Assembly: GCA_004764695.1 (NCBI GenBank)
Contig: SMSO01000031.1
Location: 7,918,761 to 7,982,760, forward strand
Direction of reading: 5' to 3'
DNA length: 64,000 bases
Source: Schizochytrium sp. TIO01
Taxonomy: Eukaryota; Protista; Bigyra: Labyrinthulomycetes
In this document: positions 1 to 64,000 of the stretch, piece by piece
How positions within the stretch are numbered: the first letter of the stretch is position 1
How the letters are laid out: each line of letters starts with the position of its first letter
Notes under the pieces: model-generated
Databases searched by the model: none
Told to the model about the DNA's origin: nothing
Seen by the model: the letters and a program-made list of their open reading frames with translations, nothing else
Translations under genes and position numbers: made by a program

Positions 1-239
1 TTGCTATTGGCATGACGGACTTGCATGAATGAGCGGCGGTCGGCACTCGCTGCTGCTGGTGGTGGGCGCAAAGAATGAAAGCAGACGACTGACGAGGAGG
101 ATTCGAACGGTATATGTGCATGTAAATAACGACCATGGGGCACAATTGCAACAACTTTCTCTCGATTTGGGGGTTGATTTCACCAAAATATGGATGCTCG
201 CAGGTTTGAGAAGCATATATACACTTAACAGGCAGTAAA

Positions 240-803
240 ATGGCGACCAAGGCTCTTCAGCACGTGGCCAAGGCCTCCGTGAAGCTTGCTGCTTTTGAGC
301 CGTCCAGTGTTCTCGCCAAGGACTTCGTCGCTGTTGCGCAGTCCCCGAAGGTGAAGAAGAACTGCCCGGCCCTCGAGCTCAAGGTTAAGGTCCTCGACCC
401 TGCTAAGCTTACCGCGGATTACATCAGTACGTGAACTCAGCAAAGAGCTTTGGAGATAAATTTTTCCTAAACCCTTTTGCTTGAATTTAAATGCTCATCT
501 TAACCTACCTGGTCCACTAACGACTTGTTGTTTGCTACGTGATTTGTGTTTAACGCAACATATTCGCAATATGATTATTCCTTGGGCATGTACGTGTGCG
601 TGCGTGTTCGTCTTTCGATGATGCGAACCACCATTTGTAATAAAAATTCATCATGAATAGAATCCGACAAGAAGCAGTCCACAGTTCACCTGACATTTGG
701 TGACAAATCAGAAAAGACCTTCGATACCACATGGAGCATGCAGGAACTCCTCAAAGCCTGCGTAGATCACGCCGATGAGCGCGAGATCGCCATCGTGAAA
801 TAA
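240..803 (+). CDS. Small protein resembling mitochondrial ribosomal protein mL53 (2 exons: 240-426, 661-803)
   Basis: ORF 240 is interrupted by a GTACGT donor at 427. The acceptor AATAG ends at 660, and the phase-1 join gives ...DYI-K-SDKKQSTVHLTFGDKSEKTFDTTWSMQELLKACVDHADEREIAIVK* (stop 801-803). Size (~109 aa) and pattern (SxxAKDF..., PKVKKNCPxxxLKV..., VHLTFGDK) recall the Ribosomal_L53 family. The gene structure is well supported; the family call is from memory. Confidence 0.6.
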
Positions 804-1681
804 ACACCTGCCATTGAGTTCATTCTTTCCGCCTTCAACTCTTTCCTCTTCCCAACGTTTCCTATATCTCTAACACCATCCCATTAGCCACTTAAACACA
901 TCCCATTATTCGCTTTCCATAAACAGTCTTCTGTCCACTCTATGCTCAAAATGCTCAAAACGCTTATTAAAATTAACCCCTTGTCACTTGTCGTGTTCTA
1001 TGGATCTTTTGGACCCAGAGGTAGAGCAGCAGCAGTAGCGATAATAACAACAGCAGCTAGAATGTCAAAAGTAACTCCCACAAATCACCCATTCAAATGA
1101 TAAAGCTCATCTTTACTCAAGCTTTCTCAACGTTTCGCAGGAAATCAATACGCGAGCCCACACCTGCATCCCCATTTCAGACTCAACATCAAGACCCCCA
1201 ATCTCCGCGCTCCAAATCCACATCACATTTCATCTCCTTGCCCACTCTTCCATACATCCACTTGCTGCCCTTGAACAACCACCATAAAAAGCAGTACCTA
1301 CGTTGGTCCCACATTAGGCCCCTGTTAATGTTTAGTTGCAGCTGCTTTGGTCCCACTCATTCTTTCTAATTATAGAGAACAAAGGGAGAAAGAACTTCAT
1401 TGCAGTAGCTGGGAATAGAAGGTCCTAGTGTGTTTGTAGGGCAGCGAGAATAAGAGGTCTAAAAAGAGACCTATCAAAGTTGCGGCAGCGAGGCCTTTTA
1501 CTTGCTGTGCGGCGACAGCGTGCATTTCCGATTGCCGTGCTCCGCCGCGCCGCAGAGGCAGCAGCTCCGGGCGCTCAAATATTGCGTGGAAGGCCCGCGT
1601 CATCGTCTGCTGTGCTTTTTCTTCGCGAAAAGGCTCACTCCTGGTTGATTTCGAGCCCGAAGGCTTGAAAATCTATAAGCA

Positions 1682-2853
1682 ATGATGATGCTGCGCAGCG
1701 CCTCCTTTGCCGCCTCGCGCGGAATCCGCTCCCGCGGTGGCTCCCTTGTAGCCTCTGCCGCCAGGCCTATCGCAGCTCACCAGGCTCCCGCTCTTGCTCC
1801 GGTCCAGAGCCGCGGCTTGAAGAGCTCCGTGGTGCTCCGTGAAGGCTTCTTCGAGCGTCTCAGCAACTCGCTGCAGAGCCGCGCCGAGTCCAAGCAAGAG
1901 GCTGGCCGCCAGGAGATGGAGAAGGACCTCATTACTCTTATGAAGGATTCCGACAGCTTCCCGCTCTCTGTTTACAGGGAGGTCATCAAGGTACGTGTTT
2001 GCTTCAGCCGCAACCCATTCAATATTAGATGGATCAATTGATGATCGCAATGCTGATTTTGCGTTTGGTTTGGCATTGGTCATCTCATTCCTCGGGACTT
2101 TTGCCAACCGCATATCGTTACTTCTTTTTGTATCTGGGGTCTGAAATGAAGTTATGAGTTATCGTCTGATGATGCGAGTTTGACCTAGCCTTGTTGAACT
2201 TCGTATCAGTAAGGTTTGGATAATTCAGAACCTGGCAATTTTTGGGATTGAGACAATGTAAAGGGTACTGAGAATTACCATTCAGTTTGAAATCTATAGA
2301 GTGGGTTTTGGCGGGGTGGGAGAACTGATGGCATGACCTTATATGGTTCAATAGGAGACTAACAAAGAGTGACAATGATGAATTATTTTGATGAACATAG
2401 AACTCCGTGAAGAAGAACGAGCAGGGTGTCGCGTACTGGATCAACCGCATCCCCGGTGTGAAGCAGCAGACTGGCCAGGCTCAGACTGATGCCATGTTGA
2501 GCATCTTTGACGTGATGACCTCCAAGGAACTTAGCGGTGAGGCTGAGCTCGGCCCTGCAGAGGTGGAGCGCGTTGCCACCTCCGCTGGCGTGGAGCTCCA
2601 GGCTGTCCAGGAGCTTGTCAACACACACCGCGCCATGAGTGAGGTGCACCGCTACATTAAGCACCGCCAGAACACCAACCAGTATATCCCGGAAGACTTC
2701 CAGAGCATTATCAAGTACATGCGTGTGGACCGCGAGGCTGGTGCGCCCCAGCGTCCTCCCTTGTGGCGTGTGGCCATGCTCAAAAAGCAGTTTGATGAGC
2801 GCAACTCCTTCCGTGACCAGTACGGCCGCAAACGTCGCCAGAAGAAGTTTTAA
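1682..2853 (+). CDS. Mitochondrion-targeted protein with a stand-alone Ffh/SRP54 M (signal-peptide-binding) domain, MAP67-like (exons 1682-1990, 2401-2853)
   Basis: A phase-0 intron 1991-2400 (GTACGT...CATAG) joins ORFs 1682 and 2407 in frame. The N-terminus is an Arg/Ser/Ala-rich, acid-free presequence. FPLSVYREVIK...WINRIPGV...LSIFDVMTSKEL...VERVATSAGVELQAVQELVNTHRAM parallels the Ffh M-domain pattern FDLNDFLEQL...LMGKLPGM...AIINSMTxKER...RKRRIAxGxGxxVQDVNRLLKQFDDM. Confidence 0.75.
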
Positions 2854-3268
2854 ATCGTAAAAAAGCGCCACACACACCCTATTTTGTCCTGACTATGCGA
2901 GAGCAAGCCCAAACAAACCTTCCCTCAAAACAAAACAAAAACAAAAACAAAAACAACTGAGACTTCCCTCTACCACTCTTGCTGTACTTTCATTTCCAAT
3001 GGTGTACTGCCCTAGGGCTCTTTCTTTGACCTGATGAAGATCATGGCTTTCATCTTATTTTCTATATTCTCTTCCTCTCCTAAGTCAAGGAAAACAAGTC
3101 GTATGCCTTGTAAATCATAACTTAAGCAATCACAGCAGCAGGACAACTTCTAGAATGAGGAGTCAAGCAATAGAATTGGAGAAAATTGAGAAAATCAAGC
3201 AAATATTATTAGGTGGACCCCATGGTCCTTTGCATGCTTGTGAGATCTTGCACAGGCGCGCTACTTAC

Positions 3269-3811
3269 TTACTCCTTTTGGATTGCAAGGGTCCACTCGT
3301 AGATATTGTAGCTTGGGATAAGGCCATTCTTGTAGTACGGGTCGTTCTTGACAAACTCCTCGATGTGTTCCTTATCGTCACACTCAAAGTGGAAGACGGC
3401 GCCCTTACCCTCGTTGTATGCGCCACCGGCCTTGATGAATCCAGCCTCAAGCTGCTTTTGAGCATTGCCGAGGTGCTCAGGACGATACGGACCACGCTTC
3501 TCCAGAATTCCCTCGACGTAGTCGTCTACGCTCCTTACAAGGTGATTTTGGTTTACACGCATAGATTTGTAGATACATTGCCGTGACCACATCATTGTAA
3601 CCATTCTGACACAGTCAGTTTTCTGAGAAACTTATAAAGATACAATCTACCCATATCAATGAATGTCAACTTGCATTGAGAATATTTATAAGAACGTACA
3701 CATGAGCAAGTAGTGCTTTTCACGCACGACCTGAAGAGTAGGTGCAGCACGTCCTCCCAGGACGCGCTTGGATGCGGCAAGACCCGCGATTCTGGCGCCA
3801 GGCAAAGCCAT
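3269..3811 (-). CDS. YciI (YCII-related) domain protein, copy 1, putative mitochondrial (exons 3811-3700, 3525-3269)
   Basis: The spliced product MALPGARIAGLAASKRVLGGRAAPTLQVVREKHYLLM-YDYVEGILEKRGPYRPEHL...AGGAY...FVKNDPYYKNGL...EW carries the YciI R-x3-R-x2-HL, GA and DPY motifs. Phase-1 intron 3699-3526 (GTACGT...CGTAG). Confidence 0.9.
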
Positions 3812-4691
3812 GATGAAGAGTCCTGTAAGTATACCTCTTGGCAGGCGCTAACGACCAAGTCAAACCGAGCTAAAGCGGTGCCCACGGAAGTTATTCCTAT
3901 CTGTCCTTGCAGCACACTCGGCGCTCAAGGAAAATATGTGTTTATTGCTGATAATATGATCTTTTCTCGGCCAGACCTATCTTTTGATTTGGCGCTGTGA
4001 CTTTTATTTTTAGTAACCAAAAGGGTATCAAAACTAACGTGCAAGCTGGGACCGTTCGTCGCACGTTACGAAGTAGCGGCAAGCAACGAAATGTAAGCTC
4101 TGCAGCATGGCTTCGCATTGTATGGTGGGATAGGAGGAAAACAGTGATGACCTGTCTTGGCGCGTGACGAGAAGGATCTGCTGAATGCTAATACACGCTT
4201 CAGATGCCATTCCGTATCGCTAAATTTTTTGCCTTTTGTTCTTTTTTTCTTTTTTAGGTCACGGTGATTGTATATAGAATCAAGAGTGTCTTGGTTCTTC
4301 ATTCTTGTTTAGCCCCCACCTTTGGTGTGGAAGTTCACTCGCATTATGCTGACGCGTTTATTTCTGGAGATTGAAAGCTATCGACCTGCCTTAGCAATCT
4401 ACAGATGCTAACTAGCATCGTTGCCAGCGAAATACCTATGTATGAATCTGGCGAGAAGCAACGAATTGCCGGTGTTAGGAGGCTTTATTGTTGCTGACAT
4501 ACAAGTTTGTGGCTCAACATTTTCTTCTCACAAGTCGAAACGCACGCATGCCTTCATCGTTGATTTGACTTGTAAACAATGGAAAATTAGTGGCAGTATA
4601 TAATTTAACTTTTTAGAAGTAATGAAGATCCGCAGGTAGGCGAATCAGGGAAGATGTGCCGCGCCAGGAAGGGATATTAATGGGGATCCCT

Positions 4692-5167
4692 TTAGGGCGC
4701 ACTTTGTACAACAACTGTCCATTCGTGAATTTTATAACTAGGTACGAGGCCGTTCTTAAAGTACGGATCATTCTTAACAAATTCCTCGACGGTCTGCTGG
4801 TCATCACATTCAAAGTGGACGGCAGCGCCAACGCCACCATCGTAGGCTCCTCCTGCCCGCAGGTGCCCAGCCTCGGCGTATTTGGTCGCATGCGCCAAGT
4901 GGTCTGCGCGGAATGGAGCGCGCTTTTCAATGATATTCTCCACATAATCATCTAAACATTTTAGTAAAGTCACAAGTATTGTACCACCAAGGTTAGTTTT
5001 CACTGTATCCTATTCCACGGCTCCAGGGTAAACTACGCAAACGTACACATGAGGAGATAATGCTTGTGGCGCACTGCCTGCAGCGAAGGCCCTCCGGTCG
5101 ATGCCAGCGCGGCTGCGCCGTGCTTGGAGGCCGCAAGCCCAGCCGTGCGGGTACCTATGGAGGACAT
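4692..5167 (-). CDS. YciI domain protein, copy 2, putative mitochondrial (exons 5167-5047, 4951-4692)
   Basis: Spliced product MSSIGTRTAGLAASKHG...VRHKHYLLM-YDYVENIIEKRAPFRADHL...AGGAY...FVKNDPYFKNGL. The phase-1 intron 5046-4952 (GTACGT...TTTAG) is at the same codon as in copy 1. Confidence 0.9.
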
Positions 5168-6650
5168 GATCTCCAAACTTGAGCCAAGAACCTCTGTTTC
5201 CTACCAAGTCTTCCGCAACACTCAAGCGACCCAGCACAGAATTACACTCTACCGCCTTCTAGTCGGGCCTTGCGAACTCAGCGGCAGCCCGTCGTGAGTT
5301 CAACGCAGTTTCGAGTTTGCTGGGAGTTCGTCTTGGCAGATCCTTCGGCGCATTAAAAGGAATCATGCGAAGGTAGCACGTACGAAAAAAGGCCAGGAAG
5401 CAGCACCACCGCGAGGGCTATAGATTCGGGTAGTAGGGTCCTATGCAATGCGCGCGGTCTGGTGCGCGAGCACAGCGCGAGCGCTGTCCCTTCAGAAGAA
5501 CTGTTCGAAGAATGGGTAAATGCGAGTTTGGCACAACTTCGAGAACCAAGTTCGAGAGGTTTGCCTGTGCTGAATTGAGAATCGCGAAGACACGCATGGC
5601 ACGGAGAAGCATTCTTGAAACGGTTCCTGTGCAGAAGGAGCTTTGGTGATGGGTAGCGAGCGATTACAGCACGGAGGCGCGGGCTTCGATACCAGAGTGA
5701 TGGGAACATTCGTAGAAGGAGGCGAGTTTGCAGAAGGCCTTTGCGAGGGGTGTGGATATGGGGAGTGGAATGCGAATGGGGAACGATATGGAAAGGAAGC
5801 AAGCGCCTTGAAGACGTGGCGTGGAGCAGGAGTGCGGAGAAGAAGTTGAGGCAAAACTGCAACTGCGATCTGGGAAGAGGAAAGCGAAGAGGAATTCCAG
5901 AGAACCGAAGAACTGAAGAACTGATGTCGCTATCAGCCCCTCTCCTCGAACAGACCAAGGTGCAGCCTAAGACGGGCGATGACAAAGACTCGGCCAAGCC
6001 TCAGAAATGTTGTGGAGAACCGGAGGCTCCGGAGAACGAAGTGGCTTCGGTCACTAGCTCAAGAGAGAAGACTCCCAAGCGAAGCCTGCGGCAAGATTTT
6101 GGCCAGGTCATGAAGGCGATGGGTTCGCGAAGAATCTGAGCGGCGGTTTGCCACTGCAGCCTGGATAAACTATCCCCTGTCTTTGTCTTTTGCATACTAT
6201 TCTGCAACCTTGGCAAAGCCAGGCTCAAGTTAGGTCCTTCAGAGAATAACTCCTTTTTCATAAATCGTATATTACCCATTAGGTATCGCTCATTCGTACT
6301 TGCCCTGTGGACATTTATTAGCTGATTGTCTTGCTCTTGCTCTTGCGCTCGCATTGCACAACAAGTGCTAGTGAAGGTGCAATGCAACAAGCAGTTTAAG
6401 ACATGCGGATGCGATTGCACCCAGGCCTATAATCCCACGCCCCTCAATTTTGTGGAGGTAGGTACCTACGTACTGGTCTCCTTCCAAATAGAAACCCTCG
6501 TGTCCCTTCAAGGGAAGCTACCGTGGCCAAGATCATCATGACGTCTTACAATGCTGAGTTTTCGCATGACAAATATCCCTGAGGAGCAATTGCTTACAGA
6601 GCATACCCGATACTTGAGGAGAATGCCATCCGTGCCATACATCGTTTCGA

Positions 6651-6903
6651 TGCCAGATCAGCCTGCACATGATCTCCTCTGAGAATGAAAAACCCAGCTT
6701 CGATAAGGAGAGTCCTTGCACAGATGCTGGTCTTGGTGAAGGTTGTAATGCTTGCATGTCACATGTCTTTGGCGGGTGCTGGGGAAGCTAGGTCTATATT
6801 TACAGACCATGCTATCGAATCGATGAGGAGATCTTCGGCGGCAAAATTCTTTTAAATGCCAGATCAGACATCACATGATTTCCTCTGCGAATAAAGAGCT
6901 CAG
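6651..6903. repeat. Degenerate 47-bp direct repeat pair (6651-6697, 6857-6903)
   Basis: tgccagatcag...cacatgat.tcctctg.gaat.aa.a.c.cag occurs twice; 38 of 47 positions are identical by hand alignment. Confidence 0.7.
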
Positions 6904-7702
6904 GTATGATTGATACGATATATCGTGGGGTTCACCAAGACCGCACTGCCGCATACAAGCCTTGGAGATCCCTTTCACTCATATCCTTTGTAACATCTAT
7001 CCCCTATTTCTCTAGCACCGTGTGTTTTTTCTGTTTTGGTCGTTTTACTTTTTGCTTTCATTAATTTTTTAATTTCTTCGAGAGGGGGGAAAAGGCATCT
7101 TTTGTAGATCGTTCTTGAGCGATAGTATTGCTATGTTTCTAGTTTCCACTCACATTCAGCCTACCAAAACGAATGTAAATGAGGCGTTATTGTAAATATA
7201 TATATATATGTGAATACAATTGCATGACACTGTTCAATCAATAACTTTCTTTTCCAAAGCTCTTTTCTTGTGCATCAATGCTTTCTTGACTCCTTTCAAT
7301 AAGCATGAGTCAGGTATCTTAGTACTTCATGTGCATTGTCAAAGATGCTCACCGTACATTTTGGTCCGAATGCGCCTTAATTCCTACATTCGCAGCTATT
7401 GTTAGAATTGCCTTATTAGCTAGCGGTCAGATCTTCAGTTTGTGGACCAAGCAAGGCTCACACGGAGGATGCAACAATCTCGTCACTGTCAGAAAGCAAG
7501 CGTTCTGAGCTAGTGTAATTGACCACGATTTTCACCATACATTTTCTGCCATTGTTGAAGCACGTATGGAATGAATATGATGATATGATGTAAATAACAA
7601 CTATAAGAGAATCTTGGATCAAAAAGATCAAACAAAGAGGCGAAATCAAATTGATCGTAGAATCAAAGCATCAACCGCCTCGGCGGACCCGACGGCGAAG
7701 CC

Positions 7703-10627
7703 ATGCCATCCGGCGACGCGAGCGGCGGCGGGAGCGGCGGCGGTGGGCGCCAGCGCGGCCCACTGTCTGGTGGTCGCAAGTCCAAGGAGAAGCCCTTCCT
7801 GAGCAAGAAAGCTGCTTCCCTCGTGGCGCCTTCACAGCTAACACCATCTTGGAGCCCAGATCTCATGGCGACCCACGGTGCAAACATTACCTCTTCGCAG
7901 CAAACACAGAACATTTCTAGCACCTTTTATATCCCGCAGCCTCCGTCGCCGTCCGCTGCCACGCTCGCCAGAGCTACGTCTGTAGGTCATGAGTCCATAG
8001 CGTCGAGCGCCGCGGCACCAACATCGATGGCCTCCGCAACTTCGAGCATCAACCTTGCTATAGGTCAGGCAGCTGGCTCAGGAAATGCTGCCAGCTCTGG
8101 AACTGCTGCAAGCTCTGGCTCAGCGCAACCTGCATCTGTACGGCAAACGATTTCAGGCTTGCAAAAGAAGGTCTCGAGTGGAGGCATTCGAGGAGTTGTG
8201 CTGGAAAGTGTCAACTATCTGGCCTCCGGTCCTCGATGCGTGGCGAGTTGTAGCGCCGATCTTGGAGCCCTCTCAGATCTCCGCGCGCCTCAAAGTATCA
8301 TCCGCAAGGTTGCTAAAGGGTTCACATACAGGGTCTACATCGATTACGTTTTGGGAGCGACGGATATCCAACATGCTACGGTACCTAAGTTCAGGATTCA
8401 CCACATCACGAATGCGAAAGAGCTTCACTGCCAAAGACTTTTGGGGTCACTGCAGAACTTGCTACAAAAATATTCTGCTAGGAGAGTCCCAAATCACACA
8501 GAAGCGGTATTGAGGAACATTGTTTCGCATATTACACACGATGTCAGGGAATATATCATGCGTATGGAGAATGGAGAATCACTGACAGAGGAGGCAGATA
8601 TACCGGCAACGCCACCAATCCATGCGTCGGCGTTTAGGTCAGGACATAATAATATTAGTAGCACGATGTTTCAAATGGAGATGCAGCAGGATACACAGAA
8701 TCGAAACCGAGCAAGACCCCTTGCAGGGATGACTGCGAGGCGAACCACGTCTACGGGGTCCACAGCATCCAATCCATATGACCCGCTTGCGAGGAAACCG
8801 AGCGCCATTGAAAATGTACGCACACCGAGCGAAAGTGGCCTGAGCCACCGCAGCTCCTCGACAGACTCGTCTGGTATGGACACCGCGTTTCAACAACCGT
8901 GTCCTCGCTTTGCAGGTGCCACCTTCAGTGGACCTGGACTACTTGTGGCATACAGCAGTGGTATTACTGAACGTCTGCAGCAGATCGCCAACAGCCCGCG
9001 CTCATCGCGAAGGCATCATATATCACGATTCATCTCACGTGATCAGCAATTAATCGATGATGAATCCCCCGATACTGCGGGGGGGCTCCCGCGTACCTAT
9101 CGAGAACTGACAGAGATGCTTCAAAGCGAGAGTAGCTTCGGTGCATCGCGCCATAGTGGGCTAGATAAGCGTCTTATTCAAAATGGAGTCTCAATCACTT
9201 CGGCTCCATCTATGGAGGATGCCCTAATTGGACCGCGAACAAACGGTAAGCTTGGCATAGCCGAGGACATCACAAGCGAGGACCTGTTTGACTTAAGCGT
9301 TCGTCGTGCATCTCAGCAGAATCTTATACAGCAGCAGCAACAGCAACTATTGCAGCAACAACAGTCTTCGCAGTCTCTTCAAGCCCAGACAAGCCAAGGC
9401 CAAGACAGCACCGTAGAAGGCGCGTCATCGCTCTCACCAAGGAATCCGGCTGGTTCGCAGCAGTCCACCCCAGTTCTCGACACATCCTCAAACCTTGACG
9501 ATGGCACGTTCTTGACCAAAGATAGCTCCTCTGTTCTGCAGCGACGTGTGGTTATTCTGGACGCCAGTCTGCTGAGCCCAATCCAGCGTTTCCTCGGCCG
9601 TGCTCTTCGCATAGGTGCTCTTAACTCGCTACCAAATAAAGACCTTGCCACGCAACTAATGCTTAAGGATGCACACTCTGGAATGACCCCGAATGCGAAA
9701 CGACTTCAGAATGGCATTGAAGGAGGGGAGGATACAATTCAACGAGATAAAAATGATGTTCTTGGTAGTGGCGTACATGATGACTTCGATGAAGACGGAA
9801 ACAACGAGGTTACCGAAGAAGACGAGGATGAAAGCGAGGATGATGAGGACGAGTCTTTTGAAGCTTTATTATGCTGGTGGGACGACTTTAGCGACGAGCC
9901 CACTTCACAGTGGGATGGCCTTCCTCTTCACACAGCAAATATGCAGGCCAGTCACACTGTCGGACGCTTTGATCTCGTACAAACGTGGCTTATGATGAGG
10001 TGCATCTGTAGCCCCGATATTGCCGAGTATGAGAACAATTTTACTCGTGTCCTTGGATCTAGCTCACGCAGTGCAGAACTTGGGGAACGATGGGCAATGC
10101 ACCCTTGTGGGCGAAGGCTCATTAGCCGGATTATTGACGAGCTAGCTCGAACTAAGGATGTACAAACACTCGCAACACTGTCTTGTGTTCTGGAGGAGGA
10201 GTCATCACACGATAAGTGGAGTCACACCTTACCATTAATGGACCCATCACACAAGGCGCAGTATGACCGTTTCCGCCGTGCGTATGCAAGCATTCTTCAC
10301 CGCTGGGGTCTTAATACCAAACGCGCCGAAGTTATGAAATACGTTGACCCTGATCCTTCTCTTGTGGAAGATGAAATGGTGAAAATTGCTTCTGCATGTG
10401 GGATTTGTTCATCTCAGAGCCCAAGTATGCAGTGCGATAAGCCTTCCTGTCGTGCGAAAGGGTCGGGCCTCCAGTGTACCATTTGTAATCGTATGGTCCT
10501 CGGTTTATGCACCTTTTGTCCCTTGTGTGGCCATGGAGGCCATGCGCAGCACATGAGCGACTGGTTTGCCGAATCTGACGAATGCCCTTCTGGGTGCGGC
10601 TGTCGCTGTGGAGAACTGATCAAATAA
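7703..10627 (+). CDS. WDR59: GATOR2/SEACAT subunit WDR59 (Sea3)-like protein lacking the N-terminal WD40 region
   Basis: 974-aa ORF. It contains PCPRFAGATFSGPGLLV (WDR59 PxPRxxGAxFxxxGxLV), WAMHPCGRRLI, DVQTLATLSCV, YASILHRWGL and the C-terminal zinc/RING region CTICNRMVLGLCTFCPLCGHGGHAQHMSDWF...CPSGCGCRC. Confidence 0.85.
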   Translation: MPSGDASGGGSGGGGRQRGPLSGGRKSKEKPFLSKKAASLVAPSQLTPSWSPDLMATHGANITSSQQTQNISSTFYIPQPPSPSAATLARATSVGHESIASSAAAPTSMASATSSINLAIGQAAGSGNAASSGTAASSGSAQPASVRQTISGLQKKVSSGGIRGVVLESVNYLASGPRCVASCSADLGALSDLRAPQSIIRKVAKGFTYRVYIDYVLGATDIQHATVPKFRIHHITNAKELHCQRLLGSLQNLLQKYSARRVPNHTEAVLRNIVSHITHDVREYIMRMENGESLTEEADIPATPPIHASAFRSGHNNISSTMFQMEMQQDTQNRNRARPLAGMTARRTTSTGSTASNPYDPLARKPSAIENVRTPSESGLSHRSSSTDSSGMDTAFQQPCPRFAGATFSGPGLLVAYSSGITERLQQIANSPRSSRRHHISRFISRDQQLIDDESPDTAGGLPRTYRELTEMLQSESSFGASRHSGLDKRLIQNGVSITSAPSMEDALIGPRTNGKLGIAEDITSEDLFDLSVRRASQQNLIQQQQQQLLQQQQSSQSLQAQTSQGQDSTVEGASSLSPRNPAGSQQSTPVLDTSSNLDDGTFLTKDSSSVLQRRVVILDASLLSPIQRFLGRALRIGALNSLPNKDLATQLMLKDAHSGMTPNAKRLQNGIEGGEDTIQRDKNDVLGSGVHDDFDEDGNNEVTEEDEDESEDDEDESFEALLCWWDDFSDEPTSQWDGLPLHTANMQASHTVGRFDLVQTWLMMRCICSPDIAEYENNFTRVLGSSSRSAELGERWAMHPCGRRLISRIIDELARTKDVQTLATLSCVLEEESSHDKWSHTLPLMDPSHKAQYDRFRRAYASILHRWGLNTKRAEVMKYVDPDPSLVEDEMVKIASACGICSSQSPSMQCDKPSCRAKGSGLQCTICNRMVLGLCTFCPLCGHGGHAQHMSDWFAESDECPSGCGCRCGELIK

Positions 10628-10870
10628 AGATGAATCACACGCCTATGTATCTCTTTTTCTCCCTGCAGGCATGTATGCGAGCAAGTGAGCTTGCTGATAT
10701 GGCCTATGTCGTCAAATCCGAGCAGTTTCTCTATATTAGTTAGGAGGAGAAAGCAGCTAGCCATCTTTGTAATGTCAGTAAATTAAAAATGGAGGGAAAA
10801 GTATATATATATGTTACCTACTGATTCTAGTTTCATTCTCTACATTTATTACCTCCAGGGTGATGTTTCT

Positions 10871-13398
10871 TTAACAGCTTGTCGCTGATGTAGGCCGTTG
10901 TTTTCCAGCAGTGCGCATGAATAGTTCCCGAGTCCAGCGAAGCTGTGGGGGGGAGTTATCTTGGTTCCACTTCTTTGCGCAGTCCCAATTGCAAAATTGA
11001 CCAATTCCGTCCTGGTGAAATCGTCCGTAGTCTTTAGGAATGGAGACCCATGCGTTGGATTTTTTCAGAAGTCTCCGCTGACAATTGTCGCACTTAAATT
11101 GAGACTTACGGTCTACGAATTGTCGTTTCTTTCCAGTTCCCTTTTTGTGTTGTTTCCTATGGTTCTGTTCGGTTGCATTTGAATGGACAGTTTGTCGTGC
11201 TTGCTTCCCTATGCCATTTTCTGCTGCTAGAGGCACCATGCTCTCGTCTCCTCCGTCAAAGTCTTGAAGCTCTGCGACATCATCAGCATGCAATGATGCC
11301 GTAAGACTCGTTACCGAAGAAAGAGTAGCTTCGTATTTTCTTTCAGAAGCTGTCGAAGTATACATTCCAGATAATGCTCCTGCAGAAGCCGTGGTTTTCA
11401 GCCTGTTTTGCTTAGCTCGTGCAAGTGTTTGCTTAGCTAGACTGTGCGCAAGACCAGCACTGCGATGAGCTGTTTGAAAACACGTCCATACCTTTTGCTC
11501 TTCACTCCGCCATGAACTCATAAGACGCTGCCGTTGTAGCTCCCTTTTGTCCCTTAAAATATTCAGCGTTCGGTTTTGCGTAACCTGCAAATTTGTTACT
11601 GCAGTTTCAATATTCTGGAGGCAAGTTTGCAACGCACGTTCACGCTCTTGTGCAGCTCGCTGCTCGATTTTTTCTTGCAAGTACACTGCCTGCGTATATT
11701 CCTGGGCCTTGACAAGACTTAGTTCGCGCATTTTCATGTCCATGATTGTAGCGGAGAATTGTAATGGCTTATTCCTAAATGCTTCGAACAGGTTTACTTG
11801 TAAGAGACGTTGAGCAGTAATCTGTTCTTTCTTGAGATTTTTTATTTGCCTTTGCGTTTCCTCATTAAACGCTGTTATTTTTGCATCCCACTTTCGCTGG
11901 AGAGCATTGAGGCAATCGCGTTCCTGTCGACTTAAGGCTTTTAAAATTTTGTTATGCTTTTCGACTGCTTCCTTTTCGTGAGCCGCAGTAAGCTCGCCAT
12001 CCAAGCTGTGCATTTTCGCTAAGACCTTTGCTGCATCCTGATATTCTCGTTCCTGACTGAGTAATTCAAGCTTACGGTTTAGTTTCTCCATACGCCTTGC
12101 TTTAGCAAATGTTGCAGTGCTTGGACGCATCAAAGATTCTAATTCTATACTTGGTTGTTTCAAACGGAACGGGCTTTGAGAAATCGGATCCGCAAGCAGC
12201 TCTAGTGATGGACGTGATTTGTAATCAGAACTTATTGACTCTTGCATATCGCCTGCGTTAATACCATTCTCTTTCTTGGGAATGCCGATCCCATCAGTCA
12301 ACTCTTCTGATGTAAGTTCAACTGGTGATATGGCAATGTCTTTCTGGGAGGGACCTTCTGGTGCAGTTTGGCTCTTGTCAATTGTTGATTCAATATGAAG
12401 GCCTTCTTGCTCTGAACTGATAACTCGGGATTTCTCTGATTCACCTCGCTTAGCTTCTTCCTCCGTTGATGAATCCTCGTAGTCATTTGCTTCTTTATCC
12501 AAGCGCAACGCGGCTTGTCTAATAATATTATCAACTTCGTTGTCAGGTTTCAAGACAATTTTCTCTTTGGTTGAAGGTTGTTCTTTAAATGAAGGTGGAG
12601 GGGTCAGAGTTGGAGGCAGTTGTATCAAGTTCTTATCGCTCTGGATTTGCTGGTCTTTATCTTCTTGAATTGCACCAGTCTCATTTTCAGCGTTCTCCTC
12701 TTTATTGCCTCGCGCAGTGGTAACTGTACTTGGACTTAATTTAAAAAGATCGTCGACATCTCCGTCAATATCGTCAATACCACGTGCTGTTGTGACTGCG
12801 CTTGGGGACCCTCCGAATAGGTCATCAACATTTCCCTCAACTTCATCGATCCCTTCGCACAGAGCCGCGAAGCAGTCTTCGTTGTCCTCATTCCCTTCAT
12901 CGTTTTCAGCATCGATTCCCATGATCTCAGAAGCTACTTCTCTTCCTGCTGCCTCGCCTGGAGCTTTGGTGAAATCTTTGCCTATGTCCAAATCAGAGCA
13001 GAAAGCCACTCTACCTTGAAAAGTTCGAGAACTACAGTAATGAACTCTTCGGCAGGTAAGCCTCCACCACGGTATGTGTGTTGCAACCAACTTTACCTCC
13101 CAACCGGCATGAAGATCAGAGCCAACTAGCCTGCAAAGTAGACAAGTAGTCTCGATATTATATAAAACTTGGCAAAGGTTCGCTCACAGGCAACTCACAC
13201 TACTAGATGTTCGCATTCATTCACGTGCTATTTATGTATCCAAAGTACTCACTAATGCTCTTTCCCAATTCATGTCTTATACAACTACTACTGACCATAG
13301 AAAGCATCTCGACTTTGCTCAAGTGGGGTTCCAAAGGTGTGCACCACTCACCTCCGCGCTGCGAAAGATGTCCCCGCGAACGTTCCTGAGGACCCCAT
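10871..13398 (-). CDS. Hypothetical coiled-coil protein with C-terminal CxxC...FCxxxC zinc finger (probable exons 13398-13352, 13130-10871)
   Basis: 739+ aa open frame with an acidic N-half, a long heptad region and CDNC-x~27-FCNWDC. The listed start is non-ATG. A phase-2 intron 13351-13131 (GTGAGT...TTTGCAG) links an upstream ATG exon (MGSSGTFAG...) in frame; this first exon is inferred. Confidence 0.7.
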
Positions 13399-13714
13399 GA
13401 ACGTAGCGACGCGACTGAGCGTAACGGGCAAACGTTGAGTCCTAAGGATGAGTAAAAGAGAGAAGTTGACAGCGATGAGTGCGTATAATAGTAATACCTT
13501 TTTTTCGAAGTTAAGGACAATCAGCTGATTATTAGAAGTTAAAGAAAGGAAGAGATGGGCTCGCGAGAACCTGCCTGGTATATAAGAACATAAAGTTGGG
13601 CTACGTCTCAGATCGCCAGGCTTTGGAACGGAAGGGCTGGTTTGGGAAATCCTTCAAGCCATAACTTTTGGGGCAAAGCACCACGGGGCTGGGCTTAATC
13701 AAATCTGATTCACG

Positions 13715-16700
13715 ATGAGCGAGTCTGTCCAGGAGAGACTTGCAAGGCTACGCGCGAAAGCAGAAGAAAAGCGAAAGCGCTCAGGCATTGATATTGAAGC
13801 CTCGGGACGGAGACGGAGCAGCGTAAGCTCGAGCTCCAGCGCGAATAGAGAAAATGAAAATGGTGAGGACGACACTACCGCTTCGTTCAAGAGTACGTTA
13901 ACCTACAACTATTATGCGTCAGAAAGCGAAAGTAAAGCTACAGCGTTGTGGTGCCGTCAGTATAGCCAGAGCACGTGCGACGCTTTTTGCACAATCATCC
14001 GATGAACTAACCAGGATACTTCTCAACTAATTTCGATTCTTTACAGAATCCATGACTGCAGCTGAAAGGCTTGCAGCTCTTCGTGAAAAGAAAAAGCAGT
14101 TTGCTCTAGCAACATCGCCCACCGGGCGTCTTGATGGTTCGACTCGGACAGGCGAAGAAAACCGAAACCGCAAAGAAAAAGAAGTAGATGAAAATCCAAG
14201 CGACCAGTCAGATGATGAGGGCGTGTCATCGGAGGAAAGTGATATTGATGAAGATGGAAACATTATTTTTGACGATGCTTCTAAAATTAAACCTAACGAC
14301 TTTGTCTTTGATCAACGCGGTATTGTATTTCGTAAAGTTCAGACTCCTCACCAACAGCTGGGAAGTATCGCGCCTCCGGCAGCTTCAATAGTGCGAAGTG
14401 TAGAGCCTCATATTGTGCAGCCATCAGCCTTGCATTCATTATATGAGAACACAAAGAGACGTCAACAAGCATTGCAAAATCAACTCGTCTTACGTGGCAC
14501 GTTACCCCTTGCAGCGAAGGAGTATAACCCAGAGGAAGCCTATCGTTTGCATCAGCTGTCTCTTGGTGCAGAAAATAAAGAGGATAATGATCAGGATGAA
14601 AGTGCAAATCTATTGGCCAAAAGCGATCGAGATGGACAAGCATTGTTGCAGGACGAAGGATTTTTTATGCCTGAGGTGCCGAACGGTGTCCCACGCCAAA
14701 ACATTGCTCGTTTGGAAGATCGATTATTGCGAGAAATGGAGACAGAAGTCATACGCATTCGTGGTGTCAAGCCAAACCAACAAAATGAACCAAACCAGTC
14801 TACTGCAGACAGCTGGTTCACTCAGGGTGGATCACTCAATGTCGAGGAGGACCCAAGTAACGCAAATATTACTCAACCTGTTGATGCCGACCCTATTCTA
14901 GCTGACAAATTCTCCTTTAGATTGGTGCGCAACACATTTGGTTCCCCCTTCAGAAAATGCGTGCACATCGGCGAACGCAAACGGTGTTGCAAGTGCAGGT
15001 TTAGACATTTCAATTCATTCCATTGCATTTGACGACCATCCTCTTTTTATTGAGGAAGATGTGGCAGCTACCAAACTCAGAGGCTTGTTTCGAAAGTACC
15101 AAACAAAAGTCCAGGACAACTTGTTAGATTATTTGACCTCTCATCTGGGCGCTTTGCTCGAGTACGAGTCTCAGCTGAGCCACAATAAATCAAACTCTGA
15201 TGCTTTGTTTGATGTGAGAAGGCAGATTCTTGACATGTTCTCACGTCGACTCTCTGAAGAGCTAGAACTCCGAGAGTTGACGAGAGAGACTTACGAACAG
15301 TGGTTGGATTTAAAAAACACCCGAACCCGGCAAGGATTCTGCAGCACAAATCTAAAACTTGTCGCTATGCATCAAGAACCTTCACACTCCTCTCGTCAAG
15401 TGGATCTTCAATTCAAACAAGTATCTGAGCTGGTGAAACATTGTTTGGATGGGCGTCTTGAGGGCAATGCTCTACAAAAAGCAGAAGATCTCATGAATCG
15501 TTATAAGCTTTCACGACCTACAAAAGGACTTAAAAAATCAGGCAAGCAGAAACGCAAAAGCTCCCGACATAGCAGTATTGACAAAAGCGATGACAATTTA
15601 GACGAAGATGGACTAATTGATAGTGGACATATCGTTCTACGACTTACTACGGACGGGCCATATGATAAAGATGAAGAAGTAGAAGCTAAGGAGCTGAAAC
15701 GGAGACGATCTATTCGAAATGAAAAAATTCGAATTATCACCTATGTAAATGGCCACTCGGTTGCACAGACGGCAGAAGCATCGTTAAATTTCCCTACGTT
15801 TACAGCAACTTGGAATAGAGTATTCTGTCTCAAGCTACAACAACGCCCGTCAGGACTTCGATTCGAAGTATGTTCAACAGGAGGTATTTTCCATTACAAA
15901 AAGACTCTTGCACATGTTCACGTACCAGTTCCAGCGTCAGAGTTTTCGGCAAATGTCTTAGCTCACGGTGTTGGTACTGAAGATCAATGGCATCAGTTTT
16001 CTGCGCGCAAACCAATTCGCCACTGGATGTGGGACCGTTCCCATCCCAAATCAAAGAAGACCCTTCGTGAGCTCTACTCGGAACAGCTTCGAAATGATGA
16101 GCATCTAATGACATCACCAGCCCCGGAAGATCGATTTACCTCCGGCCAACTCCGTGTTGCAGTTGCTTGGAACACTCGTGATGCAGAGGAGTTGAGTAGT
16201 GGTCAGAACTATGCAGAAATCGAGAACAATGGGTCATCATCCGGAACTTTAGTTGGCCTACCTGAATGGGCTCAATCTCGGGAAGAGAAAAATGAACGTT
16301 TTCTTGGTGACCATGCCGCCGATTTAGCTGGCGGAGATATGGCAGGGGGAGGAGGCGGCGTATCAGGTGATGCTGTTGAGTTTGATGACGCAATTCCTGA
16401 CTTTGCAAATGAAGTGGACTTTCAAAAGCTGATCCAAGAGCTGAAGGGCCTGGATCCTAATGATCCTCGCAATGCGTCTGTTCTTCGCCTTTTTGACATT
16501 ATTCGTTGGTCTTCAAAACGTGGCGTTTTGTTTCGCTCAGAGGCAGTTCTCCGTGATGCTCTATTTTCTACTGCGAATGCGAATAAGTTTGTGGAGACTA
16601 GGCGGGTTGCTTTGATGCGCATTCGCCGGGAAAAACCTCATTTATTTCATCATCCTATTCCAGTCACTGAAGAGGAGATTAAGGAAGAAGAGGCCCTGCA

Positions 16701-18943
16701 AATGCTTCTTTTGCCTGCAGAAGCCCAGATGGAACTTGACCAGGATGGAGACTATGCAGCTTCGGGCCATTCGTCATCTGAGGTCTTGCGAATCCAACGT
16801 TTGCAGAAGGCTAGAATCAATGATTTCCTGCAACGTATTCGCAGTCTACAGTCCTCAAATGTAAACGTGCAGCGTCGCAGGGATATTCCACTAGGAAGCG
16901 TAGTGAAAGAAGGCCCTTTGCCACAATTTAGTGTAAATATGGATATGTTTCGAGCTCTCTTCGAGCCCCGACGCAGGTTGCGGCCTGCTCCAAAGGTTCG
17001 TAAGCCTGCATCTCTTAGCGTAGAAAAGGCTGCCATCTTTGTTCAAGTTGTCCGAGCTCAAAACGTGCCAGTTCGGAGGCAGGGATCCCAAAATGTCTAC
17101 CCTTTATCTCCAGGCCGATCCCCCATGCAGGGTACAGGTGCTAAGCGTCTTTCTCCAAGACGAAGCCCGCGAGGACGCAGCGCAACGCAAGACGCAAGCG
17201 AGGATCGCGAGGATGACGACCTTGATGGTCCCTCTAGTGGCTCAGAACGCGTCATGTCATTTGTTCAAGTCCGGTTCCAAGGTGTTTCACGTCGTAGCTC
17301 AGCTCAAGAAGGGCCTTCGCCTACATGGAACGAGTCAATTTTTCTGCCATTTATTCCACCAAGAAAGGATTTTAGCCCTGCAAATCTACAGAGCATTGGA
17401 GATCAAGTACATTTCAATCTGTTCGACGAGGTCATTGTTGAAACGCAAGGTGAAGATTATCGCAACGAGGATGCTATGTTTCAGCGAAGAGAGCGGAGAT
17501 ACTTGGGTAGCTTCTCTATTCCATTCTCTACAATTTACCGCAATGGACGTATTGAGGGCATGTTTCGAGTAGAGACACCAGACGTAAACCTGGGCTACTT
17601 GCAGCGTACGAGGGGCGTCTCGGGAACTGAAAGCGGAGTACTGAAGTCTCCTGATGATCTTGAGAATATGCGAGCTGATATGAACAACATCTCTGAGATT
17701 GCAGAGCAGGCTAAAGACGAAGCCGCAGATGCTACATATGTGTACCTTATGGCTACTCTCGACCCTGTGTTAGCAACAGCAAAGGAGGAGAAGGGTACTC
17801 TTCCCGGGTCTGGCGAAGACCCTAAAGTTGTGCGCTACGCCAAACAATGGGTTGAACAGGTCAAGCGTAAGGCAACGCGCAAGGCCAAGGTCAATACTCA
17901 GGTTTTTGGAGTGGGTATTGATGGGGATGCTATATTTGCTCCTCGTTTTATAGCACCTCAAATACCCCCGGGAGGTCAAGATGGTACCGAGTTACAGAAT
18001 GTTGCTGCACTTGTTCGATTTGTCTCTTTGGTACCTTTTCTTGATGATTGGCAAGCCTTTGTGGAGGGCGGTGATGATGTGTGGAGTACGTCTCAACAAT
18101 TTCTTGACATTGCAGCAGGTGATTGGGAGGAGCACGCAATTTTACTATGCAATTACCTTTCGTGGCTTTTTCGAGACCGTCCCTCTGTAGAACCATATAT
18201 CATCATGGGCGATGGTATTCCTGAGGGAGCGACGGTTTATGTGTTGCTTGTGGACCACAGCTCAACCTCTCGTCTCCTCTTTAATGCGTCTACTGGCCGT
18301 ACCTACAACATCAATGATAGCAACTGTCCATTACGAGAAGTCAGTCTGGTGATGAATGATCGCAACATCTGGGCAAATATTCAAGAAAATGGTGCCCCTT
18401 GGAAAGTGCGGTGGAATTTTGAGAATACTAAAGATTGGACTCCTTTCTGGACGTCTCGTATTCCTCGTATTGAGCTTTCTTCAGTGCAAACAGAGGTGCT
18501 TAATTACGATCGTTTTCATCGCCGTTTTGTATCATATTTGGAGGGGGAGATTTCGGATCAAATTCAAAAGTCAATGCGGCGTTGGCGAGCCAAGCGAGGT
18601 ACCACGCGGTTTAACAAGATTGTAGGGCGAAAGCTTCGTTCCTTGTTAGAGTCACTTGAGGAACAGCGACTCATGGGTTTTCCAGGTGGCGTGGGTGCTG
18701 TCATTCCATTCCCATCTTGAAGCCTTGCGGGAAACCATGGCAAACAACGATGTCTTTGGTTTTCCTTTGAATATGACATTTACAGAAATGGATGCCATCT
18801 TACGGACTGTGAAGAACACAGATATTCACAACACTACCTTGGATAATACAACATTTGCGCTAGGTGTGTTGGTCGTTCCCTACACAAGCAAAATATTCTC
18901 GGTATGGATCTATCTAGCCACTGTTGTTAGCACTCGATTTTGA
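13715..18943 (+). CDS. CC2D2A: Coiled-coil and C2 domain protein 2A (MKS6), ciliary transition zone; one clear intron and two +1 frame breaks
   Basis: Exon 13715-13892 and intron 13893-14046 (GTACGT...TTACAG) join ORF 14052. Motifs: DEGFF..., RLEDRLL, LDISIHSIAFDDHPLF, LDPNDPRN, LFEPRRRLRP, a C2 domain (VQVVRAQNVP...GPSPTWNE), RFVSLVPF, GDWEEHAILLCNY, and a C-terminal GFPLNM...FALGVLVVPY...SVWIYL in ORF 18656-18943. The frame changes near 14900-14950 and 18690-18720. Confidence 0.92.
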
Positions 18944-19137
18944 ACTCATTCACATATGTTTTAATTTTACCCTACCTTCCTTGAAAAATATTAATTACTC
19001 GACAGAATATCTTGCAAGGCTTGTTTCTTCACAGAATGTGCACCAGAATATTACGATGCAGCATAGCTCTCTATATGGTGGTGTGGGGCAGGTCATCTAA
19101 ATCTTTACGTTGCTTTGTTTATGTTTCTTACATTTTC

Positions 19138-21285
19138 TTAAATAGCCAAACAGAGGTTTATTTTCTGTTCCTTGAGAAGGCGTAATGGGTTTTCTATCAC
19201 AGCAATGCGCACACGATACGGGTCGCCTGCATTAAATACACGATAAATATCATAATTGACGTGAGCCCCTCCTTGCCCAGTGAAAAAATCCCATTCGTTC
19301 ATGGATATTTCAAACGCATTCTTGTTGCCGTAGCGGGTGGATTTAACTTCTACAAACCGCGTAGTACTATAAGCATTGGAGTCGCGCTCAGTTAAAATAA
19401 TATCATAACTCGCCAGAGACTCTTTCTCCTCATTCATCCACCTAATTTTCCACTTGGAGGACTGAGATTGCAGATACCTGTATACGAGGCCCTCACCCCA
19501 GCGTCCAATTTGTCTTGCAACACGAGAATCAAGTGCTGCGGTGCTTGGGAGCAGCCCTGCTAGCTCAGCTGTTTCAATCCAACGAATGTACTGGTCGTTG
19601 CGGAGGTGTGGCATTGCAAGTTCTACACGTTGTCGTTTGGGTGGGCGCATGGCAACCGTGCTTGAAGACTTTGGCGTGCAGTCGTCTGCATTTTTATGAT
19701 TTTCATCTGTCAGAATATCCATTTTCATAGAATCTTCATTTTTAGGCGATGAGATGTCTGAATGCATACCTGCAGATAATTCATTGCATTCCTCGTTTCC
19801 TTCTTTATCCTGATCCTTTTCATGTTGTCTTTTACTATTCTTTGGGACAAAGTTTCTGCCCCCGTTGTTGTTTTTGTTATCGCCATGGTCTTCTTCTCCA
19901 TCGCTCTCATCACTGCTGCTGCTACTACTACTTTCCTCATCGCTGCTACTATCATCGCTATCCTCACTGCTACTGTCGCTGGCACTACTACTATTCTTGT
20001 TGTCGGCATCTTTGTCTCCGTTGGACGCGTTCTTCGCAAGAGGTGTGTCTTCGTTTGTCTGCTCTTCGTCATCCGCAGTACCGTCCTGTTCTTGGTCATA
20101 CTGCTCAAATCTTTTGGCTCGGTCACGGGAGGAACCAACATGAAGAAAAGCATACTCGGTAACGATTTTGAGTGTATCTGCAGGGGAAAGCTTTATTTTT
20201 TTTTCGATAAGGTTTTGAAGCTTAGTGAAGGATGGTGAATATCGCATATCCTCCGCCTCCATGGCTGCGTCAAGTTTACCAAGGAATTTTTTAGCTTCTG
20301 CGTTACCACCAGGCTTTTTCAGTTTGGGTACTTTGCCGAATGTCCTTTGAGGTGTTGATGTCACTATTTGTACATTGTGTTGCTGTTGTTGCCGGCGTAT
20401 TTGTTCTTGATAGCGTGGGTCTCTGGCAATCTCCACCACGGCTTGGTCTATCCAATCCTTCGCCGCAGCACGCAGATGGCTCCTAACGTATTGAAGTCCA
20501 GTGGTATTGAGCAACACACCTGCCTCTGTCACAAGATCCCATTTCACTCGAAGGTGTTTTTTTAGATGCTCCGGAAATTCCTCTAAAGTACCTTCAAAGG
20601 CGCTCAGTTCCGCGAGTACCACATCCTGCTTGACAGACTTGTGGGGACGTACGGGAAACCTTGCCCGAGTCATTGGATGCATCCACAAAGGACCAATGCC
20701 AAAGTCATCAAACTTTGTTGGCCTTTTCAAGGCACGGTCATCGTCCTCCACATCTTCAACCTCTTCGTCAATGTCCACCTCATTTGGATCTACACCCATC
20801 CTAGGGTTGCTTGAGGATGACATCGACGCTTGGATTGAGTCAATAGTGCTACCATTGTGGTTATAGTTTCTATACCCATTGCGATTGCATCCTTGATTGT
20901 TGAAGTTTTGTTGATTGCCATAATTACTATGAAGTTGAGGACCGTTGTTTGTATGATGAAATCCGTTCAAGCTCTGGGCAACGCCCATGGCATTTTGCCA
21001 TGCTTCTTGCAACGTAGGTACTACGTCTACGTTAAGAGATCGAACGATCTCGTCCTCAAGATCTGCAAGGCATGCCACCGGTCTCTCTGCCACGAATGCC
21101 CAAACCACCGCATCCATACGTCTCTGAATATCACATAAATAGTTCAAGCACGGGTTTCCAGCACCTGCGAGACCATCGTGTGCAGCGTAGACCCCCCCCA
21201 ATGCGACAATTACGTCATCTGCGCTCACGAAGCGGCCCTGATGTGCTAGAGAAGCAGCCGTAGCGAAAGCTCTCTCGGCGGCCAT
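19138..21285 (-). CDS. Compact NO VEIN-like protein with C-terminal DUF3883 (PD-(D/E)XK-like) domain
   Basis: The C-terminus GRWGEGLVYRYL...WMNEEKES...YDI...FVEVKST...FEISMNEW...YDIYRVFNAG matches the NOV C-terminal domain. The N-terminal AFVAERPVACLADLE...FDDFGIGPLWMHP resembles the NOV N-terminal motif. The centre is an acidic/Ser low-complexity region. Confidence 0.8.
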   Translation of the reverse strand: MAAERAFATAASLAHQGRFVSADDVIVALGGVYAAHDGLAGAGNPCLNYLCDIQRRMDAVVWAFVAERPVACLADLEDEIVRSLNVDVVPTLQEAWQNAMGVAQSLNGFHHTNNGPQLHSNYGNQQNFNNQGCNRNGYRNYNHNGSTIDSIQASMSSSSNPRMGVDPNEVDIDEEVEDVEDDDRALKRPTKFDDFGIGPLWMHPMTRARFPVRPHKSVKQDVVLAELSAFEGTLEEFPEHLKKHLRVKWDLVTEAGVLLNTTGLQYVRSHLRAAAKDWIDQAVVEIARDPRYQEQIRRQQQQHNVQIVTSTPQRTFGKVPKLKKPGGNAEAKKFLGKLDAAMEAEDMRYSPSFTKLQNLIEKKIKLSPADTLKIVTEYAFLHVGSSRDRAKRFEQYDQEQDGTADDEEQTNEDTPLAKNASNGDKDADNKNSSSASDSSSEDSDDSSSDEESSSSSSSDESDGEEDHGDNKNNNGGRNFVPKNSKRQHEKDQDKEGNEECNELSAGMHSDISSPKNEDSMKMDILTDENHKNADDCTPKSSSTVAMRPPKRQRVELAMPHLRNDQYIRWIETAELAGLLPSTAALDSRVARQIGRWGEGLVYRYLQSQSSKWKIRWMNEEKESLASYDIILTERDSNAYSTTRFVEVKSTRYGNKNAFEISMNEWDFFTGQGGAHVNYDIYRVFNAGDPYRVRIAVIENPLRLLKEQKINLCLAI

Positions 21286-22215
21286 GGCGATGCTCCAGCT
21301 CCGTTCTCTATGAATGGATTAGACACAGCACGGGCTCATGAAATCGCCAAAGCACCTACCAATATATCGCAGACGATTCCAGGCGATTGCTAATCGAAGC
21401 ACAGACCTGCTCTGGGTCTTGAAGCTCCACCAAGGTTACAGTATTGTTGCTGATGTGCAAGGCAGGGTTGAGAGTGCTTGGAATTGGACAACTCGTGTTT
21501 ACTGCCAATAGTTTAATTCGAAGTCAGTCATTCTCAAGTTTTTTTTCAGCTGATTGTCAAAGAAGTACACAGCAAACCGCGACCAAGGTCGTCAAGAAAA
21601 TGTTACTTTGGGTTAGCTATGAGTTTGCGAGGGGTTCCGTCAGTCTCTGCGACAATAGCGTTTGCTTGTCTTCAAGGCATGAAGCCAATTCTTCGCCCAG
21701 TTCTTCATCTGCAGATGAAAAACTAATCCGTGGCAATCTTATGAGATTAGCATAGGTAGCAATAGGGCTGTCGTCGCCAAGAGCCACCAATGATTTCTTT
21801 ATCATTAGGCCTCCTTTCATTCAGTTCGTTCGTCCTTCACTCATCAGCTTTTCATTGAATTTCCTCAGGACTCCAGATACGCCTCGGCTGACAGGGCTTT
21901 GGTCTCACTCTGCCATCTTAATCTGCATTTCGACGACTGCTCAGATTTGTGTACAATTCTCATGAATCATTCATTCATTCACTTCGCAATTGCAAAATTT
22001 CCATTTTTATTGGTCTTCTCATTTTTAATTAAACTGACAAGCCGCAGAAGTAGTAGTTTCTGAGTCCTCCATTTCTACATCGCTCACCGGGTGTCCTTCT
22101 CCGAGGATCTTCGCATCTGCGCTGGTCGGGCGCTGGTCCGAGCTCGGTCTTCTCTCTAGGCCGTTCTCGTGCCGCACCTTATTGTCTTGGATTTACACGC
22201 CTTCAAAGATCCGCC

Positions 22216-25200
22216 ATGACCACTCCTGGGCCTCTCTCTACAATGCGCCTCGCGAGGCTGTTCTCTTCCTCCACCAAGGAACTCCCTTCCATAGTGAGGC
22301 CGCCATTGTTCATCTCATCGGCACCTTCGCCCGCGACACCAAGACCTTCGAGAATCGGCATAGAGCTAGGGGCGACTAAAATCGCGCCACTGGCAGCAGG
22401 TGCCGCAGTAGGCTGCGATGGCAAGTCCGTTGTGCTCGCAACAGCGTGCTTTGAGCGGAAGAGCGTGGCTGGGCAAACTCAGGGCACTGGTCAAAACCAG
22501 AACCAGAATCAGAACCAAAATAATAATGTACAGAGCACAAGAACCTTTGTTCCTATGAGCGTTGAGTACCGCGAAAAGGCAAGTGGTGCTGGCAAGATTC
22601 CACAGCATATTTTGAGGAGAGAGCTTGCACCTCGAGAGGACGAGGTTGTTCTTGCCAGGTTTGTGGATAGGGCCCTGAGACCTTCACTTGCAAACGCTGC
22701 AGATTGGCTCACGAATCTTCAGGTGATCTGCACGCAAATGGCGTACGACGAAAAGGCTGACGTTCACGTTGTCGCGGTCAACGCGGCGTCCGTGGCAGTC
22801 AGAGCCGCACTTGATTCTGAAAAGGAGTTATATAATGTAGAACCTGTGGCATGCGTTAGAATCACCGGTCGCGAGGCCGAGTCTGGAAAGCAGAGCCAAG
22901 GCAAATCTGGACATATTGTTGGGAACCTTAGACTGAACGCCTTCGAGGCACCTCAAAACCCGGCCAACCCTGATCCTGAAATTGCCATGGAGGTCCTAGT
23001 AGCAGCTACGAGATATGGCGTGGTTGCAGTGGACTTTGTGGCGTCGAGGCCTGTGGAGAAGGACGAGCTCAAGGCGGCCCTGAAGCTGGCAGAGACCAAG
23101 ATCCCTGAGATTCTTTCAGCACAACAGGTTGCAGTGGACACGATCTTGAATCTTAGAACTGGTCGGGGACATATCATAAATGACAGCGATGCGGGGAGCA
23201 ACGGTAACAACAACCACAACAATAGCAAAGGACACAAACTCGACAATAAGTATGAAATTAATGGAAGCGTGCCTGCTGCTGTGCTTGGCGACCCTCTTCT
23301 AGAGAAGGGTGAGGCTGGAAGCAGCGACCGGATGGACCTTAACTCGCTGTTCCAGGCTGCATTTGCTGTAGACCCTAGCAGTGGAGGTAGTGGAGGTAGC
23401 AAAGATGATACGCAAGGCGATAGCCAGGCAGACCTCGAGACTGGCGAGGACAACAGCAGCATGGAGGAGGATATGGAGACTCTTGAAGAGGATGCTAAGG
23501 CCCGGAAACGTGAAATCGATGCCATGTTTCAACAGTACGGCAGCGCATGGCTGAAGAAGCAACTCAATAACGAGAATCTCTCCGACAAGGCGCATGAAAA
23601 TCTTCGTGGTCTTCTTTTGCGCGCTAACGGCAATGACGGCGAGCTCGTGCGGCACGATGGGCGTCGCCTCAATGAAATTCGCCACCTTGCTGCCGACATG
23701 GATGTTTTGCCATCCATTGTTCATGGTTCAAGCACTTTTCAACGTGGTCTAACCACGGTGCTTGCCACCGCCACGCTAGGTAGCATTCGCGATGGAGCAA
23801 GGGTCATCCCATACTGCGGACCATCGTATCGCAAGAACTTCTTTCTGCACTACGACTTTCCTCCTTATAGTGTAAATGAGACCGGTCGTCTTGGCATGAA
23901 TCGTCGCATGCTTGGCCATGGTCAGCTCGCAGAGCGTGCTCTCAAACCCGTCATGCCAGCTCCGAAAGGCAAATCTGGCAGTGCTAGTAGCATGAAGTCA
24001 CCCAAGATCATGATGCACACTTTAAAAGACTCTAGTGACAAAGAAAGAATTAGCAACGGAGCTGCGAATGCTCAAGACATTGACTTTCCTTTCTCAACAC
24101 GTGTTAGCGTAGAGACCACAAGCTCAGATGGATCCTCTTCGATGGCTTCTGTGTGTGCAGCATCATTAGCTATGGCAAGCGCTGGGGTGCCTCTTGCTGA
24201 TCTTGTTGCTGGTATTACAGTTGGTGTTTTGGAGAATGAGAACGGCACAGACGAGCTTATTGTCGACATTGACAGCATGGAGGACGAATTTGGAGGCATG
24301 GATTTTAAGCTTGCTGGTACGAAGAATGGGTTCACTGCTGCCCAGCTTGACACCAAGCGCGGCGCGAATGGAATCCCTGTGGAACTTCTTTGTCAAGCCA
24401 TCGATCTCGCTGTGCCAGCGCACGAGACCCTGCTCGCTTCCATGCAAGAGACTCTCGATGCTCACAGAGAGAATGAGGCCTGCAAGGGATCATCCAACAT
24501 ACCACTCTTTTCTCGCATTGATACAAATCCTGAGCTTGTGAAACGTGTTCTTGGTACTCGGGGACGTACCACTCAGGGTTTGCAGCAAGATTTTGATGTG
24601 GACATTGATCTCAACGTCACTGATGGCGTGATCTATGTGTTTGCCAATTCACCTGAATCTCTTGAAGAGGTGACAAAACGCATTCAAGACCTCATTTGGG
24701 TCCCTGAGATTGGTGAAATCTTTGAAGGCCTCGAGGTCATCGAGGTCCTGACAAGTGGTGCAGTTGTGCGCATTCCAAGTCATGGTGGCGAACATGAAGC
24801 TTTCATCCATAACTCAGAGCTCTCTCTGCATCGTATCAATGAAGCTGCTGAGGTGGTCTCGGAGGGTGATCGACTTACAGCAATGTGCATCCGCATAGAA
24901 GACTTCAAGCCGAGGCTCTCGGTTCGTGCCGTACAGAAGAAACAAGAACGCTTCAAACCCCGGTCTTCGCGTGCTGAGGCTGCTGAAAATGATTTCAGTG
25001 CCGAATCTAATGATTCAAAAACAAAGAGCAACGCATCAAAAGCAAACGCCGTTTTCGAAGACAAAAGCAATGATGATGATGATGATGATGCGAAGTCCCT
25101 TCTTTGGGAACCGGAGCCAAACGTTTTGTACGAGCAAATGGAAGTCGTCAAAATCCCAAACAATTTGCGAGCGATTGTCCAGTTCCCGGGCAAGCCAGAG

Positions 25201-25389
25201 AGCCTGGGAATCATTCACCGCTCTGAGGTTTCTCCTCGTCGCATTGATAGTGTTAGCCAAGTCTTAAACGTTGGTGACAAGGTAGATGCTGTATGCGTCA
25301 ATACCGGTTTGAATGGTGGTCTTCCTGAGCTTTCTATGAAGTTGGTTCTTCTGCGCAGGGGCAAAGGTGGCAGCCGGGCGAAGAAGTAA
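22216..25389 (+). CDS. PNPT1: Polyribonucleotide nucleotidyltransferase (PNPase), probably mitochondrial, with two S1 domains
   Basis: FVPMSVEYREK...GKIP...RRE...ARFVDRALRP (RNase PH 1); RHDGRRLNEIR, HGSSTFQRGLT, FFLHYDFPPYSVNETG, RRMLGHGQLAERAL, GSSSMAS, EDxxGxMDFKLAGT (RNase PH 2); KH GTRG; S1 (FIHNSELS...VSEGD); second S1 (IIHRSEVS...LNVGDKV). The start may be the second ATG (MRLARLFSSS). Confidence 0.93.
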   Translation: MTTPGPLSTMRLARLFSSSTKELPSIVRPPLFISSAPSPATPRPSRIGIELGATKIAPLAAGAAVGCDGKSVVLATACFERKSVAGQTQGTGQNQNQNQNQNNNVQSTRTFVPMSVEYREKASGAGKIPQHILRRELAPREDEVVLARFVDRALRPSLANAADWLTNLQVICTQMAYDEKADVHVVAVNAASVAVRAALDSEKELYNVEPVACVRITGREAESGKQSQGKSGHIVGNLRLNAFEAPQNPANPDPEIAMEVLVAATRYGVVAVDFVASRPVEKDELKAALKLAETKIPEILSAQQVAVDTILNLRTGRGHIINDSDAGSNGNNNHNNSKGHKLDNKYEINGSVPAAVLGDPLLEKGEAGSSDRMDLNSLFQAAFAVDPSSGGSGGSKDDTQGDSQADLETGEDNSSMEEDMETLEEDAKARKREIDAMFQQYGSAWLKKQLNNENLSDKAHENLRGLLLRANGNDGELVRHDGRRLNEIRHLAADMDVLPSIVHGSSTFQRGLTTVLATATLGSIRDGARVIPYCGPSYRKNFFLHYDFPPYSVNETGRLGMNRRMLGHGQLAERALKPVMPAPKGKSGSASSMKSPKIMMHTLKDSSDKERISNGAANAQDIDFPFSTRVSVETTSSDGSSSMASVCAASLAMASAGVPLADLVAGITVGVLENENGTDELIVDIDSMEDEFGGMDFKLAGTKNGFTAAQLDTKRGANGIPVELLCQAIDLAVPAHETLLASMQETLDAHRENEACKGSSNIPLFSRIDTNPELVKRVLGTRGRTTQGLQQDFDVDIDLNVTDGVIYVFANSPESLEEVTKRIQDLIWVPEIGEIFEGLEVIEVLTSGAVVRIPSHGGEHEAFIHNSELSLHRINEAAEVVSEGDRLTAMCIRIEDFKPRLSVRAVQKKQERFKPRSSRAEAAENDFSAESNDSKTKSNASKANAVFEDKSNDDDDDDAKSLLWEPEPNVLYEQMEVVKIPNNLRAIVQFPGKPESLGIIHRSEVSPRRIDSVSQVLNVGDKVDAVCVNTGLNGGLPELSMKLVLLRRGKGGSRAKK

Positions 25390-27171
25390 AGGTCTGAATT
25401 TTCTTTAGTTTCTTTTCTCAGTGAAAACCACTCTACATCTATGTCCAGGGCAACCAAAAAACCAAAAAACCAAAGTCTACACAAATTTGAGAAAATATGA
25501 TAACATGCGAACGCCAGGCCAGCCCCAAGATCGATAAATGTCAGCTATCTAGTTAGAGGATGTCTTTTTTGGATACGGATTTTCAGGGTCGCATTTTGTT
25601 TTATGTTTTACAGAAGGCGAAAATCCCATCATGGGATCATTATTTGGTTACAGCAGACCAAATGACAAAGGTGTTAATCGTTTCTAACTCAGATCATCCC
25701 CCCCCTTTTTTTTTCTTTTTTTAATTAAATTTAAAGAAAGGAAACGATTAATGTGCTACCATCATGTTGTGCGCACTGATGCATCATCCATGGTAGTACT
25801 CCTACAAAATTTTGCAGACACTACGAGCCCTAATAGAACAATGGGCCACAATTGAATTGAGTAATTTACCACCTAATGGGACTACTTTTTACAAAAATTA
25901 ATAGAATTTTTACTTCTTGAGAGTTCCTTTGAGAGGTCGAGCCTTCCGAACTGTCTTTCCATGTCTTCAAAAAGTAGAGCTTTCATAGATTAAAATAAGA
26001 ATAAATAAAGAACGTAAAGCAATAAAGCGAGAATGATAACGTAAACGCCTTTACGTATCGAGAAATGGAGAAATAGAATAGAAAAGAAGAAATTAGATTA
26101 GATGGGAAGAAAAGACAACAAACAAGACGAAAGAGTGATAATGGGCAGGGAGGGCTTACAGGATTTGAACGGTTTTGGTGACTTGCTTACCCTTGGTTGC
26201 TATGAAAGAAGGTTCCCCAGATATACGGAAAAAAGTTTGAGGTGATATAACAGAATTTGAGGTGGAACGTTGATGGCAGAGTTGGTTCTAATGCTATTTT
26301 GTAAACACTGAGCGAGCAAGGGTTTTTCTTACTTTTGTGGTGGTGTTTTGGTCGTGATGATTCTGTAAGGGAGGGGCAGGAAGAAGACCTAACCACCCAG
26401 ACCTGCGGGGCTGCTTATGAAAGGAGGTCTGCTGGAGGCTTGATAAAATGTGTTGTCTTTTGTGAAGAGTAGCTATATGCTAGTCATCGCACATTACGAT
26501 ATCACACAAAAGACATAGAATATGAACGGCAGATTTCCATCAAAGCGTGCATAGAAGAGAAAGTACAGAACTCGTATATTAACGTCCAGCTATGCATGCA
26601 GAATACGCAATGCCTTCCAAAAAAGAAAAAGCTATTTTGGATGAACAAAAATAGAATCAACTGAACGAGAGGTTTATGGAGCCGTAGCGGCACACCCTGC
26701 TCGCTCGGGCAGTCGTAAAACACATGATCTCTATCCTTGGGTTGGGTTCAGGCAAGTTGTTGAAACCGAGACTTCGTCATATACTGTCGAACATTTGGCA
26801 CACAAATATACCATAAGAGCATGCATGAAGTAGCATTAGTCGGTACGATTGAAGTTTGCAGGGTGAATTGATCCTCACCAAGCAGTAACACAGTAAAAGG
26901 CAGATGGAGGAGCAGGGCATATATAAAGAAAGCAGCCAAGATGTCACAGCAAAACACATACACATAGACACAGGCAACAACAAGATAGGCTGAGCCCAAG
27001 AACGACTGGAGGTACTATGTTCTCTCGGTGGAGAACACCGGTGCACAAAGTTTTCGATCTCCATACATTACACATAAAGATAAGAAAGGCTTGAGCCACA
27101 GCGCTATCTTTAGAGACCTGAAGATACATAATCATAAGCTATAGTAACCTCAGAAAACACATCGGTAGTTT

Positions 27172-28632
27172 CTACTCGAGCTGGACAACAACAGCACTAA
27201 TATCATCACGGCGGGAATGCGCAGGGTCTATGTCCCAACGCTGGCGCGCAGCTTCTACAATCTGCTTCGACGCGGCCAGGGGGTCCTTGGCATTGTAAAT
27301 TTTGGCAAGAACTTCCTCGTTAGTCATTTGGTCCCAAACTCCGTCCGAAGCAAGCACCAGATACTGCTTGATGTTCTTGTGAATGTGGTCATGCTTAAAC
27401 TCTGGCTCTGCAGAAACACCTAGGTAGTCATGGGCGTCTAAGTCTCCGATTGAGCGAGTGAACAATACACCATAAATGATATCGCCGTCTCGGCGGCGGC
27501 AAATATAGGTTTTACCCTCCTGACGATGCGCACCACGAAGTTCGCCCTCGCTCATTAGCACAGCAGAGGTACGAAGGATGCGGCGGTATTCATCCTGGCG
27601 CTCTGGTTTGTGGTCATCGGACATCACTACAACCTGGCCCTTCGTCTCTTCCTCATCCATCTCACCCATGATACATCTCGAGTCACCTACGTTTGCTACA
27701 TAGATTTCGCTGTCAACGATCATTGCTACAACGAGAGTGGTACCACTGACCTGCGGGTCCACACCAGTGTAGTTGAGATCTGTGTGAATAAAGGCTTCAT
27801 GGAGACGACCAATGGAATGTTCAAGAACATCTTGAGGAGACAAATCATCACCAAATTCTTCATAAACTGCCTTCATGGTCTTGTGGAGCTCCATACGGCA
27901 AAAGTGACTTGCATGTTCGCCGAAAGGTCCGTGCCCGTCGAATATACCAAAGACCGCCTGGTTGGGCTTGCCATCCATAATAAAGGCGACAAGACTATCC
28001 TGGTTCAGTTTCAAGGGCTGTGCGTTTGAGCGACCGCGCAAAGACTTGTAGCCAAAAAGAAGTTTATGACCCACTTCGTACTTCTCGAGGATGTCTTGTG
28101 TGCTCACATCCTTGATATCATATCCCAGTTCGGATTCCACATCCGAGAGACTAACAGCATGCTCATCGTCAGTATCAACGCCGGATTCATAGTCTTCACT
28201 AGAGTGATGTTCAGGAAGCTTGCTAACACGCTTGCTTGCACGAAAGCTGTGGCGATAGCCCTTCTTCAGCTTTAGTAGCTGAAGAGTCATGGTCTCCTTC
28301 ATTTCTACAGGGTATTCCACCTCCATACCGAGTTCATACACCGGATCAGATGCCATGAGGACACCCGCGGGGTCATGTGCAAGAGCCTCTGCAAGGGCAC
28401 CACCAATGGGTTTTTTCAAGCGGATAGATTGTTTAGCTTCTTCGATGGTATCTTTGGAAAACAGCATCGAGTTAGTATGCATTAGATCCTCACTCGACTT
28501 GGATTTTGAGGAGGAGGTTGACCCGCCCGACGAGCGCTCAATTCCCGGAGCTTGGTCATCCTCCTCTTCTATGGGGGATCCAACATCCTTGGTGACCACA
28601 CGTTGATCTAGGCTTGATGAAGTACAGCCCAT
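27172..28632 (-). CDS. PP2C (PPM) family protein phosphatase with N-terminal myristoylation/palmitoylation motif
   Basis: MGCTSS start; NQDS, FGIFDGHG, SGTT, VANVGDSR, DHKP, TRSIGD, LASDGVWD and DDIS motifs. Confidence 0.95.
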   Translation of the reverse strand: MGCTSSSLDQRVVTKDVGSPIEEEDDQAPGIERSSGGSTSSSKSKSSEDLMHTNSMLFSKDTIEEAKQSIRLKKPIGGALAEALAHDPAGVLMASDPVYELGMEVEYPVEMKETMTLQLLKLKKGYRHSFRASKRVSKLPEHHSSEDYESGVDTDDEHAVSLSDVESELGYDIKDVSTQDILEKYEVGHKLLFGYKSLRGRSNAQPLKLNQDSLVAFIMDGKPNQAVFGIFDGHGPFGEHASHFCRMELHKTMKAVYEEFGDDLSPQDVLEHSIGRLHEAFIHTDLNYTGVDPQVSGTTLVVAMIVDSEIYVANVGDSRCIMGEMDEEETKGQVVVMSDDHKPERQDEYRRILRTSAVLMSEGELRGAHRQEGKTYICRRRDGDIIYGVLFTRSIGDLDAHDYLGVSAEPEFKHDHIHKNIKQYLVLASDGVWDQMTNEEVLAKIYNAKDPLAASKQIVEAARQRWDIDPAHSRRDDISAVVVQLE

Positions 28633-29129
28633 GATCCTGAGCTTTTGTGAAATTTAGCTCGTGGAGATGGAGTTTCTGAAGACAGCCCAAAATAAAGATC
28701 AACTTCTTGCACTTCACTTTCGTCAATACAAGAAATGACAAGACTGCAAGCAGACTGTCTGTTGTTCCACAGCAGCTCAATAGGTCCTCAGATGAAGCTA
28801 ATTGCAGTATCTCACCGCAATATATATGCGCCTCTCGGTTTGCTGTTCAAGAGCAAGAGCCGAAAGCGTCGGTCAGTTCCAAAGAAAAAACGAAGCTGAT
28901 GAAGCCAGTGGGTAAGGATAGAGATGAGATTGAAGAGCGAAATCCCAGTCGTTACACGGCGCCCACCACGAGCAGTAGAAGAACCACCGGCCCTAGCAAT
29001 AACCACAACGAAGCTGCAGAAGTACACGTAGAGCGGCTCTTCACCAGGTCTCCTCAACTTCGAGGAATGACTTTCGAAGAGAACTCTGCCTCGCCTTACT
29101 CTTGAGAAGCAGACCTAGACTGAGCAGAC

Positions 29130-29195
29130 GCAGGAAAGCAGGCAAGCAACCAAGCAGGTACGGCAAGAAAGCAGGCAAGCAACCAAGCTAGGTAC
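29130..29195. repeat. Tandem duplication of a ~32-bp unit (aaagcaggcaagcaaccaagc..ggtac x2)
   Basis: Two adjacent near-identical copies read directly from the sequence, upstream of the PP2C gene. Confidence 0.8.
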
Positions 29196-31230
29196 TTGGA
29201 GCGTGTGCACGGAGAATGAGGAATGAGGAACGAGGAATGAAGAAGAAGAATAAAGAATGAAAGTACTTCAACAATAATTCTTTTTCCTTTTCTTTCTTTC
29301 TTTCTTTGTTTAGTATTGTTACGAATCAGCCGATGTTGTTGTCAATGCCACGCAAGAAGGACCAGTCCAACCGTTTGCAGCGCACAGAGCCTGGCGGGAA
29401 CAAGTCGGGACCACAGGGCCGGGTGCGAGGTCTGTGCAGCTCACGAGAGGGCTCTGCCTCGCCTCTGGCTTGGCAGGTGCGAGGGAGATGGAGAAGGAGC
29501 GAATAAGAGAATGTATGCCCCCTCTCTCTTTCTTTACCCTTCTGTTTTCAAAATTGTTAATTTAAAGAAAGACTATTTTATTCTTCTCTTCTTTAGAGTT
29601 TGTGTAAGTATTATCTGTCTTACCTGTTAAGTATAAACTCCTCTTAGTCAAGTTTCTTTTTGTTTCTTGTTTTTTAAAATGAAATGATTTATGAATAAAA
29701 GTTCACAATCATTTTTTTCTTCTCTCTTTCAACACAATCATACAAACAAACAAACAAACAAACAAAGAAACAATCAAATAAAGTCATTTGTGAAAATTAT
29801 ATTAAAAATGGAATAAAATATATAACGCGGGTCCCGCAGAATATACCGCGTCCGTAGATACACGCACACTCACAATAACATAGTTATCACCTCTCCTACA
29901 GCTGTGCAATTTTAGCAGAAACAGAACTACCGCGAGCCCGCGCGTACACAAAGTGTGGGTCCTAAGATTCGGGACTGGGACTCCCGCGCGCCCGAGAAAG
30001 AAAGAAAAGAAAGGATAATAAGAAAGGAAAAGAAGAGTTTCTCGCACCTAGTGTTTATTATAGGGGTACTATAGGGGTGCCGTTTCAACTCGAAGAGAGA
30101 GGTCGAAGAAAGCATCTTGAAAACTACTTCGTTCGTTGCTCAAATTCTCTCCATCTTCTGTGATGTGGTGCGGCTAAAGCTGCTGAGCTGCCTCTACAAA
30201 GGAGGTTTCCAACTGGGCTCCTTTGCTTCGAGCACATAACTCACTAGTAGGTACCTATCGTCGAAGAGACCCTGAGAGAGTGTGTGCGTGTGTGAGTGAG
30301 TGTTCAAGAACTGCTGTGTACTTACTTACTTACTTCTCTTTGCCTCTGTCCTCTCTCTGCTACGATGCCCCTACCACCTACTTAGGGAAAAGGAAGAAGG
30401 AATTCATTCACTTTATTAGTTTAGAAATCATCACTCCCAAAATCAAAATCGAAAGCAAAAGTTGGCATCAGAAGGAGCACTTCGAAATAAAGGCGCGAAC
30501 GGCCGTTTACAGAGAGCATCGATTTCAACGAAGGAAGACAGCAGCTTTGCGACAAAGAGAGTGGCACCTAGTAGTCGTAGAATGGTTAGTACGTGACGCA
30601 CTAAGCTAAGAACACCGCGTTAAAGTCTTTTCCAACTGGAAAAGAAATAATGGAAATTACAAAAATGAATCAATTCCAAGGGAGAATCACTGAATTCTTA
30701 GCGGTAAGACGGGAACACTTTAAAAAGAAAGAAGAAACAGCGGCAGATAGTACCTATATAGCAGCTACTACTTATCTCTCTCTCTCTCTCTCTTCAAATG
30801 TGGTAGCTAGATAGAAGGTACCTGCCTAAAACTTGGTAGTATATATACACATATTAATAACTTAACATTTTATTATTATTATTATTATTATAATCATTAT
30901 TTATTTTAAAGAAAATAAAAGTTTGAAATAAAATGCCTTCTTTTTCTTTTTGTTTAGTTTACAATATAAAATTAAACGAATCGATAAAATAAAATCAGAA
31001 CAATTGTGATTTGGGAGATTCATTCATTCGCACATGATCCACAGAACTAACTTCAGTCTGTCTGACAGTCTTGACAACCTGCAGCGATCTCGCGCTGCCT
31101 TCGATGCCCCCTCCACGAGTTAATTAGCTCAGACTCCTGCGCTGCAGCAGACGTCCCGCACGGACTGCGTTCGCGAGGCCTGAACTCCGCGAGAGTCCCA
31201 GCGCTCTTCGAGGCGCTTTGGGCGGGAAGA

Positions 31231-31276
31231 CAGTCAGTCAGTCAGTCAGTCAGTCAGTCAGTCAGTCAGTCAGTCA
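31231..31276. repeat. (CAGT)11 microsatellite
   Basis: Perfect tetranucleotide run read directly. Confidence 0.95.
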
Positions 31277-31393
31277 ATCTGTTTGCTCTTAAGCCATTTG
31301 GTCACCACCGGTACCAAATATTCACTTCGCGCACTGCCACAGCAGCACCGTTTCCATGCTCTTCAGCGAGCAAAGATTTGGCCAAAATCTGCA

Positions 31394-31473
31394 GCAAAGC
31401 TCAGCATTCGCAAAGCTTAGCATTCGCAAGGCTCAGCACTTGCTAAGCGCAGCACTTGCAAAGCGCAGCATTT
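31394..31473. repeat. 16-bp minisatellite, 5 copies (consensus GCAAAGCKCAGCAYTY)
   Basis: gcaaagctcagcattc / gcaaagcttagcattc / gcaaggctcagcactt / gctaagcgcagcactt / gcaaagcgcagcattt. Confidence 0.9.
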
Positions 31474-32010
31474 GCAGGCACGTATCCGTGTGAACTAACT
31501 GCACGTGCAGTGCTCTCCAAGTAGAAGAGGTTTTCGACTCGAGGCTTTCGACTCGAACGAGGAATGCAATGTCTCCAGACGTGTGAACTGCCTGCGTGCC
31601 TGCGCGCCTGCGTGCCTGGGTCAGTAAGTCATTAGGTCAGTAAGTCAGTAAGTCAGTAAGTCGAGCACCGCGTGCGACGCCCTCTCCCCTTGCAGGAAGC
31701 AGGCAGAGCCCCGGCGGGTTGCGAGTTGACGTGAGCTCCAAGTGGCTCGGAGCACGCGGCCTTTTTTCTCGTGGTTCTGTATGTCTTGGTGCCTCTTCGT
31801 GGCAGGCGAGCTTACGTGGAGGTCGGCGGCGGGGTGGCCTTGCCAAGGCTGGCTGCTGTGTAAGACACGCGTTGAGAGCTGGCAGGCACTGGTATCGTGC
31901 ACTCGCCGCATACGGACTCCAGGTTCTCGCAGGACGACGGCCTTTCCTGCTTCAAGTCCAAGCCACCAAACCTGCATTTATCGACGCTCCTGACGCCGAG
32001 GTTGTGTTTC

Positions 32011-32035
32011 TTGCTTTGCTTTGCTTTGCTTTGCT

Positions 32036-32072
<37 letters not shown>

Positions 32073-32086
32073 CGCTTGCTCGCTTG
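32011..32086. repeat. Compound (TTGCT)n/(CTTG)n microsatellite
   Basis: Read directly; it explains the spurious LLAC/KQAS ORFs here. Confidence 0.95.
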
Positions 32087-35000
32087 TATCACAGGCTCCG
32101 ACGGTCTCGTTGTTGATCCAACTTGCAGCTCGCTGTTGTTTTTCCCAACCTCGCTCATCCTCAGCACGTAAGTAATCGCATTGCAGAAAGGGTAGTTTCA
32201 TGATCGCGGTGACGATGATGAGGAGTGAGAAGAAATGGAGATCGATGAATTGAGCACGTGCACCGCGATTAGAGATAACTCAGGTACTGGCAATAGGTCG
32301 GTGCTTCTTTTCTTGCTTCTTGCTTGCTTCTTCCCAGCCTGGCTGGTTCAGGGCACAGCTTGAGAAGCAGCCTGGTCGAGAACTCTTGCGGGAGCTCTGC
32401 TCTCGCCGGACCTGGGGCCCCAGCCAGATGCAGGTGCAGATACACGATGAGCTGCGCTGCTGCACGCGCCGATGACTTTGTTCATCGCAGATAAATTTAC
32501 TTATGGATCAAATCAAGAATGACGGGAAGTAGAACGAAAGAGAACAGAACATGCGGGTGATTGGGAAAGAATGAGGGCGCATCTTGCCACCAAAATAGTA
32601 GAACGTACCTAGGTGTTTGTTTTGTAAGCGAAGTCATCGCCCACGAATCCATAAACAGAGGTCAAGTTCCTACCCCACGTGCAGACAATCAACGCAGAAA
32701 TTTATGCATGACTGAAGGCTTGTTTCCGCATGAAAGATGAGTTTACCGATAAAATTTATAACTTACATGCCGCATGGGACCTGCTGAATGAACAGTTTAG
32801 ACACCGTTGTCTGCGACGAAGAGGCTCTTCTCTTACTGTTCTGATTATTGAGAATTTCGCAGTTTCTACTGTAAATCTTGGACTTGGCTGCACTTTGACT
32901 GTGCACGTGAAGGAAGACTAAAGCTTCAAGCTATCAACCAAATGCCGCAACCTTTCGCATATGAGAAGACACCAGAAAATCCATCGGCACCTACGCTAAA
33001 CCACTAAACACAGTTGTGGTTTTCCTTCTTCGTTACTGTCGTGGCGATTCCTTTGTCGGGCTTTCGAGGATTCCGTTTATCCCCCATTCTTGTCATTCGT
33101 GATAATGATGATAGTGATGAGCCTTCATCAATTGTAAAACCTGGCACATAGTAAACAATTCTTCTCTTTTTCTTTGTTTTAAAGTTGGTCACTTCATGGG
33201 CTCGAGAAGTCGCTGCACCTTTTCAGCGAGGGATAAGCGTCGACCGCGTGCCGTTGAACGCAGTGGCTGCCTTGCTTGATGGCTGACTGGCTGGCTAGGC
33301 TCCTACTTGAGCGAGCGAGTGAACGAGTGATGACGGCTTTGGATGAGGAATCTTGGTTGTGGCTGCAAATTCGAAGCGAACTTATTAGCGCTATTTTACT
33401 ATTATTAAAAAACTTTTTTTGTAATATTTTGAAATTTTAAAGGAATAAAAAACTGCAAGAGTAAATTAATATTTTAAAGTTATTGTTAACTTAATAATTA
33501 TCATTTTCATTGTTTAGTAACAAAAGAGGGAAAATAGAAAAGTTCTTTGGGTAATTACTTTATTTCCCCCCAAATTTTATGATAAACATTTACATTCTTG
33601 GTACTAGCTTTAGCAATAATGTCCAACCTCAAAAAGTACCAGTGAAGGACTCATGAATAGAAATATATTACGTCATGGTAGGTATGATGCCAGGGTTTAA
33701 AAAAAGTATAAATATAGAAAGAAAATGGTGATTTATAATTCGCAGGAGAATCAAAGGAAAAGGTTAAGCGGCTGTCATTCATTGTCATTCATACCAAAGT
33801 AGCCATGACAAATGAACAAGTGGACAAAAGGTTGCTCGAAATTCGGCACCAACGCATCTTCTTATCACTACCTTCACACGGGCCTTTAAGAAGTGCTTGA
33901 CCTAAGTTATGTAGCACGCATGGCAATGGCGGGTTTGCTAAATCAATACTTGCTTCCATATTATCTTAAATCACTAATGGGCTTCTGGGTATGAAAATAT
34001 TGATCAGAACAGAACGTCGTCGTTGTCGTGATTGTCAAACAACTGACAACTATCTAGCTAGCAACGAATTTGGAATAGTTAGCCTATGGTGTATGTATAT
34101 TCGTACAAAATCGCCGATGCAAGCGATCTTGACAACTCCTGCAGAAGTTTCCATTCGTTCCCTTAGTTTATAGCAAGAGCGGTGGCCGAGGACCTCGCGA
34201 AATAATTCGATTCCAGATTCGTGGTAGAAGGGGCGAACGAAACCCAAGCTTTATGTTGAAGTTTGGCAACTACAGGTCCTACTTTTCTTCAAGTTTCACC
34301 TAGGGCCATCTCGGCTTAATTATCATACATTGTATGAAACCAAGGTTAAAATTGAAGTCCAGGTTTACAGTCTCCACGGGCTCCTCGAAGTTCATCTTCG
34401 TAGAAGCGAGACTAAGAAAAACACCCGAAGGTTCACAACCGCCATCGTCGGCAGTTTCACGGGATCGCGGGTGTAGCTCACGAAGAGCTTAGAAGCTTAT
34501 CAAAGTATATTGCCAAGCGCGCCACATACGATCATGACGATTGTCAAGAACTTCGGCGTAATCCATTTGGACCAAAAACGAGACATGCACTGTTGTGCTT
34601 TGGCGCCATATGCAGGTTAAGAGTAGCGGCGCACGCTTCATGAGCTAACTTGTAGTGCAGCTAGGAATGGAGTGGATTTCTTCCAGCTCCTGGGCCAGCG
34701 AGGTCTGCGAGAATAACCGTACTTCAAGTTTAGAGCAGCTTGTACACAATAAGAGAAAGTACTACCGTAGTACTACTACAAAAGTCAACGAAGATTGGGA
34801 GTACACACCGTGTAGAAACGATAGTGTAAACGAATGCCACTCACACTTCTCAGTAAATGAGAGACCCTCCAAAACCGCGTGAAACCTTCATTCTGGTTTC
34901 CAGAGAAACAGGCTCCTGCGGCAGGCTTCGCGGCCCATTACGTGACGTATGCGGATCGCATTGAGTTCTTGGGCAAAAAGATTGCATTTTAATTAAACAA

Positions 35001-35814
35001 GGTTCAGTTTACCTAGAATACCTACCTAAGCAGTGTACCCAGTACTGAGCCTACCAACCTACTAAAGCCAGGAAGTATTGTCCACGCAGCTAACTTTACT
35101 GAGGGGCAGGGAGCTTGCGTAGATTGATAAATGTATTGCTTGATCAAAATGGCTAGGCCGGACGCCACAGTTCGACGAACAATTTGCTGGACCCTTCACT
35201 GCTCTTGATACTGACTTGAAGCAAATTGGACAATAAGTGCTTCCAATCCGGATATAATGGATAATGCAGAACCAAGCATACCAAAGCTACTGACCTATCA
35301 AGGGAGCTATGCAGCTCTTACTTCAGTAACGTTTTGGTGCAATTGGTGTTTGGCCTGCTTTTTCAATCTGGTGCTCCTAGGTCTGATTTATGAAGTATTT
35401 GATAGTTAGGAAACATTGCCCTGGATTCAGGTAGCACTAGTCGAAGATTATTAATCTACAGAACCTAAAATCTCCTAGTATACCTCACAACAGTAGTCAT
35501 AAACTAGCAGAGCTATTGGGCGTACTCCGTACAATTCAAGACGAACGATGTGTTCTGTGCTTTTAGAGCAGCAAGGACAATACTTAGATCATGTTAAAGT
35601 AGTAATTTACTCTGTTTGTTCTTCATAGTGTATGTACCCAATAACTCGCCGTGAAGACGCGAATGCCTAGGTGTTGATGGAGGCTCATACCTACAATCTA
35701 GATGGTTTCGCACATTATGGCACCACTTAAGTTCTTGACAGCACCAAACGAGTTCTTGAATATTGTTGAAATGTGCGGCGTTCTTTAAATTTAACTTGAG
35801 AAGACATGTAAGAC

Positions 35815-38469
35815 TCATGCTGAAAGTGCAGAGTCTGGACGTGGTACATAATTGCGTACATAATTTGCAGGAATCATGCCACGGTTACCAGAAGCGTCGG
35901 ACGCATCCAGCCAGCCGCCGTCCTGGTCAATACCATGAACGGTTAGAACCTCACGCTTATGAATGGTAAGGTCACATGGATCTTGAGCTTCGTAATCAAA
36001 GATAGCAATCACTTGCCGACTTGGACCATCGTACGAAAAGGCTGGATCACCTTGAAAGCTAGATTCACGTTTTTTAGATGCAGAATTTTGAGAAGTAACT
36101 TGCGATTCTGCAGGTTTGTTCGTATTATTCCCATTGGAAGGCTTGGGTGGCTCAAAATTCTTCAACGAAGGAGGAGAATCCACGCCGGGCATTTCCCTGG
36201 TTCTTGTGAAGTTAGGGCTTCCCCTTGCTGGCAAAGCTGTTGTAGAGCTTCCTGAGGGAACGCTGGAAGGAGGTGGAGGCGGTTGAGACAACTTAGCAGG
36301 TGTTTTCTGCTGCTCTTCAAGCGGCTGATTTTGTTGCCGATAATTGTTTACAGAAGCTTTGACTTCACTTTGAAACTCGGAGTGAGCTCTCTGTAAGACT
36401 TGAGACGATTGAGTACTAAATTTTGGCTGCAAACCTAAATGCGATGACCTAGGAGTTGTCCCATTTCCACCGGAGGAAGAAGGCTTGATAGATCCCAAAG
36501 GCGATGGCGAAGGACGCTTCGTAGGGCGAGGGGGCAGACGAGATGTAGGACTCTGCAAGGCTTGCTGGTTAGTGCTCGGACTACCATTTGAGAGCTGAAA
36601 GCCGTATGCTTTCGCGTCAGCAGCAGATGCAGCCTGCGTATAGTTTTCAGGAAATGATCCTACCCGGCCGTCGCGAGATCTTCCTTCCCACCAGCCTGAT
36701 TCATCCTTTTCTAAGACCTGGATGATTTCGTCTACCTCCATGGTCAGTTCAGAGTCTTCTTCTGCAGCATAATGAAATAATGCTCGGACGAAATCAACAT
36801 GTCCTGCGTTTTTCACGACATATTGCATGTCATCAACATCTTCATCAGCATCTTCCTGATCATACGAGTTTTGGGTGTTTCCCTGTTGTAGAGAGCGACC
36901 ACTGTTGTTCAAGCCCTCATTGTAACCCTCGTCATCTTCGGTATTAACTCGGATTGCAGATGCATCGCTATTGAAACGTTCGTGGCGCGAAGGTGAAGAA
37001 TTCGATGGCGATGAAGATGGAGATTGTGATGAAGACGAGGACGCGGAAGCACATGTTATGCTAGATTGAGCTGTACCAGGCCTCTTTGTAATCATTGGCC
37101 GCAGGGGCATAGCGCGGGAGTTTGCTAGCTGAATGCCAGCAAGCTGCGAAGGTGTAGGTGGTGAAAAGTGAGGTGCCATAGATGCACCTTTGGGGGTCGT
37201 AATCTCCCGCCGAGGTAGCACCCCGTGATCCGAAGAATGAACGAAAGCCCCCATGGCCATGGCGGAAGAAGAACGCTGATGCTCTTGAAGCATTGGGGCC
37301 TTCGGAGCCGAACTAATGTAGGAGCTCGATGGAGATTCATGCGATCCATGGTCTGGGGTTGTTGGTAGTGAATCTGAAGACGTGTATAAGTTATCCATGG
37401 ATCCTGATGTAGGTACAGGGGGGGGAGTGTTACGAATTCCTATGTTCAGGCCACCACCTACAAGAATCTCGATCTCTGACTCTATTTTTGGAGTTACGAG
37501 CTTCTCAAAAACAATAGGCTCAGGCGGAGGACGTAAGTTACGTCTAACAAAACTCTCGGTATCTTTACGGCTATCTACATGCTCAACGCAATTTTCAAGG
37601 TCAGAAACAACCTGACCAAATTGATTGGCTAACTCAGTATAAGAATCAATGACTCCGTGAATTAGTGCTTTGATATACTCAATTCGACTTTCCTCTAAGA
37701 TTTGAAGTTCCTCAAGGATACGTTGCATACCTGCGATATAATTAGATCGGAACGCTCGTAGCTCTTCTACAGCTAAACGATACTGTTGTTCAGATTCTTG
37801 AACAATGATAAGTGCATCAGTGGTGCGCTGCCACAGCTTGCTGACCTCATGTAAGGCCTTCTCTTGGTGTGCTTTTTCTTTGAGCGCAATAAGTTGCTCA
37901 GCGTCTTTACAAGATTTTTCATACTTGGCCTTCGCGCGCTGAAACGCTTGGTCTTGCGCCTGCATAGCCTTGCGCAGTTTAGCCCCTTCAAGTTCAAGCT
38001 TTCGCTTCGTCTGGTTCTGCTCCCTTCGAAATTGGTGTAGCTGAGTACCCATGGCGCTCACCACGCTACTCAAGCGTGATTTTGCCTCTCCGATACGCAT
38101 GAAGCTCGAGCAGAACACCTCTAATACGACACCGAGAGAGCCTTCCTCACACGCTGGAAGCTCATATTTCTTGCGCGTGAATGGGATCTTAGATATGTAG
38201 TCCTTCTCAGCCGCAGACCACTGCACAAGACCAGTAGCAAGGTCTTTCGTCGATTGCTTTGTGCCGTTTGCTTGTTCAAAGCACAGGTCAACACCATCCC
38301 AAAGATCGATATATTTCACTACACGCTCCAAGTCAGGCTCCCCTTCCTCATGATTTGCCTGCTTCGTCTTTTGCACATCAGCAAGAATCGAACGTGCTGT
38401 GCGCCCTCCCGTAGCCTCATTCGTGGAAGAGAAGCTCGTCACGAGTCTGCGAACACGCTCGCCTGCCAT
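35815..38469 (-). CDS. F-BAR (FCH) protein with two SH3 domains
   Basis: The first in-frame ATG is at 38469 (MAGERV). It has an LWDG...AEKDY FCH start and helical F-BAR (YEKSCKD...LQILEESRI), SH3 #1 (ALFHYAAEEDSEL...GWWEG...GSFPENY), a Pro-rich linker and SH3 #2 (AIFDYEAQDPCDL...GWL...GMIPANYV). Confidence 0.92.
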   Translation of the reverse strand: MAGERVRRLVTSFSSTNEATGGRTARSILADVQKTKQANHEEGEPDLERVVKYIDLWDGVDLCFEQANGTKQSTKDLATGLVQWSAAEKDYISKIPFTRKKYELPACEEGSLGVVLEVFCSSFMRIGEAKSRLSSVVSAMGTQLHQFRREQNQTKRKLELEGAKLRKAMQAQDQAFQRAKAKYEKSCKDAEQLIALKEKAHQEKALHEVSKLWQRTTDALIIVQESEQQYRLAVEELRAFRSNYIAGMQRILEELQILEESRIEYIKALIHGVIDSYTELANQFGQVVSDLENCVEHVDSRKDTESFVRRNLRPPPEPIVFEKLVTPKIESEIEILVGGGLNIGIRNTPPPVPTSGSMDNLYTSSDSLPTTPDHGSHESPSSSYISSAPKAPMLQEHQRSSSAMAMGAFVHSSDHGVLPRREITTPKGASMAPHFSPPTPSQLAGIQLANSRAMPLRPMITKRPGTAQSSITCASASSSSSQSPSSSPSNSSPSRHERFNSDASAIRVNTEDDEGYNEGLNNSGRSLQQGNTQNSYDQEDADEDVDDMQYVVKNAGHVDFVRALFHYAAEEDSELTMEVDEIIQVLEKDESGWWEGRSRDGRVGSFPENYTQAASAADAKAYGFQLSNGSPSTNQQALQSPTSRLPPRPTKRPSPSPLGSIKPSSSGGNGTTPRSSHLGLQPKFSTQSSQVLQRAHSEFQSEVKASVNNYRQQNQPLEEQQKTPAKLSQPPPPPSSVPSGSSTTALPARGSPNFTRTREMPGVDSPPSLKNFEPPKPSNGNNTNKPAESQVTSQNSASKKRESSFQGDPAFSYDGPSRQVIAIFDYEAQDPCDLTIHKREVLTVHGIDQDGGWLDASDASGNRGMIPANYVRNYVPRPDSALSA

Positions 38470-40275
38470 GATAGTACGGCTTCGCCTGCTGTACTGTTCC
38501 ACGAAAGAACGAGCCCAGGCCAGCAAAGGTCTGGGTTTGCTCTTCAATCAAATGCAAACGTGCTCCTTGTATAGAAACCTAACTTGAAAGTAACTCCCAC
38601 GTATGCGTTAGAAGCTTTGTCCCAGAAATTAATATCAGCTGAGTTGATTGCGTGGAAAGTTTTCGCAGAGTATTGGCCGCACGCCGATAGCTTGGTCTAC
38701 TGCTCTCCGCTACGAGCCGCAGCAAAGCCCGAAATGAAGTGCAGCGAAGCTGCTCTCAGACTTCTTGATCAACAATTCCAGGCTGGCTGGTCTGTGGGCG
38801 TGCTTTTGGACATATGCGGCTTCTACAAAGCCCCAAGTATATCTGAGGACGAGCAAACTAGCCACGATATGTTAAAATGCTTTTGTCAAACCAGCAAACG
38901 CCAGGGTGACAGTCTCAGAGAGCGATTGACGATGTCGCTCGAAGACTTTCTTTGAGCAATCTGCATACACAACCTTGAAGACCTCAGCTGCCAGAGCAGC
39001 CGTGATAGCCGGGCAACCTCTGAGATCACCTTCCGTTGCGCTGTCCAAACCTGTTGGAGAACTCGAGCGTCTAAAGAGTCTGTGCAAGTTGCTTCGACTT
39101 GAAGAATGGCGCCCTGCAAAAGGACAGAAACGAAGCGCCCACCCCAAGGTGGTCAAATATGATTCTCAGCAGTACACAAGTCCCAAGTCGCACCAAGGGC
39201 AGTTCTAGTGTCATCAACTACGAGCTATTCTTGGAGAAAGGCATAGTTTGCGACCAGAGCGGGGTTTGGCTCACATGGCACTTCATGCACTAGCAAACTC
39301 CTCGAGCTTGCAGGCGCAAAATGGGACCGTGGATATCAATAAGATTACCATGATGTGATTTTTTTATTAATGTAATAAATAATTAATTTTATAAAAGAAC
39401 AATTAAAAAATGTGCCATACTTTATAAGAAAAATAAAAATAAAAATGTTATGATTTGGACTCTATCAGTGGAAATGCTTAAACATCAAGCAATAGATGTG
39501 CGACAGGCTGAAAAGAGACCTGGAAGGTATGGCAGAGGATGTCCTTGAAGGGGCCTTGGTGAACAAGCTGAAGGAAGGCCCTGGTAATAATATCGGCTGT
39601 AGCAGTTTGGAGTTGAGAGGGATATGGAACGTCTAAGTTTCCCCAGTAAGTTGCGAAAGCTGCTGCTAGGAACTTTAACAGGCAGCGATAGAAATGACCA
39701 TGATCAGAACTTTTTCCAATTTATTCATTCAACATGGTGCTGCATTTTGGGCAAGGAGAATCAAGGAATCGTTTCCTGCAGAATCACGAAGTGTTCCAGA
39801 TAGAGCTGAACCTCTGTCACATGAGTATCTTATTCTTCTATTTAAAAGAAACCATGACGTTTTTAATTTCTCACAGTACCGAGAAATAAAACCATATCAT
39901 TGTCTTTGGCTGTAATGTAATCAAATTCATCTGCTTCTAACATACACAGACAGTCATCCCAAACTTATAAAGTGCTCGTAGATACATTTTATGTCAATAA
40001 AAACTTAGGAGAGCAATCAGTTTAGCTAAAAGACTTCGCGCATGAAAGGCTTCGTAATTCAAGGATTATGGAAACTCACCCTTGTAGTACGCAAATCATG
40101 ATCCGCAATTTGTTAAATTAAAGCTGGTTAGAGGTTTAAAAGAAAATATGAGATGGAAGCTGATATTATACTATTTCGCTTCTGCACACGCATATGGAGC
40201 TGACACTTTGAAACCACACAGGTCTAGGATTCTATGGAGTTCTTTTTTTCATTGCAAAACTGGTTTTCTGATCGA

Positions 40276-41343
40276 TTATTTAGCCCGAGCACGACGACTG
40301 GGCTGCACACGACGCTTTTTATTAGCCTCAGAGCTATCTGATTCATGCTCCTTCACGGCCTCCTCTTTAACCCCGGAGGAGTCTTTCTCTGCTGCGGCAG
40401 TAGTCACTTTCTTTGCAGGCGCTTTCCTCTTTCCCTTGGTGGCTTTCTCCGTTTCGTCTGAGTTCACATCGGTAACTTCGTCCTTTTCCTCCTTTGCGGA
40501 AGCAGAACCATCCTTCTTTACTGGAGTTTTTTTCTTGGTTGCAGGCTTCTTAGCTGCAGCTTGCTTAGGCTGATCAGAACGTTCAAAGAGTACCTCGTTG
40601 CCATCTACACGCAGAAACTTGAACCGTCCCTCGGTGCCTGTGAATGCCTTGAGGTCTTCGAGGGAGGCTACTTTACTCTGGATCACAAAACGAGTCATCA
40701 TGCCACGGGCCTGCTTAGAAAACACACCAGGAAGCCCACGTGCACCACCTGCCTTTACGCCCTTGAAACGGAGGACTTGAAGGTCATGGTCCTTCTCCAA
40801 TTTCTTAAAGTCGATTGCCTTGGCATATTCTTCACTCGCGCAGTTTAGAATGATTTTGGCGCCCACCGCCTTGGCGTGCTCAGCAAGAGCATCCGTAAGG
40901 CCATGTTGATGCCAAAAGTTAACCAGGTTCTTCGCACCATCCACTTCAAACTTAGTACCCATCTCCAAACGGTAAGGACGAATGGCATCATCAGGCTTAA
41001 TCATACCGTATAGACCAGAGAGTACCACAAGTGACTTGTTCATTTGCTGGCGGTCCTCGGCTGACATGGAGTCTACATCCAGCGACTTGAAGGCCTCACC
41101 ATCAAAGAGGTCTATCGCTACATAATCCGTGGCATCCTCCCAAGTTTGATATCTTTCATTGTTGAGTTTCCCAAGCGCATCTGAAATTCCCATGAGCTTA
41201 CTAAGCTGCGCGGCACTGTATCCCTTCAACTCAGACAAGAGCACCTTGGTCTGCTCCGCCATGATCGGCGTTGACGCTCCCTTTGGTGCCTGAAATTTGG
41301 CCAGCTCACGCATAGCCTTCGCAGGCGACAGAAGGCACAACAT
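40276..41343 (-). CDS. yaaA: YaaA/UPF0246 peroxide-stress DNA-binding protein with Lys-rich C-terminal tail
   Basis: The ATG at 41343 gives MLCLLSPAK. Family motifs: LSKLMGIS..L..LN..RY, LSGLYG..KP.D.I.PYRLEMGT, ILNCASEEY, KQARGMMTRF. Confidence 0.92.
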   Translation of the reverse strand: MLCLLSPAKAMRELAKFQAPKGASTPIMAEQTKVLLSELKGYSAAQLSKLMGISDALGKLNNERYQTWEDATDYVAIDLFDGEAFKSLDVDSMSAEDRQQMNKSLVVLSGLYGMIKPDDAIRPYRLEMGTKFEVDGAKNLVNFWHQHGLTDALAEHAKAVGAKIILNCASEEYAKAIDFKKLEKDHDLQVLRFKGVKAGGARGLPGVFSKQARGMMTRFVIQSKVASLEDLKAFTGTEGRFKFLRVDGNEVLFERSDQPKQAAAKKPATKKKTPVKKDGSASAKEEKDEVTDVNSDETEKATKGKRKAPAKKVTTAAAEKDSSGVKEEAVKEHESDSSEANKKRRVQPSRRARAK

Positions 41344-42658
41344 TCTTCCTATGCAACGTGCGTTAATGATCGCCAAGAAGCAAGCTTTCAAGCTTTGTTT
41401 TGATGCAGGTTTGTGGCTTCTTCACGTTGGCATGATCTTCAAGTTGAGCAGAAGACAAACGAAATGAATGAAACACAAGAAGTTCTAACTAGGCTCTAAT
41501 GATGCCTAGTAAGAGGAGCTTGGCGGCCATCTATAAGTTATATATACCTAACTACCATGAAAGAAGAGAACAATTAAACAACTTAAAAAAGAAAGAAACT
41601 ATTATTGTCTTCAAATTAATTAAGTAATGCCGATTTCCTTGCTACGATGATTATGTATATTGGTTTATTAGAGAGCTGCCACAACAGACACCTGGTTGAA
41701 TCAAAGTCTATAACAGAGAGCTGCAGCTCAATAACCTCTAGTTAGAAAATGCTCTTTTGATGTTCTGATTATAGCAGGAACATTTCGAGTTTAGCCTAAT
41801 GCGACCCTCGCGAGCGATGTAGGACGCTAAACATGTACATCGCACTTTAATCGATCAGGAGCGATTTTACTACTCTCCAAGAATAACAAGATGGTGCATA
41901 GCTGAAGTACCTTATTTGATTTCTATCTATACCTGATGTTCTTGATGTGTGCTATCAAAAGGTGAACTTCTGGTGGTTGATTCATCGTAGAAACTACTTT
42001 CCAAGCTGTGAGGGGTCTGGCAAAACGTAGAAACATTCATTCTCTTAAGTAGGAGCACAGAAACTGAACCTCGATATAAGTTAACACATGCAGAGAAATG
42101 GGCGCTCTCCAACCCCGCAAATCGAAAGTTCAACAGGATTATGAGTGAGATCTTACACAATTGTTTTCTTCCGGCAAAGGCGAAGTCGTGCAAACACAAT
42201 ATGATATATTATGATTTGCATGTTTAACAGCTGTTTATTCCCTCCACACAAGACTTCGAACTCATTCTGAAATCAAAACATGCATCTTTGCATGTACTCT
42301 CCAAGACACAATCATCTGATTCCCCCTCACGTATCAATTGTTGCCGCTCACTCGTGAACAATGTCTATGTTGCTCCTGTTTAACGTGAAACTTCAGAAAT
42401 CATGGCAGAGGCAGCAGCATCTTGCTGCAAAAAGTAGACTTTGAGAACAACTTTGATATATGCTTAAAAGGTCTATTCAAAGATAGCCCATTTATCATGA
42501 TGCTGTGGACGTCAACGCCGACGAAGCAAACGTGAATACGGACTCCTTCGGCTCCAATCTTGTCACAAATCGGTACCGCCCTCGAGGCGTGATACTCGCG
42601 AGATTGCTAGCGACACCTAGCTGCCACTCATCCGCCCACGTAGATCCTAAGATCAAAA

Positions 42659-44359
42659 ATGGCAGCCGAGGATGCGACTACTGCCGACGCGGCTACAAAA
42701 GACGCACCGCAATCTACTTCTTTAACGCAGGAAGTTCAAGAATCCAAAGCTGAAGATGCAAGCAATAACGAAACCAAGAGCGACATCAATAGTGCCAACA
42801 ACAGCGCGAATAACAGCGTTAGCAACAGTGTTACCAATAGCGTGAATATTTGCAACAGCAACAGTGCCAGTGCCAGTCCTGTGACACGTAGACGACCTCG
42901 CACAGAAGCCTCTGCTCCTGCTGTGACTGTGGACCCTGGCCAACCTCAGCTCTCTTCTGAAGAAGGCGTAAACGTGTTGAAGAGTGCTCTGGCATTTCTG
43001 AAGGCTACTCCGAAAGGTGGAGACGAGTCTGCTAGTAGCGCAAATGCAGAGAAAGTAGAGGATGCTTATCTGTCAGGAGCCAATGGAGGGTCTGACTTTT
43101 CATCCAGGACCATTGAAAACTACGAGATCATACGCCAGGTGGGACTGGGTACGTATGGAGAAGTGTACAAGGCGAGGTGCAAGGCTGGCAATAAGCTTGT
43201 GGCTCTGAAGAAATTGCGCGTTCACAATGCCAAGGAAGGATATCCACTTACGGCGTTGCGGGAGATTAAGATCATGCAGCAGCTCAAGCATAAGAACATT
43301 CTTGAGCTTATTGAGATTATTCCCTCCTCGACGCAACTTCGCGAAGATGATCTTGGGGAAGTTTATATGGTCATGGAGTATCTTGACAACGATCTTACAG
43401 GCATTATGGAAAACCCATCCTTCAAGCTTTCAGAAAACTACATCAAATGCTACCTGAAGCAACTTCTTGAAGGGATTCATTACATTCACACTAATGAAAT
43501 CATTCATCGTGATCTTAAAGCAGCTAATATCCTCGTCTCGAACGACTCAAAACTCAAGATCGGGGATTGGGGCCTGAGTCGCTCATGGAAGAAAAATCGA
43601 AAGTACACAAACCGTGTAGTAACCCTATGGTACCGCGCCCCTGAGCTCCTCTGTGGTGTCCTTCAGTATACGACTGCCATTGACATGTGGGCTGTAGGCT
43701 GCATCTTTGCTGAATTACTGGGCTATGGTTCTCCTTTACCTGGAGAGAATGAACTTGATCAGCTCAAGCGGATCTTTGAGCTTTGTGGTACTCCCACAGA
43801 AGAAACGTGGCCGGGTGTTTCCCAAACTCCTGCATTTCAGAGTGTTAACTTTGAAAAGAAAGAATCAACAATTGATGCACGATTTGCGCACAAGATGAAG
43901 CCATTGGAGTTTGACTTGTTTAAGCGTATGCTTACACTAGACCCTCGTCACCGGATCAGCGCTGCCGAGGCTCTTGACCATGACTATTTCTGGCAAGGTA
44001 CTCTACCTGGGAACCCAGAGGAGCTTCCTCGTCTTGCGGGGGATGGTCTTCATGAGTTTGAGCTAAAGGAACAACGTCGACTGCGTAAGGAGGAACAAAA
44101 CCGCGCAGCAGGGGTGCAAGGCCGTCCTGCGGGGAATGGACGGGCAGGTGCCCACCATGGTGTATATGGAAGAAGGACTAGCGGTGTTGGTGCATCGAGC
44201 AGCAACGCTGGACCTCACGTATCTTCGACAGATCCATCTGCTCATGCAGGAAACACTGGCCACTATAACCGTGGTCGGTATGGAAACAATGAGCACCGTA
44301 GTATGCATAGAAATATGACGTATACCAGACCGAAAGATAATAACGATGCTTCAGCATAA
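42659..44359 (+). CDS. Cyclin-dependent kinase, CDK9/CDK12/CDKC (CTD kinase)-like
   Basis: GLGTYGEV, VALKK, GYPLTALREIK (PITALRE type), HRDLKAANIL, DWGLSR, YTNRVVTLWYRAPELL and the HEF motif after the kinase domain. Confidence 0.93.
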   Translation: MAAEDATTADAATKDAPQSTSLTQEVQESKAEDASNNETKSDINSANNSANNSVSNSVTNSVNICNSNSASASPVTRRRPRTEASAPAVTVDPGQPQLSSEEGVNVLKSALAFLKATPKGGDESASSANAEKVEDAYLSGANGGSDFSSRTIENYEIIRQVGLGTYGEVYKARCKAGNKLVALKKLRVHNAKEGYPLTALREIKIMQQLKHKNILELIEIIPSSTQLREDDLGEVYMVMEYLDNDLTGIMENPSFKLSENYIKCYLKQLLEGIHYIHTNEIIHRDLKAANILVSNDSKLKIGDWGLSRSWKKNRKYTNRVVTLWYRAPELLCGVLQYTTAIDMWAVGCIFAELLGYGSPLPGENELDQLKRIFELCGTPTEETWPGVSQTPAFQSVNFEKKESTIDARFAHKMKPLEFDLFKRMLTLDPRHRISAAEALDHDYFWQGTLPGNPEELPRLAGDGLHEFELKEQRRLRKEEQNRAAGVQGRPAGNGRAGAHHGVYGRRTSGVGASSSNAGPHVSSTDPSAHAGNTGHYNRGRYGNNEHRSMHRNMTYTRPKDNNDASA

Positions 44360-45130
44360 ACTTCTGTATCCTTCTCCATGAACTCGCTCTGGTTCTCCCT
44401 TTTGAGGAGCTGCTGTCTACTCCGAACCTTTCTTTTCTTTTTTATACAATGACCTTATTTCCCACCAAGATAAGAGGTATACCAGAAGTAAGATACCTCA
44501 GGTCACTCTAAAGCCTTGCTTTTCTTGGCGAAAATGATATTGAAACGAAAAACCTAGCACTCCTGAGGTGAAATGAATTTGTTATAATATCACCGCTACA
44601 TTCCTGACTGCACACTTGCCCTCTCTGCTCGTTGTTATTTCGTTTTCGCTTTTTACGTATGACCATTGCGTTGGACAGCCTTCCAAGAAGAGACATTCTT
44701 CTGCCTAGCAAAGTAGCAAATCAAGCAATTTTGCCACTTATATTTCCTTTACTTTGATCATTGCTTTCTTTGGAGTTTTTACTCTCTCTGCCTTGCTTGA
44801 GTTCATTTGAGTATTTGAAGGCTTGGCTTCGGCATTTGAGGATGATAAATTTAAACGGAATGAGGAGACGCGCAGTATTGAATTGGTTAATTAGATGTTT
44901 GTATGCTCTCCCTTTTTACTTGAGTTAAAATCAATACCTTTAATCCTGCTTTTAAACATTCGAATATAAATGATTATTTGGGGCTATTCTGCTAGAAAAC
45001 TAACTGATAAAAACAATCACACAAAAGATCTGAAACTGATTTTGTTTACTTGCTAACCAGCACAGAGTGTTTAACTGAATAAGGACCAAAGCTGTACATA
45101 TTTTGTTTTGATTGAAAACATGAACTCATT

Positions 45131-48100
45131 TTACTCTGTGTTGAGTTCTTGCTCGAGGTTTTTCAGAAACTCTTCTTCATCTTCATCTTCTTCCGCAGTC
45201 TTCGCACCATCCTTTGCAGTGTCCTCGACACCTTCATCGTCCTCGCAAAGTTCCTCACGTAAGGCCGATTCTAGCTCAATAGAAGACCCACGTTTCGAGA
45301 TAGCACTAGGCGGGCTTCGAAGACCTTTAGATTGAGAAGTGGTTCCAGCATCCGCACCGGCATCGTCGACAGCGGATCCTGGCTCCTGAGCAATTTCAGA
45401 GACATCGTCGATAGCTTCTGCGCGTGCTATAACAACATCCTCATCTTCCTCCTGCAAAGCTGCATTCAACTCTTCCTCATCTAAATCCTCAGGTAGTTTA
45501 TTGGAGAGTGTCTCATTTTCTTTGAATGGCATGGAGTTTAAGTCAATTTGAGCGTTACTAGCATCGAAAAGATGAGGCGAGCCTGCCTTCAGAGATTCTT
45601 CGTCATGCGACGGCGTGTATTCAGAAGATGGTGTCAATTCTTCGATATTAATATCCTCTTTATCCCTCCCTTGAATATCTAGCAGGCCCTCTACATCCTC
45701 TTCCACATCTCCAGGTGCGACATCAGTGGCAAGCTCTGGTTCTTGCTGAAGATTGACATCATCGGTGTTAAGAACCTCGTTCTCTTGGCTGAAAGTCTTG
45801 CGCACTGGTGCTGGAGGGCTGAGAGTACCGACGCGATTCCCATCAGCATGACTAGTCTCAGACCACATAAAGCTTTCTTCTTGAAGCAGGTCACTGGTTT
45901 GAGGTGGAGGGGGAGGGGGCGGAGGCGATTGAAGAGGTGCACGAGGTTCCACTGATGATACAATGGCAGTTTCCAAATTCCTTTCTTCTTCCTCAAGTGA
46001 AAGGCAGCCCGTAGCAACCGATACAAAAGCAGGAGAGCACTTAGCAACAGCTTTTCCATCGAGCTCCACCTTGGCAATTCCAAGGTTGACAAGGCCTGAG
46101 GTGTGGAAAGCAGCAAGAAGGGAAAAGGCATGCGATTCTCCAGGAGCAAGATCTGGTAAAGTAGTTCGTGTAAATCCACGCCAAGAGACGTCTTTCGAAT
46201 TGTCGGTTTGAAAAACAGCTCCTGATACCTCCTTTGCAGAGACATTTTCGACCCGGAATCCTACGGGAAGAACCTTGCCAGCGCATGCATCGGAATGATC
46301 AAGCACAATCTTGAGAGGAAGCTGAGGGAATACAGCAAGGCTAAGTTCATCAGCATGGCCCAAAGCCCAATTGTCACCACGGTGTGAACGCCATTCAAGC
46401 ATAAGATGTAAGAGCTCACCACGACTCGCATAGCACAAAGCATCCCGGTCACATGGACGAGGCTCATCCGGGGCAGCAGTCGTAGCAGCTTCAAGTTGTG
46501 CTAATAAATCAAATTCAGGGTTCTGTGAACCCTCTTGACGCAAGCGGCGGATAGCCTGGATAGTAGTTGGTAGCTTACCTTCCGCATCCAATTTATCTTT
46601 GTAGTATTCGAAACGTTGTTTTGCAGAGGCTCGAGCCTCTATCACAGATGATGCATGTTCTGCACAGAGAAAATGAACACGACTTTCGAAAGAAGGTGCA
46701 GAAAACTCATCATCCTCCGTGAGTTGCCACTCTGGTGATGATCCAAAAGTGACTTCACTTTGCTGTAATACGCATGGTGAACTCTCTTGATGCTGCGGCT
46801 CACTTGCACGCACGACACGCACAAGGAAGGAGCGTGATTCCTTTGGTGCAAGAACAGCTGTGTCTTGGTTTTCCCCGAGAGGACTTATCGACCACTTTCC
46901 TGAAAACGAGACAATGCGATGCAAGTTTACGGCTCGCGTCGATTCATTACTGACAGAGCAACAGAGAAGGTGGTCAGACCCAGGTAAGGGTGACTCCAAG
47001 CACCGTGCTGTCATTCTTATGCTTGGAAGTACTTCAACAAAGTGAGACAATCGGACATACCGCAGCGTAATGCCATCATGGTAACGAAGTAAAAGACGCA
47101 ACGATACTCTGCCAGCGCGAGGCATACGAATGACCACGGGTACAGACATGGGAAGTCCAGTGCCTAAATCTTCAATAGGAATCTCGAAGGCTCTACCACC
47201 ATCATCAACAACAGGGGCAAGGCGGTCTCCAACTACTTGATCGCCTTCTTCATTTGCCAAGCTGCCAACACAGAGCGTTGGCGCATTTGTACCAACAACA
47301 ATGTGGCCCACACATGGAGAGGCACCGAGGTTAATGAGCTCCAGGTTAGTTGACATCGTTTCGCCTTCATAAACCTGTTCAGGCAATTCAAGTTCAGCAC
47401 CAAGCCAAGCTGCAGATGGCAAGACAGTCTTGATAAGGCGCAGATCTTGTTCCCGTGCACCTGCTACACGATCCTCTTTGGTATCTGTGAGGCGGGGGCC
47501 ACGAATCTCGAACATATGCTTGACCAGTGCTTTGCCAAATAATCTCCACTGCACACCGATAATTGTAAGCGTACCAGGCTGCTTCGGGAGGACGTGTAGA
47601 CGAACCATTCGCTCGGAAGTTTCGTCAAGGACAAGTTTTTCCACTACATTGAACTCTATTGCTTGTGGCTCCAAGATCTTTCCTTGGTCATCTACAAGTT
47701 GAGCCATAAGTTGCACGTGGCTAATAGGCAACTTTAGAGCACAAGGATTACGCAGAGGCACATCTACATATACAGGTTCCCCAACATAACACATCTGAGG
47801 TTTGCGATCAACCTTCTTACCACGACGCGAACGTTTGGGCACTGTTTCCAAGGGCTCGCCAGTGACACCTTCAGGTCGAGGGCAAGCTTTGTCAAGAAAT
47901 TTATGAAGTTTGTTCCAATCGGCCTCCTCGCGTCTCCTGACTTCGGCACGTGTGCGCTTTCGTGCTTCTCGGCCCTGGGCCTGCGCACTTTCTGTGGCTC
48001 CAGTGGTAATGTTGTCTTCGACAGGAATGGTTGTCCAGTCGTGTTCTAAAGAAGTTATTGGAGGTAAGATCGATGCATTCAGTGCACGATGAACGCCAAC

Positions 48101-50146
48101 CCGTGCATCATCAATTAAGGGCAGCGAAAAAGGCCAACTTGCATCCTGATCAAAGTTTTCACTTGTATTCATCCGATGTTCCATATCATCCATGATTGTG
48201 GCCTGCTTGGCTTGTGGCTCGTCGCCACGAGCGAGAACCTCAGCCCAGAACGGGAGAGCATGCTCAAGGTCCCCAAGAGCAGCTGCGTGGTCCGCCATAG
48301 TTGAGGCCAAATGATCTTTAATGTGTGACCAACGAGAGTTCTGGTAAAGGTTGCGTACAGTCGCGAGGCAGCGAAGAGCATGCACAACTTGACGATCACG
48401 CTTGTACAAAAGTCCGGCCATGACCATGTGAAATCCGAATTTCCGGAGACGGCGGCTCAATGTCATGGGGTTACCTTCTGACGAGGTGATAGGTCGCTGA
48501 CCATTTAACAACATGTTGTAGTTCCAGTTCCCCGGCGAGGCGAGTTCCTGGAAGACAAGAAACGTGCCTGTCTGCTCTAACAGAACAGCCGCACAAAGTG
48601 GGGTTTCCTCCAATGAAGCTCGCGCCAAAAGTTCTGTAGCTTCCCGATAGAGACGTGCGTTGCCACCGTATGCCAGCACTACATCAATAAAGAGCATGGT
48701 GGCTTTGGTCATGAACCTTGCTGCGATGCTAGCTAGAGCACCACGCTCCTGCTTTGCACCGGCCGCTTTTGAAGCGTTAAGAGCTTCTTTGTAGCAAGTC
48801 AGAGCCCTTCGCACGTAGTCCAAGGTGTCCCTTTCAGGGGCCTGGCGCATAAAATTACAAATAGCCATCATCTCCAGTGCTGATCCTTGGTGCAGGGCTT
48901 CCCTATCAGACGCAAAGTCATCCCTCGCAATTCTGTACATACTAAGTGCCAGTTCATAGTCCTGCACCATGAATGCTAAATCTGCCAGTAGTCGAATATT
49001 ACTCTCAATTGAATCATGAAGGTATCTTACTCTGCGTGTTGAATTTGTCAGGTGAGCCGTCGCACTACTTGAATCATTACCATCTTTGGGTTTCCTCCAG
49101 AAGCTTCTGAACGTATTCCTCAATCCCTTTCTCTGTGCGGTGACCCGTGCATCAAGCTCAAACAATTTCACCTCTAGTGCCGTTAGCACTCCTGAGACCA
49201 CGAGTCCATTTGCAAATCTTTTTAGCGTATTGATATCCTTCTCTGTGAGCTTCGCTCCCCATTGTGTATCCGCTTCTTGTACCTGCTGTTGTTGGTTCTC
49301 TTGGTTCTGTTGTAACTTTTGCTGATTTTCTCCGTTCGGGTTCTGCTTTGTCAGCGATCTTGCCATGAACGGTGCCCAGAGATCCGCTTTCGAGGGTTCT
49401 TCTAAAGACCTCGAGTTCTCTAGTGAAACGAAGAAGAAAGAGTTCGGGGGCAGGCTAGCCCTCAGTCGGTCCGCAACGGCTTGGGCGTCAAGGTTTCTGA
49501 GGTTTTCGTCTGCCTGGTCATGGAGCAGCACGTAGTACTTTGGCATACCAGGATCGTACTGGCCAGTCTGAAAGACCTGGGGTAACATGTGTGGGTTGAC
49601 GAGCTGCTCGAAGCAACCTCGAGGATCCTCATCAGCAGTGCTCGCAACGATCATACAAGCGATGGGACATCCAAACATTTCCGACTCGTGATGGCGGAAG
49701 GTCCTTGTGAGCGTATGGCGGCAGGCATCATACCAAGGCTGCCGGAAGGATCCCCGAATAAAACGAGCAAGGTCATCACTGTCCTCGGGCCCTGAACGAA
49801 GTGCTGCATCAAGGCCGCCGGCTGGAGATTGGGCCAAGACGACCTCATGGAGCAAGTCTTCTGCGGCGCGTGGACCGATAGGCTCAAGGTCCGCTGCAGC
49901 GACAAACCCTACACGAAAGTCTCTGAGTCCGTAAGATCGCGTCGGGGTGCGAAAGGGTACCTGGCCGTCCTGAACGCCGAAAGGAGCAAGGAGATCCGCA
50001 AAGCCCATGGAAGAGCTCCGCCGAGAGGCCAAATCTGCCTTCTCAGTGCTCATGACAAGCACCTGCGGTGCATGGGCGCGGTGAAGGGCGCGGTGAAGAC
50101 CACCAACGCCTTGCACAGAACCCTCACCGCCGCCAGAGACCGACAT
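45131..50146 (-). CDS. TRAPPC8: TRAPP III subunit TRAPPC8/Trs85
   Basis: Probable start MSVSGGG at 50146 within the 1776-codon frame. Motifs: FADLLAPFG, PWY, HESEMFGCPIAC, IRLLADLAFMVQDYELA...DF..D, AVLLEQ, RKFGFHMVMAG, W.HI.DH, VGEPV.V.V.LRNP; acidic disordered tail. Confidence 0.92.
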   Translation of the reverse strand: MSVSGGGEGSVQGVGGLHRALHRAHAPQVLVMSTEKADLASRRSSSMGFADLLAPFGVQDGQVPFRTPTRSYGLRDFRVGFVAAADLEPIGPRAAEDLLHEVVLAQSPAGGLDAALRSGPEDSDDLARFIRGSFRQPWYDACRHTLTRTFRHHESEMFGCPIACMIVASTADEDPRGCFEQLVNPHMLPQVFQTGQYDPGMPKYYVLLHDQADENLRNLDAQAVADRLRASLPPNSFFFVSLENSRSLEEPSKADLWAPFMARSLTKQNPNGENQQKLQQNQENQQQQVQEADTQWGAKLTEKDINTLKRFANGLVVSGVLTALEVKLFELDARVTAQRKGLRNTFRSFWRKPKDGNDSSSATAHLTNSTRRVRYLHDSIESNIRLLADLAFMVQDYELALSMYRIARDDFASDREALHQGSALEMMAICNFMRQAPERDTLDYVRRALTCYKEALNASKAAGAKQERGALASIAARFMTKATMLFIDVVLAYGGNARLYREATELLARASLEETPLCAAVLLEQTGTFLVFQELASPGNWNYNMLLNGQRPITSSEGNPMTLSRRLRKFGFHMVMAGLLYKRDRQVVHALRCLATVRNLYQNSRWSHIKDHLASTMADHAAALGDLEHALPFWAEVLARGDEPQAKQATIMDDMEHRMNTSENFDQDASWPFSLPLIDDARVGVHRALNASILPPITSLEHDWTTIPVEDNITTGATESAQAQGREARKRTRAEVRRREEADWNKLHKFLDKACPRPEGVTGEPLETVPKRSRRGKKVDRKPQMCYVGEPVYVDVPLRNPCALKLPISHVQLMAQLVDDQGKILEPQAIEFNVVEKLVLDETSERMVRLHVLPKQPGTLTIIGVQWRLFGKALVKHMFEIRGPRLTDTKEDRVAGAREQDLRLIKTVLPSAAWLGAELELPEQVYEGETMSTNLELINLGASPCVGHIVVGTNAPTLCVGSLANEEGDQVVGDRLAPVVDDGGRAFEIPIEDLGTGLPMSVPVVIRMPRAGRVSLRLLLRYHDGITLRYVRLSHFVEVLPSIRMTARCLESPLPGSDHLLCCSVSNESTRAVNLHRIVSFSGKWSISPLGENQDTAVLAPKESRSFLVRVVRASEPQHQESSPCVLQQSEVTFGSSPEWQLTEDDEFSAPSFESRVHFLCAEHASSVIEARASAKQRFEYYKDKLDAEGKLPTTIQAIRRLRQEGSQNPEFDLLAQLEAATTAAPDEPRPCDRDALCYASRGELLHLMLEWRSHRGDNWALGHADELSLAVFPQLPLKIVLDHSDACAGKVLPVGFRVENVSAKEVSGAVFQTDNSKDVSWRGFTRTTLPDLAPGESHAFSLLAAFHTSGLVNLGIAKVELDGKAVAKCSPAFVSVATGCLSLEEEERNLETAIVSSVEPRAPLQSPPPPPPPPQTSDLLQEESFMWSETSHADGNRVGTLSPPAPVRKTFSQENEVLNTDDVNLQQEPELATDVAPGDVEEDVEGLLDIQGRDKEDINIEELTPSSEYTPSHDEESLKAGSPHLFDASNAQIDLNSMPFKENETLSNKLPEDLDEEELNAALQEEDEDVVIARAEAIDDVSEIAQEPGSAVDDAGADAGTTSQSKGLRSPPSAISKRGSSIELESALREELCEDDEGVEDTAKDGAKTAEEDEDEEEFLKNLEQELNTE

Positions 50147-51816
50147 CGCGCCAATCGACTCCAACGCCGCCGACGGATTGGAACAGATTGGATTTGACGT
50201 CGAATTCGTTTTCTGATAAGATAGAAACACAAACATGTGTATTATTACACTAAGTAGAGAACGAAGTACAGACATTAATAAAACGATGTTGGAGATGTTA
50301 GGCATGTCGCATGATAGTAGACATACTGTAAATAGGCTGTAGCAGTGTATGATCTCGAGAGACTGGGTCAACTCAGGTGTGCTTTGTAATTGGCGCGGCA
50401 CGATGGTAGCAACCTTGGAGAAATGCATTTTGCTTGAAGCAATCATACACTCTTCTGCCATGAGAAAGCGGGAAGAAGATTACAGAAAATGAGGAAGCCC
50501 AACGAAGGCCGTGTCTAAGGGCTCAGATTGGACTGTGCAAAACTTGCCTAATACAACGCAGCTTTCACGGTTTGCGTAAGGTGCATTCAACGGCAATTTC
50601 AATTCTTCGTGCTCGTCTAAGCTACGCAGATTTGCACGAAGCGATGCCTTACTCTAGAAGAGAAGGAGCGTAGCTTTGCCTTCATAAGCAGATATATATA
50701 TAGCAGTCTCTGGACTCACAGCAATAATCGATCCTAACATTTCTCCTGGGAGGCAGAATCTCCATTTCGCAACTTTCGCCTCAAATATCTGTGCAAACTA
50801 TCGAAGTTCTTTTGTACAGATGAATGCACACAAAACTTCATTTGCGAGCTTTACATCATGGCAAACTCGATCATCATATCCCCAAATTTCTTTGCAACTT
50901 GTATTTCGTTCTCCTACGTTTCGCTCAAATTTCAGCAAACTTACCCAATGTAACACCCATCTCCATTCTGCGCATCGACCTCTTCTTCACCCAACTTCAA
51001 TCTGCTCGAGCTTTCCATTGCGTTTTACAAAAGTCATGCACACAAGTGACCCTTGTACGGGTCCCTCCATCCGCTGATCGCAACAACTAATACCTTTGGG
51101 AAAGGGAACGCAATGCAAATTGCTCGGACCCGGAGCCTTGCTTGACCTTGGCGATTCGTGTGGCCTCACCGAAGTTAAACTCGTGGTCTCCCGTGCATCG
51201 TTGGGTATCTTGGCTCCGGCCGTTGCGTCGTTCTCAGGTTCGTTTCTGCAAAGCATTGCGTCGTATGAGCAGTCAAGAAGCCAAGAAAAAGACTTTTGGC
51301 GAAAGCGATCATTTTGTGCAATTGTTCATAAATGCAGTGCAATAAATAGAATAATGAAAGAAATAAAATTGTTTAAAATGAGAATACAGAAATTAAGCAT
51401 AAATCAGGCTAAGAGTAGTTAGGCGTCGTATAGCGCGACTCTGATGACGATAGAGCTAATAAAGAAGAAAAGAAAAGAAAAAAGGAAAGAAAAGAGGAAC
51501 AAAAGAGAGCATGGCGTTTGGGGGCAGTCCAACCAGCCAGCCAAAGCCGCGACGCTGCTGCAGGTTCTGGCGCTCGGGCTGCTCGTAAACTGGTGCTTTT
51601 CTCAGAGCAGCCTCTTCACACTCTGGTAGGCGGCCCCTCATCTTTGTGCGTTTGGGGTGTCAACTTGGGCGCTGTCTTTGGTTGTGCGGTGTTTGATAAA
51701 TTACATCGTTCGTGACCAAAGTGGTCGCGGACGCCACTTCTCGCGAGCTTGCGAGCGCTTTTTTCGAGAAATAAGACTGCAAAGGGTTAGTTCAAGCACA
51801 GTAAAGGTTTGGCACC

Positions 51817-52644
51817 ATGCAGAGCGCACTCAGAAACGCTTTGGCCCCCAGGATGACACCTGTGGTGGCGCGAATGACGGCCTCCGGAGGCGTTACCAAG
51901 GCATCATCAAGGACTTTGACCCTCAAGGTCCGCGAAACTTCATTGGTGCAGCCTATCTCAGCCTTTGCCGCAAGGTCACATGCAGGCCTGATTAGAAACA
52001 GCGTCGTTCAAAACATTGACATCATGACAAACATTCACGGTAGTGTTTGGGCGTCTACGACCTCCCGCGGATTGGCATCCAAGGCTCAGGATTTTGTGAC
52101 AGGCAAGGCAATCCAAGCTCCTAACGGTATGGTACGCTTCATCGATGAAAAGGGAGTAAACCACGGCGTGGTGCCACTGGAAAACGCTTTGGCCGCTGCC
52201 AAGAAGGCCAACATGGAACTTCTGCAGCTCAAACCCGCTAATCCAGATGCGGAAGATATCAACCAGGGAGTTCCGATTTGCAAGTGCATGGATGTCAGCA
52301 AGTACAAGTACGACCTTCAACGAAAGATGGAGCGATCCCAGCAGCAGGCTCGCGTTCATGCTAAGCAGAATACGATCAAGGAGCTCAAATTTGGCACCAA
52401 TATTGAAGAAAACGACCTTCATTTCAAAATCGACCGTGCACAGGCGTTTCTCAAGAAGGGCTACCAAGTCCGTGTCACAATTGTCTTGCGTCGGTCAGCA
52501 GTCATTGCCCCAGAGCAGCGTAAGCAACGCGCCTTTGAGATCTTACGCACTATTACTGAGCAGTTCAACGGTTTTGGCAAGGAATCTGCTCAAGAGCGTA
52601 AGATTCTTGGAGGATCAGTCCGTACAACCTTCACCCCTAATTAA
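51817..52644 (+). CDS. MTIF3: Mitochondrial translation initiation factor IF-3
   Basis: Arg/Ser/Thr-rich presequence; IF3-N (VRFIDEKG...G...AL..A...PICKCMD..KYKY) and IF3-C (KELKF..NIEENDL.FK...A..FLKKG..VRV). Confidence 0.92.
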   Translation: MQSALRNALAPRMTPVVARMTASGGVTKASSRTLTLKVRETSLVQPISAFAARSHAGLIRNSVVQNIDIMTNIHGSVWASTTSRGLASKAQDFVTGKAIQAPNGMVRFIDEKGVNHGVVPLENALAAAKKANMELLQLKPANPDAEDINQGVPICKCMDVSKYKYDLQRKMERSQQQARVHAKQNTIKELKFGTNIEENDLHFKIDRAQAFLKKGYQVRVTIVLRRSAVIAPEQRKQRAFEILRTITEQFNGFGKESAQERKILGGSVRTTFTPN

Positions 52645-53688
52645 ATTGAAGGGACCTGTTCACATAGCTCTTGCGATCCCTCAGCAGTGTAATACCACTA
52701 GTTTTTCAACCTTCAGGAGTTTATGCATGTACAGTGTGAAACTTGCATTATATGCTTTTGCTGTGGTGCATCATAACCGGTTGTTATCCCGCGTATTATG
52801 ATGATTCCCTGGCTGAGCTGAGTAAGAGCTGGAACTTCAAGCTGAGACAAAAAGAAATCTTCAGTTAAGGACTGAAAGCGAAAAAAGAAAAAAAGAAAAA
52901 AAGAAAAAAGAAAAATCGACAATTACCAATACAAACACCATCGTTGCTGCCGCCACTATTGTCGCTGCTGCTACTCATTCGTACACATTTTTTGTGCATG
53001 CACAGGATTGTTCTCGTTTTCTAGTCAGACAGAATTGCTGCAACTGAGTCAGACCAATCTTTGATGCCTTGTCCCGTCCCGTGTGCTGCTTTAAGAAAGG
53101 CGATATGTCTGGGCTGCGATCATCTTTGAGCAACGACCGCTCTTGCTCATGCATCCTTCAAAACGCAATCTGACCTTTTATTGTGCGGGTTAAGCTGCTG
53201 TCGCTGGCTGTACTGCTTCTGCTGCTTTTGCTTTTTTGGGAAAGAAATCAGAGCATGAATGTTGCCGTGTGGGAAAGCTCTGTACGCATCACATCGCACA
53301 CACTTACAATCAAATCTCCCCAAACGTAGCGTCCACCACCCCCCCACCCTCTCACTCGTTGTATAGGGAGTAAAAAATCAAGAAAAACAAATAGTCTCCA
53401 ATCGTCTGTTAGATCGTGTCCATTTTATCTAGTACATAAATTTACGATGCCACTTTTTCTCAAAAAGTGCAAAAAAGCAGGGGCGCCGCGTTCACGGTTG
53501 TCTTGTATATTGTTCTTAAAGCTACCCATCCTACTACCTGGCTGCTTGCTTATATTTGTACAAATCCTCCTCTCCGCTGTCGGTTCTACTTGTTGTTGAT
53601 TTCTTGGGCATTAGTTCACTTCGCATTTGCTGAATATTATTTGTGATAACTTGATTTCAATGTCCCAACGGGAAAAGTGGTCAATGAA

Positions 53689-55744
53689 TCAACGATGCGC
53701 ACCCCGAGACTTCGAGCGAGTCCGGCGTGGAGCAGGAGCGGCAGTATTTGTTGTATTGTGTTTTCTTTCCTGTAAAAGAGCCTCGAGAAGCTGTACACTT
53801 TGCTGGTGGTCGTCGGTAATTCGCTGTTCAAGAAGATCCAGCCTTGCAAGGGCATCTCGAAGTTGATTGTCTAGCCTGGTGTGATCAATTTTCCGGCCTA
53901 CATCCATTTCCTGCATCGCGCGTCGCAAGTGCGTAGTGTATTTCTCCTGCATAGCCTGGGCTTTTTGACTCACATACTGTTCAAGTCGTTTCATTTCAAC
54001 AGGCGAGCCTACATAACTTTCGTAGTCAGACGGGACTTCTTGAATAGTCAATGATTGTTCTTGCATTGTTTCGCCTATTTGTACAATAGCATGCTGAGTT
54101 GAATCAAGCAATGCAGTTAATCGTGGTGTCTCTCTCTGAACAGCATCAGCTATATTTTCCAACGCACGAAGGCGCCGATCAAGCTCCGGGCCAAAGGCTG
54201 CCTGAGCCTCGTGATACTTAACCTGAAGTTGGCGCTTTTCCGACTCTAGCGATGCAACCCGCCCTGCCAAAGACTCTACCAGTTTCATTAAGCGTCTCTC
54301 GCTTTCAATACGAGCTTGGATTGCGTTTTCGTCAATCCAGCGAATTTCGTCGTGGAGATTGCGAATCACATAATCGTAGCTACTGTCGGGGCCTCTTGAG
54401 GAAGTACTTGCAATTCCATCATCAAAGTATTCATCTTCGTCATATCCAACGGTTCCGTCCCCACCAAAATCGTCATCCATTCCGTTTCTGTACATGTAAT
54501 TTTGGTTGTGGCGCTCTTTACTAGTCCTATGTAAGTGTTTGTCTGCTAAAGGCATTTGATGAGATGATCCATGCGGTTGTGAATGATACGCCTCACGCGG
54601 CGATTCAGCGTAGAATTCGTCATCTACGAGGAGCCCGTCATCCATAGGCGTGCTGTTATCTAAAGAGCGATTACCCTCTTTATTTCTGTGTATGCTACGC
54701 CCAGTTGTATGTGCTCGAGGTCGACGAATTTCTTGTTCTGAGTATTCGCTCCGAGGGACAATCTTTCTCGCAGATTGAGGTCGCCTCCCTATAGCGTTCT
54801 CCCGGCAAACTCTGATGCATAGCACGACTTTTTTCTGCTAATTCCTTATTAAAGTATGTTCCTTGAGTGAGATTTGGCGAATGCAGTGGAACCGAGGATG
54901 TTGATGAGGATACTGATGTGGGTCTACGAGGGTCTCCATCACTACCTAGGCCTTGGCTCATTTCCTGGCTACTATGCGGCCGAAAAGAGTCTTGCAATGA
55001 AGGCGGTCCCTGGAATGAGGAGCTCGATGTTCCCGAAGGAGACGATAGAGGATTTGGTGCGGTGGGAGGAATCACTGCACGGCTTGAATGCGGTGAAAAT
55101 GGTTTTAATGTCGGAGATCGAATGCCTCCCATGACTTCTCGATTCACGGGAGACCTTTTAGTCGGAATATCGCGAAAGCTTGGCGAGGAATTCACAGAGT
55201 CTGGCGACCGGTACGCACTTAGCATCATATGCACGGGCGTGCCTGGTGAAGAGACCCCAACGCTTTTTCGTTTGCTGACCGGTGTGAGATAGGACTCGGA
55301 CAGCTTTTGTATCGCATGGTTACCCCCGCGAACCATGGACTCAGTGGCCTCGATGTCCGTAGAAATCTGTTCTCGCATGAGATCTAGTTGTTGTCGCAGT
55401 GTTGAAGCAGCATCGCTATCAAGCTTGAGTCCATTAAGTGCTTTATCTAAACCTGCACATGCTTGAAGGTGTTTCTGACGAAGGCGCTCAAATTCCGTAG
55501 TTCGAAGTTCTTCAACAGTAGCATCGAAGGACTCTACATTGGACATTTGCTGAGTCTGAACCGGGGATATTAGTGGTGACGATGACGTTCTTATTGGGGA
55601 CCCTTCGCGTTCTTTCCCTACTTCCTCTTCTTCCTCGTCCTCGTCTTGACCCTTGGTTTTGAAGCCGCTCCTTCTATCTTGAAAGCTTGAGGTTTCGATT
55701 CTCATAGTCTCTTCTGCAGCTTCGCGTTTAGATCTCGCAAACAT
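53689..55744 (-). CDS. Hypothetical Ser/Pro-rich coiled-coil protein split across two overlapping frames
   Basis: ORF 55744-54695 (ATG start) and ORF 54825-53689 (non-ATG start) overlap by ~130 nt and are both protein-like (coiled coils, SP-rich linker). They are best read as one gene with a +1 break near 54800. Confidence 0.65.
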
Positions 55745-57184
55745 AGCTGCTGTGCTCTTTCAAGATAAACGCAATTGTATGCTGATTTCTCGCCAAGACG
55801 AGAGGCTTTCCACCAAAGCACCGCTCCCAAGCGTAATCTCTATGTCAGTAGGGCACTGGTCCAGCAGACAAACAACTTTTTGTAGAGCTGTGAAAGGTGA
55901 GCTATTAAGAAAAAAAAAAGAGGGACTTTTAGACTCCTCGCCAGCAAAACGGTTTTGCTTGCTAATAATGTTCTACTATCCTATGTAGTAGGTGCATAGG
56001 ACCTACCTAGTCAAGAGAGTAAGAAGGATGTTTGAGTAGTACGTATGCGTCTTAGCGACTACAAGAACTTGGAATCCTCCTTGACAGCATATTATTAGCA
56101 AGAGGCGATCACTTGGCAATCACCGAAAAATTGATGCAACCCAATATCAATATGCTCGAGCTACTCTTCACAAACGTTTCTATTATTTTGGATGAGGTTT
56201 AAAGACTTGATAGGATCACTGAACAACACTGTCAATCTTTGTTCTACCTAGTCTTAACATTTTAAAAAAAAAAAATTCCGACCAAATTTTGCTTCCCCTT
56301 TAGAAACTCAAATTGGTAGATCTTCGGAAGTGAAATATTTATAGCATTTAGCATCAACCCAGAAATACAAAAACAGTCGCTCATTTTATAACAACTCCAA
56401 AAAAGCACACCAGGTCGTAAAAAGAATCACCTCATCATTATTTGCCTTAACGAAAATCGAATACAAAAGTGGTTTTGCAATGCAAAGGAAATGCAAGAAA
56501 TGAATTTTGGATAGTGATACAAGTTAAAAGTAGTACAACAGATGTAATTAATGTTGATGATGATATATTTATGAATGTATAAGCATGAATTGATAAATGG
56601 TATGGTATCGTTTAATTGAGAACGAACTCTAACTTCAATTGCGAAGACAGCTAAAGTCAGGGTTGAAAGTGGACTTTCAAAAGTTGGTACAAAGATGTGT
56701 GCGACAACAGAAACTGCAAGGAAGAATCACGTGTAAATTGATAGAAAGAAAGAGTGACTACAAACTTGTCCGCCGCGAATACAATAGTAGACCCCACGAG
56801 TGAGGAGATCGAAATGTCATCCTGAGATGAAATCAAAAATCATAGTTTAAGGAGAGGATCAAACGTACGAGATAATCCTTAGGCAGAGATCTTGCACCCT
56901 TCTCTGCTCGATAAACAGTTGACAAGAAGGCAACATAAACATGCACGAATTTAGAATAGCAACACGTCAAATGACAAAATTCATCATTGAATGTTTTCCT
57001 CTATTCGTAATTACAACACTGCATTGTTCCATGACGACTGTACTTCCTCGAGAAGAATAAAGCGCGTATTTCGCCCAAGACCTTTTACTTTGCAATTTTA
57101 TAACAAGCAAAGCAAATTTAGTCTTTGTGGTTTGGTTCCTACAAATTTTGAACTACACAGCAAAGGTAGGTAAACCACAACTAC

Positions 57185-59012
57185 TTAAAAAATTGAAGCC
57201 TTCGAGCCAAGTGTATCCTTAAGCATTTGTTCTGCAGCTTCAGAAATTTCTGGTAAGGAGCCAAACTCGATCATAGTAAGGTTCTTGGAGAAATTTGCGA
57301 GGTCATAGATACATGAGTCATCGAGCTTTTTGCAGCCACTAAGATCAATCTGCTCGAGCTGAGGACAGCCCTTTGCAATTGCGCTGATTGACTTGCTTGT
57401 AATAGAATCACAGGAGCGAACATCTAGCACTCGCAAGTGAGGGCAATGGCGAGCAATAGCTTCAATTGCGTTATCGTCAATCTTACAGGCAGAAACATCA
57501 AGAGCACGCAAAGTCGCGCCACATCCTTCCGCCAATGACTCAATGCCAAAATTGGAAATTTTGAAGCATCGATGAACATTCAAGCTCTCCAGTTGCTTAC
57601 AGTGTTGGGAAAGATGCACCAAGCTCACGTTTGTGAGCTCGAAGCAGCAATGCACAGTGAAGTGTTTCAAGGTTGCTCCGCAGCCGCGAGCAACTGCTTC
57701 TACACCACGATCAGAAATTTGACGGCAACACATCACGCCAAGCTGCTCGAGCTTATTGCAATTTTGCGCAAGGGCAAACATGACGTCATCCGAAACATTT
57801 GCAAAACCAGTGGAACCAATGTCGAGAGTCCGAAGGTTCTTGCACACGCGTAACAGGTTAATCAGTACCTCGTCCTCCATATTACAGCATCGAAGATCGA
57901 GGTGTTCAAGATTGGGACAGCGAGAGGCAAGCCTTGTCAAGGAAGTTGCAGCTTCAATATTTGCCACACGTTTGCAAGCACGCAGGCGCAATGAGCGCAG
58001 GTTTGTACATGTTTCTGCCAGAATATCGACAGACTTGGTTGCAATCCTGGAGCATCCGCTTAGATCGAGAGATTCCAAATCTACCGTATTTCTTGCAATC
58101 AACTGTACTCGTTCGTCCACCATATTAAAGCATCCAGCAGCATTAATATGGCGAACGTTGCGGCAGCGACGAAGAAGCCAAATAACATGTTCTTGGTTCC
58201 AACGGTGATCCCAAACGATGTGTGAGATAGTGAGAAGCGCCTCATTATTTTTCTCAAAAAACCTATTGCAAACTTCTCGAGCTTGAAAGATCTCAGTCAT
58301 ATCCAAATATGAGCAGAGTGTTGGCCACATATCGCCACCCATGACACCAAATAGTAGACAGGAGTCATTGGGATCCTTTGCATTTGGATCCATACGGCTG
58401 CGTTTGCGTGTTTCTGCCCCAGTTTCCACGTCAGTTTCGTCCTCTCCGCCAGCACGAGTAACAGATAGACCATCGCACAAGGGGGATCCATCTTCTGCAT
58501 CGCCCTCAGCGCCAGGGTCCATTTCTCCGTCAAGTTCAGGGTTGAAGTGATCGAGGGATTGCGTAGCTTCCGGTTGACCATCCTGGTTTCTTTGCGATGA
58601 ACGTTTCGTGCCACGAGAGGTCTGTGAGCTTTCGTACGGTGCGTCGCCGATCATTTGCGCGTGCGCCGGAAGGCCACCAATCGGCCGAAGTCCACTTGAT
58701 GATGACGATGAAGAACTACCTTGCCCTGCTGAAGTAGCAAAAAAAATCTCAGCGGGAACTTGTTGTGCATTTGCAGCGCCTGTAGTGGATACAACTTCAA
58801 ATCCTTGCGGATGATTGTTTTGAACATTTCTCGCGGCAGGCGATGCCTCGCACAGCATTTGCGCAAGAAGAATTGCGGGAGAGTCCTCTCCTCGACGCAT
58901 GCTCTGGCCATTCGGAGATGGAGTATTCAGGACTCTCCGGCGGATTTGTCGCTGCTGAGATTGTTCTTGCTGTGGAGTAGCTGCAGCAGTCGAAGTTGAT
59001 GAGGTAGACATT

Positions 59013-59047
<35 letters not shown>

Positions 59048-60335
59048 GACAACTTGTCGGGGAGGAGACATGGATGGAACGGGTCCACCTGTGACTGTTG
59101 AGTTAGCAGCCTGAGTGGGAATGATAGAAACTGCGTTTGCAGGTACGGGACCTCCAGGTGTCATAAATGTTCCGTTGTGAGCACCAACGGCCCCCGCTGC
59201 AAAACGTCTCTGCATTTCGAGTTGAGCTTGTTGCAAACTTATGCCATACCAAGGCATACTCGGAGGAATATTAGTACCATTGTTGGTGTTGGTGTTATTA
59301 TTATTATTGTTGTTGCTGCTGCTGCTCCCATCAACGGCCGGGACATTGTTACTATTGTTGTTGCCGCTTCCATTCACAATAGTCCCAGAGCTGCTATTAG
59401 ATGCACTGGTTGGTCCACGTGCCTGCACAGAAACTTGTTGTTGTTGTTGTTGCTGCTGCTGCTGCTGCTGCTGTTCAATGGAATTTGATGATACAATTGC
59501 GTTCTGTGCGGGGCTTGAGGGCGAACGAACAGGACGAGATGGCGTGGGTGAAGGCAAAAAGCCATGGAAATAACGATTCTCGCCTGGAGGTCCTGACATA
59601 GGGTTGACAGCATAGAGATCACCCATGTTACCGACTAAACCAACTTGAGCTTGCACAGGTCCGCCCATCATAACAGGCGTTGCTCTATGGGGCGTGGCGC
59701 GATTGTGGCGAGGGCGAGTGGATGACATTGAATTGTATGTGGGGAGAGTCGCATCATTTGCATTACTATTGCTGCTGCTGCTGGTGTTATGATGGTGATG
59801 ATGATGGTGATGACCGCTGGCGCGGTTTGAGTTTGATCCTGAAGCGTAGCGCTTACTGTTCCGCTTCTTGCGAGATCGCGACCTCCCGATAGGTTGTTTT
59901 TCGAAGCGCATGGGCCTCTTTAGAGTCAGGCGAGTAAATTGTGAATTCATATTCGAGAAAAAAAGAGTGTTGAGGGTTTCCAAAGAATATACGATCACCT
60001 TGTCGGAGTTTTCTTTCTGTATCAGGTTGAAGTTTGTCCCCATTCACAAATACACCGTTGACTGATTTGTTATCACGAACTTGCCACCATGTCTCCAATT
60101 CCTCCTTAATGCCCTCATCGGTAAGTTTTTGCACTCTTGCACCTTTGCAATGCTGGAACTTGGCATGAACACGCGACAAGAAGCTCGGGTGCTCGTCTAC
60201 ATACAAAAACACATCACATATATCGCCGTTCCGGCCAACTTTCATTTCATTCACTTCATCATTTCTGCCAGGAAGTCTGAACGAAGTCGGTGTCGCACCA
60301 TCAACAGGTCTCTTAAGTCTCAAAACCGCTGTCAT
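57185..60335 (-). CDS. FHA domain + low-complexity linker + F-box + cysteine-containing LRR protein
   Basis: ORF 60335-59853 is an FHA domain (VGR, LSRVHA, DNKSVNGVFVNG, LRQGDRIFFG). The overlapping ORF 60043-57185 has polyH/Q/N tracts, an F-box-like segment (LCSYLDMTEIFQAREVCNRF) and many LxxLxLxxC repeats. They join by a +1 shift or a candidate 40-nt intron 59856-59817. Confidence 0.85.
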
Positions 60336-61422
60336 CGTCCACCCCTCTTTGATTCTAACGGTTCACAATTAGCTAGTCTAAAACTCTTGGCGAGAACCGT
60401 GTACTCGAACCTAACTAGGTACGAATCCTTGACGCCAGTCTGAGAGCGCTCTCACCTGGACAGATCTTGATCTATGAGCGGCCTCCCTTCTGCAAATGAA
60501 GAGAAGTTCTGATGTAAGACGCCGTTCCTTGATGTCTGATCCAACGACTCCTACAGAGAGTATAATCTCGCTCTCGGCTCCGCTATTTTATTCAACAAAA
60601 TTGGCTCGCCCAGCAAAATATAAATGGAATAATAATAACAAACAATGATGAAAGCAGAAAGAGTAGGAAAGAGAGAACGATTAAAAGAAGGAGCGCCAGA
60701 AGCCTCCACAATCCGCGACGCCTCGAGCCCTACTCGGGGTTCCGGTACACTGTAGAGTCAGGTTCGAGGTTTAAACTGCGCAGGCCCTCGGTCCCGAGCG
60801 CTTCTCAGTGCTTCTGAGCGTCCTCCAAGGCGCGATTGAAGTAGTTTCACCAAAATTCAAAAGATCAAATTCGAACGCCCGATACGTCAACCTGTCCACG
60901 AAGCGTGAGCTGGCGCGGTGTAGGCGGTGCTACGCTGCTGGTCGTAGACTCGCGGTCCTTCCTCTATCCTCCGCCGCGTCCTCGGCTTCCGCAGCTCCTG
61001 GCGGCGGCAACGCGGCTCGTTGTGGGTCTGCTCGCTGCCCGCCCGGCCCCAGTTTCCTCTATATAATGCTACCTAACTCTTATCTGCCGGCCCGAGCCCG
61101 CCCAAGCCTCGCCGCCGCCAAGGCCAGCTAGCGGCCTCGGCAGCTCGGCAGACAGCAGGGGGTCGCGCGGGGCCCTCCCGGGGGCCTTCGCGGCCTGCCT
61201 GCTGCGCCGCAGGAGGCCTCCCGCTGCAACGGGGCCGCACGGAACGCGCGAAGATGGGCGTGAAACGAAGCAAAGGAAAAGAGACGAAGAAGAAAGGAAA
61301 GTAAGGAAAAGAAAGGAAGAAATCATTAGCGCTTTATCCTACGAGTATCTAATAGCACATATATGACCCAACAACAACAACACAAAATAAAAATGAAATC
61401 TACAAAATTAAAACATTCTTTC

Positions 61423-61511
61423 GAATGTGATGAATGTGATGAATGTGATGAATGTGATGAATAGAGTGAACAAAAGACTGTTTAAGTTTGAATTGTTTTT
61501 TCATGTATACA

Positions 61512-61543
<32 letters not shown>
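61423..61543. repeat. (GAATGTGAT)4 tandem repeat and (TACA)n microsatellite
   Basis: 9-mer x4 at 61423-61458 and a TACA run at ~61506-61543, read directly. Confidence 0.9.
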
Positions 61544-62557
61544 CAATTCCTCTTTTCTTCAATTTCAATTTTCACTTACCTGCCTAAGAGTGGATAGGCG
61601 GAGTATACGCCCGGAAGCTCACTTATCATTTTTTTTAAATGAAAAAATTCTCTTCTTAGACTTATTAGAGAGAGAGAAACTCACTTCACTTCACTTCCCC
61701 ATCTTGACTCGCCCTAGTCATCGTAGAGTAAACGCTAGGTAGCGCTAGCTTCCAAAGCATGATTTCCCTCCTTTAAAAAACTCTCTTAGGTCCAGGAGCA
61801 GCTGTTCTTTGCGTTCTTTTGTAGGCCCAACGCGCCCTTTCTGCAACTCGCAAACCTCACTTGCGGACGGGCCTCGTAAGTGGGATATACCTCCCGCAAA
61901 CAGAGACTTAGAAATGGAACAAATGCAGAATGGGGAAGTACAAAGCGCCTTGCGCTGGTCTCCAGTGCTAGCGTTTGCGCTAACTGTTCCTACCCCCTAG
62001 CTCTTATCGTTTCTATCTTCTATTTGGCTTTGCTCATCAAAGACAAAGAGAGAAACATTGGAAAGGAAAAGAGAAAAGAGAGCTGGTAGGTAGGTAGGTA
62101 CTAGGAACTGCTACCTGGTGCTCTGTGGAAGAAGAGGCAGGAAGAACGCGAGGCGAGGGGGCTAGAGAGGACTAGGGATTAGGGTAGGAGGCTGGCGACT
62201 TCGAAAGGGCGCCTGAGGATGCGTGGCACTCACGCATTCGTTGATTTCCAAGGTCAAAGACTGAGTGATTGATTGATAGATAAGCTATCAAACTTGGAGA
62301 GTCTAGGTCGCCCAAATCTCTGCCAGAAGTTTGGAGCGTCCTCAGGAGCAGCAGCAGCTCCTGAGGCTGGCATTCTGTTTTATCAGTTTGCTTATTTGTT
62401 TGTTTATTTGTTTGTTTGGTTTATTTGTTTTGGGGTGACTAAGGATCAACAATATGTACTATGTATATGCTCTGAGAGCTGCTTTTTTAGTTGATAAAGT
62501 GGGCTTTACTTCCCTCACTACAGGCATATGGCAATTCTGGTGATTTATGATTCACGA

Positions 62558-63652
62558 TCACGAAAGGTTGTGAGGGTTGAGTGCTGCTGACAACATCAGG
62601 AACAATGCAAGTTGGATGGAAATAGGCAGCTCCTTCTGGAAAGGTTCTGCAGGAGACAGGGCTCGGGCACCAGCAATTGGGTATGATTGTAGGGAGTCGA
62701 GTATGAACAGGTTGACTCCGACGCCCAAACGATGAGCAACTTGAAAGAGTTGACCTCGATGAACTTCAAGTGCTCGAAAACCACACACTCGCTCAACAAA
62801 CCAGGTCACTCAACAAGTACGTATGTAGGAGCTAGATACTAGGAACCTACGACTTCCGCAATGCATGCAAATTAATTTTCCGTGCCAGTTCACAGCGCAG
62901 GCTGTGACTCGGAGAGCCTCGGAGCCTCGCACGGCTTTCTTGCTGATGGATTCTCAAATAGCCTGCTTGCGAGGTTCCAACAAGTTGGCTGCCACTTTGA
63001 GCACAGGTTTGTAGCAACAACGATGATGGGGGCTCTATTCTGGGTCACCAGTGTAATACCACTTATATGCAAGGCTACCCAAATCTGGCCTCTTCGAACA
63101 CCCACAACGTAGTGATTGAGCACTTTTTCCAGGTGATCATGAAAGTCGGGACGTGAGTGCTATGTACTTTAGATCACAACAAAGAACCTGGAGGAGAGTT
63201 GTGACAAGTTGCGTCCACAACCAGGGTGTACAGACCAAGTGATTCTGGGATGCCATAGTAACATCCCTTTATCATGCAGAATTCGTTTTACCTGGAAACA
63301 AAAGCTACATCTCAAATTGAATAAACGGCACTGGGATATTTTCGATATTATTGCGCAAAAACCAGTTGCGCAATGTAGCATCAGCGCACCCGCTAATAAT
63401 GCGTGTTGTGCATTCCTCAAGACTGCCTCATAAGAAGCGTAGATTTTATTTTACGAGGTCTATGGCAGTGTAGTCGCCAAAGAAACGTGTCCCTTGTGGT
63501 TTGGACCAAACCACAAGGACTGCGCGCATACGCTGGTCGTGAGCCCAACCGACAGTTTCACTTTTGAGTGCAGTGAGGCGGCTCACGTCGATTGCAGAGT
63601 TCTGGATTGATACTGATGCCGGTGGTGGGAGGAGACTCCCCTTCCATGCCAA
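62558..63652 (-). mobile_element. Heavily degraded Ty3/gypsy-like reverse transcriptase remnant
   Basis: Minus-strand fragments appear in RT order across stops and frameshifts: AVLVVWSKPQGTRFFGDYTAID (cf. PVxxVxKxDGxxRFxxDYRxxN), LEECTTRIISG...ATL/HCATGFCAI..SQ (cf. LEE...GA...LDxxxGFxQ), DFHDHLEKVL, and ISGI/GDPE. No intact YxDD and no LTRs were found. The boundaries are approximate. Confidence 0.45.
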
Positions 63653-64000
63653 AAGCTCTTATGCGCATTATTGCTCACCGCATAGAACCAGGAAAAATGT
63701 CTCAACCTCCAAGCTCCAACATGGCTGATGAAAGTCATCACTATATCTCCATCCCTGTAGCTATCTTTAATTTCTCAACGAATATCCCAAATCAGAAAAA
63801 TATTCAGCCTGCATGATCGATGAAATCACAAAGGCGGAAAGTTTTAGAAGCTCGTGTTTTACAATCTCTGAGCGAATAAAGGATGCTGAAGTATGGTTGT
63901 CTACTCGCCCACAAAAAGCAAAAGAAATGAAAAAACAGGATAATTTGCCGCTGCGGCGTCTTTCAGTGCACGATACGCTGCAACGTACAATTGAGAGTTA

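Follow-up and report, generated by a model that had tools for sequence, protein, structure and literature searches.

The gene at positions 1682-2853 on the forward strand is very probably (with a probability of about 0.85) a single-copy nuclear MAP67/mL105 gene, whose product would sit on the large subunit of the mitochondrial ribosome at the polypeptide exit. Splicing and expression of the gene are shown below, and its product has the fold of the SRP54 M domain together with a C-terminal extension of the mL105 type. MAP67 (Pyrih et al., 2021, Mol Biol Evol; PMC8321541), also described as the mitoribosomal protein mL105 (Tobiasson and Amunts, 2020, eLife; PMC7326499; PDB 6Z1P chain AT; and, for Polytomella magna, PMC9576764), is a mitochondrial descendant of the M domain of Ffh that has lost both the N and G domains and the residues by which SRP RNA is bound.

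The window, meaning the whole stretch of DNA that was analysed, comprises 64,000 nucleotides (C30:7918761-7982760), and the genome searched was the corresponding 64.07-Mb assembly of 37 contigs. Exons were searched separately, and full-length analyses were carried out on a public database entry, P0001 (252 aa; JGI and Logan sources), which is the spliced product read from the second Met. The features of the gene are as follows, in window positions.

1525-1681, forward strand: 5' untranslated region; the start is approximate, as transcript contigs begin at 1525-1601
1682-2041, forward strand: open reading frame of 119 aa
1682-1990, forward strand: coding part of exon 1, 103 codons; encodes the putative presequence, the long helix of the linker and the beginning of the first M-domain helix
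1682-1840, forward strand: putative mitochondrial presequence; the first 53 residues hold 7 R, 1 K, no D or E, 11 A and 9 S
1847-1948, forward strand: long helix, P0001 residues 55-88, aligning with the linker on the N-terminal side of the Ffh/SRP54 M domain
1991-2400, forward strand: intron of 410 nt, GTACGT...CATAG, phase 0
2401-2853, forward strand: coding part of exon 2, 150 codons plus TAA (2851-2853)
2407-2853, forward strand: open reading frame of 148 aa
2422-2472, forward strand: finger-loop-like segment, P0001 residues 110-126 (W115, PG motif), pLDDT about 71
2440-2643, forward strand: match to Pfam SRP_SPB (PF02978), profile positions 24-89 of 91
2563-2589, forward strand: VERVATSAG, degenerate counterpart of the SRP-RNA-binding RRxRIAxGSG of Ffh, placed by alignment to E. 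coli Ffh 2xxa_A
2644-2850, forward strand: MAP67/mL105-specific C-terminal extension (HRYIKHR..., near-invariant P199, terminal helix 223-251)
2854-3100, forward strand: 3' untranslated region; contigs continue beyond 3100

Gene structure and transcript

Contigs from four public runs, each belonging to a different study, were aligned on 1500-3100, and in all four runs they skip exactly the 410 bases from 1991 to 2400 (GT..AG). The proposal of the initial annotation, that two open reading frames are spliced in phase 0 across 1990/2401, is thus borne out by the junction in these contigs as well as by P0001, which a script comparison found to start with the translation of exon 1 and to end with that of exon 2, zero residues being left over. 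The depth of the spliced form versus the intron was 950 versus 2.2, 1302 versus 9.4 and 167-180 versus 26 in three of the runs; in the fourth (X14), exons were covered at a depth of 29.5 and the intron had no cover. That these runs derive from RNA is a guess, but they resemble transcriptomes, since the depth of the joined form exceeds that of the intron by a factor of 7 to 430 and the assemblies measure 17-47 Mb. It should be noted that run X1 contained an intron-bearing contig at a depth of 26 versus 77-180 for the exons, compared with an intron ratio of 0.2-0.7% in the other runs, and that this high ratio could reflect intron retention or carry-over of DNA in the library.

The spliced protein is 253 aa long. 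Exon 1 ends with codon 103 (AAG, 1988-1990), at the border ...ATCAAG/GTACGT; many in-frame stops lie inside the intron (1991-2400), and an in-frame TAA (1676-1678) stands just 5' of the first ATG (1682), with no ATG in the 5' untranslated stretch that was read (about 1525-1681). When all six frames of the entire 64-Mb genome were searched with the family profile, exon 1 matched profile positions 18-73 (E=7.9e-8) and exon 2 matched positions 76-185 (E=1.2e-32); because the second match takes up where the first leaves off, the two exons are consecutive parts of a single family profile. The intron interrupts the M domain itself, splitting its first helix as FPLSVYREVIK/NSVKK.

Several smaller observations were made along the transcript. 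All four runs carry C for T at position 2544, the third base of an Ala codon (a synonymous change), and three runs carry T for C at position 1594 in the 5' untranslated region and A for G at position 2214, inside the intron; at all three positions the assembly and the cultures that were sequenced seem to differ by strain or allele. A low-complexity run of the CAAAA/CAAAAA type at 2922-2965, in the 3' untranslated region, was masked as a repeat in read mapping. Two antisense open reading frames, 1673-2113 and 2383-2877, were set aside as shadows of the coding strand that lack support. Convergent to the gene lies a reverse-strand open reading frame of 111 aa (3269-3604) with a YCII-related domain (PF03795, E=3.8e-9), and since contigs of the MAP67 transcript continue for as much as about 600 nt beyond 3100, it is probable that the two genes overlap at their 3' ends or that the assembly fused them. 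Further along the window, an uninterrupted forward-strand open reading frame of 974 aa (7703-10627) carries a RING/U-box-like zinc-binding domain (PF17120, E=2.1e-11) at its end and has no Pfam match outside that domain; two reverse-strand open reading frames, 5353-5997 (214 aa) and 10871-13090 (739 aa), were unmatched in Pfam at E<=0.001.

Fold, motifs and family

Exon 2 by itself matched PF02978 with E=1.5e-8 and 35.4 bits, above the curated cut-off of 27. When the single sequence was compared with solved structures, the best PDB match was chain 6z1p_AT (E=5.6e-5), the "signal peptide-binding domain protein" of the Tetrahymena mitoribosome that is known as mL105; E. coli Ffh followed with E=0.027. 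A profile built from 42 sequences (A1) matched mL105 at 7.5e-30 over positions 32-185 and E. coli Ffh at 9.6e-20, the match to Ffh ending at position 155. The additional 30 profile positions (consensus HkWLrrRkkegkplPes.eel; HRYIKHRQNTNQYIPEDF in this protein) form a C-terminal extension that is common to mL105 and missing from Ffh.

The structural comparison points in the same direction. An AlphaFold model computed from A1 (mean pLDDT 81) is helical beyond residue 46, and Foldseek ranked a large-subunit chain of the Toxoplasma mitoribosome, 9i05_AI, and Tetrahymena 6z1p_AT at the top, so that the M-domain-like region recognised in the initial annotation is found again both in Pfam and among M-domain chains of mitoribosomes. 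In VIA-align, 9i05_AI gave Z 13.4 (rmsd 2.8 over 136 residues, model 70-218) and 6z1p_AT gave Z 13.2 (rmsd 2.3 over 133 residues, model 78-218), followed by the M domains of SRP54/Ffh at Z 10-12 (model residues about 91-190) and by chains 8apn_Ub and 8a22_Ub of Polytomella magna and 7pkt_S of Chlamydomonas reinhardtii at Z 7-8. For helical proteins a Z under about 13 may be due to chance, and the fold match counts only because independent sequence evidence agrees with it. Taken together, the profile and structure matches span residues about 60-218, with identities to characterised members of 14-17% in the structural alignments, and the C-terminal extension is present in the Toxoplasma chain as it is in mL105.

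Upstream of the M domain, the long helix aligns with residues 305-340 of E. coli Ffh and with residues 303-340 of the organism's own SRP54; sub-threshold Pfam matches to CENP-T_C and DPF1-3_N in this helical linker were rejected as compositional noise. The first 53 residues, with eight basic and no acidic residues, have a composition that fits a matrix presequence, and residues 1-46 are predicted to be disordered (AlphaFold pLDDT below about 50), in keeping with the presequence-like N-terminus that had been noted before; mitochondrial targeting is suggested by this composition. The motifs quoted in the initial annotation (RIPGV, IFDVMTxKE, VERVATSAG and the RKRRQKKF tail) are all present, the first two as AYWINRIPGV and IFDVMTSKE, and W115 is nearly invariant, being conserved in at least 90% of the family. 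There is no clear enrichment in Met, with 7 of the 200 mature residues. The degeneration of the SRP-RNA motifs was likewise read correctly: in the alignment to E. coli Ffh, NSMT is replaced by DVMT and SRKRRIAAGSG by AEVERVATSAG, a change that leaves one of four basic residues in the RNA-binding cluster and removes the GSG motif. The family consensus at this motif, keRIAaasG, is stripped in the same manner. The basic tail (GRKRRQKKF, 2824-2850) is a family trait too, most members having 6-10 Lys/Arg within their last 25 residues. The lack of an NG GTPase domain, also part of the earlier description, agrees with the failure of PF02881 (N) and PF00448 (G) to match either the exons at E up to 10 or P0001 at E up to 0.01.

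When 1.84 billion representative proteins were searched exhaustively with phmmer, 41 relatives came back, each 137-271 aa long and 20-33% identical. SRP_SPB was matched independently by 40 of the 41, as it was by P0001, and since all are short and nearly all match this domain, the relatives are stand-alone M-domain proteins rather than fragments of SRP54. One of them, P0019, a direct match (E=3.1e-5), has the same sequence as CEP00646.1 of Plasmodiophora brassicae, which Pyrih et al. list in Table S7 as a MAP67 reference (PMC8321541); this confirms the link to MAP67 that the initial annotation had proposed. Most reference MAP67 proteins are mitochondrial by TargetP prediction, and stramenopile members were already catalogued from Blastocystis, Phytophthora and Ectocarpus (PMC8321541). 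A "P..PxW" stretch beyond the conserved core is common to only a few close relatives (P0005, P0011 and P0031). The authors of the family consider the M domain too divergent for a meaningful phylogeny with Ffh and SRP54 (PMC8321541), and the identities found here are 14-25%. Judged by its sequence, then, the protein is a member of the MAP67/mL105 family, and mL105 is a nearer relative of it than any SRP54 or Ffh is.

These data speak to the reading in which the gene would be a functionless, decaying or truncated copy of cytosolic SRP54 or of a former plastid cpSRP54. The presence of an M domain and nothing else of SRP54 could be taken in this sense, as could a weak BLASTP match to the organism's own SRP54 (22% identity, E=3e-5), but the frame is open in both exons, the transcript is spliced and abundant, and proteins of comparable length make up the eukaryote-wide family to which this one belongs. 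It is also nearer to mL105 than to SRP54 or Ffh, and it carries a putative presequence and a family-specific C-terminal extension, neither of which occurs in SRP54. Such an origin is largely refuted and hardly credible.

SRP components elsewhere in the genome

Six-frame searches of the genome found SRP_SPB at two loci only, namely this gene (35.8 bits) and an SRP54 gene, and found SRP54-type GTPase domains only in that same SRP54 and in one further protein. The SRP54 gene (C31:195169-196200) is intron-less and encodes 534 aa with the N-G-M order starting from residue 6 and no presequence, as in a cytosolic protein. The other protein (C35:1315054-1315662; 577 aa) carries SRP-alpha_N and is for this reason identified as SR-alpha. 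No second copy of MAP67 was found with the family profile in six frames across the whole genome, so the gene is single copy. The search for mtFfh and mtFtsY that had been suggested in the initial annotation, again in six frames across the whole genome, found neither, and the plastid-type components cpSRP54 and cpFtsY were not found in the genome either, which fits a non-photosynthetic organism. A bacterial small SRP RNA was not found in the genome, a weak negative given that 52 of 4214 candidates were scored. From these searches, MAP67 appears to be the organism's only organellar SRP relic.

It is very improbable, given this inventory, that the protein works as one part of a complete mitochondrial SRP alongside an undetected mtFfh NG protein, mtFtsY and SRP RNA. 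Goniomonas carries MAP67 and mtFfh together (PMC8321541), which makes such an arrangement conceivable in principle; the SRP54-type GTPase domains of this genome, however, are confined to cytosolic SRP54 and SR-alpha, the search for the small SRP RNA points the same way with the low weight just given, and the RNA-binding basic cluster and GSG motif have been lost from the protein itself.

Among the ribosomal proteins, a candidate mitochondrial uL23 was found at C33:2147246-2147446 (L010, 1453-1776, forward strand; Ribosomal_L23, 72.5 bits); the cytosolic uL23 is a separate gene on C31 (L011).

Proposed role at the polypeptide exit and comparison with known systems

The M domain of Ffh sits at the exit of bacterial ribosomes. 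The large-subunit location of MAP67/mL105 is known from orthologues (PMC7326499; PMC9576764; PDB 9I05, 9G6K, 8APN and 7PKT). In Tetrahymena, mL105 lies at the tunnel exit near H7, with its C-terminal helix inside the tunnel, where it makes contact with the hairpin of bL23m and would meet the nascent chain (PMC7326499). In Polytomella, mL105 occupies the same place, held through extensions of bL24m and uL29m, and it contacts density assigned to the Oxa1 insertase at the position taken by mL45 in mammals (PMC9576764). Perkinsus mL105 co-migrates with the mitoribosome (PMC13623125), and MAP67 is essential in Toxoplasma and Plasmodium (PMC8321541). Among the species with solved structures the partners contacted vary, and most of the contact goes through rRNA. 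The role at the mitoribosomal exit tunnel put forward in the initial annotation agrees with the cryo-EM structures of the Tetrahymena and Polytomella orthologues. For the protein described here, localisation and ribosome binding are deduced from these orthologues, and details may differ because identity is only 14-17% to characterised members and 20-33% to the nearest sequence relatives.

By homology, the precursor would be imported by means of its Arg-, Ala- and Ser-rich presequence, which would then be removed, leaving a mature protein of about 200 residues as a constituent of the large subunit at the polypeptide exit. Stable binding to the exit would come from the C-terminal extension and the basic tail, with the C-terminal helix and the tail reaching toward the tunnel and its surroundings, and the face formed by the groove and the finger loop would receive hydrophobic nascent chains. 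In this manner the mature protein could help to couple the ribosome to the Oxa1 insertase of the inner membrane, and it would act without a GTPase cycle, a receptor or an RNA. The handling of nascent chains by MAP67/mL105 is a proposal even in model species, and the sequence examined here offers no hint of a function other than that of the family.

The alternative is a soluble role in the matrix: the protein would be a chaperone or targeting factor for hydrophobic presequence- or signal-like segments, acting transiently or post-translationally rather than as a stable ribosomal protein. The architecture of the M-domain groove is kept, and MAP67 has gained SecA C-terminal domains in other lineages, a hint of post-translational targeting (PMC8321541). 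Against this, the nearest solved relatives in both sequence and fold are large-subunit chains of mitoribosomes from two distant lineages, those of Tetrahymena and Toxoplasma, although the chains of Polytomella and Chlamydomonas reach no more than a weak Z of 7-8, and the C-terminal extension that enters the tunnel in Tetrahymena is conserved in this protein. A soluble factor is accordingly considered unlikely, and a stable place on the large subunit is the preferred reading.

The novelty implied by the initial annotation does not hold. An SRP vestige free of RNA and GTPase at the mitoribosomal exit was published in 2020-2022, with cryo-EM structures, as were the family itself, its origin from mtFfh and its wide distribution, stramenopiles included. 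The gene is a plain orthologue, with a gene model that is already public and has a Pfam domain attached. It adds one more expressed MAP67/mL105 orthologue, apparently from a stramenopile of the labyrinthulomycete type, and agrees with the published view of an Ffh-derived protein that the last eukaryotic common ancestor already had and that most lineages other than animals and fungi have kept. Since the gene is the sole organellar SRP remnant, single copy, highly expressed and simple in structure, the organism, probably a culturable thraustochytrid, might possibly serve as a test system for the binding of signal-like N-termini in the M-domain groove and their hand-over to Oxa1, a suggestion that we offer tentatively.

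Set beside known systems, the protein most resembles other members of MAP67/mL105, with which it shares a putative presequence, a stand-alone Ffh-type M domain without N or G domains, a degenerate RNA-binding motif, a C-terminal extension with the conserved H-x-W/Y-[LI]-x-x-R...P motif, a basic tail and a similar length (about 190-270 aa). It differs from them in its identity of 20-33% to any relative outside its own cluster, in having RVA where the family has RIA, and in lacking the SecA-type C-terminal addition of the versions from Chloroplastida and Centrohelida. With bacterial Ffh and the mtFfh of Naegleria, Goniomonas and others it has in common the M-domain fold (Z 10-12), with its finger-loop-like PG segment and helix-turn-helix core, and, by homology, the position at the ribosomal exit; in contrast to these proteins, it has no NG GTPase domain, has lost the SRP-RNA-binding residues, bears an extra C-terminal extension and is encoded in a genome without an FtsY partner. 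Finally, mL45/Mba1, the membrane anchor of the opisthokont mitoribosome, holds the place at the tunnel exit that the present protein would take by homology, and for both the suggested task is to connect the mitoribosome with the inner membrane and Oxa1 (PMC9576764), but the fold of mL45/Mba1 is unrelated (Tim44-like), making it an analogue rather than a homologue of the protein described here.
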